Shown piece after piece: positions 1 through 64,000 of a DNA stretch of 64,000 nucleotides. The DNA comes from Oculina patagonica. Its lineage: Eukaryota. How positions within the stretch are numbered: position 1 is the first letter of the stretch; each line of letters opens with the position of its first letter. The notes under the pieces are model-generated. The model made no database searches. It saw nothing but the letters and a program-made list of their open reading frames with translations, and was not told the origin of the DNA. The stretch spans positions 10,664,001 to 10,728,000 of the forward strand of contig NC_135770.1 in assembly GCF_052425735.1 (NCBI RefSeq). The letters are read 5' to 3'. The translations under genes and the position numbers were made by a program.

Positions 1-4
1 CCAC

Positions 5-268
5 TAAATAAATCAACTTTGTTTTACGAGGGTTGCACGTAACAGTCTTCTACTGACAAACCTGTGGCCCTCGGATTCCCGATCGAATTGGAATTTAGAA
101 GTGTTGGTTTTTGTGCAGGGAGGAAAACCGGAGAACCCGGAGAAAAACCCTCGGAGCAAGGACGAGAACCAACAACAAACTCAACCCACATATGGTATCT
201 GGCCGGAATCGAACCCGGACCACATTGGTGGGAGGCGAGCGCTCTCACCACTGCGCCATCCCTGCTCC
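5..268 (-). mobile_element. tRNA-derived SINE, family A (V-SINE-like central domain), full length
   Basis: A box TGGCGCAGTGG, B box GGTTCGATTCC, core GGGTTCTCCGGTTTTCCTCCC, ATTT tail; near-identical copy at 44822-45082. Confidence 0.88.
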
Positions 269-457
269 ACTTCACTCTACATTTACTTCCGCCGAGATTG
301 TCGTAACGTCATTCACCAGTAACAGTCCTTTGCAGGACTACCCAGCGCACCCATACGATCACACTATATGAACTATTGATACTCCTAAACAACGAGGCAG
401 ACAACCCAAAAGTGCTAGCGAGAGAAAAAGAGTAAGAATCTAAGCAGATGAACTTAC

Positions 458-546
458 GTGTTAGCACATCGCCCAATTTCAGCATTGCAGAAGTCAGTGA
501 CAAAAGTGGCAAGTTGCAGTTTAAAGTCGTCTTCTATTGCGCACCA
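458..546 (-). CDS. 89-nt exon of SEA-like module 2 (WCAIEDDFKLQLATFVTDFCNAEIGRCANT)
   Basis: TTGCAG acceptor, GTAAGT donor, phase 0 to 2; WC..F...LA..V..FCN..G.C pattern shared with 5614-5699. Confidence 0.78.
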
Positions 547-3500
547 CTGCAAGATCGACAAGGAAAAGAAAGTGATATAATTGAAAAAATGATCTCACGA
601 TCCACCCATACTATAAATAAAAAGGATAGGGAAAGTTTTTGAGATGACATGGCAATTTTCGACTAAAGACTGACCTACCGAAGCAAGTGGAGACAAGCAA
701 GTATCTCGTAAGTACATAGGTTACAAAACTCTCTTAATTTATTTTAGGAAGCTGGCAATACATTACTTATTTTTTCTATACCAGAACAACATTGATGTGG
801 AGGAAGGGCCGGCAGAATACTGTGTCTTAGCCGGCGCCCCAAGAGTTTTTGAGCGCGCATTTGGCACAGGTGTCCGCCTCTCGCATTTCGCGTTTTCAAA
901 TACGCGCCCAAAACTACACTGGCGCCTGCTACGCACGCCATTTTGAACTGGGAAAAAATCGAGCGCGCAGTAAAAACGTCTGTTTACTAGGCTAGTAACC
1001 GTAGTGGAAAATATATCTATATCGAAAAACGGTAACAAACCTGTGGAATAGTGAAATTTAGAATGATGATAGTAATAGCATTGTTTATTTCTTCTTGTGA
1101 TGCATTTCTGCGGGGTCTTAGGCAACTCGGTGGTGTTGTCGGTGCTGGTGTTGTAACTGTTGAAGGAGATACAAATTGGCAAAATAAATCATTATGGATG
1201 GATGGATGAATTGACGGACGGACGGACGGATGAATGTACGCATGCATGACTACATGAAAAGATGGATGGACGGACGGGTGCATGCATGTATGCATACATG
1301 CATGCATGACTACATGAATGGATGGATCGATGCATGGATGCATGGATGGATTGATGCATGCATGCATGCACGGATGCACGGATGCACGGATGCATGGATG
1401 CATGGATGCAAGGGCTAACGGGATGGACGGGAAAATAATACAAGGATTGATAAATGAGTTTTGGGCTTTATTGGACTCATTATTGGACTGCCACTTCAAT
1501 CACATGGGGCAGAAGCTATAAAATTTCATTAAAGATATAAACGTAAATAAACATTTCTTTTTTGCACGGTTGAAATCTTCGCAAATTTTTTTTACTTACA
1601 CGGGGGAGTCGTGGGAATGCTGAATTGAGAATAAGTGGCCATGAATCCATCGTATTGCTTGGTTCTGGTACTATCGGAAACGAACAACACCGTCATGCTC
1701 TCTGTAATCGAAACAAATGTTATACTGTCCTGAGCACCGCATATTCTTTCACTTGTATTACGATCTGCAATGGCATTTTGAACTTCAAAGAAGTCACATG
1801 TGCAAGCTCCTGGCGGTCCGCACTGTTGAATGTTGAAGAAGCCAGTGACCAGCCGAATGCGTTTCCCCGGTTCTGCTGTGAGTGTCCATTGGCAAGCCTG
1901 GTTATCTGGATAAAGCCTCGGGTAAAAGGGAGTGCTGATAACGCCAGTTGTTTCATTCAGAGTTGTGTTCGGACATACTAGAACATTAAAGAAAATAATC
2001 ACATTGCATTTTAGTGTGCGGACACTTAATAAATAATTTCTACAAAATTTGCCTTTCAATCTGTAACAAATAAACGCTTAAGCGGCAGATAAGATTTCTT
2101 GTTAGCTGTTTAGCTTAAACATTGTCCTTGATCCGTGGACTTTTCTCCGGTTTCTCCGGTTTCTTCACGTCACAAAACACAATCTATCTTGATTCCAATT
2201 CGAAAGGGAATCCGGAAGCCACAGGTTTATCAGTCGTAAGACTGTTATGTGTTTTACTTATCCTCGTAAAATAAAGTTACTTGATTAATTAATCACAATG
2301 AATTAAACTGGCGGAAATTTTAAAGCCGCTTTTAGTTTACTACTTTATTTCCAAAATGACGTAAAATGAGTTTTGCGATATTTCTGTTTTATCTCTTTGA
2401 GGAGATAAGAAAACATTTTTGCTCGTTTTTAGAAACTGAAAACAGTCTGAGCAGTGTTTAAGGACCTATTTACTGAATCAGTTAGCTGTTACTTGCTGAA
2501 AAAGCTGCCATTCCCTAGATATGTCAAACCCATCCAATCGGGCCCATTTAAATTAGATCTTCCTCTCTGGGGAAAACGATATACCGCTTTTCTCATCACC
2601 TTAGGTTCAGTGTGCACAAAACAAAAAACACTTACATTCTGCTCCATCAATTGCTTCGTAAGATGCATTAAACCCTGAGTATACATTGCTGAGAGATGCC
2701 AATCTCACTTGAATGGAATTCCCCTCAGAGTACACTGGACTAGGAAGGTTTTGACCACACAGCTGAAAGTCTTCACGTCCATTATCTGAAGCAACATTTG
2801 TGATAGAAACACGGGCTCCAGGTTGCTCTCCAATACACGCTGTATTTTGATTTGGTTCCAAAGTGAAGTTGAAGAAGCTTACTTTGATGATGAGCCCACT
2901 AGGAACTGTGATGTTCCAGGTACAATTACTGTTTGCTAAGAAATTGTTTGGAAAATTTGGGCTGGAAAATACTCCACTTGTTCCGGTGAGGAAAGCTCCA
3001 GGTGGGACACACGCTTGGAAGGAGAGAAAATACAAAGTAATCCTTGAGACCCGCTCGCCGACGCTTACAGTAACAACAACAAGTTTATATGTGATCTTCT
3101 TGACAGGTTCATTCGGTACACAACACTGAAACTACACTCGATCTAACCTATTCTAAAGATTTGCTTATAAAATACAACATAATTATATATAAATGTTCTA
3201 GGGTCAAAAATGTTCACATAGAATACCTGTTAGTTTTTGTCTTGATTTTCAGACAGTATTTCCTCAAAAGTCACATTTGAAGTTGATTCGGCTGACAATA
3301 CGACCCAGCAAACGAGAACAAATGACGTGTTGTTTTAATCGATTCTTTTAAAAACAATGACATTATTTACTTTGTCGTTGATTTAAAGAGTATTATTGAC
3401 AGTTTCTACAACGGGCGTTTTGGTAGCCTCTTGATCATGAATATCTAACTGTATCTGGACTTTTTGGTTTATTCTAGCTCTGTTTTGTCTTGAGTGGCTC

Positions 3501-6500
3501 GATGCATGGCTGTAGAGTGTGTGGATCAGTTGGTGAATGATCGCATGCAATGAGAAGGAGAAAGGCAGGGAGGGAGGGATGGATGGATGGATGGATAAAT
3601 GGATGGATGGGTTAGTTAGATAGATAGAAAACTTTAATTAACGACGGTAGCTTTGTTCAAAAATTACAAAAAAATCCACTTTTGTTTTTCACAAAAGCCG
3701 TCAATTACTATATTGATAACATTAAAAAATAGTGACTAGATTACAATATAAGTTAATATACAATTATCTATATAAATAGCTATGAACAAAAAGGATCAAA
3801 CGTGTTTACAAACTATTCTAAAAATCGTCAGAGATATTGAAAGATTCTAGTTTCTTTTTAAAAACTCTCATGGATTTTTCGTGTTTCAGATCGTCTGGTA
3901 ATGCATTCCAGATCTTGAATCCAGTATGCATGGATGTATGGATAAAACATAGAAAATAAAAATACACAGGCAAAGGAAATAAACACCAATTGGATCAACC
4001 TTTATCCACCCTCTTTGAAAATGCCATACTTATGGAAAGGTGAACCTCATTACCTGGGCAAGGCTGTACGTTACATTGCTGTGTTTCGTTGCGAGGTCCT
4101 TGGCAGTCTGAGCCATTGTTGATCGGTGGTGGATTGGTACAGTTCCGGAATCGCATTTGAGTACCACCTGCACAAGGGGCACTGCAAGGTCCCCAGGGAC
4201 CCCACTCTGTAAAGTTCCCATCAACTGTAAGAAGTTAAAAACATAAAAAGAGAAGAGGTATTTTGATAGTGTCTTTGAAATGTTAAAAATAGAAAGAATA
4301 TGTCGTGTTCCTTTATTTTGCCTAAGTAAGCAACTTGATTCCAGTTTTATCTATTCTTTGATTCAACAATCCAGTTTAACGTTCTGGATAGCGAGTTTCT
4401 TAAGAATGCACTTTGGCGGCACGTTATTCATCTGTTATTTGGTATTAAGGTCCTGCATATTTGAATACAACTAAAAGGGTACTACCAGTGGCCTCTTAAT
4501 GTATCTTTACATCAATCAGCTCCCTGTGTTTCTTTTTTAAGCAAAACAAAAAGAAGTTGAACATCGCATTGAGAAATATATAATCAGGCATATTCAACTC
4601 CAACATCGAGATAAAATTAACTGATTACCTGTAAATTCTATACCAAACGTGTCGCTAATGTTTCGCAGAAACGATTCCAAAGCCGTATTCAACTCTTCTT
4701 TGGGCAACGTAACAGACGCATTCATTGCAGTCCGTAGGCGAATAAGGAACCTGAGCTCCAGTGGGCTGTTTACTCTGGGAAAACCTGGAAGTATCACGAC
4801 CTCCACATCAGATGAGGTTGGTCTTGAAGCCAGAAAAAAGTACGCAATTAGTTTGTATTCTTGGTTTTCACGTGACCTTATCAAAATTCTAAAATCCAGA
4901 ATCGCAAGGCCCCTGAGTTTTTATCCTTCACTGACTATTAGACGTCCTTAATAAATATCTTTGTGAAGGTTTTTAGCTCGATAGCATTCGCCGTCTTTAA
5001 GATAGAGCATTTTGAATTTCGGAGTTTCACGCCACACGAGATCAAAGATGGCCGCCAGATGGCTGTCACGTGACAGTGACAGTGAAAGCACCTACTCAAT
5101 GTATTAACATTTATATCTATATTTTAGACAAATACATGTACATACTAAACCAGTATAATAACTAAAGAGCTGCAAGTTTATATTCTTAAATTCTAAAACG
5201 CGGTTAGTTTATAGCAAAGTTTTTCTGCATGCTTCTTTCAAGATGGCAATCCTGGCCAAACGTCCTTGGAACACTTAACGGAACGCCAACTTGTGGCAAA
5301 TTCTTTTCAAGTGCGTAGTCGTTATTCCATTTTTTAAAAACCCTTCCTTGTCCCCTCGGAGTAATTTTGAACTACTGAGCCTGACATGGATGGATCGACG
5401 TCAAAAATACTGTGTTGCGGGTGGGGAGGGGGGAGAAGAGGAGGTGAAGGCAAAGGCCATTTGTAGGCAAAAGGGCGATTAAGCGTCCAAAGGGTTATGA
5501 CCCGGATTTTCGTTCTTAGCTGTCTTTATTATAATGGTTCTTCTTGTTTTTAAACGTTATGTAGTTAAGTACGTGGTCTCTTTAAAAAAAGTTATTGCTG
5601 CTGTAAAACTTACTCGGTAGGACATGATCCTGTCGTGTTGCAGAAGTTTGCAACACTTACAGCAAGTACTTCTGTAAAATTTCCCTCCCTATCGCACCAC
5701 TGCAAGAAAAAGGCAGAATGTTCTCTTTCTTCACATTAAATTAAATCGATTGCATCGCTAAATGACATGACGAATTTGACCATATTTGGTGCTAAAACAA
5801 ATATAAGACATTACCCATTGCACTTGTCTGGTCAAAAAGACGATAAATGACAAATACGTTATCGTAAATATTACAAACACTCTTCGAATACAGTAAAAAC
5901 CCGCGTATAAGAACAAGTGGATTAAGAACACCCAGGCCTGATTTTAGGAAATAAAGTACCATTTATATAAGAACACATTCAGCCTGAAAAATGAAAGTTG
6001 TTCTTATATGGAAAAATATCAAAGATCAACAGTACTTTTCATTGCACACATAATAGTTCCACCCCAATAACAGTACAGTATTGCCTTGATTTATCAATTT
6101 TATTAAAATTAAAATACAATTGTGTGTATATATATTGATTTCATCTATTGGTAGCCTAGTTTGTTTCTTATTTTAAGAAACTTTTTTAAGAACACTTAAG
6201 AACACTTACAGGCTGATTTTGCAGATTATAACCCTTTATATAAGAACCAAATCAGCCTGAACCGTCAAAATAGGTGTTCTTATACGCGGATTTTTACTGT
6301 AGGATGGCGTTTTAGATATGGCTAAATGTTACACAAAACATAAAAATGTGTTCAACATAACAGGGTATTTGCGACTTGCGTTTTGAAAAACAAAATGAAA
6401 CTATATAATTTGTAGCATTTAAATTGTTAATGATTAAGTCAATATTCCGGATAAAAGAAACCGCGTTGTTTCTATTCCTCTATATCTTCCCGGGGACAGA

Positions 6501-9500
6501 ACTCCCAAATCAAAGAGACGGGATACTCTTCATAAATTTGGAAACACACCTCTCATGTACCGGCGAATTTACTGCTGGGGGTAACCCTGCGATGGACTAA
6601 CATCCCATCGAGAGGGAAGTAGCAATACTCCTAGTCGCTTAATACTACCGAAACCGGGATAAGCTCCGGCCTGTATGGGCCACTAGGCTCGAAGCAGACT
6701 TTACCTACCTCTCATATAAGGTTTATCAGAGTACCAAAGATGTACCAGGGGGCGCGATTCAAGTTTATTTTTACCTGTTAGACATGCCAGCTTAGAATAT
6801 TTTTAAATGAGATATGTGATATTCCATTAACTCAATTTGAAATGAAGTCCTAGCTGGTTTTCATGCCTCAGCTCTATCCATGTCGAATTGGAGTTTGGAA
6901 ATGTTGATTTTTTTCCGGCTAGAGGAAAACCGTAGTAGCCTGAGAAAAAACCTCCGAGCAAGGTAAGAACCAACAACAAGCTCTCCCTACATGTGGCACT
7001 TTAACCATACAAAAAATACCTAGAAATTTCCAAACCAAATAGGCAAGCAATATCCTTATATTACACTTATTTTCTTCATAATCATTTTCTCATATACTTA
7101 CAATACAAATAAAAACCTGAGTTTTAAACATTACAAACCTCTGGAATAGACAAATTCGGAATAACCAATGAAACGGAATTTGCAACCTCCTCTTGAGTGA
7201 CAGGTTGTCGATTTGCCAAACAAAATGGCGGCGTTGTTGGTGGAGCTGTTGTGGTATCTGGCGGTCCTGTTGTAGTATCTGGAGGACCTGTGGTAGTATC
7301 TGGCGAACCTGTTGTGGTACCTGTTGTAGTATTTGGTGGAGCTGTTGTAGTATCTGGTGGACCTGTTGTGGTACCTGTTGTAGTATCTGGTGGACCTGTT
7401 GTAGTATTTGGTGGAGCTGTTGTAGTATCTGGTGGACCTGTTGTAGTATTTGGTGGACCTGTTGTAGTATCTGGCGGTCCTGTGGTAGTATCTGGTGGAC
7501 CGGTTGTCGTAGGGGGGGCTAGATAAAAGATTAAATGCTTGTTTAAAATGACGATGACAATTTGAAAAGCGCAATTTGGATCTGCAAATATACTGGCAGC
7601 TGTTGCTTAATCTTACTTTGTGCATTTATCCACTTTACGAGGTTTGCTTTCACTGTGACAACATATACTACAAACACACATGCCATGTTACATCTAAGAT
7701 GCAAACAAGTTATCATTCGATATACAGTTACATCTACAAATAAACTAAAAAAACATTTCACAACAATAAATCTACTGAAAAGTGAGGTCGCTCAAGAGGG
7801 ATTCAAGAGGTTGCCTTATGAAACAATTCTCAGCCAATACGAACACAAACCAGGGCCGTAGCTTGAAAGAGGCAAGACGAGGCACTTGCCTCGTCTAGAT
7901 TTTTACCCAAAATTAAAAACAAAATTTGTTTTGTTGGAAAAATAATCCCAAGTTGAACAAGATTGTTTTCTCTCAAGAAATACCTCATGAAAAATGTCTC
8001 TGAAAGAGTTCAGACCTTCAAAATTTTCTGGAGGGCATACCCAAAGAACCCCATAGCAAATTCTTGCCTCGTCTCAGTGTAAAGGTCTGGTTACGGCCCT
8101 GACACAGACATTACAAAACAACTCGCAAAAAGGAAAAATTGCATTTCAACCTGAAGAAAAATTTTAATTGGTTGTATACAAGTAGAGTACGTATTCTAAA
8201 ACATTACGTACTTTCTCACAAAAACATACACATACACACAACTCTCATCAATTATAAATAAACGATCCCATAAATAACACTGATTTTGTTTACGAACTTG
8301 TTGGTGGCAGAAGTCGTGGCACATTCCTGTCGAAAGTTCCATCCACATTTCCTCTTGGCTTGTAACGGGCCACTACATAGTGATGTCCGCCTCCAGAAGC
8401 CACACCCACCCCAAGCTCAGTAGAACTTCTCCAAACAATCTGTGTAAAATGAAGCCATGGTAGACTTGAATTGATTGCCGTTCCTGTATCGAAATTGTAG
8501 TTTGAAATTTCATTGTACCATTCTGTTACTACTTGACTGCAGTTCACGCATGAAGTTTCAGATGCATTGCTACATATTGGTTGTGCTGGTGAGGTGAATA
8601 CACGCCCGAGATTTTCTCCAAGATTTTGGCTGTTTAAGACGGCGACTTCGTGTAGCAATGATTGGTTCTGAAGAAGAAATTGAGCCCAGGTTCTTGCCCC
8701 GTTTGCAATGTCTCTATTCCAGGTCATGGGTGTAAATGCCGAGTGCAGTGATCGAAAGTTATTGTGTGAGTCCAGACAATCTTGCTCAAAGAACGACAGG
8801 CCTGCTGGTCAGAGAATTAAACATGCACAATATTAAAAGGACAATTTTTACTTAATTGGTATATGTTCTTTAATTTTTAAATTGTCAAAGTTTATTTACC
8901 GAGGAAGAGGTTAACGCCCTAAATTTCGAAAGCATCTTATGGTGCATAGTACCAAGCACACACAATTGTAAGGGCATTTCTTATTACTTCAGACTACCCA
9001 AGTTTGGCCATACTCCATGCACCAAAAATATCGTTTTATTTGAAATTTCCTCACTGAGAATTTGTGCAACTATAAGATAAACGTGATGTAATTTGTCCAA
9101 AGAATATGCTTTTCTTGTTTAATTTTATCGGTACAAAATAAAAATTTCAATTTTCCCTCTGAGGTGATATAAATATTTCAGACCATTTGTATAGGTCTTG
9201 GTGTTATACAAGACACCAAATATGTCATGCGCGTAATATTTGTATATTATAATATTTTTGACAGGCAATGGTTATCAGTAACTTATCTCTCCTCAGAGTC
9301 TCATTTTACGAGGACAGCTAAAGAGAACTAGAACACCATGTTTAAAGAGACATTAATTTTTTTATTGAAGTAGCAGCCAATTCTTAAACTTAAGGATAGA
9401 TACTACTTTAAGACTGTCAGTGGAAAAATAAATCATATAATGAGGAAAGGCAGAGAGGAACATTGTGTCACAGCTTTGGAGTGGAGGCCAGAAGGGAGAA

Positions 9501-12500
9501 GAAGACCGGGTCGACCGAAAACAACATGGAGGAGGATGGTTGAAGATGAAAGGCAAACAGCTGGGTGGCAGTCATGGGCGAATGTCAGAGCCCTTGCAGC
9601 AAATCGTAGTGGGTGGAAAGAGAATGTCAATCAAAGCCTTATGTGCCTTATGGCATGGAGAGATATAGGATAGGACGGGATAGGAATAGCAGACGTGATA
9701 TGAGTTGTTCCAAGTTTAAAAATTAGACATATCTACACCACTTTTCATTACTTGTTGACTGTCCAGCTTAAGTTTTTTGTGATAATTCCCAATGAAATCC
9801 TGTAAGACGGGTAAACTTGTTAAATTTTGCCCAGTGTTTCAAGGCTGTTCGCGGAAACGTCCTCTGAGTGTGCTACCAGTGTTCTCGATGTTGAGAGCAG
9901 GGTAGGACATTTTCAAATGGAGACTTTTATCGAGCATTTGGTGCCTTGCGGGATAGTATGGAAGGACAACGCAGGACTCTTTGGAGCATCAAGTTGGTCT
10001 CTATCAGGCTCAGGTTCCGTTTCACGAGTTGTGAATGAGGTAATGTAACCCTTGTTTACGGGTTATCAGAGAAACTACTGAAATTACCCATTAGGTTTGT
10101 CGTCGTTCATGGCACCAAAGGTAGCCTGGGAAGATGCGTTTTTTATAACCACCGAACCGTTTGCCTTTGATCGTCAGTCTCAAGTTCTTTAAAGAGAAAT
10201 TTCAACATGACCAACAGATAATGTCTCTGGCCTTCGCCATCTGTATCGTCTGTAAGAAGAGTTGGCAAACAAAGACAAACAAAAACAAATACATTGTGCT
10301 AGATAGAGCAAGTGAATCTGAATTAGGGAACATTGCAGAGGCGTAATAGGTGAAAGTACGGGAGATTTTGCCTTGCAGTTGAAAGGGCTGATGATGAGAA
10401 GGAAAGCTGTGCACTATTACCCTTGTAGTAAATGTCATGGAGTGGCAGGTCAGAGACAAACAGTCTGTTAACAGGGTCAATAGTCGGAGAAAGATTCAAG
10501 ACAAATTACGGAGAGCGAGAAGAGGGTGAGGGCTACCTGGTTACGGGCGGGAATATACTGAGACTGTCTTTCCTCATTCCCTTCGCTCGCGGCTATTTCG
10601 TTTCCCCCTTTTCCTCAAAGAAGAGACTGTTTACAGACTACAATATGATGTGACCCTACCAACAGTGACAACGTGCCTCTCATGAAGTTTAGGTACAAAT
10701 CCTTTGTATTAGAACATCATTTGTTCTTCGACGTATCCAACGAAAAGGAAATTCTGCCCATATAGTGACTCCTCATATTCGTCTGTAAACCCAGGCAATC
10801 ATGACAAGTCCGTGACACGTTGGATGATGAAGACATGAACGGTTGTCAGGATATTACAAAGCCCGCTATGTATATATGTTACTAGGTTGTAAGCCAAAGC
10901 CCATTATGTATTCCCCTGCACGGGAAGTAGACGTACACAGCTAAATTCGGTTGTATTTGGTGACTTATCGGATAATTCATGATTGTTACGGAACATTTTT
11001 TGGGTAAAAAGGTAAATTTTGAAACAACACAATATTCTGTAATCGTAAAGTTCGTGTTTAGGTGTTTTGCACCTGCTCTTAGAACAAAGCCTTCGAATAA
11101 GAAATGAGCTCCAGGTTTTAAGGGCGTGAAAAGAAATATCTTTAGAATTTCTATATTTGTATAGCTTACGTAAGTCAAACTGAGTTGTCGAAACGCTATT
11201 GGTTACAACTCATTTTTGACAATTGTCCTTTTTGTGATGACTTTTATCATGAGTTCTGCCTGTAAGCGAGTGGGTTAAGATCTCCATTAAACACCATTTT
11301 CCTTGATGATGTTTTGGTCCACTTGATATAAAAGATCCCGGAAGGTGGCAGGGCAGTTCCCGCTCAGCCATAGAGCTTAATCCCCGAAAAATCCCCTGCT
11401 ACATGATAAACGGTTTCTGTTGGCCAACTGCATGCTGGAGCGAAAGACTTTCCACATGTAGGTTATTTGTCATAAGGATCTTGGGAACAAAGTCGAAGGT
11501 GGGAGTTTTTTGGAGTTGAGTATTTCATTGTCAGTGGAACTTACCCTTTGTTGCGCATAGAGCATAGCTTTTGCATACTGATAATGTATAAAGAGGCAAC
11601 TATATGCCACACATCCATAACGCCAGTTTTATTATTAACGCCACATGCTTGACGCATAAGGCGTTTCTCTCATTTGATGAGAGGTTATTGTAAACTGTTC
11701 TTACAACCTATATTTTGATGACCAACGACTCTAGAGGTTAATAAAGAACTTGGCGAAAGTGTTAGCAACGTGCAGAAGTCTCCATTGTCATGAGTATAAA
11801 AGAGGGGCTGCAAGCGGAGGCTGCAATTAAGGTATTTAACTCGCCCACGGCTTCAGATGCATCAATGTCTCACAGTATATGGACAACGAGTTGTCTGTGG
11901 CAACAAACATGGTTAACGGTAAACTGACTTTTAGTAAAAGTAGAGTTGACTTCCTACGTCAAGGTGGGGAGGCCCTTCACCTCCCACTAGGGACCCCCGT
12001 CCCCCAACACCATTTATGTCAAAGAGGCCACTCAATTAATTAGTATTCAGGTACGTATCAATAATCTTGTTTATAAAATAAAGTCTATCAATCTGTCTGT
12101 CTGTTTGTCTGTATGTCTCAGTTTATCTTATTTCATTTTAAAGAATAAAATTCATAAGCGCTCGATAAAGTAAAAAATTCATTCATCAAACTATCATTAA
12201 TGTTTTTACGCTTCTTTGCAACGTTGGCCTAAAATAAGCTATTGTGATGTAATTCTACCTAGAAGGCCTTGCCAAGAAGGATTTACCTGAAAAAGCTGTT
12301 GTTTTACCTGAAATCGCTGTTTATTTACCTGGCAATTAATTATAACTATTTTTATACTTCGCGTAGCTATTATTTTACCTGACATGGCCTTTTTGGCATG
12401 GTAAAGATGTTGCCTGCCTGTCATAGCTGTTTTATAATATTGTCACTCGACCCTTACCGTACATAACTCCCAAATGATGTTGTTAAATCTGGGAAGGAAT

Positions 12501-15500
12501 TTTTGCTCTGACTAAAATGTCTTTCAGAGATTTGTCCTTCCAATAAGCGACAATTGGAGGTTTAGAAAATGTTTGAGCGAGTTTGTTGTTCTCAGTTATG
12601 AGATGCCAGTGTTTCATGAGAATCTTTTTAAGATTCGGGGCAGCCAGGTTGAAAGTAGTGACAAATGGCAAAACATTGTTGGATGTTGCAGTTTTGTTAA
12701 TTAACGCCTCAGATCGTGATGAGAAGTCTACTTCGGCTAAGATTTCTTCGGCGAGTTCCCGAGGGTAACCTCGCTCGAGTAATCGACTCAGAAATTCTAG
12801 TTTTCGTAACTCGAAAATTTCTTTAACCGAGTTTGTTCTCAGTAAACGCAAGGCCTCTCCTTTGATAAAACCTTTTTTAACACTGAAAGGGTAACACGAA
12901 GAGAAGTGCGTATATTGGAAAGTTTCTGTAGGCTTGAAATGAGTTTGAACATCCAGAGTTTTGCTGTCAGTGAACCGCGGTCCTTTGAAAACTTCAGTGT
13001 CAAGGAAAACATTTTTTTCTGATGACATTTCATGCGTGAATTTGATAGTAGCGTGGAATAAATTAGCGAAGTCGACAAAGTCGCTGATTTCTCGCTCGGA
13101 TAGAGTCCACACTGAAAATATGTCATCAATAAATCTTTACCAGAGGATAGGCTTGTGTGGGCTGGCTAGGAGTAGCTCTTTTTCGATGTGAGCCATAAAA
13201 ATGACTGCGAAGGCTACGGCCATTTTGGTGCCGATAGCGATTCCGTGCGTTAACAAATAATGTTTGTCGTTGAATTTAAAAGAGTTTTCTTTTAGGATCA
13301 GTCTCATGAGGTCTCCCAAGAATGATGTTGGGATCGGAGGTTTCTACTGATAATGCTCTTAATAATATTGACAAACAACACTTATTCCTTCTTCTTGGGG
13401 AATGTTAGTGTAGAGAGAGCAAACGTCTAAAGTAACTAGAACCGCGTTGGCTCGAAGTGGAGTGTTTTCAATGAAGTTTATAAAATCAGTGGTGTCTTTG
13501 ATGTATGACTCTTGCTTTTTGGCGATAGGTCGTAAAAGCGAATCAACAAAACTAGAAATTCGTTCTGTTGGACCACCGCTACCAGAAACTATGGGTCTGC
13601 CGACCGGAGTTGGTTTATGTATTTTGGTCAGCGTATAAAACTCTGGTATTCTCGGTGGATTTTGGCCTGAGTTGAGCCATTTGTAAGTCATTTTGTCAAT
13701 GTGTCCGTTAGAGAACAGCGTGTTGACTATTGTTTTGACTTTAGCGGCTGTCTGGGATACTATCGGTTCTTCAAGAGGTTTATAAAATTTCTCGTTAGAG
13801 ACTTGTTCATAACCTTCTTGAATTTTGTTAGCGGTATCCATAACAACTGTAGTCGTCCCTTTGTCGGCTTTTTTAAGGATTATTTCGCTGTTAGCGCTAA
13901 GAGCTTTGAGCGTTTGTCTTTGTTTCGCTGTAAGGTTGTCTTTTGTATCGGAAAAAACAAAGTTAGCAATCTCAAGTTTAGTGCGTTCAAGGTTATTTTC
14001 TAGCGCCACTGATGGTTGTGGTGGCGGTTGCCAGCTAGATTTCACATGGAACGGATGTGGATTGCTTTTTGAATCAGCGAACATGTATTTTAAACGCATT
14101 GCCTGTCATAGCTGTTGTTTTGTCTGACATAGCTGTAGTTTTACCTGGAATAGTTGCTATTTTACCTGGTACAGCTGTTGTTGTAGGACCTGTTGTTGTT
14201 GTAGCTGGAGCTGTTGTTGTGGTTGGACCTGTCGTTGTGGTTGGAGCAACCGTTGTTGTAGGTGGAGGTTCTGTATAGTATCAAAAACACAAAAAAAAAG
14301 ACAAACAATTTATACCTGATAAAATTACACCTTAGCTAATGGTTTCGAGCATAAAATTACCACACAAACCTACAGGATATTATCCCCACCCCAAAGCAAC
14401 AAGATAATCTTGTAAAAATTAATAAAAAAAATGAATAGCAGCTGGAAGACCTGTTGTAGTGTCTGGCGATCCTGTTGTAGTGACTGACGGTCCTGTCGTA
14501 GTGTCCGGTGGACCTGTTGTAGTATCTGGTGGACCCGTTGTAGTGCCTGGCGGACCAGTAGTAGTGTCTGGCGGACCTGTTGTAGTGTCTGGCTGACTTG
14601 TTGTAGTGTCTGTCGGACCGGTTGTAGTGTCTGGCGGACCTGTTGTAGTATCTGGTGGAGCTGTTGTAGTGTCTGGTGGACCTGTTGTAGTGTCTGACGG
14701 ACCTGTTGTAGTTGCTGGTGGAGCTGTTGTAGTATCTGGTGGACCTGTTGTAGTTGCTGGTAGAGCTGTTGTAGTATCTGGTGGACCTGTTGTAGTATCT
14801 GGTGGAGCTGTTGTAGTGCCTGGTGGATCTGTTGTAGTATCTGGTGGACCTGTTGTAGTTGCTGGTGGAGCTGTTGTAGTGTCTGACGGACCTGTTGTAG
14901 TTGCTGGTAGAGCTGTTGTAGTATCTGGTGGACCTGTTGTAGTATCTGGTGGAGATGTTGTAGTATCTGGTGGAGCTGTTGTAATATCTGGTGGAGCTGT
15001 TGTAGTATCTGGTGGAGCTGTTGTAGTATCTGGTGGAGCTGTTGTAGTATCTGGTGGAGCTGTTGTAGTATCTGGTGGAGCTGTTGTAGTATCTGGTGGA
15101 GCTGTTGTAGTATCTGGTGGACCTGTTGTAGTGCCTGGTGGACCTGTTGTAGTATCTGGTGGAGATGTTGTAGTATCTGGTGGAGCTGTTGTAATATCTG
15201 GTGGAGCTGTTGTCGTATCTGGTGGAGCTGTTGTAGTATCTGGTGGAGCTGTTGTAATATCTGGTGGAGCTGTTGTAATATCTGGTGGAGCTGTTGTCGT
15301 ATCTGGTGGAGATGTTGTAGTATCTGGTGGAGCTGTTGTAATATCTGGTGGAGCTGTTGTAGTATCTGGTGGAGCTGTTGTAGTATCTGGTGGACCTGTT
15401 GTAGTGCCTGGTGGACCTGTTGTAGTATCTGGTGGAGATGTTGTAGTATCTGGTGGAGCTGTTGTAATATCTGGTGGAGCTGTTGTCGTATCTGGTGGAG

Positions 15501-17190
15501 TGTTTATGGTGGAGGTATTGTGGCGTGGGAGCGATGGTGGAGATTGAGATCTGGTGGAGCTTGTGGTGGAGCTTTGTTTCTGGTGGAGCTGTTGTAGTAT
15601 CTGGTGGAGCTGTTGTAGTATCTGGTGGAGCTGTTGTAGTATCTGATGGACCTGTTGTAGTATCTGGTGGAGCTGTTGTAGTATCTGGTGGAGCTGTTGT
15701 AGTATCTGGTGGAGCTGTTGTAGTATCTGGTGGAGCTGTTGTAGTATCTGGTGGAGCTGTTGTAGTATCTGGTGGAGCTGTTGTAGTATCTGGTGGAGCT
15801 GTTGTAGTATCTGGTGGACCTGTTGTAGTGCCTGGTGGACCTGTTGTAGTGTCTGACGGACTTGTTGTAGTGTCTGGCGGACCTGTTGTAGTGGCTGGAG
15901 GTCCCGTTGTAGGGTCTGGCGGACCTGTTGACGTAGCAGGTGGACCTGTTGTAGTGTCTGGTGGACCTGTTGTAGTGCCTGGCGGACCTGTTGTAGTGTC
16001 TGGTGGACCTGTTGTAGTGCCTGATGGATCTGTTGTAGTGTCAGGAGGACCTGTTGATGTAGCTGGCGGTCCTGTTGTAGTGCCTGGCGGACCTGTCGTG
16101 GTATCTGGTGGACCTGTTGTAGTATCTGGTGGACCTGTTGTAGTGCCTGGCGGACCTGGTGTGGTATCTGGCAGACCTGTCGTGGTATCTGGTGGTCCTG
16201 TTGTAGTATCTGGTGGAGCTGTTGTAGTGCCTGGTGGACCTGTTGTGGTACCTGGAGGACTTGTTGTAGTACCTGCCGGTCCTATTGTAGTATCTAGTGA
16301 AGCTGTTGTTATATCTGGTGGGTTTGTTGTAGTGTCTGGTGGGAGGAAGGTACACAAATCCATGGCGAAACCGCAATCATTACAATTACATTCGCACATA
16401 TATCCCATATCTATATTATAAAATTATCGATTATATAGCGCGCTCTGAATGGATAGCTAAAACTCGATCCAATCCTTTTGAATGTTTCTTATAAGAGAAC
16501 AAGTTTGTTCACAAACCTGTTGGTTTAAGACGTGGTACATTTCTGTCGAATCTTCCCACTACATTTCCTCGTGGCTTGTAGCGGGCCACTACATAGTGAC
16601 GTCCGCCTTCAGAAGCCACACCCACCCCAAGCTCAGAAGAACTTCTCCAAACCACCTGTGTAAAATGAAGCCATGGCAGACTTGAATTGATTGCTGTTCC
16701 TGTATCGAAATTGTAGTTTGAAATTTCATTGTACCAGTCTGTTACTACTTGACTGCAGTTCACGCATGAGGTTTCAGATGCATTGTTACATATTGGTTGT
16801 GCTGGTGAGGAGAACACACGCCAAAGATTTTCTCCAAGATTTTGGCTGTTTAAGACGGCGTCTTCATGTAGCAACGATTGGTTTTGAAGAAGAAACTGAG
16901 ACCAGTTTCGTGCCCCTTGGGCAATATCATCATTCCAGGTCATGGCTTGAAATGCCGAGTGCAGTGATCGAAAGTAATTGTGTGAGTCCAGACAATCTTG
17001 TTCAAAGAAAGACAGGCCTGCCGGTCAAATAATTTATAACACTGTATTAATTAAACGGCTTTTCTATCATTTCTCATGGTTTAGGGACAAGCATAACCGG
17101 ATTCATGTACTGAAATCAAAACTCACATTCAGCAAAGTAGAGTAAAATTACAACAAAATTTAGGCAGTTGCAAATGTCGTAGGTAAACAT
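458..17190 (-). CDS. Multi-exon secreted mosaic protein: SP-CAP-mucin-CAP-mucin-SEA-like-TSP1-CUB-CUB-SEA-like; 3' end lies beyond the left edge of the window
   Basis: Hand-built exon chain with compatible phases: 17127-17190, 16517-17017, ~14450-16335, 14166-14270, 8298-8801, 7139-7518, 5614-5699, 4629-4822, 4054-4224, 2636-3013, 1600-1977, 1041-1156, 458-546. Junctions are GT-AG; the donor of the long mucin exon is unresolved and that exon has a frameshift near 15500-15580. Confidence 0.8.
1041..1156 (-). CDS. Start of SEA-like module 2 (TTPAPTTPPSCLRPRRNASQEEINNAITIIILNFTIPQ)
   Basis: Parallels the end of exon 7139-7518; CAACAG acceptor, GTTTGT donor; phase 1 to 0. Confidence 0.78.
1195..1430. 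repeat. (GGAT)n/(GCAT)n compound microsatellite, intronic
   Basis: Direct reading of the sequence. Confidence 0.9.
1600..1977 (-). CDS. CUB domain exon B
   Basis: GVISTPFYPRLYPDNQACQW, CDFFEV, ICG, FVSD, GFMATY; 378 nt, phase 1-1. Confidence 0.93.
2636..3013 (-). CDS. CUB domain exon A
   Basis: SGVFSSPNFPNNF, CTWNITVP, FNFTLE, LCG, GFNASY; 378 nt, phase 1-1. Confidence 0.93.
3633..3925 (-). mobile_element. 3' fragment of a CR1/L2-type LINE, inserted beside a GGAT microsatellite
   Basis: Minus strand encodes GFKIWNALPDDLK, typical of the LINE ORF2 C-terminus, followed by an AT-rich 3' UTR. Confidence 0.55.
4054..4224 (-). CDS. Thrombospondin type-1 repeat exon
   Basis: VDGNFTEWGPWGPCSAPCAGGTQMRFRNCTNPPPINNGSDCQGPRNETQQCNVQPCP; 171 nt, phase 1-1. 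The ORF track shows the wrong frame. Confidence 0.93.
4629..4822 (-). CDS. Third exon of SEA-like module 1 (PTSSDVEVVILPGFP...ISDTFGIEFT)
   Basis: 194 nt, phase 2 to 1, fits both neighbours; the alternating beta/alpha pattern is SEA-like (inference). Confidence 0.72.
5614..5699 (-). CDS. 86-nt exon of SEA-like module 1 (WCDREGNFTEVLAVSVANFCNTTGSCPT)
   Basis: TTGCAG acceptor and GTAAGT donor, phase 0 to 2; paralogous to exon 458-546. Absent from the ORF track. Confidence 0.8.
5891..6299. mobile_element. Tc1/mariner(pogo)-type MITE
   Basis: 25-bp TIR CAGTAAAAA(C/T)CCGCGTATAAGAACA with 1 mismatch, TA on both sides, internal ATAAGAAC..AGCCTGA subterminal repeats. Confidence 0.88.
6557..6710 (+). 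mobile_element. SINE family B, 3' half
   Basis: GGGGGTAACCCTGCGATGGACTA..CATCCCATC..ACTCCTAGTCGCTT..AAACCGGGATAAGCTCCGGCC..TTTACCTACCT; shared with 51557-51785, 61925-62075, 63274-63538 and 27683-27760. Confidence 0.8.
7139..7518 (-). CDS. Second mucin repeat block plus start of SEA-like module 1 (...TTPPFCLANRQPVTQEEVANSVSLVIPNLSIPE)
   Basis: 21-bp TTGPPDT repeats; TCTAG acceptor, GTTTGT donor; 380 nt, phase 1 to 0. Confidence 0.8.
7851..8101. mobile_element. hAT-type MITE
   Basis: TIR CAGGGCCGTA/TACGGCCCTG; 8-bp TSD ACACAAAC/ACACAGAC; related relic at ~29270-29495. Confidence 0.82.
8298..8801 (-). CDS. CAP/SCP (GAPR-1-like) domain exon, copy 2
   Basis: Near-identical to copy 1 (GENL, WYNEI, HFTQIVW, VVARYKPRGN); tandem CAGCAG acceptor; A|GTTCGT donor at the position equivalent to G|GTTTGT in copy 1. 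Confidence 0.92.
9420..9686 (+). mobile_element. 3' end of an RTE-clade LINE
   Basis: HIMRK..ALEWRPEGRRRPGRPKTTWRR..AANRSGWK..KALCA motif typical of the RTE ORF C-terminus; ATAGG-type repeat tail. Confidence 0.8.
12432..14099 (-). mobile_element. Penelope-like retroelement (Neptune-like RT), 5'-truncated, three nonsense codons, no C-terminal GIY-YIG domain
   Basis: One reading frame 14099 to 12483 with KADKG, FYTLTKIHK, GRPIVSG, SYIKDT, LDVCSLYTNIP, GIAIG, RFIDDIF, FLD, RGYP, SLKDILVRAK; 17-bp TSD TGCCTGTCATAGCTGTT at 12415-12431 and 14100-14116. Confidence 0.92.
14166..14270 (-). CDS. Short Thr/Pro-rich exon (EPPPTTTVAPTTTTGP...TTAVP)
   Basis: Strong polypyrimidine tract plus ACAG acceptor, CCAG|GTAAAA donor, 105 nt, phase 1-1. 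Confidence 0.7.
14450..16335 (-). repeat. Coding 21-bp tandem repeat (T-T-[A/G]-P-P-[D/G]-T)n, mucin-like Thr/Pro stalk
   Basis: About 85-90 units of ACTACAACAGCTCCACCAGAT and variants; acceptor CCTCCCACCAG before 16335; garbled zone with a frame change at ~15500-15580. Confidence 0.9.
16517..17017 (-). CDS. CAP/SCP (GAPR-1-like) domain exon, copy 1
   Basis: DCLDSHNYFRSLH, MTWN, GENL, WYNEI, HFTQVVW, LGVG, VVARYKPRGN motifs; 501-nt phase 1-1 exon. Confidence 0.92.
17127..17190 (-). CDS. First coding exon, signal peptide (MFTYDICNCLNFVVILLYFAE)
   Basis: ATG at 17190, hydrophobic core, phase-1 GTGAGT donor joining in frame to the CAP exon (C-LSFFEQDC). Confidence 0.75.
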
Positions 17191-17389
17191 TCGTGACGTT
17201 TTTGGACATCTTTTTTCAACACATAGGCCTGCGAACCTCTGTTTGCGTAGGCACGGGTCGCCAAGATATTCAACTTTCTTTGGTGAGATGGGGGAAGGGG
17301 CGGCGGCGAATAGCGATTTCAAGCGTGTGAGGGCAATCGAAAAGTTCACCTTTTCGACTTGTTGTTTTTGCAGCGTTTTTGACATAAAT

Positions 17390-17790
17390 GCCGTATTTAT
17401 TCGATTAGGCGCTTATTACATTTATGGACCTTAAGAGTGGGCGCTAATTAGAGGTGGGCGCTTATTCGAGGCTGGGCGCTTATTACATTTTCACCATTTT
17501 TTGGCAAGTAGTTATTTTATTTTGAAACAAAACAATGAATAATAATAATAAAACGTAAAGATGTACAAAAGCAAAACTTTAGCTCTTCATTGAAAGTTTT
17601 TGTAAAATACTAAGAAAACTCAGTCTTCGCGGAAGTCTCTCAGAAGTACTTAGTCAATTTCAGTCGCAATTTCAATAGTAATCAATACTCCTTTTGTACA
17701 CTTCAGGGGGTTTTTACGAGGGAGGTGGGGGTGGGCGCTTATTCGAGGCTGGGCGCTTATTAACTTTCCCTACCTACAGGGTGGGCGTTT
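17390..17790. mobile_element. MITE relic with GGGCGCTTATTCGAG subterminal repeats
   Basis: CCGTATTTATTCGATTAGGCGC start and repeated TGGGCGCTTATT motifs. Confidence 0.55.
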
Positions 17791-18906
17791 TGTTTATTAA
17801 AGCTAGTTTTTACAACAGTCCGCACAATAAATTCACTCTCATATAAGAACAGATCGTAGAGTGGTTTCTCGAGGACCGGAAGCTCTGGTGACAGCAAATA
17901 TCAAGGGAGTAAGTGTCTTTCGCGAAATATTGAGAGGGGTTACCACAATTTGTACCCTTGAAGTACCACTCTTGGCATTAATATATTTGTATCACTGTAT
18001 GTAAAAAGCAAGTCGCAAAATTGAACATATAAAAAACTGCTCTCGCACGGTTCTTTTTACCGTAAAAAACGGAAAAGCAATCATAAACAATGCGTTAGTA
18101 TTTTCGCGGCATTTTATTATATACAGCTAATAACTCGAGACAAGTTTTCGGAGAAAGCACAAAGTGGATAAGGCCGAAAGATAGTATGGGTAAAAGGAGA
18201 GTGCTACAGCACGTACTGAATACAAATAAGATGGCGACAAGACAATTTCTCGTCGGACATGTGGAAACAAGGTACTTTTAGCACCCTGAATTTGGAAAAA
18301 AATTTAAAGTTCAAAGACATGCGACAGTAAAACTAAAGCTACAGAAAAAGGCCTCCTGAGTGGGAAAAATATCTTTACGTGAAAAAAATACAATTTTGCA
18401 CATTTCCTTTAGGCCAATATACAAAATTCAATGAATACCCAGACCAGCTTTCGATCTTGTTGCGTGCACTTTTGTGCTTTTTTTCGACAACCTTTCCCAG
18501 TCGAATTAGCTGTATACACACCCATAAACAGTACTTGAAAATAGTTAAAGAAAGTGAATATCTTGGCAACCTCTGCGCACGCAAACATGGTTTGCCTCTT
18601 CTTGAACGCATTATTTTAAGAAAAAAAATCTGTCGACTGATTTCGTTTGTACAATCAATTTGTGGCTGACCGAATATGCAAACCAATAAAGCTTTTTTAT
18701 CGCTGATAAAAAATGCAAAAATGCAAGAGAAAGGTGAACACAATCTTGCACAATGTGGCATTTTTTAACAATTTTTGAAGAAGTTTAACCATAATCGTTC
18801 GCCAGACGTGACAAATTTCTACTAGCAAGAAACCTTTTTCGTTTATACAATTCTACAGAATTCGTGGTCCATCTTAGTGGTTCGTATTGCAAAATTTGGA
18901 CCTCTC

Positions 18907-19396
18907 GGATGTTACTAAAACGCAGGGTCCCATAGTGGGAGATGTAGCACGGGAGCCTTTAAATTTTCGTCGTGGAGCCTCGAACCCCATCGTTTTGCCG
19001 CTTGGTGCCCTTTTATTATTAAGTGGAGCCCTGAATATGTTGGCCACAGAGCACGGAGAACTGTTCTTCAGGGGTGGCCCGGAGCCGAAGAACTCTCAAC
19101 CCATTTGGGACCTTGAATGGGGAATAGTACATACGAAATGATAAATGGCTTAGGTTATGGGTTTGGATTGGTGTCAAGGGCGAGGGTAGGTAAGGATTGG
19201 GATATGGGTTAGAGTAAAAGAATTAGGAGTATGGTTAGGGTTAGTGTAAGTGTTAGCCCAGGAACATCCCTGACCTTAATCCTCCCTTACCGTAACATTA
19301 ATCCTAACCAAAGGCCAAATTCTGACCTTAATCTTAAGCCATTCTCAATTCCCATTCCCGATCTCCCATTTCCCAATTTACGTTTTAGTAACATCC
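18907..19396. mobile_element. TIR element with internal telomere-like (GGTTAG/CTAACC) fold-back
   Basis: Perfect 16-bp TIR GGATGTTACTAAAACG; degenerate GGTTAG tract ~19147-19256 followed by its complement ~19257-19375. Confidence 0.7.
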
Positions 19397-20010
19397 AACA
19401 TCTCAGGGATCCAATGAAAAGACTTAATAATTATTGCGTAATGCACACCCCACACTAAGTTCGGTGAAAACAAGTTTAAACGAACTCGTGCGGCAGGGCT
19501 CATTAAACAAGAGCAGCTGTGTTCTCCCACCAAGTCATCGATCGTTTTTTCACCTTTATAAATTAAAGCGACAAATTTAACACGATATCTTGATCTTTTT
19601 TTATAACAAAGTGTAAATACGGAACAGCTATCCAAGCAGAGCAAGCGCTATATGACCATAATTTTATTATTAAAATATATATATACCGTAAATTCTCTAT
19701 TACCCCCCCCCCCCCCTCCTTCCCCTCTACATTATGCACACCTTCCTCCCCTCGATACCCCCTCTTTTCTGGGGGCAAAAAAATTGTTAACCCGCACCCC
19801 ACCTCCGCCCTCCCCATTTTCCTTCACAACTGTAAAGCAATAAACTCCACACTATATTACTAGTGTGTTTTTACCACAGCAAAGCTGGCACGAGATAAAA
19901 TATGGTACTTTCGAACTTTAGGGTAAATATTACCAGTCCTTGTAGTCAATTAAAAAGGATCGTCACACGGTAAAAAATGAGTGGTAAAGTAATGACTATA
20001 CCTGACGTTT

Positions 20011-20638
20011 NNNNNNNNNNNNNNNNNNNNNNNNNNNNNNNNNNNNNNNNNNNNNNNNNNNNNNNNNNNNNNNNNNNNNNNNNNNNNNNNNNNNNNNNNN
20101 NNNNNNNNNNNNNNNNNNNNNNNNNNNNNNNNNNNNNNNNNNNNNNNNNNNNNNNNNNNNNNNNNNNNNNNNNNNNNNNNNNNNNNNNNNNNNNNNNNNN
20201 NNNNNNNNNNNNNNNNNNNNNNNNNNNNNNNNNNNNNNNNNNNNNNNNNNNNNNNNNNNNNNNNNNNNNNNNNNNNNNNNNNNNNNNNNNNNNNNNNNNN
20301 NNNNNNNNNNNNNNNNNNNNNNNNNNNNNNNNNNNNNNNNNNNNNNNNNNNNNNNNNNNNNNNNNNNNNNNNNNNNNNNNNNNNNNNNNNNNNNNNNNNN
20401 NNNNNNNNNNNNNNNNNNNNNNNNNNNNNNNNNNNNNNNNNNNNNNNNNNNNNNNNNNNNNNNNNNNNNNNNNNNNNNNNNNNNNNNNNNNNNNNNNNNN
20501 NNNNNNNNNNNNNNNNNNNNNNNNNNNNNNNNNNNNNNNNNNNNNNNNNNNNNNNNNNNNNNNNNNNNNNNNNNNNNNNNNNNNNNNNNNNNNNNNNNNN
20601 NNNNNNNNNNNNNNNNNNNNNNNNNNNNNNNNNNNNNN
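20011..20638. other. Assembly gap (N run)
   Basis: Direct reading. Confidence 1.
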
Positions 20639-20686
20639 CGTAAGTAAGTAAGTACGTAAGTAAGTACGTAAGTAAGAAAGAAAGTA

Positions 20687-20881
20687 CCTTATTATAGGAA
20701 ATTAACGATACATGTTGTTAACACGAATTTCAAAAATTCGCGTTAATTTTATTGATGTTAGTTAATATAAACACGTTTACTATAAGCATTTAACCAGAAC
20801 TTTTCTTAAATTCGCGTTAATTTTATTACGCGTAATTTTTTTCGCGTTGTTAAAATGCTTCGTAATATTCCTATAATAAGG
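20687..20881. mobile_element. Small TA-flanked MITE inside a (GTAA)n microsatellite
   Basis: TIR CCTTATTATAGGAA/TTCCTATAATAAGG, TA on both sides. Confidence 0.72.
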
Positions 20882-21216
20882 TAAGTTGGTAGGTAAGTCT
20901 AGTTTAAGAGTGTGACATTTGACAGTAACTGATAAACTCATGGTCCTCAAAATAAATTAAATACGCTTCTCTTCTCAATTAACCCCTCCCCCTCAAACGT
21001 GCTTGAAATTCAAAGCCCCCCCTCCCCCCCCCCCCCCCCCCCGTGGGGCTTAGTAGAAGATTTACGGTATCATATTAGACATTTTAGTTTGTCGTTAAAA
21101 AATCGCTGTGTATTTAAACTTGTCGTGCAGTCACGAGCTAGCCCGTAAGGGGGAGACCAAATTGCAAATGACGAGTCAAAATGCACAGCGACACTACACA
21201 CTAAACCGTCCAATAC

Positions 21217-21410
21217 GAGTTTTATTATCCAACATTTTTTATCTTAAATCCTGGCTTTAAACTGTGTCTGTCGCTCTCGCACGGTCAGGAAAAGAGGTCT
21301 CCGCTTAAACACCTGTTTAACTGGTTTCCTAGAGTACAATACCGTGAAATATTTGAACCCATTTCTGGTGTTGTTTGTACTCTACTGAGTGGGGTTGGAT
21401 AATAAAACTC
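21217..21410. mobile_element. MITE-like inverted repeat element
   Basis: 18-bp inverted repeat CGAGTTTTATTATCCAAC / GTTGGATAATAAAACTCG. Confidence 0.6.
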
Positions 21411-22129
21411 GATATCACCCTGTTCGAGAGGCATTTAATGGAATACTATATTTCGAAATAGAAATATTATGAGACCAGCTTTTGAGACAATATTATGACT
21501 GCTTTTGAGATAAAATATGATTAAAATGGTTTAACTACGCCGATTGGTAGACTGGCTGAGATTTAACTCTAGCACTTCATTCCTACAAATTTTCGCACGT
21601 ACTTAATTTCGCGATTTTTGCGTTTTGAAAAAATATCGCGAAAATTCATACTTTGGAGTCTGTGCGAGAGTACACGAAAGTTAAATACGCAAAAATTAGT
21701 ACCATATTATATAAGAAAACAACAGTTAAATTTGAAATGTCGAGTCACAAGCTTGCTGGTAATTGTTCTGAATTCTCCTGTCACTTCCCATCCGTGGTCT
21801 TACATTCGACTAACACTCTTCCTCTAATCTACTGTTATATTCTTTAGAGCTTGTGAAAGGCTAGTCAGCCGAAACCTCTTTTGCACAGTCATTAATTTTC
21901 CAATAGTTGGCTCCTTTTACTTAGATTTAATGAACAAGGGCTTTATTTATTTACATCTTTCAACTATTTCTTTGTTCCTTGACGTATTATAATATTTCAA
22001 TAATGTTTCAGATCATGTTTTCAATTGGGAAATTATAGCAATGACAAAATCGCGAGATTAAATACCATTTTCAAGTCCAGGAACAGCGAAAATTAAACAA
22101 AAAACACTCGCGAAGCTCGAAAGTTATAA

Positions 22130-22386
22130 AGGCCGGTTTACACGGTACGATTTGTCGGCCCGATTTGGCCCAGATTTGATAGGAAAATAAGTGCGCAGTT
22201 AAAAATCGGCCCGATTTTTAAAAATCTGCCACAGATTTTAGAAATCGGGCACAGATTTTAGAAATCGGGCAGGATTTAATCCTCGCAATTCATATAATGC
22301 AAAACAAAAATCGGGTCGACGAGTCGCAGCATGTAAATTACCTTGGCACAAATCGGGCCGACAAATCGTAGCGTATACACCGGCCT
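22130..22386. mobile_element. PIF/Harbinger-type MITE
   Basis: ~38-bp TIR AGGCCGGT.TA.ACG.TACGATTTGTCGGCCCGATTTG, TAA/CTA flanks, internal AAATCGGGC repeats. Confidence 0.8.
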
Positions 22387-25300
22387 CTAGTAAGAATAAG
22401 TTTATCTTTAGAGTCCTAGAAAATTCCTAATATTTAACTTAGTTAATGTTAATACATGGCAATTTATCACGTTTTATAATATTCCTTGCTGAATAGTATA
22501 GAGTAGGAATAACGAGCATTTTTATGAGGTAACACAAAAAATGCAATATTACCAGTAAGAAGGACCTCGATTAGTTAACAAAGATCAACTAATTGCAGAA
22601 CATTTTGATACGAGCCTTAGAAAAAGTATGAAGATTGTGGCGCATGGCGTTGGTTCAGCAGTTCAGAAAGTTGGGCTGAATATAGTGTTCATTTTCCGTT
22701 GAAAACCAATATATTAAACGACCCATGAAAAAACACTTAATCTTAGACGAATTGCATTTAGTTCATTTTGCAAATGATACCCAAAAACAAGACAGAAAAT
22801 ATTACATTAAACAGAAGATTATAATGAAGAAACTTCATAACAATTTTCAGGGCAAAGTAACTAAACCAATCTCAAATACTTCCCATGTGACTAATAAAAA
22901 CACTCAAGGAATTTTTTAAAGTCAAATAAAAGCAATATAACGGAAAGCGAATAATGCATCAATATGCAGATTTTGGAGGGGAACATTTTTGTGATGAAAA
23001 TTGGAAAGTGTTTTGTTCAATGGATTCTCAAATTGTTATAACATTAATCGACGATCCTCAATCGTTATAAAGCCTTCATGAAGCAACGAAGCAATTTCCC
23101 AGTCGACTTCTACCCGTTTATACGTCCAAATGAAAAGAAAAAAACTAGGTGCCAAAAACACCCAATGCGGACAAAATTAATCTACTCTCTTAATCAAATT
23201 CTGGAGTAGCATTAAACGAACTATCATAAACCGCACAAACGTTGTCTTATCAGGGTTAATAGCTACGAAAATACTTGAGACATATTAGAAATCGTGTACT
23301 GCGAATCACTGCGAATATCACTGCGAATACAAATAGGCTCGACTGAATGTAATCTCTTGCCCCGTGGTCTTTCAGTAGAAGGTAGAATTCACGACTGGAC
23401 AAAAACCTGAGCCCGCTTGCACAAAGCAACTTAGATTAAGTGGGATTTCTGCAACCATTTCCTGTGTTTCCGAAAGTTTTCTTGTACGCTAAATATATAT
23501 TATGCATAAATCAGCAGAATGTGGATTAAAGAGTATGGGAAATACAATGCTGGCACCAAAATATCCTTAGAACAGAGAAAACAGTTAGAATGCACAAAAT
23601 CCCACTTATAAACCTTAAATTGCTTTATGCGACCGGGCCCTAGAGCTGAAAATATGTTTATCCTCGAGTAACGCGCGAAAATAAAAAGATGTTCCTATTA
23701 ATCTTGACTTTTTATAACTTTTTGATAATCTTAGCTTTTCATCATTGAGTCACTGAATTCCTGCGTTGTTTCCATGCGAGGTACTAAAGCTTAAACACTC
23801 ACGTCACAAAAGACGAGAATTTAAATCGTTATTATAACTTACCTTGGCCCAGTGACGTCTGACATGAAAATGAGAACAGGAGCAAGGCTAAAAACAACAC
23901 ATTTGACGACATAATGAAGCTTCCCGGGCTTACAGAACGGTAAAACATCATGTCATGTCGTGTTGTTTTGACACTCCAATCCCAAAAATAACCTTAGGCC
24001 TTTATATTGAAAAATTGAGGTCTCTTTCCCAGGCAGGGAAAATATTTGCTTCTGGAATACTGAAAATCGACTTAAGTTTGAAATAAAGTGAAGAGAAATG
24101 GCAAAGGTTGTTGTAAACAAGAGAACGATATAGCTTCCTGAAGCAAACGAAGAATGAGGGTTCCTCTACAAGGTTTTTTATCAAAACACTCACCACTTTT
24201 TTAAAAAAATGAAATTTACCATATCGGTTTGAGAGTTGCCATGACAATTAAGAGTATTGACCCTTCAGGCTTTTATCACTTATATCGGCTAGGAAGAATA
24301 TTATTGGTTCTGTTTGCTTCCTAGTAAATATATAGGAACTTGTTCTTCTTTCTTGTAAGGCTTTTGTTGTAGTCACGTTGTGATGTTTTAAGTTGTTTCT
24401 CAGTTGTAGTGTTAGTATTACTTGTATGTTGTATACCATCAATGTAAAATTTCTTTGACACTGACTTATTTTAAGTATCAAGAACATAGCTTACATGCAA
24501 CTGGCTAAATTATATATGAATACTAAACACTGTTTTCCCATTCTGGTAAATAAACCATATATGTTCTTGTGTTTGTATTGGTAGGTATTTAAGGGCCATT
24601 AACAAATAACAATGAAATACTCATTGAACTTATTATTTCAATAGAATGATCTCGCTAATCACGAATCTGTACACTTTAACAAGTGTAAAGAAAAACTAGA
24701 TATATAGGCATGCGACCAACAAAGTTGATACATTTCTAGCAAAAACAATGATCACGAAGACAAATGAAACACCGTCTAGTTCAACAAATTTAAGGAATTT
24801 TTAATGACATTCTAACCGTATTTATAGAGATGTACGTTCTTTGATAAAGATTTAGCGGCTCTTTCAGCTCAAATCGCATGAGGTGTCTTGTCTAGATCGC
24901 CGCCAGAGCGTCGCTTTCGGTTGGCTGCCTTGCATTCCTTTGCTCTAAATAACGAGCATAAGAACAATTAAAACGCAACAGATCTTTGGCATAAATTTCA
25001 AAGCTGAATTCACATCCAATACTCCATTTTTTTACAAATTTCATACTGGGTGTAGCGCGCCGTTTTTGATGTATTGGAAGGCTGATTTACACGAATTAGT
25101 TGAACAGTGAAAGCTAACCATTCCTATGACGAGCATTTGAAGTTTAGATGGGACAAATCTTGTTAGTGTAGCCTGCTAAATTACGCATAATAGTTTGAGT
25201 CTGGATTTTGAACAACAAAGCAAGCAGAAGCTCTAATGGCAAGGCTTCTAAGATGGGCACAACAAAGAAAGAAATGCCCACTTCAAAAATCTGCGTTCTA

Positions 25301-26184
25301 TGTTGAAGATATTGCACACTTCGTTCAAAATTTATTTTGACTAGTTTGCTTAGCATTTTTATAACCGCCAAAACGTTTCGAAAAGTTCTTGAAAGAGCTT
25401 CTCGACAATTTTTTTTTATTAGAAGATTACATGACAAAGATGAATGTTACTGACTTTGTTTTGTTAGATGTCTGTTTGCACGTGCTTATATTGGCAAGAG
25501 CAACTTAAACTACAATATTGTTGCTAACAAAACAACAGTAAAGACGGTTTGGCAGGAAGTTTTTAATACTTCGAGCTAGCTGGAGAGCGCTCGAAGTTCA
25601 AGTGGCAGTCCCAACCAGCGAAAATTGCTGAAACAATTTGGAAATATGGCGGGGGGGGGGGGGGGGGGGGAAGGGGGATAAGGGCGCGGAAACCCGCGAG
25701 TAGGTGGGGCGAGAACTCTAGGGGCAAACGGGAGAAAAGAGAGCGGGAAGTAGGATTCCAAAGGCGGCGGGAACCGGCAGAAAACGGGAATAATTTTGCG
25801 ATATTGAGTATTATTTTGCAAGAGAAAAAGTGTCGTGGGGTGGTAACCACAAAGGCACAGGGCAACCGGAAGTAAAAGGCAGGAAAAGCGGGAAGTTCAG
25901 ACCCCCTACCCTGACCCACCAACCCCTTCCCCCCCTTTCCCACATATGTCAAAATGAAGCCTCCTTAGCATAGGCGTGTGGGGACCAATTCGGTCTTAAT
26001 GAGCGGTGATCTTCTTGTCCGAAAAGTTACCCCAACGCCCGAATGCGTGAGCGTTAAAATCGGGGGTATCATGAAACACACTCAAATTGCAAGAGCCCTC
26101 ACATACCCTACGATCTCTATTGCCAAGTCTGTTTGTTGAAATTAGCAATACATTGTAAAAGAAATGTTTTCCTTCCGTGGTGTT

Positions 26185-26922
26185 GTCCCAATATAATTAT
26201 AGCTATTGTCCATACTGTTGAAATCAGCTGTCAAATTTGTAGCGCCCTCGCGTTGTTATTGGCGCCTCTTAATGTCTATCAACTTTATTGGTCTCAAAAT
26301 TTACAATAACAAGAAAAGGACCAAAAAGGAATTGCGCGAACGGGAAAATCAAATTCTTCATTTCGATTCATTCACGCAAATTTGGAGAATTTTCCCCTAA
26401 CTTCGTGGAAGGCCTCAAACTAGAACTTTCCCCTTATTTCGATTCATTCACGCAAATTTGGAGAGTTTTCCCCTAACTTCGTGGAAGGCCTCAAACTAGA
26501 ACTTTCCCCTTATTTCGATTCATTCACGCAAATTTGGAGAGTTTTCCCCTAAACACCACTGGTTTGTTTGTAGGCGCATTTACACGACAGACGTCCCAAT
26601 ATAATTATAACTTTTGTCCATACTGTTGAAATCAGCTGTCAAATTTGTAGCGCCCTCGCGTTGTTATTGGCGCCTCTTAATGTCTATCAACTTTATTGGT
26701 CTCAAAATTTACAATAACAAGAAAAGGACCAAAAAGGAATTGCGCGAACGGGAAAATCAAATTCTTCATTTCGATTCATTCACGCAAATTTGGAGAGTTT
26801 TCTCCTAACTTCGTGGAAGGCCTCAAACTAGAACTTTCCCCTTATTTCGATTCATTCACGCAAATGTGGAGAGTTTTCCCCTAAACACCACTGGTTTGTT
26901 TGTAGGCGCATTTACACGACAG
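26185..26922. repeat. Tandem duplication (408-bp offset) containing a 76-bp subrepeat
   Basis: GTCCCAATATAATTATA at 26185 and 26593; ATTTCGATTCATTCACGCAAAT occurs three times in unit 1 and twice in unit 2, spaced 76 bp. Confidence 0.9.
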
Positions 26923-29614
26923 AGAAATGGCCCCGTTTTGATTGACTGTTTCTCTACAAAAGTGGTGAGTCCGGACCAATTTTCTGACCGGTCTTGTAAA
27001 TTAAATACGCTTCACCTAAGAACAAAATATAAAAAAAGCACTGGGACTAAATTCCGAAGGGAAAATCTCATGCATTTTTCACAAAAGAAGCCGACAAAGT
27101 ACTTTGAATTTACTATCAAATATTTACCTTTCGCCTTGTCGACCGCTTGACCTTTAGTCGCCTTCAAAGTCCTTCCTTCTTGATCGGTAATAACACATTA
27201 ACACGTCCACGGACTCCACGAAGGCCTCAAACTAGAACTTTACTTCATAAGATTTGTGAACAGCAGCGATTTCACAAAGCGCGCGTTCGCATTTTCCCGC
27301 CTTCCATGAATTGGCGCAAAGGTTTGGCGCGAACTGCAGCAAATGCCAACGATCGGCAGCTGATCAGCAGAGCCGGCAAACATCAAGATGGACCGTTTGG
27401 TCGTGTTGAAGAAGCCGGGTGGTTTTACCCGCCGAATCATGCGCTCGTACGCTTATACTCATAGATCAACAGGATTGCAAGACCTTTTCGCTTTCAACGG
27501 TAATCATCTACCACAATTACTTATTATTGTTGCTATTTTGTGAAACTTGTGTTGCCAAACAGCACTAAACATTAAAAACAAAACTTTATTTATTTCGTTT
27601 GTACCCTGATATATGATTTGAAATGACCCCCCCCCCCTCCCCCAATATACTCTATTAAGCCCCCTCCCCCCTACTCTTGGTGCCTCTCTCCAGTGGGTAC
27701 TGGTGAATTTAATGCTGAGGGTTAGCCCTGCGATGGACTAACATCCCATCAAGGTGGGAATAGAAAATATACTTAACAATTTAGGCTCCCACACTTCCAG
27801 TTAATTATTGACTTTGTGACTGTTCCTTTTTTCTTTTGTTTTGTTTGCCTCACTTTCATGAAAGCGAGGATGAAGGGAAATGAAGCATTTTATTGGGATG
27901 GATTTACCACATATTTTTAGTTTAATTAGCGTAACAGTATAAAATTAATTTGTCCTTGATACAATGGCCCAATCAGCATAGCAAATTTCCAAGCTTAGGA
28001 TTGACCCATTTTTTGCTCAAAAAAGGGGACTGGAGTAAAGGTGGAGAGGAGCCAAGGTTCCTTAGTTCCTTCTCTAGATCTGCGTCTGATTTACAAAATA
28101 TATTTGTCCTGTTTATTTTACTACATAATTGTCACTTTACATAATTTGATCTGAAGGTACAAAATTCACCATTGTGCTGTCCCAGAAAATATCCATAGCC
28201 CCCACAGAAGGCTTTTGGGGTTGTCAACCCCCCACCCCAACCACTCTGGGAATTCTGAATTAACCTTGGTCTGGCCTTTGAACTTTGGCTATTGACGCCC
28301 CCTCCCCTCCCCCTCAGAATTCCCCATTACCTTCCTTGGGGTGGGCATGGATATTTCCTGCCCATTCCCCTCCCCTAAAAGACATTCTAATAATACTATA
28401 TTGTGGCTATGCATTCAAGTGCATTTTACAACCTGACTGAGCCACAAAAAATAAAAACAATAAATAACATATTAAATAATTCTTTGTTCAGACAGTACAC
28501 ATGTAAACTCTTTTCACTATGAATATGTCTCTCCTTGTATAGTATCTCCTTTCCAAAAAAAAAAAATAATGTCAATATATTATCATTACATTGACTGCAA
28601 CAGCTGAGGCAATAGCCAACCAGGCAGAGTTTTTAAAGCTAAAGAATATTGTTTGTTATAACAGGGACTTGATTAAAAAAAGTTTCACTTTATCGGAGTG
28701 AATATAATTTTGATGTACATACCACATCAACAAAACAAATACATTTCAATAATTTATTTCGAGGGAAGGAGTTGAGGCCAGGTACATAATATACTAACAT
28801 TATGTTGTTATTTAGAGTGCATTCTTTTGGGACTATAATTTCTAGCTACATGTATTCTCATTCTATTTTAGGGATAACAAAATAAAGGGAATATCAATTG
28901 AATCCCAGAAAAATGCATATTCTAAAAAAGGGATACTGGTGGCAGAGATGACATGAAAACTAAATTGTATCTGTGGCTGCCGGGGAAGCTGGCTGCACGA
29001 TTTCCCGTCAAACCTTTTCCAAAAGAATGCATACCATACTCTGCCTATTTCGAGTAAACCATACTCTGTTCATTATATTGATTCTGTTATTGGGAGCAGA
29101 ATTAGCAGAATAAATAATTGGGAATAGGTCCCAAAAGAATGATGAGTCTTCCTATTCCGGAATACTCCTAAAAGAATGTGCTCTTAAATTCAGCAAAATA
29201 GGGTGAGCATGAGCAGATTTGGGGGGGAAAGGGGGGCGGGGGGCAGGACCGTTTACAGACCTTTGCTATAGACAAGGCAAGATGTTGCTAGGGGGTTCTG
29301 GGGGCATTCCCTCCAGAAAATTTTGAAATCTAGAAGCTCTGAAGGAGTCATTTTTCATGGGTTATTTCTTGAGAATAAAAAAATAATTTTTCAACTGGGG
29401 ATTATTTTCCCAACAAAACATATTTTTTCCTAAATCTTGGGTAAAAATCAAGACAAGGCAAGTGCCTTGTCTTGCCTCTTGCTAGTTACGGCCATGGGGG
29501 GTGGGAAGGGGGCCGCAATCCAAGTTGTGTTACGGATATGGGGTGAAATTTTTTGCCACCTGCCCCTGGATCCGCCCCTGGTAAGATTGATATTTCCCCC
29601 CTTTTAGCTTCTGA

Positions 29615-30781
29615 TTATGGCTTAAACATCAAATAAAACTCAGCAAAATGTTTCATTTGGCTACCGACACTTGAATGAACACCAATGTGACTGATCATGT
29701 TCGGCATCACCAAGTACCTCTCTAAATTCATTTTGTCAGCAAAGTCGTCAATGGCAACATCCAATGGGTACTTTTTGCTACATTGAACTGTTTTTAAAAA
29801 ATTGGCGAGGTCACGTGCATGAGATCTCTGATAAAGAACGCCTGGTGTACAACAACCGGGTGCCTTGACAACAGAATACAAGAGTGGTGAGAGCTTCCTT
29901 AATTCTATCCAGTGAGCTCTACCAACAGTGTAAACAAGCAAAACGATGAAGACGGCCCATACTATAAACGTACAAAACAAAGATTGTTTCCTTCGCGTTG
30001 AATTTCTCATTTTCAACTGAATCCACACAGCTAAAGAGCCTCCTAGTATACCGATCACTACAAGTTCTGGCACTTCGGGCCAGCCATACCCTTGCCATTT
30101 TTCGGGATAGTAGAGTTTCAAAAATGCCCAGTCTCGGCGACTTTTCAACAACTTCCCAGGCATTTTATGTTTTAAAACAAATCGAAGATGTTTGAGAAGA
30201 CGTTTTGATGGCAAAGCGTCGTCTTCTATCATTAATACGTACGTTGAGTTGTGTTGCAAGGCTATTTCTAAACCCACAATGTAGTCTTCCTTCTCGCGTG
30301 ACCTCGACGCAGCCGTAACAGGCAACGAACTATTGATCACAGGAATAAAGTTCGAGAGATAAACTGCATCTTCGTTCAATCCAGGCCGTGGATCCGAATT
30401 AAGGATTGTAAAGACACTTTTCCCTTCATCGCTGATGACTTGAGGAAGTAAACGAGAGGCGACTTGAAGCGAATAATGTGTATTGGAACCACGGTGAGCA
30501 GTCAACAGAACAATGGAAAAGTCGATTTGTCTTGCTTGATCATATTGAAGAAATGTTGTACTCGATTGTAGACTAACAAAAAATCTCTTCGCTTCTTCGG
30601 TTCGTTTCTCGTTCTCTGCTTCGAGGTATTTGTAAGGTTCCTTTGACTTGTGAAAATAAGACGAGAAACCAAGCTTTTGACACAACAATGGTAGCACGAG
30701 TACGAATGTTGAAATGTAAATACTGGCAACATACATGTATAATCCATTTCGCCCACATAAGGCCATGACTGCTGTACTCAA
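29615..30781 (-). CDS. PGAP4: PGAP4/TMEM246, GPI-anchor GalNAc transferase, single coding exon, 388 aa
   Basis: N-terminal TM helix, EKEDY, VLMIEDDALP, FLKLYYPEKWQGY, two internal TM helices, APGCCTPGVLY, PNMISHIGVHSS: characteristic TMEM246 motifs. Confidence 0.9.
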   Translation of the reverse strand: MSTAVMALCGRNGLYMYVASIYISTFVLVLPLLCQKLGFSSYFHKSKEPYKYLEAENEKRTEEAKRFFVSLQSSTTFLQYDQARQIDFSIVLLTAHRGSNTHYSLQVASRLLPQVISDEGKSVFTILNSDPRPGLNEDAVYLSNFIPVINSSLPVTAASRSREKEDYIVGLEIALQHNSTYVLMIEDDALPSKRLLKHLRFVLKHKMPGKLLKSRRDWAFLKLYYPEKWQGYGWPEVPELVVIGILGGSLAVWIQLKMRNSTRRKQSLFCTFIVWAVFIVLLVYTVGRAHWIELRKLSPLLYSVVKAPGCCTPGVLYQRSHARDLANFLKTVQCSKKYPLDVAIDDFADKMNLERYLVMPNMISHIGVHSSVGSQMKHFAEFYLMFKP

Positions 30782-31219
30782 GGAGTTTTCTCCGATTAAA
30801 AACCATTACTTTTTTGTGAGATGGACGAAAAGCATCGTTGCCAACAACACTGTAGGTTTGAAAACGTGCACAACTGCATACAGACTGACCACACGATTCA
30901 GCTTGCGTGACAAATCTACGTAACAACGTGACTTCTGTGACACCTTGCCATGCGCGTTTGGTTTCTTTGTCTTTCTTTTACAGTTCATTAATTATTTAAC
31001 GATTTATTTTTATGGTAATTATGATTCAATGTAATATAGGGAAGATATTTGTTAAATGTCCAAGAATTTGAACAAAAGAACTCTTTGTTTCGCCAGCCAA
31101 TAGTTTTCTGGTTGGCACATCAATAACAATAGGTGATGTCAAAAATATCTTTGCTATATTAGTATATAGCAGTAATATTAGTAATATATTAGTTGAGCAC
31201 ACGGCACCACAAACATTAA

Positions 31220-31495
31220 AGCCCAGCCCAAAGGAGGATGAGAGTCGATGAGAGTTCAAACTCTCACTCACGTAAACTCTCACTCACGTGTGGCCTGAAA
31301 CTCTCATGCACTCTCATAGACTCTCATGCGCTCTCGTCGACTTTGAACGTGCTCAAATTTTCACAATAGAGTCGATGAGAGTTTGACAGACTCTCGTTCT
31401 CGTTTTGCCCGAGTTTATGAGTAGTTGATGAGAGTTTACGAAAACTCTCATGAAGGTCAACTCTCGTCAACTCTCATCCTCGTTTGGCCCGGGCT
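31220..31495. mobile_element. PIF/Harbinger-type MITE with ACTCTCAT internal repeats
   Basis: TIR AGCCC.G.CCAAA.GAGGATGAGAGT..A.GAGAGTT; TAA flanks. Confidence 0.75.
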
Positions 31496-31922
31496 TAAAA
31501 TCTGATCGCGTTTAAATAAATGATGATGATGGTGACGATGACGATGATTTAACACTTAAAAGACGAAAACGGCAAGGTTTGAAAATGGGAATGGAAATGC
31601 CGTATTTTCATCTGGAATATGGGGCAGAACATGAAGAAAAAATTCCAAGACCCTCCAAAAAAGTAGAGTTAGGAAAAGGCCGTTAAATACGAAGGAGGTA
31701 AAGGGTATTTTCGTGACCCGTGATCCTTTTTTTTTCCCGTGGAATGTGAAATGGCTATTTTTTCCTCGTGAATCGTGATTTCCATAGTAGTCATGAACAA
31801 TACCTGAAACGCGTGTACAACAATACCAGAAACGCGCAGTTATTAAACATCCCTTTTATTAGAACTGCAGCTGGACAAAGAATCTTTTTTTATAAAATTT
31901 TTTCATTGAACCCCCTCCCCCA

Positions 31923-32093
31923 NNNNNNNNNNNNNNNNNNNNNNNNNNNNNNNNNNNNNNNNNNNNNNNNNNNNNNNNNNNNNNNNNNNNNNNNNNNNNN
32001 NNNNNNNNNNNNNNNNNNNNNNNNNNNNNNNNNNNNNNNNNNNNNNNNNNNNNNNNNNNNNNNNNNNNNNNNNNNNNNNNNNNNNNNNNNNNN
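31923..32093. other. Assembly gap (N run)
   Basis: Direct reading. Confidence 1.
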
Positions 32094-34238
32094 CGGGGGG
32101 AGAAAAAAAAAAATTTAATAAACCGTGATTTTCCAAAACGTTCTCTTTTATTTTCCGTGCAGGGTGAAATGACAATACTATTTTTGTTTCGTGAATTGTG
32201 AAAGAGCCGTTTTATTTTCCGTGAAACGTGATCTCCCCCCCCCCCCCCCCCCCTTTTTCCACCCTACAAGTAACGAGGATCTTTATTTTTGAAACTTTAC
32301 GGCAATGCTCTTCGTGTCCACTAGCGTGAGTTGAAGAATGCACATACGAATATTTTCGCTGACTTTCAGAGCAACCCCCAAACCTTGTGCCACTTATTGG
32401 GGTTATGTATTCCACAAAAAACAACAACTTATTCAATAATTGTGAAAAATTTACTAGTATAGAAATGAACTTTCTTATCAATCACCTGCAAGATGTTCCG
32501 ATTTGCTTGCAAGCAACTTGCATAAAATTATAGTTTTATTTAACATTTCGTGTTTTGAAAACAATAGTTATTACTTATATTTACATATTGCCTCGCGCAT
32601 ATTTACCCTAAAAAGTTTTAGGGGATTTGGTTTAGGGGATTTAAAAATAAACATAATTATATTGTGATAATTATTTCCTTTTGTGTTCAAGTTTCGTTCT
32701 TCAAACTTCAGCTTCAGTGTGAGATCACAAGAACTAAAGCCCTGGCCGAAAGGTAAAGCAAGTGGACGCAAGTAGTCGTAAGTTGAACTTATGTACAGGA
32801 TTTGTACAGCCTACGGAGCCCAGTTAGTGCCACCATCGATATTTCACTACTGTTATTTACTTTCCCGACTTTTTGATCGACCATAAAGTTTTTACCCGAT
32901 TTTTTCTCGACATTTTTCTCGACTTTTTTGCCGACTTTTTTTTAAAAAAAAAAAACATTTCAGTGCTACTGCGAGTGCTGCGATTTCAGTACCTGAAGTA
33001 AACGGCAAGACTTATTACGTTGACTTCCGTTGGATGGCCAAAGGGTAAAAACGTTGCATAGACAAGCGGTCAAATATTTTTTATCTCGACCAAAGTGAAC
33101 GAGCGTCATCGCAAGCCAACGCAAGTGGGCGCAAGTTGAAAATTTACGTTTACGGACGTCTCTATTGACCAGGGAATGGTATCTGGACAGGGAACAGGCA
33201 TTTTCTTTTAAAATAACACACCTAGCTGCGTGTGTGTAGAGCGTATAACGACGTATAAATGCCAAATAAATGGCACTTTGACCGCAGGTTATTTAAACAA
33301 TGTCCTGCAGCAAAACGCAGACCCCTAAGTTGACAGCATTGGGCTGGTTATTGGGGTTCTTCGAGCCATCTTGTGCTAAATTGTCCAAACTTGCAAAGCC
33401 AGATCATTTTATTGCAAGGTGCGCGCACATTGCAGAGGCTGAATCTTTGAATCCTTATCTTCAGGATGTGAAAGTGAAGGAGACTCAGAGTCAAATGCTC
33501 TAAGACACACCTCGAGTTAGTCACTGCCGTACTTGAGTCATTAACTGCAAGCAACCAAATCTAGAACGTCTTCCAATTTAGTATTCACTGAAAATGAACA
33601 AACGTGATAACAGTTACAACGTGCTTTCCACTACTTCTGATCATCATAAACATTTCACTCCAATTTTATACCCATAGGGGGCACACTGTTCAAACCGTTT
33701 TCGTAACAAGGAATTTTCACCACTTCCTTTGGAATCACTCTTAAAATAATGATAAAGCCCCTGGTAAGGACTGAGTTTCTTGGGCTTCATGGGAAAGGGC
33801 TTGTGCAACCCGCATGTCAGGCACTTCTGGGGGGAGAGGAGGGGTGTGCACAAAGAGATATACTTTATAATCACGCTCGTTTTCAGAATGGCAAGTTTTC
33901 GCATTCCTCGATTTCTTTAAAACAAATTTTTGAAAGGAAAGCACCCTTCCGTCTAAAGTTAAGCCTTAAATATTACACTGGCCTTTTTCCTGTCACGGTT
34001 TGAATTGTTTCTTTGCATATTTCTACTCATCTTTTGTAAACACTAGTTAAGTGAAAATCTCTTATTATTAATAACTTAACTTGGGAACCCAGGACCGTAC
34101 CGAGAGAATGTCAGCGATTGATCTTTCTTCGGAAGGGACCTTGCTGTCATGTATGCATTTTCTGAATCCAGTGCCAAAACCGAAGGCTAACATTTTCCCA
34201 GTCAGCAGCCCCAATGCTTAGTTTCCAATTAAGATACA

Positions 34239-34387
34239 GGGCCCAGTTGTTCAAAGGGTCGATAATGCTATCCACCAGATTAATCACTATCCAGTGGATA
34301 ATTCCTAACAAAACATACTACGCTATCAACCGGATAGTGATTTATCCGGTGGGTAGCGCTATACACCCTATAAACAACTGGGGCCAG
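34239..34387. mobile_element. MITE of the GGCCCAGTTGTTCAAA family
   Basis: GGGCCCAGTTGTT ... AACAACTGGGGCC termini, internal ATCCA..GGATA repeats; related elements at ~23408-23641 and ~47380-47700. Confidence 0.65.
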
Positions 34388-34680
34388 CCATGTAGCATGG
34401 AGTAGCTAAGAGTATTGCTACAAAAACATATAGAAAAAAAAAAGCTAGTCCAATGCAGGTAGCCCTGAGCATTTTGTAGGTTGACCCCGGCTAACAGTTA
34501 GCCAGTACTCGTTTATATGTCAGTACATGTACCCCGGCTGTTGTTTGAGGCCAGACCACCCAAGCCATAGTCCATCACCATCACTGAGGTTACAGGAACA
34601 GTAATTTGTATGTATCAGTTATTTGTAGTAAAAATTACCTTTAGTGGACAGCATTCAGCTGTCGGGTGAATAATGTTGTA

Positions 34681-37600
34681 TCAGCTGGCTGGCTTGTCCA
34701 ATATGGCAACAGGCGCAAGGATTCTGTTTTTATTAGTTTCCACTATTTGTCCATTCATGATCATTTCATCCAAGATCATGTGCACTTTGTCCAGATTGAA
34801 CATTATCTTCAAGAAGGTCAAAAGTCAAGGAAGCAATCATGTTTTTTTATACCTACCACCGTTCACTGTTACAAAACAAGCAGAGCAAGGACATTCACTT
34901 ATGGAACCCTTCCTTAATGCTAAGAAAAACCATGTGTCTGTGGCGCATCTAGGGAAGGGGGCCCAGGCCCCCCTTATTTTTAGAACAAATAGAAGCCCAA
35001 AGGGCCGAGAAAATTTTTTTTCAAGAGCGCCCCCCTCCCCACTCCCTTATTCTTGGGTTGGCTGTTCGGGCCCTCCCTTACCTGAAGGTCTGGATCCGCC
35101 ACTGTGTTTAGATAATCAGTTGTCGTTCTTTTTAATAATCTACCTGCATTAATTAAACAAGCTACATTGATTTCCATTTTTAAGAACCATATAATCAGTC
35201 TTAAGACTTAACTTTAGAGGCATTAGGTTTTGTTTTTTTTTTTTGTTTGTTATTAAATTTTGGGGCGGTTTCTTATGAATATGCGTATGCAACTTGGTTC
35301 CCATATTCTTCTAATTGTTTAAAATTATTTTGATTGATCTTTGTTACTTTTTAAGTGCTCTTTTTATCTGCCTTTTATTTAAGTCCTTGTACATACCATA
35401 AATATTTTTATTATGTAGTCACAATTTACGCAGGGCCCTGTTGATGCCACTTAGTGCTTAGTGCCCAATGAGCAAGTAACATAAGATTATTTTTTCTTTG
35501 TTTGTTGTTGTTGTTTTTTTGGCACGTTAAATAAGGCCACTGAAAAAAGCCCTCAGGCTAATTAACACACAATGGCTCCAATGGCTCCACAATGGCACAT
35601 TTGTTTATATGAAATTGCAGAACAACAAGCCGAACCATCTCAATATGCATGGGATAAGTGCCCACTAAAAAAGGAGGTACCATCCTTTGAACAAGCCAGT
35701 ACTTTACACAACAAACTGCTAAGGATACATCCAATTCACACTGCAAAAAAATGAAAGAAGTACGACAAATTGTTTTTTTATAATGATTTTTTTTTTTCAA
35801 ATTAAAAAGTAATCTAGTGACAGTATGGCCTGCTTTCAGGGGTTAAAATTATTTTTTGAGGTTATGTACCACTTACCAGGGTGTTAAAATCTAAAAATAA
35901 CCACCATTTGTAAATGTATTTTTAGAGTAAAAATCTTCATTCAAGCTTGTGGGTCATGAAGCAACTAGGAGTTTGTCTACTCCCCCTTGGATGGGACAAA
36001 AGTCCATCATAGGGTATTCCCCCAGTGCTGAATTTGCTGGAATTCAATTTTACGCACATGTGTGGAGAGAGGCAATGTGGGAAGAATATTTACTGCCTTG
36101 CCCTTCCGATATTAATACTGTGTTGGCAGACCAGACCAATCAAGCATGAAAACAAATGGTATCTTGAAGGGGTCAGTAAAAAATATTGAGCCATTACTGC
36201 ACAGATTGGTCTCCTTTATATAAAAATAAAGGGTTTAATTCAACTTTTATATGAGATCCACCCCTCCCCCCAGAGGGAACCTTCCCTATCAGTCTAAATG
36301 TTTTTTAAAAATTTGTTCCTTTTGAGAGTGAAAAGAAATTCTGGCCTATTATGCTATTCTCAGACCTATTTTGGGAAACTAATGATCAACCTCATCACTT
36401 TTATATGGGAGTCTCCCCACCCTTAGTGATTCAGTATAAATCAAAACTCACCACACTAGAAAAATAACGATCCAAAGTTTCCACAAGGATATGAATGAAC
36501 TCCAGTATTGATAATTCATTCTGAAGACAAACAGTCATGCAGCATTGATGTCAGAATTATAAGATACTGAAGTTTGCGTATAGATTGTTCAAAGTAAAAC
36601 AAGTCGCAGCTAAGGCAGCCAGCTAACATCATGTACTACAAAAAGAGAAAAAGTAACTTGCCTCATCTGAATCGACACCAACAATAAACAACAGTGAGGC
36701 ATATCTTCTGTAAATGACTTTGAAATTCTTGAATTCTATAAAAGGACACTGAAAAAACAACAAAGGGAGTAGTATGATGGAGAATATATATGCTAATTCC
36801 TTGTTATACACAAACCGAACACAATGGTATGAAGTAATGTGATTTAATGCAAACATTATGTATTGATCAGTCAATTCCAATACCGCCCATCCCCCCCCCC
36901 CCCCCCCCCGGGCATACCCAGGGCATTTGACTTGAGATTAGCTCTGTAAAGCCAGGAATTTGACGCAAAACTTCGCCCACCCGGTGGGGCATTTGACCAT
37001 CGATGAAACAATGGTCAGCAGTCACATGCAAAAGCATTTCAACATCCGTTCATTCACTGCAACTACAAATGTTCACAGTACTCATGCTATTCCATGATTC
37101 CACCTCTGTTTTTTGTTACGGTATCCTTTTTTACCTTAATCGAAAAACATTTAACTGTGGATTTGTTGTCAGAGGACAATTCTTCACGTTTTTAATATCT
37201 ACAAGCTCAAGGTATTTTCAAGAAACCCTTCCCAGATAACGTATTAGCAGAGCTACACGAAGCGAAAGTAAACATTGATGTTTTCGTCGTCTTGTTGTAT
37301 TTTTTTCATTTTGTCTTAAAACCCGAAAAGTGTGCGGAATTTGACGCTCTGTGAAGCCCTGACTGGTGGGGCATTTGACCGTCGAAACTGCCAACATAGC
37401 GGGGAATTTGACCAAAATTTTTCGACAAAAGTCAAATATATACCCGGGTGTTTGCCCGGGGGGGGGGGGGGGGGCATGAGCGGTTTTGGAATTGACTGAT
37501 ACATTATCTAGAGAAATTCCTCAGGAATTTTGAGTTTTTTGAGGACATTAACCGAGAAAATATCACCATTTTTATGATCAAGACGATTATTCAAAAATTA

Positions 37601-37885
37601 TTTTTCTTTTTAATAGTGTCGACACCTCCATCTGCAAGCTTACAGCGACTGGAAGACTTTGTTATTTAATTAAGTGCTAGATTATTGTAATTATGTGTGG
37701 ATCTCCTGACGCTGAAATATTAAAATTGATATTAAGGTATCAAATACCTGATCGTCGCTTCTTGCCAAGCATTTTCGCGTTATTTCAGCCTCCATATTCG
37801 TCCTCTCTTCAAGTTCCAAGTGTTCATAGTATTGAGAAAGTCGAGTATGTCCTTGCTTGTTAACAAGGAGTAGAAATTTCAACAT
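34681..37885 (-). CDS. AP4S1: AP-4 complex subunit sigma-1, 143 aa, 5 coding exons (37748-37885, 36662-36748, 36452-36520, 35729-35740, 34681-34806)
   Basis: [20 protein letters not shown] / [14 protein letters not shown] / [20 protein letters not shown] / CELD / [26 protein letters not shown]; all junctions are phase 0. Confidence 0.95.
34807..35728 (-). other. U12-type (minor spliceosome) GT-AG intron
   Basis: Donor GTATCCTT, branch-site TTCCTTGAC about 15 nt upstream of the AG. Confidence 0.9.
36857..37506. mobile_element. MITE in AP4S1 intron 1
   Basis: Inverted termini ATCAGTCAATTCCAA.ACCGC.CAT.CCCCC / GGGGGCATGAGCGGTTTTGGAATTGACTGAT; internal GGGCATTTGAC repeats. Confidence 0.78.
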
Positions 37886-37994
37886 TATAACACCTTTTTG
37901 AAATCAACTTCTTTCACTTTCAAGCGCTCAGGAAAAATATTGCCAGGCGTTACTTTCTCCATACACATGAAAACGAGGCGCCAAAACAATCAAG
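37886..37994. promoter_or_regulatory. Bidirectional promoter region (109 bp between divergent ATGs)
   Basis: AP4S1 ATG at 37885 (-) and partner ATG at 37995 (+); YY1-type CAAGATGGCG overlaps the + strand start codon. Confidence 0.7.
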
Positions 37995-40900
37995 ATGGCG
38001 ACGCATCCGGAACCTAGAGGCAGTTTGAGCGAAACTGACTCCCTCGAAATACTTCAATCAGACCACCAGGATGATCTTTACAGCTATAAAGAATGCAAAC
38101 AGATTGGGAAAAGCTTTTTGAATGACTTGAAACAATCCATAAGAGTCGAATATTTACCAAAAATAGAAGAGCCCAGTGTTAAAGCGACGAAATACCTCGA
38201 GGAAACACAAGTTTTGCAACTGTTAGAAGTAAGCTTTAAGGTTATCTTAACTACATCTCGCCCATATGTCTACTTTTTACTTTTTTTTACTTTTTGAACG
38301 ATTTGTTTTTGATGTCTTGATTAATGAAATATATCAAAATGTAAGTTTTATTAATAGTAAACTTCAGTAATTAGATTTATTTATATTTAATATTTAGCAA
38401 TTCAATTATTGGATGAGGCAGAGTATTATGCAGATCGAGGAGGGTGTTATCCGCCGAAGCCGAATAATTCTTCATATCATACAAAAGCCGAATTCAATAA
38501 TTGTTTTATTATTCATTCAAAATATTTCCAGAGCTCCAAATGCGCAAAATGAATTTAAGGTATCAGTGTACCCCAAAATTGACCATTTTTAAGAAAAATA
38601 TATTTTGGTATTTTCAGGTAGATCTCATTAAGACCTTTCATTCAAAAAAAAGAGCATGGAAAAAGATTGACTCTACACAAAGTTATGAACGAAAAACTTT
38701 TCTTGCCATTAATTATTTGATATTGTTAGCTGTCAACAGGTTGTCTAAAGAAGCGCGGCGATCTACCGTTGCGTGATTTTATATCACAGTTCTTGCAATT
38801 GGTTTTGGACGAGATGCTTTGGGTGTTTTTCGCTGACAAAATGCATAGTTTTTCAGACGTGAAAGAAGAAACATTTTCCCATTCCTTTCTCATGTTCAAA
38901 GAATGGTGCAATAACAGAAAAAGACAAAAGATTTGGCAGATGCACTAGTAGATAGCGACAGCGAATTATTTTTCGCCGCTTGAAGCGGTAACAACGGTAA
39001 CGCCACAACCCGGCATCACGACCAGTTCCTCGGCTTACTTGGGACTCCACGTTTTTGTTGTTTTAGATTTAACATGTCTAAAACTGTTGCACTAAGACGA
39101 AAATTGTTATAAAGCGAGCGGTAGAAATAAAATTATGCAACAGACTGTTTCCGACCAGAAGCAGCATTTGACACCGCTTTGAACAAGTTCTATTGTTAAA
39201 GTAAAATGAACCTTCATTCTATCGCTCAACGCATGATCATTTTCACACGTCTTGTATAATTAATCTCATTAAAGCGGAAGCACGCCTCAAAATACATTTT
39301 CTTTCGTATCTCGTAAACAAAGTTTCGAAGAGAGAGGTGCACATTTTAAGTTCGTTTTCAATGGGGTTTCAACAATTTTCGCTGAAATTTGGTAAGAATG
39401 TTGCCCGATAATTGAGCAACAAAACTATGTCGGCGAATTTTAACTTTTTTCTTCTTTCAAAAGTTATGGCTGTTTAAACGCAGACAATAGTTTTTCCTTA
39501 CACTCTTAAAGTTTATCTGCGTGTCAAAAACAAACCAGACAAGTAATCAATATTCCCCGACACAGTTTCTTAGAGAAATGTGTGAAGAACACATAGCGAT
39601 GCTAATTGCTTTTTCCCACTCAAATTTGTTCGGAAACGAACCCGATTTATGAGCCTCGGTACTTTTGGAAATAACACGCTCTTTTTGGATAACATTAATA
39701 TTTTTACTTAAAATATTCTCCGTAATCTACAATTCCTAAGCTTTCAGAAAATATAATGTACTTTGTTGGGGTTTGCGTTAATTACCAGACGGTAAGGCAG
39801 CTCCAACGCATGATGGTCATTTGGGGTACACTGATACCTTATAGGGTTTTGACAATATACAACAACTTTCGCTTCAAAATTTAATTTAAACTTCAAAACT
39901 TGGTTACCTTCATAAAAATTTCTTGTTCTTTATTATGTCGATATTTAGCAGTTGCTTGAAGTGTCTAGGGAAGCTAAATCTGACTACACAAACTGAAAGT
40001 GACGCTTTCAAAAACAGGTTAACATCGTTCTTGCTTACTTCAATGTAAAACCTCTCCAAGTCCTCCGCTGTGGCTGCTTCAGAAATTTGTTTTTCTAAAA
40101 GATAAGCTTTGAAAATCATTTGACTGGCTTTCATTGCCTTTTTTATGTTGAAACTGTCCTTGTCTTCTAATAATTTGGTAATTTTCTGGTCGTCGTACTG
40201 CACAAATCTCGCTATTTTCCCCTTTTTTAAGTCGTTCTGCACCATAGCAGTTGTCGTGTAACATGGGAACGAGGTTGCGATCGGTTAATGCTGTGGGAAC
40301 GAGGTTGCCATCAGTTAATTTTTGATGTAGGACATTGACGTTATTTTCGTATAATAGAACCTTCTTCCAAATTTAGTCGGTGCTAGCCAGTTAGGCTGCT
40401 GGAATTAACCGAAATTGGCCAGTATGGGCCACTAGGCTCGAAGCAGACTTACCTACCTTACCTGAAAGCCAATTGCAATCAGAAACGGGGAATATTTTGA
40501 ATGAGTAAAAATATAAAATAACTCAGATACTACGCACGCTCTGATTGGTCAAATTGGTCATAAAACCAATGTACTATTGCACTGGTAAATTCTCACTTCC
40601 GTCCCGACATGGCCGCACTACACTCGATTACACATAAGCACGAAGAATTAACTTAGTTTAATGTCTTCTTTTGGTCTATCTGATTGTTAAAATGGAGGAT
40701 ATGACTCTCATTGTGAAAATTTACCAAGGGTGGATCAGGGCCATTCCAAAAAAATTTCACCCCGCCCCCAATTGACGAATTCTTTTAAGAGGTCTAAAAA
40801 TATGTTGGCACCTTTGATTCTTTCTGAGGGGGTAAGTAAAAAATGAGCAAGAAGTGGACTTTTTTGATGGGGGCATCATGTCGGCACTTTGATCTTTTCT

Positions 40901-41622
40901 TTTTAGGGGGTAAATTTTGACTTACTTTGTCAACAGGGGGGATGTGGATATAAAATAGAATGGCCCTCACAAAAATTAATCTTTCCGCCCACCACAGCTG
41001 GAGTGAAGGAACTAGAAAAAAAAGGCAGAACCAAAACTGGTGTTATATATATTTCTAAAAAAGTCCTTGCATAGAGCTTAGAGCACTTAATTGTTAAAAG
41101 CACTCAAATTTGTCAACATTAAATATAAATTACAGCTGTGAAATGAAAAAAAGCTTAAGTGTATAATTAATAGATACACTGTAAGACAAACCTGTAACAC
41201 GTTAAATAACATCATTATCATACACATTTTACCCAGGATGTCAGATCAAAGTTACGCAATACATAGCTACAGCATGGACATTTTAATTTATTTCATTTTC
41301 AATGCAATTGAATGTGACCGGTCAACATGACCGGCAAGACGAAAGGTTGACCAATCAACTCCCCAATCAGTCCGGGCATTGTCTGTTGATCGGCCATTAT
41401 TAAGAGCCCTGCTAGGGGGTGTCTAAGTTTTTGCATCAAATGTTCATCTGAGGAAAACAAATGCCAAAGCTAATGTCTTCTTTATATTTTTTTTTTCAGG
41501 ACTTAATTGCCAAGCTTGTCTTTAAGAGGCCAGAAAAACCAATAGACTTTCTAGTAAAAGAAATGGAAGAATTGAAGAGAAAAGGAACAGAAAAAAACAA
41601 AGAAGACATAACACCTTGCTGA
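37995..41622 (+). CDS. 118-aa protein with an RIIa/Dpy-30-type dimerisation/docking domain (TEX55/EFCAB10-like); exons 37995-38228 and 41500-41622
   Basis: Spliced product reads KATKYLEETQVLQLLE|DLIAKLVFKRPEKPIDFLVKEM, matching the YL...i..l...l....l...P..P..Fl pattern; GTAAGC donor, long T-tract CAG acceptor, AATAAA signals near 41745 and 41798. Confidence 0.82.
38559..39838. mobile_element. Non-autonomous TTAA-targeting DNA transposon (Kolobok-like)
   Basis: Perfect 19-bp TIR GGTATCAGTGTACCCCAAA, flanked by TTAA (left) and TTAT (right); RR...YY termini. Confidence 0.8.
39900..40250 (-). mobile_element. Crypton (DUF3504/ZMYM-related tyrosine recombinase) N-terminal relic
   Basis: RF......I..LLEDKDS.N.KKA.K....IFKAYL.EK...LERFYIEV.K.D.....KASL...RF...RHF....IDIIK..F pattern recalled from animal Crypton proteins. 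Confidence 0.62.
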
Positions 41623-44600
41623 AAAATCAATATATGAGATTTATAAAAATGTCCGCAAAGGACTTTAAACAAACAAGAAAAGTTAGTCAACATGGGTGTG
41701 ACATTATGACATTATTTTTTGATAATTTTTTACAAAGATTTAAAAATAAATGAGTTTGGAAATTTGTAAAACAAAGTTGGGAACGAGTGTCCTATGAGAA
41801 TAAATTAATTTAATATTGGATTAATCAATTTTGTTGCAAATCATGTATTGTTTGTATAAAACTGTTTTAGAGGTTTACAACAATGTAAAGTTAATAATTC
41901 TGTACCTGGTTTGAATACTTTTTTGCTTTGATATTTCCTTTGTGCTGCCATGTTTGTTTTTGCAAAGCTTGATAGGGGATTATGACATCACTGCATGGTC
42001 ATTAGTTGCTGTTTGGTTTAGAGCTGCATTATCATTTCCAGCTAGTGTTAAATCCCCTTCGCAGTTATTGTTTTGTGCCGGAGGGAGGGAGCGTTGCATA
42101 ACGAGCCCAAACATTGGCTGCAAAGGAGACTAGTGTTCATACAGTACAATAACCATTAGAAAACAAATAAAAGGAAAAAGATCCCCAAAAGACAGGAAAT
42201 GTAGTATGGTGTATATCAGGGGGTGGGGGTACTACTCCCTCATATAGGCTATTTAGGTCTGTGCCATGGGATAGCTAGGGTATGGTTTCAGCCCATACAA
42301 GGGTACCCCTTTTGCCCCTTTTGACATTGTGATTCTGGTGTGATCTTCCTTTGATAGGGCTTAAAATTACAGTGCATAAACATCCAGCTAAAGGAAAAAG
42401 ATATTGTTTCTTAAAACTGAATAACCCATTAAACTTTCGATGTCACAGAACAGAAATAAAGGTGGGCTTTTCACAAAATCCGGGTATCAATTGCCCATTT
42501 TCTACCCTTTAATATTTCTCCCCCTCCCCTCCCCTCTTAGCCCCCGAAAAGGAAAAAATGGTTACCCCTTTTTAAAAATGTTTGCATTCAAATTCTGTGC
42601 AGGTACATCGAGCAATAGCTAGCAATGAAATAGGATGAGAGTTAAGAGTTGAAGCTGTGCTAGCAGAATCCTGAGAGACCTGAGATATATTGCATGACGA
42701 GCCCATTATTATTTATACTTATTACACAACGACAAGAACGCCTTGCTAATCTTTTCAATTTAGTATATAAAGAGGTCGCTAGACGAGTGCAAACGTGACC
42801 CTGTTTGCATAACGATCGAGAGTAATCCATATCGACACAGTCCTTCGACAGATGACATGTTCGCAAAACCTCTCAACTGCACATTTTCTTTTCTCTTTGA
42901 CTTCTCTTTTTCGAACAATAGAGGCAAAAATTCATAACCACCCCCTTCCTTCGCCTGCTACGGAAGCTATAAAAATTCACAAAATATGGCGGGAATGCTT
43001 TGGCGGGATTTTAATAATCTCTTCCAAAGGTCGTATTGCGTAACGTACACAACACGTGATCACCGCAGTGTGTTTTGAAACACAATGTGATGATCGACAT
43101 CGCTTACTAGACTGTGATGTCTGAACAAGTTACGAGTTTATCATGGAACTCCAGGGCCGTTAGTCCTTTCCATCATGATCCAAACAATTGCCACGCATCA
43201 AGGAGTCGCCATTAACAAAGATCCAGCCCTCGAGTTTACTCAGCAGTGAATGAACAGTGAGTAAAAAGCTTTGTTTGTTTTGAGTTTACTGCGATGGCGT
43301 TCTCTGTGATACATCACTGGTTACATTTACCGGTCCGGTCAAGACTGATTTCGTACGTGTACAGTATTTGATTTGATTGAGGTTAAGCTGGGTTATGATT
43401 ATTATACCAGTGAACTGATTGATCGACTTGCCGCGGCGTGCAAATGGCATGTGATGAAGAGTTCGTTTAGCGGGATCGACCGGATGATGAATAACAGTTT
43501 AATAGCGCATAAACAATATTAAAACGAACGCAGCATCGATGAATATTAGCAATATACTTCGCCTTTTTTCCGCGGTTTGGAAAGTCTGTTTTCACTGTAA
43601 TAGCCATAAATAGTTTTTATTTTACTGTGTTATGTAATCAATAACTGAACTCAAAACACAGCGAATCTGCCGGAACGAGCAAAGACAAATACTAGGCGAA
43701 ATTCAGATAAAAATATCGTTCGAGTGGCATGATGCGGTATAAACTCGCAACTTCACTGTAACGCCAAATGCACCATATATTATCATCACCCAGATCTTTC
43801 CTCAGAATATGATTTCGTTCTTTAAGTCAAGATCAAAGGTAAATTATTTCTTAATTTAATCATTTACTCCTTATTGTTCCATTTGTTACTTCCTAAAATT
43901 CATGCCGAGCAGCAGTAAGATCACGTTAAAATCATGACAACTCAGTTGTGCACGCGCTTGTTGTAAATTTCGCCACCGCACATAGTTAAAATACGTCAGT
44001 GTGCTTCGATTTCTCTTCCGGTGAAAACTGGGTCCGACGAGAAATACTTGTTTCTTTGCGGTAAAACCTTCACAACATACGGATTGGCGATGCTTTATTG
44101 CATGTACAGGTAAATTCCCCTGAGGGAATATTTACAGTGTAGTACCATTACGATGTCGTAATAATGTTGATTTCATCTGCATATTGTCCATTATATTAGC
44201 AAGAACATTTTATCATTATATGCAGTGCCCCACGTTTATCGATTTTTTGTGCGGACGATTGAAATACTTGCGGTTTGTAAGATTTCCGGGTTTGAATCGG
44301 TTTGGAGGAATATACACCCACGTTTATAGGAATATCATAATTATTTTTATATTCTCTGATTAATCCTTTTCACATACTGTGCTAAAATTGCTGTTTTTAT
44401 CGTCTGAATTTAATATTTTCCAAATGAGACGACGTGGCTCATCCAAATGGGCTAATAAATATTTCATTCCGTACATTTATATTTCTTTTAGTTTGTTTTA
44501 TAAGATAATAAATGGAAGTTGTTATTAGAAATCAACCATTGGCGTTCGTAGCGAATCAACTTGTATGATTATAAGCTGTTCTTAAGGGCAATTATTAGTT

Positions 44601-44821
44601 TAAACATGTTTTTCCAAACAAATCACGGATTTTTTTCTTGTTTGCATAATTTTAATTTTGACAGTTCTGAGTGACGTTATGTAGCAAAACAAATAGATTA
44701 AGTTTATTTCCATGCTTTCCACTAATTAATTCAGTAGTTGCACCTTTAGTTAGGTCAGTTTCAAGTTAGTGAGCTAGATATTTTGATCAATGTGGTCAGG
44801 GTTTCATCTTTCCTCCCCTAT

Positions 44822-45082
44822 GGGGAGCCGCGATGGCGCAGTGGTGAGAGCGCTCGCCTCCCACCAATGTGGTCCGGGTTCGATTCCGGCCCGGTGCCAT
44901 ATGTAGGTTGAGTTTGTTGTTGGTTCTCGTCCTTGCTCCGAGCGTTTTTCTCCGGGTTCTCCGGTTTTCCTCCCTCCACAAAAACCAACACTTCTAAATT
45001 CCAATTCGATCGGGAATCCGAGGGCCACAGGTTTGTCAGTCGAAGACTGTTACGTGCAACCCTCATAAAACAAAGTTGATTT
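44822..45082 (+). mobile_element. tRNA-derived SINE, family A, full length
   Basis: Colinear and near-identical to 5-268; intact A and B boxes. Confidence 0.88.
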
Positions 45083-45489
45083 TTTTCTTTTTTTTTTTAT
45101 ATATATATATATATCTAATCAACGATTTTTTTGTTTGCATAATTTAAATATTGACAGATTTGTGAGATGTTGCGTTGAATTTTATTACAAAAGGATAGGA
45201 AAACAAATAGATGTAAAGTTTATTTTCATGCCTTACGCTAATTTAGTAGTTGCTCTTTTTAGTCATGTTAGTTTTAAGTGAATGATAATTTCATCAGTGT
45301 GGTCAGGTTTTTCATTTTCCGTCTCTATCACATGTTATTATTTTCTCTTCAGATTCTTAAAAACACAAAGCAGGGGTATATCCAGGATCTTATTGTTTTG
45401 TTTTTTGTTTGTTTGTTTTTTTCGGGGGCAGGGGGTGGCAGTGTAAATACAAAACTACTGCCAGTGCTAGTCCCTAACGCATTTGAGAA

Positions 45490-45774
45490 TAGAGCGGTTT
45501 TCACTTGAGTGTCGAAAGTAAATTGCGTTTTCTTTGGTTTTGCATTACTACGCTTAGTGATTGGCTTAAAAATCTCGCGCCACTTTCTCAGCCAATCAGA
45601 ACTAAAGCCAAAACCAATCGTGACTCGCTAGCGCACGTTTTCCCGCGCTTCGTGCCAGCTACATGTATTTGCTTCGAGTTTTGATTGGTTCACTGGATTG
45701 TCTGTGTCCTTTGTGATTGGCCGGAGTAATTACTTTGGTTTTGCTTTTACGACACTCAATTGAAAACTGCTGTA
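45490..45774. mobile_element. MITE with ATTGG/CCAAT internal repeats
   Basis: TIR TAGAGCGGTTTTCA.TTGAGTGTCG / CGACACTCAATTGAAAACTGCTGTA. Confidence 0.78.
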
Positions 45775-45971
45775 TGCTTTCCCTGACCAAAACAAGTACA
45801 ATCTACTCATAGGGATTTCTATCCCTAGAGATAGGGAAGTCTTAAATATCGTCAGGATTTGGAGAACCTGGGTATCTCCAACCCTTCCCTTCTCTGCCCT
45901 CCCACTCACCCACCTTATTGTTGCTGAAACTCAAAACATGATGTTTCTGTTGTTCTTTTCAGTCAGCTGTA

Positions 45972-47375
45972 ATGTACGTGGTGAATTCGTACCTCCATGT
46001 TCTAAAGAACATCGACTCCAGCTGGGGAGACTCGTCCAGCTCAACAGGCTCACGAAGCAGTACAAAGTCATCAAGACGAAGAAGGTCACGTACGTCTTCA
46101 CGTTCATCGCACAACTCATGCAAAGGCAGCCATGCTTACGGGAGCAGCTCAGAGAGCGGGCTATACAGCGAGGAACTTGTCAATTCTGGTTACTATGGAG
46201 ACGATGAGGTTGTCCGCTGTCGATGCCCAAAATGCCTCAGTGAAGCGCAAGCGAGAAAACCCAAGAATGACTTCGCGGCGGAATATGATATAATCAGTGT
46301 GGACTTGAGCGCGTGTTCAACGCCTAAAATAGAAATGCGCTACGTTCCTCCGATAAAACCGACAAATTTTGATGATTATATTATTATACCCTCGTCTAAA
46401 GAGGAATTCTTTGCTGGAAATCTAGCTCATAGCACTCCAATCCAACAGAAAAATACTGATGGCTTTGACGTTTGTATGGAGTCACCGATTGCGGCGTCGC
46501 ACGTCAGCGTCAACGCTCAGAACACGCTCAATGTACACTGCTCGTGTAAGTTATTGGAGGAGGAGGACAGCGGAAGTACGTCACCAAAGCCCGCTGTTTT
46601 GCACCGAGTAGCGAGTAACGGCACCGGAAGTTGTTGGTGGAGAGAAAACATTCTGTGGCAGCTAAAACAGCGAAATGAAGCACAAACCAAACGCTTTTTA
46701 CAACTTCAATCCAACACGCAAAGATGCCGCGCAAGAGTTAGAATCAATAGAGAACTCGCTGATTATTTGAATAAATGCGCTGAATTCCGGCCTCATTCGG
46801 AAGCTACGAGTAATAACGCCTTAATAAATATGGAAGTTGATCCTCTCGATAGATCTGAACTTGTTCTAGCGATAAGGAACCAAAAGACATCCAATGATGA
46901 AATGGAAGACGAAACACGTGTGCGATCGGACAGTATCGCGCATTTAGCAACCGCTTACCTCAAAAGACAGAGAACTTTGACGGAAGAAAAGATCACAGAG
47001 AGCGAAGAATCTTACTCTCCCGGATGCGCAAGACCCAGGATGAGCAGTCGCCCAGGAAAACGCGACAGGGTGCCCGGTAAAAAATGGCGGGAAAGCATTG
47101 TGAATCAGTTGGAGATGAGAAACTTTTTGGAATGCAAGTATTTCACGGACGCTTTAGCGCGCAGAACTATGTCTCAGTTGAGTATTACAGAAACTGTACC
47201 CTTACCCGGACCCGAGCGGGGTATGGACGAATATGACATCATCACAGATGATGAAGTAAGTAGCCTGGACTCCAGAAGTACTCTTATGAACTCGAATCAT
47301 TCCACGTCACAATCGCAGGGTTACTACAGTTCACCTTTCAACGGTCGTTTCTTTAGGCGCGGCAAGCGGAAATAG
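45972..47375 (+). CDS. Uncharacterised 467-aa Ser-rich protein with two ATG16L1-like ATG5-binding helix motifs and three LIR-like motifs (candidate autophagy adaptor)
   Basis: 1404-nt open frame in AT-rich DNA, splice acceptor at 45962 just upstream, internal duplicated motif WRE.I..QL..RN..[QE]...F. Function is inferred from motifs only. Confidence 0.8.
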   Translation: MYVVNSYLHVLKNIDSSWGDSSSSTGSRSSTKSSRRRRSRTSSRSSHNSCKGSHAYGSSSESGLYSEELVNSGYYGDDEVVRCRCPKCLSEAQARKPKNDFAAEYDIISVDLSACSTPKIEMRYVPPIKPTNFDDYIIIPSSKEEFFAGNLAHSTPIQQKNTDGFDVCMESPIAASHVSVNAQNTLNVHCSCKLLEEEDSGSTSPKPAVLHRVASNGTGSCWWRENILWQLKQRNEAQTKRFLQLQSNTQRCRARVRINRELADYLNKCAEFRPHSEATSNNALINMEVDPLDRSELVLAIRNQKTSNDEMEDETRVRSDSIAHLATAYLKRQRTLTEEKITESEESYSPGCARPRMSSRPGKRDRVPGKKWRESIVNQLEMRNFLECKYFTDALARRTMSQLSITETVPLPGPERGMDEYDIITDDEVSSLDSRSTLMNSNHSTSQSQGYYSSPFNGRFFRRGKRK

Positions 47376-50300
47376 GGTCCAGGCTCCGGTTGCAAAGGCC
47401 GACGAACAGATATCTTTTTTAGCACGACTTGAAGAAGAACTAAGTATTAATAGGGAGACATTCTTTATTCAGACCATGGTTGTACAAAGTCAGATGAACA
47501 CTAATCTAAGGATTAGTAAAAGTTAACTGAGATTTTGTTCCTTGTTTTTGCACTAAATGCGTCACAAACGAATTTTAAAAAATATATAAATTGGCATTTA
47601 CAGAAGTCAATTTGCCTCATTAATAAGTTAAATTATTTACAAATTCAAGAAATATGTCTGCCTTGGAATACATCAATCCGACTTTGAACAATTGGGCCCT
47701 GGCGTTTCTTCAAACCCGAATCGTTCCCAACCAAACTGATTAATTTTTCAACTTGGGCCCTTCACAACCATTTGATATCCATATAAATACATAACGTCGG
47801 GCAAGCAGTTTGGGTCGCAGTTTCTGAATCTAAACGATGTCAAAACAGAGAGCTATAAATGTTTAAGTAGATAATATATTAACTGTTTTATAGAAAGATG
47901 TCTGACAAAATGTATCGCTCGGCCTTAACATAACTTACTCTTCATTTGCGAGAGAACCTTAATATATTCTTAACTTGTAAAGAACTTTGAAACAAAGCGA
48001 TTCATCCGAATAAACCAGCCACTATTTTGTGAATTCGTAGTACATGTACTAATTTATAATGGTCTGTAATTCCTATTCTAAAGGGTTTTTATTTTTAGGG
48101 GTATTGACATATAATTTATCGCAGACTGTGATGTAACTGCTTTATTTAACTACATTCAACAATCAGCTTATACGCAGTCAACTAGTGCCAAGTCTGCAAC
48201 AAGAACTTTTGGAAATCGTTTTTGTACTATCGGTGTTGAAAATTTATTAATTTTTTTGGTCATCGCAAGCCTGCCCTAATCGAATATAAAAAAACATGAT
48301 TTACTGGTCTGCAACGCAAGGTGGCGGAGCAGGGAGGGGTGGGGTTGGTGCGGGGCTCGAATAGCAGAGAATTCTCATCATTCCTTTCCGAATGATATTC
48401 CATAACGCCGGGTTTTTCATCTTCTTACCTTCTTTTCCGGGCAAAATATTTTTCGAGGTTTCTCTAGATTTGAATGCAGTTTAATGGCGCGATACAACAT
48501 CGTTCGTATGCAACCTTGTAAGCAACGTGACCAATTGAATGCAACCTACACTACACGTGCACAAATCTGCCTCGCCTCCAGGCGTCCTCCTCCTTGGTCG
48601 TGCACGGCTCGCTTGGCGTTACCATCAACCCCTGCGCACCATGTTTTCCCGCCTTTCCCCCTAAAACCGCCTTAACCAATTAATGCAATCGGCGCCTGGG
48701 GACGAGGCAGTGCTCTAGTTTTGGTAACTGCCGGAGTTAGAATCGTTAATCTTGGCGGAAAATTCTTGTGAGTTCTTAAATATTGAGAGCTCAGTAGGAA
48801 AGAAATGACTAACCTACCGCGCTGTACATACTTTGTTGTTGCATGTTGTTTCACTACTGCTGTCGAAGTTGGGTTTCTGTTTATATAACAAAGATAACCT
48901 TTCCTGGGGTGCATGATAAACTTATTCAAGTTGTTGATAGACGGCTATAGTAGAGTCTCTATTTCTATAGATTAAGATTTTCGTAATGTCATTTTTTTAG
49001 AGCACCTCTTATTCGTTACTGTTTCGTTTGTAGCCAGTATAACTTCTTTCCAGGGTCTATTCTGCAAGCGTTCTAAAAAAACTCTACCTCGAAAAGAGAT
49101 GTATTTTTTGCTTGTAACGAATACCATTACCACTATTGGAACAGTTCCATTGGCCAAGGTAATGTTGTGTTTTTCAAATTCTCTCGGATGTGAAATTAAA
49201 CTTGGGAGTTTTCACATTCTATGGAAAACGCTTGATATTCAAAAGTAAATATATATCGAATTAGCCGTCAATCAAACAAAACATTCCAACTACTTTTAAA
49301 AAAGTTATGCTATGTAGAACATGATGCGCATAGGTATCTTGAATATGTTTTTCTATTTAATGACTTATTAACTATAACACTTTTCGGTCGTAAGACTGTA
49401 TCGGGCTCAAAGCCCGCGGGCTCTTCGGTCAGCAGATGGTACGAGATTGCAGTCAAACGCAAAATTTCAATGTACTTCCGGTTTCTTTCCATTCAGACGA
49501 GACGAGGGAAAAAGCTTGTAGATAAAAATGATTAAATTTTCTATGCATGCTCGGTGTAAAAAGCTTGAAAGTAGAGGATTTAACAAAATGTGGGACATTT
49601 GACAACAACAGTTTTGGCGGGAATTGCTCGGATCAAGCTTTGATCGACAAAGAATGTTCAAATCAATACAAATCAAACTCAATAGACAAGCTAGGCGTTA
49701 AATAGCACAAAATTGTTATAACTTTATTGGGCCCTGTCTAAACGCAACAATTTGAAACTATGGCCTGAAGAAGGAAAAATCTTTTACAAAACGTAACTTT
49801 AATTTCTGGTAATCTGCACGCCGAGATATTTTTTCTCTTTTGCTGTCACTACACTGTCACGAAAAATGCTATAAACAGACACGACGATACGAATCTCTCT
49901 ATGAATTTAAATGTATATTATACTGTTTACAGTAATATAGCCTGCCTTTCTCGTTTACCAAATGCGCACACAAAAACTACACAGACGCCTGCTACGCAGG
50001 TTAACAGTGATCAAAATTAGAAACCCTGCGCAGCGTAGGTGCTAAATTTATGAATGACAAAATAGGTAAATACTACGCTGTAGTCAAAATACTTTTCGCA
50101 ACAGTGAAATTCTTTATATTATACAGATATTGTTTTATTACACTAAAGGCCTGTTTATAGGAAGAAAAGTTGTCCATTGTAGGGGGTCCATACCCAGAAA
50201 CTCCGGGCGAAGAAATTTTTCATACGTTTCTTTATAAATAACCGCGAAACGTTTACACTAGAAATCACAAAGAATCAATTTTTGGCTAGGTTAGCAGAGA

Positions 50301-50710
50301 CAATTTTTTCACGAAAACGTTCTGTAAAAAATGCTCGGAAGGGGGATAATCTCCCAATCAGAGATAAGTTTTCTCTCTATAAACAAGACCTTAAAAAGGT
50401 TTTGCGGTTTACAGTCTTTTTCGTTTGAAAACCCCTCCTTTCTCAACATTGCTAATAAAGCAGTTTCATAATGCGTATATTTAGGGCAGAAATATTTTTC
50501 TTCTCTCCCTTTCAAGATTGAAGAGTAAACTTCTCTCAAATAACTTTATGTTTTTCATAAGCGAAAAAATCACTTTGAAAAAACACCTCGTCACATCTTA
50601 CATTGGCAAACATTAAATAACATCACCCACACGGCTTGTTGTAGGTGGATGGTAACTAACGTCAAGTTCCATCACGTCATGAAAAAGGCTCTTGGTTGCC
50701 ATGACGACAT

Positions 50711-52604
50711 TTAAAACATGTCTTGACACCGCGTGTCTCTGTTTCTCTCTCTGCGTTTTCTCGACTGTCGCTTCAATCTTCGCCGCCTTTCTTTCAAGAA
50801 CTTCTTGCAGTTTTCTCCTCCCAGCTTGCGCATCCAAGTGCAAAGATGGTAGATGTCTCTCTCGTTGAATCGCAAAACGGCGTTGTAGTTGACACGGTAA
50901 TGGCGCGTCCCCGTAAGGTAGCTGTAATATGAAGGGCGCACGTGCCCACTGCAGGTCGGTCCTGTAACCCTGTTTACAACTCGGTCACGGTTGCCTGAAA
51001 ATACTCCAATTACATAGCGTTCAAATTTCTTGGTGCCTCGTATTTTGTGAAGTTCGTAGACACCAGCACCTGATGAACCCGCTGTGGCGTCACAGCAGTG
51101 GAAAAGCATGTTGGCTGTGAGGGTCTCAACACGACATGTCCTAAAATAAAATAACAACAGCAAGTTAGGCTAAGATAAAGATACCAGTAGCCGCTTAAAC
51201 CAAGGGGGACAAAAGACGGGTCGGGGTTAGGATACTTATCCTCCCAACCCCACAACACTCCCCCCCCCCCCCCCCCTCCTCCAATTTGCTGGACTTTCTG
51301 GGACGTACTCTAAAAAAGATTCTTTAGATTTTGTGAGAAAGACGTGCAAAAACTTTACTTGCTCCAAATCGGTGAATAACAAGATAAAATCATATGTCGA
51401 TGCATGTATCCAGTGACGGGTCTTTTGACAGGCTCGGAAGAATTATGCAGGTGAAAGTGCTTGTTTATAATTTCATAATTAAAGAGTACCTTCCGCTTTT
51501 CACGATGGTTCTGACACGCGACTCCGCCTTTTCCCCTCCCCATCCTCACACATGTAGGGGTGACCTAATGGTTAGCATGTAGCACGCTGGACCTGCAGAT
51601 TGAGCGGTCCGGGTTCGAGCCCACACCGGGGTCACTGTTTTGTGTTCTTGGGCAAGACACGTAACTCTCATCCACCCAGGTGTATAAATGGGTGCGATGG
51701 ACTAGCATCCCATCCAGGGTGAAGTAGAATACTCCTAGTCGCTTCATGCTTCTGAAACCGGGAAAAGCTCCGGCCTCCCTTACCTAAACATAACAGCCGG
51801 TACCAGGGATGATTTCTAAGGAGCCTATAAGCTCTTCATTTATTAAACAAACCTGTATAACATGGTGCCTTCATCTCTGTCCTCGTCAAATGCCGTCAAA
51901 TGGATGGCTTTGTGGGCGCATGCCGTTTTATAGAAGAACGTTTTGCTCGGAGCAATGGGCAGGAAGCAGCGACTGTGGTTTTTGCTTAACTTGATGAGGG
52001 CGTAGTCATACCTCGTGGCAGTAGGATCGCTGCCATTCTTCCACAGCTTTGACATCTTGGTAGAACTGACAGCGTGCCATACTGTGGTACCGTTTTTCAA
52101 CAGGAAGCCCACTCGTAGGCTTTTGTACCCATCTACGTAATGGCTTCCGTTATGAAGGCAATGGGCTGAAGTGAGAACGTGCTTAGGTGAGACCAGGACT
52201 CCAGAGCAGCCAGTAGATAGCATTACCGACGCTGAAAAGGGACATTTTTCGATGAAGTCTCGAGGTACCACGAGACGGTTGTCCGCTTTAAACACAACTC
52301 TCTTGGACCGGTGATTCACAGACTTGGATGCCGAATTTTGCTGCGACTTTGAGATTGTCGATTCGACATTTCCGAAGCTTGGATCGTCTCCGCCATGGCC
52401 TGCCTTGAATTTTAGACTTTGTGTTTTTTCCTTGCCATTTACGGACACCATTCTGCTATAGTCATCTAGAGAGTTGACGATGCTCTTGCCAAACGACTCT
52501 TTGTAGCGCCAAGTTCGGTCCGCTTGAATAGCTTCTTTAGACAGGCCAAAGACTATTGAAGCTTTCACTGCCATCACAATGAGAAATGCAAACGAAATCG
52601 CCAT
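50711..52604 (-). CDS. PRSS23: Secreted PRSS23/PRSS35-like serine protease, 393 aa; exons 51853-52604 and 50711-51140
   Basis: Signal peptide, furin site RSKR, STGCSGVLVSPKHVLTSAHC (His), YDYALIKL (Asp), CDATAGSSGAGVY (Ser), VIGVFSG, YNAVLR; phase-2 junction. Family-level call; orthology untested. Confidence 0.87.
51557..51785 (+). mobile_element. tRNA-derived SINE, family B (CORE/Meta-like body), intronic
   Basis: B box GGTTCGAGCCC; TGTGTTCTTGGGCAAGACAC..TCCACCCAGGTGTATAAATGGGT body; family B tail. Confidence 0.8.
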
Positions 52605-55600
52605 GTTATCACTTAGCAAAAGGGCGAATCTTGTTAAGACCTTCGACTTTATACACTCCGCAGGCAACCTGAAAACAATTAAAGATCAATGCATCAAATT
52701 CTACCAATATCGTAGCAACACCACTTTAACATGAATGATTCGTTAAAACTACATTATTACGGTTTTAGCTTCGTTGAACAGGAAGCTTTCTTCATATGGT
52801 AAACAGGCGCATTGAAAAGACCACAAAGGCATGTACAAATGCCCGCTAATCAGCTTTTGTTTCTGTATTGTTTTTCAAGACCTGTGTTATAAGCTCAGTT
52901 AATCATAAGGCCTCGCATAGTTTGAGTGGTTTTCTTTATAACCTCAAAACAAAACAAATACTTCAGAGTAAGATGCATGACTCATGAGAAATATGAAACT
53001 AGCTCGTCAGTCAGTATATACCGCGAAATTAAGTCGCGTGCCAGTACAAGTCACTAATGCATGATTCATTGATAAGGACCAAAATTTTAAGGCGTATAGT
53101 TTTACAGTATTACAATTATTTTAGCAATAACGCCAGATAAATAGATGTAAGACGATAAGATCAAATCTGAAAAGCTAGCAAGAAATTAGCACATCCCTCC
53201 TATTAAAAGAAATAAGAAATGAATACAAGGAATTAATGGAGAATAAATTTACGGAAGAAAATGAATAAAATGAGAAAAATATCATTGCAAGAAAACTAAC
53301 CAGCAAATGACCAAAACTATTATCCAAAAATCAGAGTTTTACCCTCAAATTGTTACTCTAGTGATTTTTCTGCAAGAAGCCCGTGTAACTCACATGATTT
53401 CAAATCGTGGAGAGATTTTAAGAATTTTTTTGCCGTGTTGTAAGCCGGGTGCCTGCAGCGAGACATCATGTACAGACACAGTCAAAAAACACTTGAACAA
53501 TTCACCCCCACGCTCTGAGCCGTCACTCAAATCTCCAGATTCTGTCGTGTTTTCTTCTTGTTTGCCGAGAAGTAAGAATATTTACGCGAACCCTGTGGCT
53601 CTCACCAGGAAAACAAACAAGCTGAAATCCAAATTTCCGGTGAAAAGCACGGAAAAACACCTCTTGCGCTCTTAAGGGTTGTCTGTGAGTATCCACAACC
53701 GGTGTTACATGGGCGAGAATGTAAACTTTGAAGTCGTTTCGAAATACTATCTCGTTTTTAACTGAATCACAAGCGAATATTGATTTGCCACTGCAAATAG
53801 AGGGGGGGGGTTAGATAAGAATTCGAAACTGTTGCGCTTATTTATATGCGACACATTTCAAACAAATCTAATTGCTGTATACGATTACTCGAATCTAAAC
53901 ACTCTTCTTTACACAAGAGCCATTCGCAATAAACATCAAGACTTTGTTTGTTCAACGCTACTTAAAAATCGTGCAATATTTACAGCAAGACGGATTAAAG
54001 GATTATAGACTGAGAGCATTTGAAAACACTGAGTATACTTCTGCACGGGCATATAGACAGTTTACACACGACATTTTAAGACATAAAGAGTAAAGCAAAT
54101 TCATCGGTTCTTGTACACAAATACGAACAGAAGTAGTACATACCACGTATTATTAGAGAAGCGAGCTCGAGAGTCAAGTTGAACGGTGCACCCCACGAAA
54201 GATGTGCTCTCTGCAAGCTATCACAACTTGAATGTGCAACAAATGACACTTAAAAGGGTTTTAAAACCCACGGATCAAAGAACCACACAAAGTCACGCAA
54301 ACTAACGCTCCGTTATTTAAAGCACAAACGTCACATAATTAGAAAATGCTGTAAAAAGCAGACATACAATTCCACGGGTGAATACAACGTTTTGTTGTCA
54401 GTAAGACTTTCTTTAATCGTAAGATTTATGAGTAAAAAAATTAACTCGCTGAAACGAATCACGTACTTTTCGGGTGGTCGGCGTTTCGCCTTTAACTGGC
54501 TTCCTGTGATTATTTCTGTTTGTTCATGTGGTGTAGCGAAACACGACCAGCTGAAAGTCTTGCGGTTTGCTTGTTAAGCTAAGGTTATCAATGAATTTTT
54601 CGACTGCATCTTGGAAGGTGATACTATAAAAATATCGGACTATATCCACCTCCCGGGCAGATACGGACACATAAGTGAGTCAAGACCGACCTAATTTTCC
54701 GTTCTTTTACAAAGAAATGTTGCCACTAAAATGATACAACTGAAAATGTATTCACAACGAAAACTGTTTTCATAATAAGCGTTTTTGTTTCCCACAAGAT
54801 ACTTTTGCTGACAGCTATGCTGAGCCGATGTCAGTAATGATTGCAGTCATAGAAGCCCTGGATGAATGACTAATTTCTCATTTAGTTGAAACGGCGGTCA
54901 TTCTTGTCGTTTCAGCACCGCCACATGGCCACCTTAAATCTGTTTCAGGCATGCGTATTGACTCAATCGCCTAGTTAACACGGCACACGACCAAAAGCGT
55001 GAAAGCGTGATTTAATACATGGCGCGAAAATGTGATTTTTGTGAGTATCAAACGTGATTGGCCACACAGACTAAGCTACTAGGTAAATGCGTTGCCCTCA
55101 TGAGATCGAGTTGGTTGGCTCGAATTATATCGAGAGGTTCAGGCTGGGATGGCCCTACGAAAACAACGAAATTTATGAAAATTACGTAAAATCGCTAACT
55201 CATTCAGTTGTCTTCAAAAGAAATCGTTGTAAACCATTTCATGTTGGCGTCAAGTTTGTACGTGTGTGCGTTTTATTATTATCTTCTTTTATCTTTTGAT
55301 TGGTTGAGAGACCACTACGTCACTTACAAATCACTGTCTGCAAGACTGCAAATAATACTCTGCTCATGCGCATTACCGTTTAACAAATAGTATTCTGGTC
55401 GTGCGCAGTACAATTCATCTTTGAGAGAATTGCGGATCCTTGGCGGAAACCTTTGCAAGTATTAAAGGCAGCGTGCGCTTTTCATCTCTCTGTTAAAAGT
55501 GTACAATACAGAAAAAGTTTGAAAACAACTGAAGTTTAATGATAATTAAATGGATGAAATATTTTTTAAAGTAGGATACCTGAAATATCGTGATTTCTCA

Positions 55601-58600
55601 GTCTCGCAAATCGATTATTTGGCTTTGAAATACTTTTAACTTTCTTATCAAAACGTTGAAGGCAATCGTGATGGCTTTGTAGGCTCTTTGTGAGTGGTTC
55701 TCTTCACCCAGGTGAATAAATACATGCCTGTCGGCCATTGCTCTTGGCGAACTGACAGAAAGCTGTGGCGACACCTGCGATGGACAAGCATTCCATCTAC
55801 GAGGAATAACAAGAATTTGAACTGTGTCGCTTAATACTAAGAAAAACGGAGCTAGCTTGGGCAGTTGAGGGCGACGTTTCATCGTGGAATTACTGAAATT
55901 TTAATAATCCGAGCCTTCAACTGAAGGTCAAACAGCTTGACTCTCCGTGGGTTCCTTTGGATAATTATGCTTTCAGCAAATACTGCTTTTGCTATCATTA
56001 TACGTTTCACCAATTATGTTCCAAGAGCCGATTTTGATGTTGCGAAATTCAACTTGAAACAATCAAGCAAAGAGAAAATTTGACCAGAAAAATGACGAGC
56101 GGAAACGAGGCCTAAAATTTGAACAGAAAAATAAAAACAATTGTGTGTTTTCTTTTCTTTTTATGAAGCTTTTAACTTTTTTGCTATAAACTAGGATCTT
56201 TCAGCTTTGTGGACGAACCAAGAAGAATGAAAGGAAATATTTTTCTCGGCCACATTCCTCGATGGCGTCAAGTAAACAAAATGCACTCGATGCTTGGCGA
56301 AATAGTTTTCAAGTTTTCGATTAATCGGCAGGTTTTAAAATGGTTTACTCAGCACGGATGCTAAATATTAAATCTAATTAACACTGTAGCAGACTTTTAC
56401 TTACCCGAGTCGCCATTTTTTTACTTTTGATATACCGTATATCAAACTGAAAAATTAAATTAACCGGATTATGCTTTCCAGATCAACTAGCGAACTTGTT
56501 AATTCATACTGATTTATCCTATAATTTTATAACAACCCGAACATTATTACTAGCACTAAAATGAGCTGTAGAATGACACTTAAGTTTTCCACTAAAAGCA
56601 AATTTGCCGGAAACTTTCATAAATAAAAATCAGTTTAATGTTCTCTACAGCATTTGTTAACCGTCGATGGTCATAAAAACAAAACGCATCAAAAAAAATA
56701 TTTTTAAAATCCCTGATTTTGGTGTGTTTAGGGCAGTGCAAGCTTTAGAGGATAATCTTTTTCTTTCTTTACACGATTCCCAGGAATGCTGCTGATTAAA
56801 TTTCGATGTGACTGAAATTATGCTCAATGCGCTTGGTATACCGTAAAAAAAAATGTATCAAAGAAGAGAAAAAAAAACTTTACAAAGCTTCTTAATCCAA
56901 AAAAGATTAAGAAAATCTCCTAGTAAAAATTCTAACTTAGTGATTTACAAAACAAGGAAATCACAGCTTACCCAGTTTATCTGCAATCCTTCCCGGCTAC
57001 TTGACGAGTAAAAGAAGTGTACATTTATTGCTTGTTTTATAGTCAAGAGCCCATTATTAGTTTCCGGCTTGTTAATTGCGTGTTCCCGGCTATCTGTCTG
57101 GCTTAGTTTCTCCGCTTGTCAACGCGTGGTCAGTACATTCAATAGCAATTTAATTCCTGTGTCTGTGAAAATGCTCACCTTTCCAATTTCCGAAGTTTAC
57201 ACGCAAAGAGGGGGGCGGTTTCTGGGTACGTGACTATTTAAACTAATATAAGAGAAGATATGAGAAGATAAAAGAAAAACATAGGATAAAACAAGAGCAA
57301 ATATTGAAAGGTTATTGAAAATGATTTTCAGCAACACATTTTCCTTTTGTAAACTAATTATAAAGATTTGAAACCTCTAATGAGTGTGGTTTTCGTGTTA
57401 GTCTTCTCGGCGACATCTGTTGACTACATCACAGGTGTTCTGCTTATTCACCGGGCAATAACAAAACGTACTTGACCTGCCAAAGTTGTTCCATAACTTT
57501 TTCTTTACTTTGGTGTGAGGGGGATTGTTTTTTCCTGTGAACTTGAGTTTCCGAAAGGCAATCTGAAAAGTTGCCCTGTTTTCGTTGCTCTTTAATACAA
57601 TATAAACCGAATAAAACAAAGTTGTTTTGTTTGAAATGCACTGAAATGTTTACAAACTCGTATACACCGGGTATATCATTTTTATGTGTCTCTCTTAAAA
57701 GAGGTCAATAAAGAGCAAATATTTCTCAATTAACAGCACAAAGATTCTTCTATAAGTGATATTATGCATACCCTTTAGGTTAAACAAGCTATGAAAAAAA
57801 AAATTAGAAACTAAACACAAAAATTTATTGATGTCAGTGGTTCTATTTTCCTTTGAAAAATTGTTTACTTCATGATCATGCAAAAATTCACCTAACGATT
57901 ACCAGAAAGACTTGTCTCTCCCATTAGGTTTCTTTCAGAAAATTCTCCGTTTTATATTCTGCGGAGTAGACTTTATTGAAAATGAATTTCAAACACAAAA
58001 TTGGGCACTTAAAAAAATATTTTGACAAAAGTTGATATTTCTACAAAGGAATTTCTGCTCAGTCTTCCATTCACAAGGGAACAGAGCGAGTTGGCTCGGG
58101 GGTGTTTCGTTGTTCCAATATCCGGGATTCTGTCAGTATTCAAGGCGCCGTAGATTTCAGTACCTGACTAGGCGGTAGGTCAAGCTGCTCTCATCAGACT
58201 CTCACGAACTTATGACTGTCAGCATTCCAATAAAAATTACTTGCACGCGGGGTAGATTTTTTATATTCTCTGTTGCCTATGCCCTGGGGCAAAATGTTTT
58301 ATTCCGTGAAATTAACCACAGAAGCACTGAAGCAGCAGCCGAATTTGTGTAAAACGTGCAGTTATATAATTTCATGAATTTCATCTACAAGTTACGTTAG
58401 CCCATTTCGTGCGGTCGTCTGGTAATTAATGATTTATTTTTCTTTGAAAGAAACCATTAAGATAAACAGTGGTTTATTGACTCACTAGAAGTTTAATGAT
58501 TTTCCGGAGAAAAGGGACATTTTGGTGAAGTTCCAGAGAAAATAATTGACCGTACCTGGCAATGAGTCCAATAAGTGATATTTTGTCTTTTTAAAAAGGA

Positions 58601-59744
58601 TTTTAGGCGGGGCTTCAAAGCTCTCGATTTCAGTCCCTTTGTCTAAGATGCAGTTGTAAAAGCTTTTATTGTTAATTATCTCATGCAGTTTCCCACGATT
58701 TAAGTATCTAACACCGTCTAATGTTTCTTAAAGATTTAGTCATGGCGAAATTTAAAACGAAACCTGTCCTCCGATAGTGTTTCACTCGCTTTGTTTGTGG
58801 CAAAAGTCACACTTCTCATGCACCATTTACGACGATTTTCTCACCGGTAGCCTCAGAATTGCCCCAAGGCAACCTGCAACACCATTTGAATTTTTATGAA
58901 AAAGAGCACAGAAACTCGCAATTAGAACTCAGACTTAATAACCCGGGTTAAAGAGTGTATCTAATTTGCCATGCTTTCCAGGACATTTAGAGCAATTTGG
59001 TCCAGTCTTGGAACCTCGCAATCGAGAATAAATGGGTCTAATCAGAAACGATGAAATCATTAAAACAGTAATCAGTGGCTATTAGTATCCAAATGCACGA
59101 AGAGATTCCAATTTTATTTCAGTAAAGTAGAGTGATATGAAGTGACAAATTACACAGGTCAAGAGGAAAGCGATAAATAAAAATTTAAAATGTAAATTGC
59201 TAGAGATAGTGATATATTTGTTGCATTAAAGTTGTTCGTCAGTCTAGAGGTAGATTTTCAATGCTATCTTTCATGTAGATGATTGTGTATCCGTCCTTGA
59301 CCCTTGCTTTGAAGTGAGACTCACTCGCTGAAAGGCGGTTATGTTCTGCGGGAAGACGACAAGAAAAGCTGTCAATAAGTAAATAGACACCCGTCATTTA
59401 TGTTCTCAAATAACACATGGCCATTTGTCGCCTGTTGGCAAAGATGAATTCCTAACGCGACACGGTAATTTTAGTTTATTGAACAAAAAAGGTGAAAATC
59501 GAATAAATCATTTTGAAAATGTTATAGCTAGGTTTTCCTTCTCTGACAATTTAACCACCTGCTGTCATTGTGGAAGATAAAAGAGTAAATTATCTCAATT
59601 GTGTCGTCATAGGTTCCCCGTGGTCCAATTTCACATAGAAATCAGTTTGGAGCCAGAAATAATGGAGATAGAAATTCAAGGTTTTAAACCTCAGACACAG
59701 CAGTCACGGAACCCTGCCCTGCCCCTGAATGTTGCGCCGTTCAG

Positions 59745-61088
59745 ATGACCAGGCTTTTCCATTCGGTCGTTTTTGCTCAGTTCCTTACAGCATTGGTTCT
59801 TATGTTTGCACAATTTTATTTGTTATCATTGCAAGACCGGCGGGGACCTATACCTGTTCGAACAAGGCGGGTTCGTGTATTGAACCTTTCATATGGGCGT
59901 GGAACACAAGGAAAGGAGGAACAATTGCATAACGAGGTGACAAAATCCCATGTACAGACTTCACGGCGTTTATACTTGACTTATCAACCTCCGGATGGCG
60001 GGTGGAATAATCACCGTATTGCCCTTGAAAATGCACTTATCATGGCCAAGTTGCTGAACAGAACATTAATCGTGCACCCAGTGGCGTCGCACGACATGGC
60101 GATTTCCTTGAGGCGGAAAAATCTTGCACAGTGGAGAAACTTGGAGAAACGATGGGGAATTAACTGGGTATACAACTGTTTGGCCGAGCGAGATCTGGTA
60201 CCTGTATCGCAGGTTCTCGATCTTAAGCGCATGCGTAATACAGTAGACGTTTACGAAGTAAAAACGACTCACAAACAGTTTTTAGAGGAATTTTCGAATT
60301 TGAAATGGCTTCGTGTTTGTCATTCTGATGCGTTAGGTTTTTGGGTTGATGATATTCCCGCGGGAAACGAGAGTTTACCCCGAGATATTGACTTTGTTCC
60401 CAATAACAGTTCGAGGAGTGTTCGGGCGTGCCCGCGCGAGGTAAAAAGACATACGCACGCGCACAAACCCGTGATTCGAAGAATTTTCAGCGAGCTTCAA
60501 AATGTAAAAGCCGATATTATCTACTTGTCCCAAGACACTGGCTACAAGGCAAATGTCCGGTTTTTCAACCGAGAGCACGCTCTCTTAGCGCAGCAGTGGA
60601 TTCTTAACAACATGAGGTTTTCGCCTCATGTCTACGAAAAGGCGTTTCAGATTTTATCTATACTTCCACGCCCCTTCAACGCCATACACGTTAGAAGAAC
60701 TGACCACAAGATAAGCTCAAGCATGGCGCCATCTCATTGGCTTCAGAACATGGCACGCAAAAATTTCCGAAAAGTTTCCACGGCTCTTTATGTCGCTACA
60801 GATGAACCAGATAAAGGTTGGTTCGAGCCTTTCTACCATGCGGGCTACCAGCTGTATTTCTCAGACGAGTTTTTTCAACCGTCTGGACGTTCGTTTGATA
60901 TGGACATCAAAGGACTGCACGATCAAGTGATTTGTATACACGCCAAGTTGTTCGTGGGTTCAAAGAGCTCGAGTTTCAGTGGTTTTATATACCGCTCAAG
61001 GGGTGAAGTTATGAAGAGAGACGGTTTAATTTTAAGTCATATGCCTGTTGGATGGTTAGAACATAAGCTGAAGCGAGAAACTGACTGA
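59745..61088 (+). CDS. O-fucosyltransferase-family (POFUT-like, GT-B fold) type II membrane protein, 447 aa, single coding exon
   Basis: N-terminal TM helix; GGWNNHRIALENALIMAKLLNRTLIV, FNAIHVRRTD, LYVATDE, DQVICIHAKLFVGSKSSSFS GDP-fucose-binding motifs. Confidence 0.88.
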   Translation: MTRLFHSVVFAQFLTALVLMFAQFYLLSLQDRRGPIPVRTRRVRVLNLSYGRGTQGKEEQLHNEVTKSHVQTSRRLYLTYQPPDGGWNNHRIALENALIMAKLLNRTLIVHPVASHDMAISLRRKNLAQWRNLEKRWGINWVYNCLAERDLVPVSQVLDLKRMRNTVDVYEVKTTHKQFLEEFSNLKWLRVCHSDALGFWVDDIPAGNESLPRDIDFVPNNSSRSVRACPREVKRHTHAHKPVIRRIFSELQNVKADIIYLSQDTGYKANVRFFNREHALLAQQWILNNMRFSPHVYEKAFQILSILPRPFNAIHVRRTDHKISSSMAPSHWLQNMARKNFRKVSTALYVATDEPDKGWFEPFYHAGYQLYFSDEFFQPSGRSFDMDIKGLHDQVICIHAKLFVGSKSSSFSGFIYRSRGEVMKRDGLILSHMPVGWLEHKLKRETD

Positions 61089-61924
61089 AGATTTCAGTGG
61101 TGGAGGGGGGGGGGGGGAGGGGCGGCAGGGAAGCCCATGATAATCTCTTACAAGGTTTTATGGGAAGGGGATTGTCTATTGTAGATCACATTCATAATAT
61201 TTCAAAAGTTTACCATTTTTCTCGTTAAATCACGCAAGACGGCCACATATTGGAAATTTGCAGCAAACTAACAACTCGATTCCCATTTCACAAATAATTC
61301 CTTTGGTAAATGCAGTAAATTATGTAGATACATCATGTACTGTGGTAAATGTTGTAATTCTACTGGTCCTTTAAATATAGCAGTTGATACTGTTTTGGGA
61401 GCTAGAAGCATTTTCCTGTTGTTTGTTCTATTGTTCTCTCAAAAGGTAGCGAGCCATTTATGTGCGACTTTGCGATGGCTGCTATTCGACCCAAAATCAA
61501 AAGCTCGTTGAACAAACTCGTGGATTACAAAAACAAATGACGAGAATAGTTAGCGTATTAGGCCACCCAGTCAAATTATAGCAAATCAAGAGCATGATGA
61601 AACCTTTCTGTAACCCGGGGGGGGGGGGGGGGTCGATATTTTGGTCAATTTTTTCTCGATATTTGCCGCTGGCTTTCAGGACCACTACATCAATACTCTA
61701 TTCTGTGGCCAATTATAAACCTGATCTTAGTCACTTTTTGGCAAATGTCAATTTCGTGATGCCAACTTACTCACGTTCTGTTTATAAACCCTTTTAACTT
61801 GCACTACATCATTAAGTCATGATCAACCGTTCGCCGTAAGCCTGGGTAAGCCGAGTCTTGAATGGATAACTGAAAAGGTTGTTTAACAACTTTCTTTCCT
61901 GACCTTGAACAATGAGGTAAATTC

Positions 61925-62075
61925 CGGTAGGTAAAGTCTGCGTTAGAGCCTCGTGGCCCGTCGGGCCAAGCTTATCCCGGTTTCAGTAGCATAAAACCGA
62001 CTAGGACTATTTCTACTCCCCCCTGGATGGGATGCTGAGTTACCCCCAGCAGTAAATTCGCCAGTACCCATTTAC
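61925..62075 (-). mobile_element. SINE family B, 3' half
   Basis: Reverse complement matches 6557-6710. Confidence 0.72.
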
Positions 62076-62276
62076 GTATATCATATATTATTATTCAACA
62101 GATGCGCGCGCTGCCCATATATGGTCAAAATGTTAACGTTATCTGTCATCCGTACATAACAGATATCCTGCGATATACGTAGGTTGCGAAGATTCGTCCG
62201 AAATCTTGTAAAGCGCTGCATAATTACAGTTTTTCTATCTACGAAGTATGTTTGGTTGACAATTTGTTGAATAATA

Positions 62277-62392
62277 AAACAATTATCCTGCTCAATCTTG
62301 CGGAATATCGTCTGATTTTAGCCAACTCGGCCTACGGCCTCGTCGGCTAAGTACCAGGCGATATTCCGCGCGATTTCGCAGGATAATTGTTT
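62277..62392. repeat. 116-bp imperfect hairpin with GGCC-TAC-GGCC apex
   Basis: AAACAATTATCCTGC...GCAGGATAATTGTTT outer arms with pairing continuing to the apex. Confidence 0.8.
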
Positions 62393-62587
62393 AATATGCC
62401 TGGTTTTTTTTGTTTCTTTCAACTTTGCCACACAGAATGGATACACATACAAGAAGCAAAAACAAAACAAGTTCGTTATTGAGCTGTTTTCAACTTAAAG
62501 AATAAACATTATACCATAACTGAGAAATTCTCGCGCGCTTATTCGTAAGACTAGGAAAATGACGTGACCTGTAATGCAACGCAAGGT

Positions 62588-62589
<2 letters not shown>

Positions 62590-62628
<39 letters not shown>

Positions 62629-63060
62629 CACGAAGAGCTTAGGAGCCGTAGCTCGTTAAAACGCTCTCGTGAAATGAAAAAGGTTTAAAAATTACAAATA
62701 AAAGACGGTTAAAAAGGTAAAAAGTGTATATGTACAAAATTGTGATTATGACATGAATAAATAGAAATCTATATAAATATAATTCTAGTTAAAAGGTAAT
62801 TACAATTTCAATTAAAAAGGTATCTAAAATTACAATAAAAAGTTCATTAAAAAATTACAACTTTAATTAAAAATGAAGCTAAAATTACAGTAAAAAGGTC
62901 TTTGAAAATTACAGTCAACAGAAAGAGCAACTGCAGCTTTCTTCTATAGGTAATTTGGATTGGGACAGTAATTTCTTAAAAGAGGTGACATCTTCGGCCT
63001 GGCGGACTTCAATAGGTAAACCATTCCAAATGCGTCTAATCGAATTGCTAATTGACCATC
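62590..63060 (-). mobile_element. 3' end of a CR1/L2-type LINE with a ~36-nt poly(A) tail
   Basis: RIWNGLPIEVRQAEDVTSFKKLL..CSCSFC*, AT-rich 3' UTR, poly(T) on the + strand at 62590-62625. Confidence 0.78.
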
Positions 63061-63273
63061 TGGGACAAAATTTCGCAAAACTTGAGATATTGACGTGACT
63101 TTTCCAAAAGACATAATCAAGCGAGCTGTAAAAAGGCAGCTGGACCATCTGGGACGAAATTTCCACACAACCCATTCGTCGCCATAAGATGAAAAAAATG
63201 CCTAACGGCTCGTGTTCCACTTGAGTTTTGAACATTTTAAGACGTCGTAATTTCTATGTTCTATAAAAGTGAA

Positions 63274-63538
63274 GGTAAAAAAGGTTAAATCCGCTTTCTA
63301 GCCAAATGACCTATCAGGCTGGAGTTCATTTCGCTTTCAGTAGCATGAAGCGACTGAGGAGTATTTCTCCCCCCCCCCCCCCCCCCCCTCTCCCCGATGG
63401 GATGCTAGTCCATCACAGGGTTACTCCCAGCATTAAATGTTTTGCCTAAGAACACGATACAATGACCCCGGCCAGGGCTCGAAGCCGGATCGCTCGATTC
63501 GGAGTCCAGCGCACTCACCATTGGGCCACCGCGCCTCC
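63274..63538 (-). mobile_element. tRNA-derived SINE, family B, with internal deletion
   Basis: Head GGAGGCGCGGTGGCCCAATGG..GCTTCGAGCCC; body and tail shared with the other family B copies. Confidence 0.75.
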
Positions 63539-64000
63539 AGTATTAGAGTGTAGACCATGGAAAAATGCGATCAATTTCTTCAGTGGCGTGCAAAATACGG
63601 CTCGCAGGCTCGCACTATAGTTACTTTTGACAAACTAATTGGTACACGTTTTAAAGTCAGTGGTACAAATTCGTGATTAGCTCGATCATTCTATTGAATT
63701 AATTAGCTCAATAGGCATTTTATTGTTGTTTTTTTAATGGCTCTTAAATACCTACCAATACAAATATTGAAGTACAAATTTATATGGTATATTTAGTAAC
63801 ATGGGAGAACATTGTTATGTGTACGCAAACTGTGTCTTTACTACTTACAATGAGTCAGTGTAAAAGAGATACATTGATATAATACTAACAATACAAATTA
63901 CAAACAACTCAACATCGCCACGTAAAGCCCTACAAGAAAAAAGGGATAAAAGCTCCGATATATATTGACCTAGCGTGCGTTGCAGACGTGTTATGCGACG

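What the first reader, a model, noticed from the sequence alone, without database searches (positions are those of the whole stretch)
45972..47375. Candidate new autophagy adaptor: orphan protein with two ATG16L1-type ATG5-binding helices plus multiple LIR motifs
Seen: the otherwise low-complexity 467-aa ORF repeats one 20-aa motif, W223-RENILWQLKQRNEAQTKRF (46638-46697) and W372-RESIVNQLEMRNFLECKYF (47085-47144). Established (sequence recalled from memory): the ATG5-binding helix of human ATG16L1 is W13[19 protein letters not shown]32, and the same W-x3-I-x3-L-x2-R ATG5-interacting motif occurs in TECPR1. Both copies here match W, I, Q, L, R, Q/E and F at identical spacing. The protein also has three acidic Y-x-x-I LIR-like motifs, but no WD40 domain, long ATG16 coiled coil or TECPR propellers, so it is not ATG16L1 or TECPR1. 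Inference: a monomeric scaffold that could hold two ATG12-ATG5 conjugates in cis (replacing ATG16 dimerisation) while binding ATG8, i.e. an alternative E3-like targeting factor, or a competitive inhibitor of ATG16L1. In a coral this could bear on symbiosome/LAP-type ATG8 lipidation (speculative).
Basis: partly seen in the sequence, partly recalled or inferred. Interest (0 to 1): 0.9.

Follow-up and report, generated by a model that had tools for sequence, protein, structure and literature searches.

The report
Coral protein with ATG5- and ATG8-binding motifs
A real, expressed, disordered protein found only in stony corals and sea anemones carries two conserved helices that fit the published ATG5-binding motif and three conserved LC3/ATG8-binding-type motifs, so it is a good but untested candidate for a new autophagy scaffold.

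Summary
The 467-aa ORF (45972-47375, +) is a real, spliced, transcribed gene: Oculina patagonica LOC144635761, with one coding exon and a 5'UTR exon at 42931-43256. It has no Pfam domain and no full-length PDB relative. AlphaFold2 predicts it as mostly disordered.

About 50 orthologues exist, all in Scleractinia and Actiniaria. An exhaustive HMM search of 1.84 billion proteins found nothing outside the family.

Both 20-aa helices (W223-F242, W372-F391) match the published ATG5-interacting motif W-x3-I-x3-L-x2-R-x3-Q/E exactly. Both are conservation islands and predicted helices. There are exactly three xLIR-type motifs (Y105, Y136, Y421), all conserved.

A profile of both helix copies against the whole PDB returned three hits. 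One was the ATG16L1 peptide bound to ATG5, aligned in register (E = 0.44). A profile of the third LIR returned one hit, the FYCO1 LIR bound to LC3 (E = 0.077).

The weaknesses are:
- Neither E-value is significant.
- Separate profiles of each helix copy lose ATG16L1.
- Helix 2 is conserved on all faces.
- No binding could be computed.

I put about 0.4 on a dual ATG12-ATG5 and ATG8 binder. It would be a new variant of a known kind (domain-less, tandem AFIM). Interest is moderate to high, and a pull-down would test it directly.

The scan's own note s1-294158 had already flagged the third LIR in this window.

The parts
42931..43256 (+). 5' untranslated exon of the dominant transcript
   Evidence: RNA contigs in three runs join 43256 to 45963 with GT..AG ends. 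Reading through the joint gives an in-frame stop just upstream of the ATG.
43257..45962 (+). Intron (2706 nt). It holds repeats, including a MITE-like element at 45486-45778.
   Evidence: Joint 43256->45963. Donor GTGAGT and acceptor TTTTCAG. 32-nt inverted terminal repeats.
45972..47375 (+). Complete coding sequence, 467 aa, in a single coding exon. The exon starts at 45963, and the RNA contig runs about 620 nt past 47399 as 3'UTR.
   Evidence: It is 100% identical to Oculina patagonica LOC144635761 isoform X1, apart from 13 alternative N-terminal residues.
45972..46025 (+). Conserved N-terminal helix MY(V/L)xNSYxxVLKxIDSSW; partner unknown
   Evidence: Conservation island. Predicted helix.
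46152..46211 (+). Invariant acidic/serine island: E-S-G-x-x-S followed by NSGYYGDDEV. The first part resembles a beta-TrCP phosphodegron (my inference, not tested).
   Evidence: Invariant columns E, S, G, S, N, S, G, Y, G, D, D, E. No PDB match.
46275..46304 (+). LIR-type motif 1 (AAEYDIISVD; Y105, I108)
   Evidence: xLIR regex match. Y invariant in 45 homologues. Lies in a disordered region.
46368..46409 (+). LIR-type motif 2 (FDDYIIIPSSKEEF; Y136, I139). Resembles the ULK1 LIR DDFVMVP; Y is replaced by F in anemones.
   Evidence: xLIR match. Conservation. ULK1 peptide sequence as printed in bioRxiv 2026.01.05.697675. The PDB profile search gave only chance hits.
46638..46697 (+). AFIM-type helix 1 (W223, I227, L231, R234, Q238 ... 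F242)
   Evidence: Strict AFIM match. W, R, N and F invariant; I/V, L and Q/E conservative. Predicted helix.
46734..46775 (+). Conserved island RVRINRELADYLNK; short predicted helix, function unknown
   Evidence: The PDB profile search returned noise only.
46917..46961 (+). Conserved R-x-R-S-x-S site followed by a short helix (SIAHLATAYL). A basophilic-kinase site is my inference.
47085..47186 (+). AFIM-type helix 2 (W372, I376, L380, R383, E387 ... F391) with its conserved C-terminal extension FTDALARRTMSQLSI. This is the best-predicted element of the protein.
   Evidence: Strict AFIM match. Almost every position invariant. Predicted as a 37-residue helix with pLDDT up to 83.
47223..47261 (+). 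LIR-type motif 3 with acidic C-terminal extension (MDEYDIITDDEVS; Y421, I424, E428 at position X7)
   Evidence: xLIR match. The only PDB hit of its profile is the FYCO1 LIR peptide 5cx3_E, E = 0.077. FYCO1 LIR sequence and the role of X7 from bioRxiv 2026.01.05.697675.
47307..47336 (+). Conserved C-terminal island S-x-S-Q-G-Y-(Y/H)-S-S-P; function unknown

Best explanation
The gene encodes an intrinsically disordered protein built from short linear motifs and found only in Hexacorallia. I propose that it links the two ubiquitin-like arms of the autophagy machinery.

Proposed mechanism:
- Each of the two amphipathic helices (W223-F242 and W372-F391) docks into the ATG5 groove that normally holds the N-terminal helix of ATG16L1 or the AIR of TECPR1. 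One molecule could therefore hold up to two ATG12-ATG5 conjugates.
- The three acidic Y/F-x-x-I motifs bind ATG8 (LC3/GABARAP) in the LIR docking site.
- The favoured net effect is to concentrate ATG12-ATG5, the E3-like activity, on membranes or cargo that already carry ATG8. This would be feed-forward or cargo-directed lipidation without ATG16L1.
- AFIM binding excludes ATG16L1 and TECPR1, so the same anatomy could instead sequester ATG12-ATG5 and act as a brake.

Shown here: the gene is real and expressed; the motifs are present, conserved, helical or disordered as required, and resemble ATG16L1 and FYCO1 peptides.

Inferred: every binding step and the direction of the effect.
For: 1. Both helices satisfy all five positions of the published AFIM. 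They also share with ATG16L1 the Q before L, L at R+3 (copy 2) and F at W+19 (alignment). The residues reported critical in ATG16L1 are I17, L21, R24, D25 and Q28. Here they are I/V, L, R, N and Q/E (PMC10638514).
2. A 20-mer of ATG16L1 (K14-E33, carrying an E33S change), almost the same W-to-F span, is sufficient to bind ATG5 at sub-micromolar affinity. The repeated unit here therefore has the size of an autonomous binding unit.
3. 41 of 45 orthologues, from Scleractinia to Actiniaria, keep two relaxed AFIMs. W, R, N and F are invariant or nearly so.
4. AlphaFold2 predicts isolated helices at exactly these two places in an otherwise disordered chain: mean pLDDT 48, helix 2 up to 83.
5. A profile of the 30 helix copies against 177,635 PDB sequences gave three hits. 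One is ATG16L1 residues 11-32 from the ATG12-ATG5-ATG16N crystal, aligned in AFIM register.
6. The protein has exactly three xLIR matches, all conserved. The profile of the third has one PDB hit, the FYCO1 LIR bound to LC3, including the X7 acidic residue that contacts LC3B R70.
7. Control profiles of four other conserved islands returned nothing or unrelated proteins.
8. TECPR1, the known alternative E3 scaffold, also combines an AFIM with a LIR.
9. The gene is transcribed and correctly spliced.
Against: - The ATG16L1 similarity is not statistically significant (E = 0.44, 13 bits). IFT74 scores the same.
- Profiles of each helix copy alone do not recover ATG16L1 at E<=10. TECPR1 AIR and yeast Atg16 chains were never hit.
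- Conservation is not confined to the AFIM face. Helix 2 is nearly invariant on all sides, and helix 1 also conserves N, W and Q on the opposite face. This suggests additional or different contacts.
- The D25 equivalent is an invariant N.
- One coral clade has L in place of the AFIM W in copy 2.
- Y is invariant in LIR1 and LIR3 across the family, which would also fit a phosphotyrosine motif.
- There is no recognisable membrane-targeting module: no hydrophobic segment, maximum Kyte-Doolittle 0.72.
- Basic/serine tracts could mean a nuclear protein.
- ATG5 is universal, yet this family is confined to Hexacorallia.
- No complex prediction or binding measurement was possible.
Confidence: 0.4

Rival explanations
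1. The protein is an ATG8-binding adaptor or autophagy substrate only. The three LIR-type motifs are functional, but the two helices bind another partner, or each other, or a membrane. Their fit to the AFIM is coincidental.
For: The LIR evidence is stronger than the AFIM evidence: a single PDB hit to FYCO1 at E = 0.077 and three xLIRs. Helix 2 is conserved on all faces, and the copy-specific profiles lose ATG16L1.
Against: This requires a chance five-of-five AFIM match in a helix of the right length, present twice and kept in 41 of 45 orthologues. No alternative helix-binding family was recovered from Pfam or PDB.
Confidence: 0.2
2. The protein is unrelated to autophagy. It is a lineage-specific, phospho-regulated docking protein. 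Its invariant Y-D-I-I motifs act as phosphotyrosine (SH2-type, pYEEI-like) or other ligands, and its helices bind a calmodulin-like or cnidarian-specific partner.
For: Y is invariant in motifs 1 and 3. The protein carries many putative phosphosites (E-S-G-x-x-S, R-x-R-S-x-S, HSTP) and RS-like basic tracts. The language-model neighbours are generic disordered signalling proteins such as INKA1 and KRAP, with scores below 0.85. All motif-to-PDB E-values are above 0.05.
Against: Motif 2 swaps Y for F in anemones, so it cannot depend on phosphotyrosine. Motif 3 matches FYCO1 beyond the core (DIITD-D/E-E). An IQ reading fits only 3-4 of 6 consensus positions and leaves the invariant W and the I unexplained. 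No IQ or other Pfam family was hit by any of the 30 helix copies at E<=10. It would be an odd coincidence that the only structured-complex peptides recovered are ligands of ATG5 and of LC3.
Confidence: 0.3
3. It is not a real gene: a chance ORF, a pseudogene, or an exon of a larger known protein.
For: The Desmophyllum gene model P0018 fuses an upstream gene onto this ORF.
Against: Spliced RNA contigs in three runs have an in-frame stop in the 5' exon. About 50 full-length orthologues start at the same Met. The Nematostella orthologue is also a single coding exon. An Oculina RNA contig runs straight through the place where the Desmophyllum model would splice (pieces at 41500-41809).
Confidence: 0.01

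Closest known systems
ATG16L1 / ATG16L2 / yeast Atg16 N-terminal ATG5-interacting helix (AFIM; PDB 4GDK, 4NAW, 4TQ0)
   Same: A 20-residue amphipathic helix with W-x3-I-x3-L-x2-R-x3-Q/E, plus Q before L and F at +19. The same span as the ATG16L1 peptides that bind ATG5 on their own.
   Different: No ATG16 coiled coil or WD40 propeller, and no Pfam ATG16 match. Two copies lie in one chain instead of one copy per subunit of a dimer. The D25 equivalent is N. The overall similarity is not significant.
TECPR1 (AIR helix plus LIR; ATG16L1-independent E3 scaffold for ATG12-ATG5; PDB 4TQ1)
   Same: It combines an AFIM-type helix with a LIR in a protein that is not ATG16. It binds ATG5 as a monomer, in competition with ATG16L1.
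   Different: TECPR1 has DysF, TECPR-propeller and PH domains that read the membrane. The coral protein has no folded domain at all. The PDB profile search did not retrieve the TECPR1 AIR.
FYCO1 C-terminally extended LIR (PDB 5CX3, 5D94)
   Same: Y/F-D-I-I-T-D-D/E-E-V/L: identical core, threonine and acidic X5-X7. It is the only PDB hit of the motif-3 profile.
   Different: FYCO1 is a 1478-aa coiled-coil, FYVE and GOLD protein. There is no similarity outside the motif.
Cargo receptors that recruit the E3 directly (for example yeast Atg19 binding Atg5 through AIM-like motifs; from my own knowledge, not checked here)
   Same: The concept: a mostly disordered receptor that binds both ATG8 and ATG12-ATG5 to direct lipidation locally.
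   Different: Those receptors do not use an ATG16-type helix, and no cargo-binding domain is visible here.

Membership tests
AFIM-bearing ATG5 ligands (ATG16L1/TECPR1-type motif) | Sequence W-x3-I-x3-L-x2-R-x3-Q/E | tested here: met
   Both copies match strictly. 41 of 45 orthologues keep two relaxed matches.
AFIM-bearing ATG5 ligands (ATG16L1/TECPR1-type motif) | The motif lies in an alpha-helix available for binding | tested here: met
   AlphaFold2 predicts helices at P0001 residues 235-260 and 382-418 in an otherwise disordered chain. This is a prediction only.
AFIM-bearing ATG5 ligands (ATG16L1/TECPR1-type motif) | All residues reported critical in ATG16L1 (I17, L21, R24, D25, Q28) are present | tested here: inconclusive
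   I/V, L, R and Q/E are present. The D25 position is an invariant N.
AFIM-bearing ATG5 ligands (ATG16L1/TECPR1-type motif) | Detectable sequence-profile similarity to known AFIM helices | tested here: inconclusive
   The combined profile finds ATG16L1 4gdk_C in register at E = 0.44. Single-copy profiles find nothing. TECPR1 and yeast Atg16 were not found.
AFIM-bearing ATG5 ligands (ATG16L1/TECPR1-type motif) | Physical binding to the ATG5 groove, abolished by L-to-W and R-to-D changes | not testable with these tools
   No complex prediction or assay is available. The mutant design follows bioRxiv 2026.06.01.729256.
ATG16 family proper | ATG16 coiled-coil domain (Pfam ATG16), with or without a WD40 propeller | tested here: not met
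   No Pfam hit at E<=10 for the protein or for any helix copy. No long coiled coil or propeller in the model.
TECPR1 | TECPR repeats, DysF and PH domains | tested here: not met
   No Pfam hit. The model is disordered.
LIR-containing ATG8 interactors | Core [W/F/Y]-x-x-[L/I/V] with acidic flank (xLIR), in a disordered region, conserved | tested here: met
   Three xLIR matches. All lie in low-pLDDT regions. Y and I are invariant or nearly so. Motif 3 matches the FYCO1 LIR.
LIR-containing ATG8 interactors | LDS-dependent binding to LC3/GABARAP | not testable with these tools
   Needs a pull-down or a complex model.
IQ calmodulin-binding motif | [FILV]-Q-x3-[RK]-G-x3-[RK]-x2-[FILVWY] | tested here: not met
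   Copy 1 fits 4 of 6 positions and copy 2 fits 3 of 6, by inspection. No IQ Pfam hit in 30 copies at E<=10. No IQ-bearing chain appeared in the PDB search.

The most novel reading that the evidence does not exclude
This is a third class of scaffold for the ATG12-ATG5 E3, after ATG16L1/L2 and TECPR1. It would be entirely domain-less, bivalent in cis through tandem AFIM helices, and self-targeting through three LIRs. It arose in the hexacorallian ancestor and drives ATG16L1-independent ATG8 lipidation on a particular membrane, such as phagosomes or symbiosomes.
Probability: 0.15. Interest if true: 0.85.

Novelty: new variant of a known kind. Interest (0 to 1): 0.62.

Why it matters
The papers read here name only ATG16L1, ATG16L2 and TECPR1 as proteins that use the AFIM helix to hold ATG12-ATG5. 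Which of them is engaged decides where ATG8 is lipidated: canonical autophagy, or conjugation of ATG8 to single membranes (CASM/VAIL and the sphingomyelin-TECPR1 route). Recent work indicates that the number of ATG5-binding arms matters: one arm supports partial LC3 lipidation, and two are needed for robust GABARAP lipidation (bioRxiv 2026.06.01.729256).

A natural protein that places two such arms and three LIRs on one disordered chain would be a minimal scaffold built by evolution. It would test what is really required for E3 targeting. In corals and anemones it could bear on how phagocytosed algae are kept or cleared. It also gives a name and a testable function to a conserved, completely unannotated cnidarian gene family, which includes Nematostella LOC5511866, in a tractable model organism.

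Tried and rejected
- Full-length Pfam and PDB sequence searches found nothing.
- ESM Atlas look-alikes, for the whole protein and for residues 376-446, were only generic disordered families below the meaningful score.
- The exhaustive profile search found no relatives outside the family. There is therefore no bilaterian or octocoral homologue to borrow a function from.
- IQ or calmodulin motif: rejected.
- AKAP-type RII-binding helix, prompted by the RIIa-like neighbour gene: rejected. The helices are too polar, and the neighbour is a separate transcript.
- LC8 'TQT' site (NKTQT in anemones, AQT in Oculina): it sits inside helix 1, is absent from helix 2, and LC8 ligands are strands. Left as a remark only.
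- FFAT-like reading of EEFFAGN: the conserved positions (E-E-F-x-x-G) do not fit the FFAT core.
- PDB profile searches with LIR1, LIR2, the acidic island and the central region gave none or chance hits. They are useful as controls.
- Synteny between the Nematostella locus and this window: none detectable by tblastx.
- Literature search for the LOC identifiers: no paper.
- Earlier scan notes on autophagy genes in this genome: none.
- Fetching coral ATG16L1, ATG5 or TECPR1 for direct comparison was not possible with the tools. Kim et al. 2015 and Otomo et al. 2013 are not in the held library.
Full report
**1. The observation**

The two 20-residue repeats are at 46638-46697 (WRENILWQLKQRNEAQTKRF, W223-F242) and 47085-47144 (WRESIVNQLEMRNFLECKYF, W372-F391).

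PDB chain 4gdk_C (ATG16L1 in the ATG12-ATG5-ATG16N crystal) reads [22 protein letters not shown]. The published ATG5-interacting motif (AFIM) is W-x3-I-x3-L-x2-R-x3-Q/E (PMC4453027).

Both copies meet all five positions. They are the only strict matches in about 128,000 codon positions of the six-frame translation of the window. Only 19 of 200,000 shuffles of this protein contain a single strict match.

The three acidic Y-x-x-I motifs (AEYDII, DDYIII, DEYDII) are present. They are exactly the three matches of the xLIR regular expression in the protein, which has only five core [WFY]xx[LIV] sites in all.

**2. It is a real gene**

The protein is 100% identical to Oculina patagonica 'uncharacterized protein LOC144635761 isoform X1'. 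That isoform has 13 extra N-terminal residues from a small alternative exon at about 43812.

RNA contigs from three runs join 43256 to 45963 across a GT..AG intron of 2706 nt. They then cover the ORF continuously and run about 620 nt into the 3'UTR.

The 5' exon (42931-43256) has an in-frame stop just before the acceptor. The ATG at 45972 is therefore the start in the dominant transcript, and the whole protein is encoded by one exon. The Nematostella orthologue is also a single coding exon.

**3. What kind of protein**

There is no Pfam family at E<=10 and no PDB sequence relative. The protein is hydrophilic (GRAVY -0.82) and has no hydrophobic segment.

AlphaFold2 with a 45-sequence alignment gives mean pLDDT 48 and pTM 0.16, so there is no globular fold. 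A few isolated helices are predicted. The two longest and most confident coincide with the two repeats: P0001 residues 235-260 and 382-418, with pLDDT up to 83.

**4. Distribution**

The word-indexed search found 53 homologues. The named ones are from Scleractinia (Oculina, Desmophyllum, Pocillopora, Montipora, Acropora) and Actiniaria (Actinia, Nematostella). Many others come from transcript-sized contigs.

An exhaustive HMM search of 1.84 billion cluster representatives with the family profile returned only eight proteins, all family members or fragments of them. As far as sequence methods can see, the family is confined to Hexacorallia. It has never been annotated or mentioned in the searchable literature.

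**5. Conservation**

Identity between coral and anemone proteins is only 36-45%, but it is concentrated in about a dozen islands. These include the following:
- Both helices.
- All three LIR-type motifs.
- An N-terminal helix.
- An invariant E-S-G-x-x-S / NSGYYGDDE block.
- RINRELADYLN.
- An R-x-R-S-x-S site.
- A C-terminal SQGY(Y/H)SSP.

Across 30 helix copies, W, Q (before L), R, N and F are invariant, and R (after W) and L nearly so. In the 45-sequence alignment, 41 proteins keep two relaxed AFIMs. The exceptions are one clade with L in place of W in copy 2, and one sequence with T in place of I.

It is not met: the residues are conserved.

**6. Unbiased comparison with solved complexes**

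I built profiles of each conserved island and searched all 177,635 distinct PDB sequences at E<=10.

| Profile | Hits |
|---|---|
| Both helix copies combined | Three: IFT74 (a 12-residue QLQQRN match), ATG16L1 residues 11-32 from 4GDK/4GDL/4NAW aligned over 22 positions in AFIM register (E = 0.44, 13.4 bits), and an unrelated synthetase |
| Third LIR | One: the FYCO1 LIR peptide crystallised with LC3 (5cx3_E, E = 0.077), aligned DIITD-D/E-E |
| LIR1 | None |
| LIR2 | Unrelated proteins only |
| Acidic island | None |
| Central region | Unrelated proteins only |

The last four searches act as controls. The FYCO1 alignment includes the X7 acidic residue that contacts LC3B R70.

The limits must be stated plainly. 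Neither E-value is significant. When each helix copy is profiled separately, ATG16L1 is no longer found. The resemblance lies in what the two copies share, W..I..QL..R(N/D)...(Q/E)...F. That is motif-level, not domain-level, similarity. TECPR1's AIR and yeast Atg16 were never retrieved.

**7. How the motif compares with what is known about ATG5 binding**

- Peptide studies found I17, L21, R24, D25 and Q28 of ATG16L1 to be the critical residues. They also showed that 20-mers spanning K14/W13 to F32/E33 bind ATG5 on their own, at 0.4 µM, or 32 nM when stapled (PMC10638514).
- The coral repeats span the same W-to-F unit. They carry I/V, L, R and Q/E at those positions, with an invariant N where ATG16L1 has D25.
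- L21W/R24D abolishes ATG5 binding of ATG16L1. Experiments with one-armed and two-armed ATG16L dimers indicate that bivalency matters for robust GABARAP lipidation (bioRxiv 2026.06.01.729256).
- TECPR1, the known ATG16L1-independent E3 scaffold, also combines an AFIM with a LIR.

**8. Points against a simple AFIM reading**

- In helix 1 the low-entropy positions point on average to 41 degrees on the helical wheel, the same as the AFIM face (40 degrees). However, N, W and Q on the far side are also conserved.
- In helix 2 nearly every residue is invariant on all faces. That argues for extra contacts (a second partner, a membrane, or a deeper groove) or for a different binding mode altogether.
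- Y is invariant in LIR1 and LIR3, which a phosphotyrosine ligand would also explain. LIR2 does swap Y for F in anemones.
- No membrane-targeting or cargo-binding module is visible.
- Basic/serine-rich tracts might indicate nuclear localisation.

**9. Explanation and rivals**

| Explanation | Confidence |
|---|---|
| Dual binder: two AFIM-type helices for ATG12-ATG5 and up to three LIRs for ATG8, on a disordered chain | about 0.4 |
| The LIRs are real but the helices bind something else | about 0.2 |
| Not autophagy-related: a phospho-regulated docking protein with another helix partner | about 0.3 |
| Not a real gene | about 0.01, excluded |

For the dual binder, the more likely effect is to concentrate E3 activity on ATG8-positive membranes or cargo. 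Sequestration of ATG12-ATG5 away from ATG16L1 and TECPR1 is the alternative.

An IQ/calmodulin reading was tested and rejected.

**10. Novelty and verdict**

The protein is not a member of the ATG16 or TECPR1 families, because their defining domains are absent. It may work like their ATG5-binding modules.

Tandem AFIMs plus LIRs on a domain-less protein appear in none of the papers I could search. I class it as a new variant of a known kind, conditional on binding.

The decisive one, ATG5 binding, remains open and is cheap to do by complex prediction and a pull-down with L-to-W and R-to-D mutants.

Noticed in passing
window 45486-45778 (also 44800-45100): The intron holds a roughly 293-bp element with 32-nt terminal inverted repeats (84% complementary). 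It has sharp read boundaries at 45489/45490 and 45771/45775, and summed contig depth of 10^5 in RNA libraries. It looks like a very abundant MITE. There was no Rfam match. A second repeat around 44800-45100 has depth of about 10^4.
   Followed up: partly
window 37995-38234 and 41494-41622 (+): A small upstream gene has exons that match the N-terminal 100 residues of the Desmophyllum model P0018 (…YLEETxxLQLLE | DLIAKLVFKRPEKPIDFLxKEMEE). It gives weak sub-threshold Pfam hits to Tex55 and DUF5586, so it may have an RIIa/DPY30-like docking fold. In Desmophyllum it is fused to the finding's ORF. In Oculina an RNA contig reads straight through the would-be donor (41500-41809), so the fusion is probably an annotation artefact or a rare isoform.
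   Followed up: partly
window 43809-43841 (+): A tiny alternative first coding exon (MISFFKSRSK, donor GT) is used by RefSeq isoform X1. The three RNA runs examined support the 42931-43256 non-coding first exon instead, with only trace depth at 43800-44200.
   Followed up: partly
window 46152-46169 (ORF residues 61-66): E-S-G-L-Y-S has E, S, G and S invariant in all homologues. This is the spacing of a beta-TrCP phosphodegron (D/E-pS-G-x-x-pS), which would imply regulated turnover. This is my inference from general knowledge and was not tested.
   Followed up: no
window 46917-46934 (ORF residues 316-321): A conserved R-x-R-S-x-S site (RVRSDS; RLRSNS in anemones) fits a basophilic kinase (Akt/AGC-type) or 14-3-3-like site. 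It lies just before a short conserved helix.
   Followed up: no
window 46674-46685; L001 orthologue: In sea anemones the end of helix 1 reads N-K-T-Q-T, which resembles an LC8/DYNLL 'TQT' anchor. In Oculina it is E-A-Q-T. It is probably incidental, because it lies inside a predicted helix and is absent from helix 2.
   Followed up: no
window 51843-52667 (-) and 59745-61088 (+): Two neighbouring long ORFs: one with a trypsin-like serine-protease signature (…LTSAHC…), and a 447-aa ORF resembling a GDP-fucose protein O-fucosyltransferase-type protein. I judged both by eye only. They are unrelated to the finding.
   Followed up: no
L001 13515-17908 (-) and the contig of P0052: In Nematostella, and in the unidentified divergent lineage carrying P0052, the gene's downstream neighbour encodes a PA14/CHGN glycosyltransferase, which suggests old microsynteny. 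tblastx found no counterpart in the Oculina window.
   Followed up: partly

Follow-up and report, generated by a model that had tools for sequence, protein, structure and literature searches.

A candidate FYCO1-like ATG8-binding motif in an uncharacterised protein family of stony corals and sea anemones

Can an unnamed protein family without a known domain, for which no relatives were detected beyond stony corals and sea anemones, be placed in a cellular pathway by a peptide of a dozen residues? The question is raised by positions 47223 to 47258 of the window (the whole stretch of 64,000 nucleotides of Oculina patagonica DNA that was analysed), where the encoded residues resemble the LIR of FYCO1. 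We regard this stretch as very likely to be a functional short linear motif, and we assign a probability of roughly 0.6 to the more specific reading, that it is an ATG8-binding LIR with a FYCO1-like extension, reached by convergence. Since the motif is strictly conserved and looks like the FYCO1 LIR, it probably links this orphan coral and anemone protein to autophagy, as far as can be judged from sequence. LIRs are a well-known motif class and one more would be unsurprising by itself; what is probably new is a FYCO1-like LIR candidate in an uncharacterised family of Hexacorallia, and its value lies in the nature of that family and in the apparent convergence on the unusual extended mode of FYCO1, beside two helices predicted to be of the ATG5-binding type. 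If binding were confirmed, cnidarian autophagy would gain a lineage-specific component, one that could easily be tested in Nematostella.

The motif and the family that carries it

The open reading frame is that of LOC144635761 of the stony coral O. patagonica and is identical to the NCBI entry 'uncharacterized protein LOC144635761 isoform X1' (P0001, 480 aa). The motif tyrosine, position 0 in what follows, is residue 421 of the 467-aa frame and Tyr434 of P0001.

45972–47375, forward strand: coding sequence of LOC144635761, 467 aa plus stop, in one exon
47223–47258, forward strand: candidate LIR, MDEYDIITDDEV, positions −3 to +8 (M431–V442 of P0001)
47232–47243, forward strand: core LIR Y-D-I-I, with the xLIR hexamer DEYDII; Y, D(+1) and I(+3) invariant
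47244–47270, forward strand: C-terminal extension T-D-D-E-V-S-S-L-D, positions +4 to +12, acidic at +5 to +7 and hydrophobic at +8 and +11

Translation of 47223–47258 on the forward strand gives exactly MDEYDIITDDEV, in agreement with the residues M-D-E-Y421-D-I-I-T-D-D-E-V of the original prediction, and the opposite strand of the same stretch translates into nothing comparable. The core Y-D-I-I follows the canonical LIR/AIM consensus [W/F/Y]-x-x-[L/I/V] and is flanked by acidic or phosphorylatable residues (D-E at −2/−1, D at +1, T/S at +4 and D-D-E at +5 to +7), the 25-residue stretch around the motif containing eight acidic and two basic residues. The iLIR check that had been proposed came out in favour of the motif, since DEYDII fits the xLIR pattern (PMC5119064), a pattern to be read with the degeneracy of the LIR core and the many false positives of such patterns in mind (PMC5119064). 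AF2, run with the family alignment, predicts the motif region to be disordered, with coil and pLDDT below 50 at residues 417–439 and 441–480.

The rest of the protein offers few other handles. A Pfam scan of the frame returned 0 families at E ≤ 10, no transmembrane segment was found (maximum 19-residue hydropathy of 0.72), and the AF2 model is mostly disorder (mean pLDDT 43.8) with few helices, the longest predicted at residues 235–260 and 382–416 of P0001. When 1.84 billion representative proteins were searched exhaustively with a profile, only six clusters were retrieved, all of the host-protein family, which thus appears, by sequence methods, to be confined to Hexacorallia. Named homologues come from the stony corals Oculina, Desmophyllum, Pocillopora, Montipora and Acropora and from the anemones Actinia and Nematostella (LOC5511866 being the Nematostella orthologue), with P0052 and P0053 as the most divergent members, and the family holds several further conserved blocks of unassigned role. 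A literature search on five family locus names found no paper. A phmmer search of all PDB chains with the motif and its surroundings (42 aa) retrieved nothing, because FYCO1 peptides are too short or the flanks too diverged, and look-alikes in the ESM Atlas (best score 0.83, low recognition) gave no usable lead.

Absence from orthologues had been named in advance as evidence against the motif; all of the 53 homologues (53/53) carry it. Position by position, over the 28 distinct motif variants among these homologues, the residues are as follows.

Position −3: L, V, I, M or A in all variants
Position −1: acidic in 27/28
Position 0: Y in 28/28
Position +1: D in 28/28
Position +2: I or V
Position +3: I in 28/28
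Position +4: T or S
Position +5: D or E in 27/28
Position +6: D or E in 26/28
Position +7: E or D in 28/28
Position +8: V, M or I in 27/28
Position +9: S or T in 26/28
Position +11: L in 24/28

The motif has hardly changed in sequence since stony corals and sea anemones diverged, and it forms an island of conservation: its mean top-residue frequency is 0.75, whereas the preceding 20 residues have 0.50 and the following 13 have 0.53. In a relative that is about 99% identical, the sole change within the motif is synonymous, and eight other codons of the gene differ nonsynonymously. Measured against the FYCO1 peptide FDIITDEEL, the coral YDIITDDEV has a BLOSUM62 score of 36, whereas 20,000 shuffles of the protein that preserve its composition averaged 13.2 and never exceeded 34; the chance figure of 0/20,000 ignores the choice among some 100 known LIRs, and allowing for it costs about two orders of magnitude and still leaves a small value. 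The pattern [FY]DIITD[DE]E, when back-translated, has a single match in the 529-Mb genome, at the motif locus, against 0 for the reversed control. The earlier claim that chance is made less likely by the extent of the match is thus backed by the shuffles, by the genome-wide pattern search and by the homologues, and we take conservation to be a stronger argument than the shuffle score for a motif beyond chance.

Likeness to the FYCO1 LIR and the coral ATG8 proteins

The FYCO1 LIR had been given as F-D-I-I-T-D-E-E-L, and the human sequence agrees, with F1280 at position 0; the coral peptide, in turn, agrees with it from 0 to +8 and again at the hydrophobic +11, so that the match does extend across core and extension as proposed. 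In the FYCO1 LIR (human F1280–L1288; PDB 5D94, 5CX3) the segment x-D-I-I-T is identical save for Phe in place of the coral Tyr, and both motifs have Asp at +5, acidic residues at +6/+7 and hydrophobic residues at +8/+11, FYCO1 L1288 and I1291 being matched by position by the coral +8 and +11. The N-terminal flanks differ: FYCO1 has Ala-Val at −2/−1, whereas the coral motif is acidic there, and position −3 is acidic in FYCO1 but hydrophobic in the coral. The hosts differ as well, since FYCO1 has RUN, coiled-coil, FYVE and GOLD domains and the coral protein has no RUN, FYVE, GOLD or other Pfam match. Homology to FYCO1 was considered and rejected, the Pfam scan being empty at E ≤ 10 and the exhaustive profile search containing no FYCO1 relative, only the host-protein family. 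We regard the likeness as convergent because homology to FYCO1 was not detected.

According to a review on LIR selectivity, an acidic residue at +7 pairs with R70, which is common to all ATG8s, and raises affinity; in FYCO1 this position starts a short amphipathic helix, D1285 (+5) binds His57 and thereby confers LC3A/B preference, LC3C (Glu) and GABARAP (Asp) repel D1285 at the His57 position, and D1277 (−3) contacts LC3B R10 (LIR selectivity review). These contacts can be compared with the ATG8 proteins of the coral itself, whose genome holds four ATG8 genes.

C6:29.08 Mb: GABARAP-like (L001/L008)
C4:60.17 Mb: LC3A/B-like (L002/L007)
C13:15.28 Mb: LC3C-like (L003/L005)
C4:6.72 Mb: GABARAPL2-like (L004/L006)

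A mixed-exon profile yielded the LC3A/B-like protein in full (P0182, 126 aa); among PDB entries it matches human LC3A chains best, that of the FYCO1 complex 5CX3 included. It keeps the basic R10/R11 on helix 1 and, in a gapless alignment to LC3A, the Arg equivalent to LC3B R70 (R72). The His57 position, read in three of the four paralogues with the GABARAPL2-like protein left out, is occupied by Asp59 in P0182, by Glu in the LC3C-like protein and by Asp in the GABARAP-like protein. In the annotated LC3C-like protein, P0063, the first exon is apparently wrong, since the K-P-F-K-Q-R-K helix 1 of Hydractinia P0122 is missing from this model.

The proposal of an LC3A/B-preferring extended LIR was accordingly borne out in part. 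An acidic residue is present at +7, with R72 of P0182 as its Arg partner, and the hydrophobic residues at +8 and +11 reproduce, at the level of sequence, the pattern of the FYCO1-type amphipathic helix; the affinity-raising part of the coral extension is plausible on these grounds. What did not hold is the His57 partner, the acidic residue at −3 and the transfer of selectivity. Asp is there at +5, but the partner of the FYCO1 Asp, His57, is missing in the three coral ATG8 paralogues examined, and by the selectivity logic of FYCO1 the coral Asp would face a like charge, an unfavourable situation. The Asp/Glu at this position rules out a transfer of LC3A/B preference and makes the mammalian His57-based selectivity rule inapplicable to the Oculina ATG8 proteins examined, and the FYCO1 rules consequently give no reading of the preferred coral paralogue.

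A binding mode can be outlined from known LIR structures. The peptide would add a beta-strand to ATG8, with Tyr434 inserted into hydrophobic pocket 1 and Ile437 into pocket 2, while Asp432/Glu433 and Asp435 would lie opposite the basic N-terminal helices of ATG8. The conserved Arg of ATG8, R70 in LC3B and R72 in P0182, would be the partner of Glu441 (+7), and Val442 (+8) and Leu445 (+11) would make up a short amphipathic turn lying on the surface of ATG8, in the manner of FYCO1. We also co-folded P0182 with residues 418–457 of P0001, and the pair obtained a score of 0.51 in three runs, the best of 3 controls reaching 0.02; this score is uncalibrated for peptides and may owe something to solved LIR complexes that the model has memorised. 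Between runs, 79% or more of the contacts are shared, and the partner pLDDT is at least 53. The co-fold mark is reached by 51/78 solved complexes and by 2/108 mismatched pairs, and scores of 0.60 or below comprise only 5/78 solved complexes and all four passing mismatches (of 180). The co-fold thus lends weak support to binding of the motif by the coral LC3A/B-like protein.

Proposed autophagy context and other readings of the motif

Two further LIR-like sites and two helices of the ATG5-interacting type (AFIM-like) were identified in the same protein. The AFIM is an alpha-helical pattern, W-x3-I-x3-L-x2-R-x3-Q/E (PMC4453027).

46278–46295, forward strand: LIR-A, second xLIR site, AEYDII, with a Y-D-I-I-[ST] core (Y118 of P0001)
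46371–46388, forward strand: LIR-B, third xLIR site, DDYIII, followed by a conserved P-S-S-x-E-E-F
46638–46685, forward strand: AFIM-like helix 1, W-x3-I-x3-L-x2-R-x3-Q (W236–Q251 of P0001)
47085–47132, forward strand: AFIM-like helix 2, W-x3-I-x3-L-x2-R-x3-E (W385–E400 of P0001)

Three xLIR matches in P0001 compare with 0.40 expected from shuffling (P = 0.0076). LIR-A and the motif at 47223–47258 have the Y-D-I-I-[ST] core in common, and Y-D-I-I is found at LIR-A in 51/53 homologues, with Y-E-I-I in the remaining two. The third site, D-D-Y-I-I-I-P, resembles the LIR of NBR1 (Y-I-I-I), in a family without the PB1/ZZ/UBA domains of NBR1. NBR1 is a PB1/ZZ/UBA cargo receptor, and its LIR is of the Tyr type, Tyr being accepted in pocket 1.

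The full AFIM pattern occurs twice in P0001, both times in predicted helices, and in 0/5000 shuffles. The candidate LIR was expected just downstream of the second helix, and this is where it lies, the Tyr being 18 residues past the end of the AF2 helix and 34 past the last AFIM residue. With a 31-column helix profile, the ATG5-binding peptide of ATG16L1 (4gdk_C, 4gdl, 4naw), whose crystal structures show it on ATG12-ATG5, came second among the 177,635 sequences of PDB; 22 residues align in register, but the E-value is 0.51, and single-sequence PDB searches with each helix region gave chance coiled-coil matches or none. An ATG5-interacting-type helix together with a function in the ATG8 pathway, both predicted in the coral protein, is what TECPR1 and ATG16L1 combine; unlike these, the coral protein is without WD40, coiled-coil, TECPR, dysferlin or PH domains and has two AFIM-like helices in one chain, so that the likeness is at the level of pattern. 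The helices and the xLIR sites fit an autophagy context, as pattern-level matches without significant homology. In the reading that we prefer, a protein equipped in this way would link ATG12-ATG5 to ATG8 at autophagic membranes.

A more ambitious reading, which we put forward tentatively and consider rather doubtful, is that the host is a Hexacorallia-specific autophagy scaffold, in which two ATG16L1/TECPR1-type helices hold ATG12-ATG5 and three LIRs, the FYCO1-like one among them, hold ATG8. Such a scaffold would replace or rival ATG16L1, within this lineage, in steering ATG8 lipidation. It could also bear on the handling of intracellular symbionts in corals and anemones, autophagy being implicated in symbiont removal and bleaching.

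In P0023, P0025–P0030, P0032 and P0036, which come from Pocillopora-like assemblies, the motif LIR is intact and helix tryptophans are replaced: at the start of helix 1 a single Trp of the pair remains, and at the start of helix 2 the Trp is gone (residues 235–236 and 385 of P0001), the sequences there reading C-G-W-R-K-D and K-K-L-R-E-S. This group may represent a diverged allele or paralogue with weakened putative ATG5 binding, or an assembly variant.

The invariance of the tyrosine could also be read in another way. At both Y-D-I-I sites Tyr is invariant in the 53 homologues and never Phe or Trp, even though Tyr to Phe is a single-base change; this is more than a role in pocket 1 demands and leaves room for a phosphotyrosine role. 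The Y-D-[IV]-I-[ST] sites would then be phosphorylated by an acidophilic kinase and recruit SH2 domains (pY-x-x-I, Src-family-like), or phosphorylation of the Tyr would switch the LIR off, as is reportedly the case for Y18 of FUNDC1. The acidic residues before the Tyr, the Ile fixed at +3 and the accessible, predicted-disordered setting would suit such sites. Conservation runs to +8/+11 in the pattern of the FYCO1 extension, however, beyond what SH2 domains usually read, and the AFIM-like helices and the NBR1-like DYIII site point to autophagy instead, while the switch version is compatible with an LIR; on balance we consider the phosphotyrosine explanation unlikely. Somewhat less probable still is a motif that binds, by beta-strand addition, some other partner recognising hydrophobic cores with acidic flanks, the candidates being a SUMO-interaction motif and a FIP200 Claw-binding motif (FIR), two classes that overlap LIRs in sequence. 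The hydrophobic I-I core followed by Thr/Ser and the acidic, Ser-rich tail D-D-E-V-S-S-L-D-S would be in keeping with them, but SUMO-interaction motifs normally have three to four aliphatic residues and no invariant aromatic one, whereas the coral motif has two aliphatics after Y-D, and the position-by-position match to FYCO1 is much closer than the fit to either class. A FIR role, moreover, would still be one in autophagy and is compatible with ATG8 binding. The family has several more conserved blocks without an assigned role, and AF2 gives no confident model, which might suggest an element without external partner, engaged in an intramolecular helix contact, or a coincidental likeness to FYCO1; we hold this to be very improbable, given that a match at the level of FYCO1 is absent from all the shuffles and that the stretch has the traits of a short linear motif, being an island of conservation between variable disordered flanks, duplicated within the protein and set in acidic surroundings. 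The convergent ATG8-binding LIR thus remains our preferred reading.

Two other candidate functions were rejected. A caspase site, D-E-Y-D|I, is contradicted by the P4 position (−3), hydrophobic in all variants, and Ile at P1' is unfavourable for caspases; a tyrosine sorting signal, Y-x-x-hydrophobic, was discarded in view of a host protein without transmembrane segment.

Transcripts of the host gene

The gene structure was examined with contigs from two public runs of two closely related organisms, and with the NCBI models.

43000–43256, forward strand: upstream non-coding exon (RNA-derived contigs), with an in-frame TGA one codon before the junction
43809–43838, forward strand: alternative first coding exon, MISFFKSRSK, followed by GTAAAT (NCBI isoform X1)
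45963–48018, forward strand: last exon (RNA-derived contigs), with the acceptor at 45962/45963 and a 3' UTR to about 48018

The contigs join 43256 to 45963 over a GT..AG gap of 2706 bases and are unbroken from 45963 to about 48018. The kind of these runs is only guessed to be RNA, and we regard the contigs as spliced transcripts because they join without the intron. Since an in-frame TGA lies one codon before the junction, translation of the contig transcript would start at the ATG at 45972, and most orthologues likewise begin at the equivalent ATG. Isoform X1 owes its additional ten residues to the exon at 43809–43838, and the Montipora model P0039 has a counterpart of this exon, MISSFKSRSK, so that the N-terminal isoform may be conserved.

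A GTAAGT at 47256, at the end of the motif, was rejected as a splice donor; it appears unused because the contigs run through 45963–48018 unspliced, and the tail past the motif is conserved in orthologues. Poly-A tag reads of a relative show mere traces across the 3' end, where expression is low or sample-dependent in these data. An upstream ATG in the 5' exon (43250 onward) opens an out-of-frame frame of 89 aa that crosses the 43256/45963 junction and overlaps the start of the main frame, possibly a regulatory uORF.

Within the intron of the host gene, repeats of very high copy occupy 45490–45771 and 44822–45065, and in one run the summed contig depth rises to about 4.5e5. The sharp read breaks at 45488–45490 and at 45771 suggest a SINE- or MITE-like element of about 280 bp.
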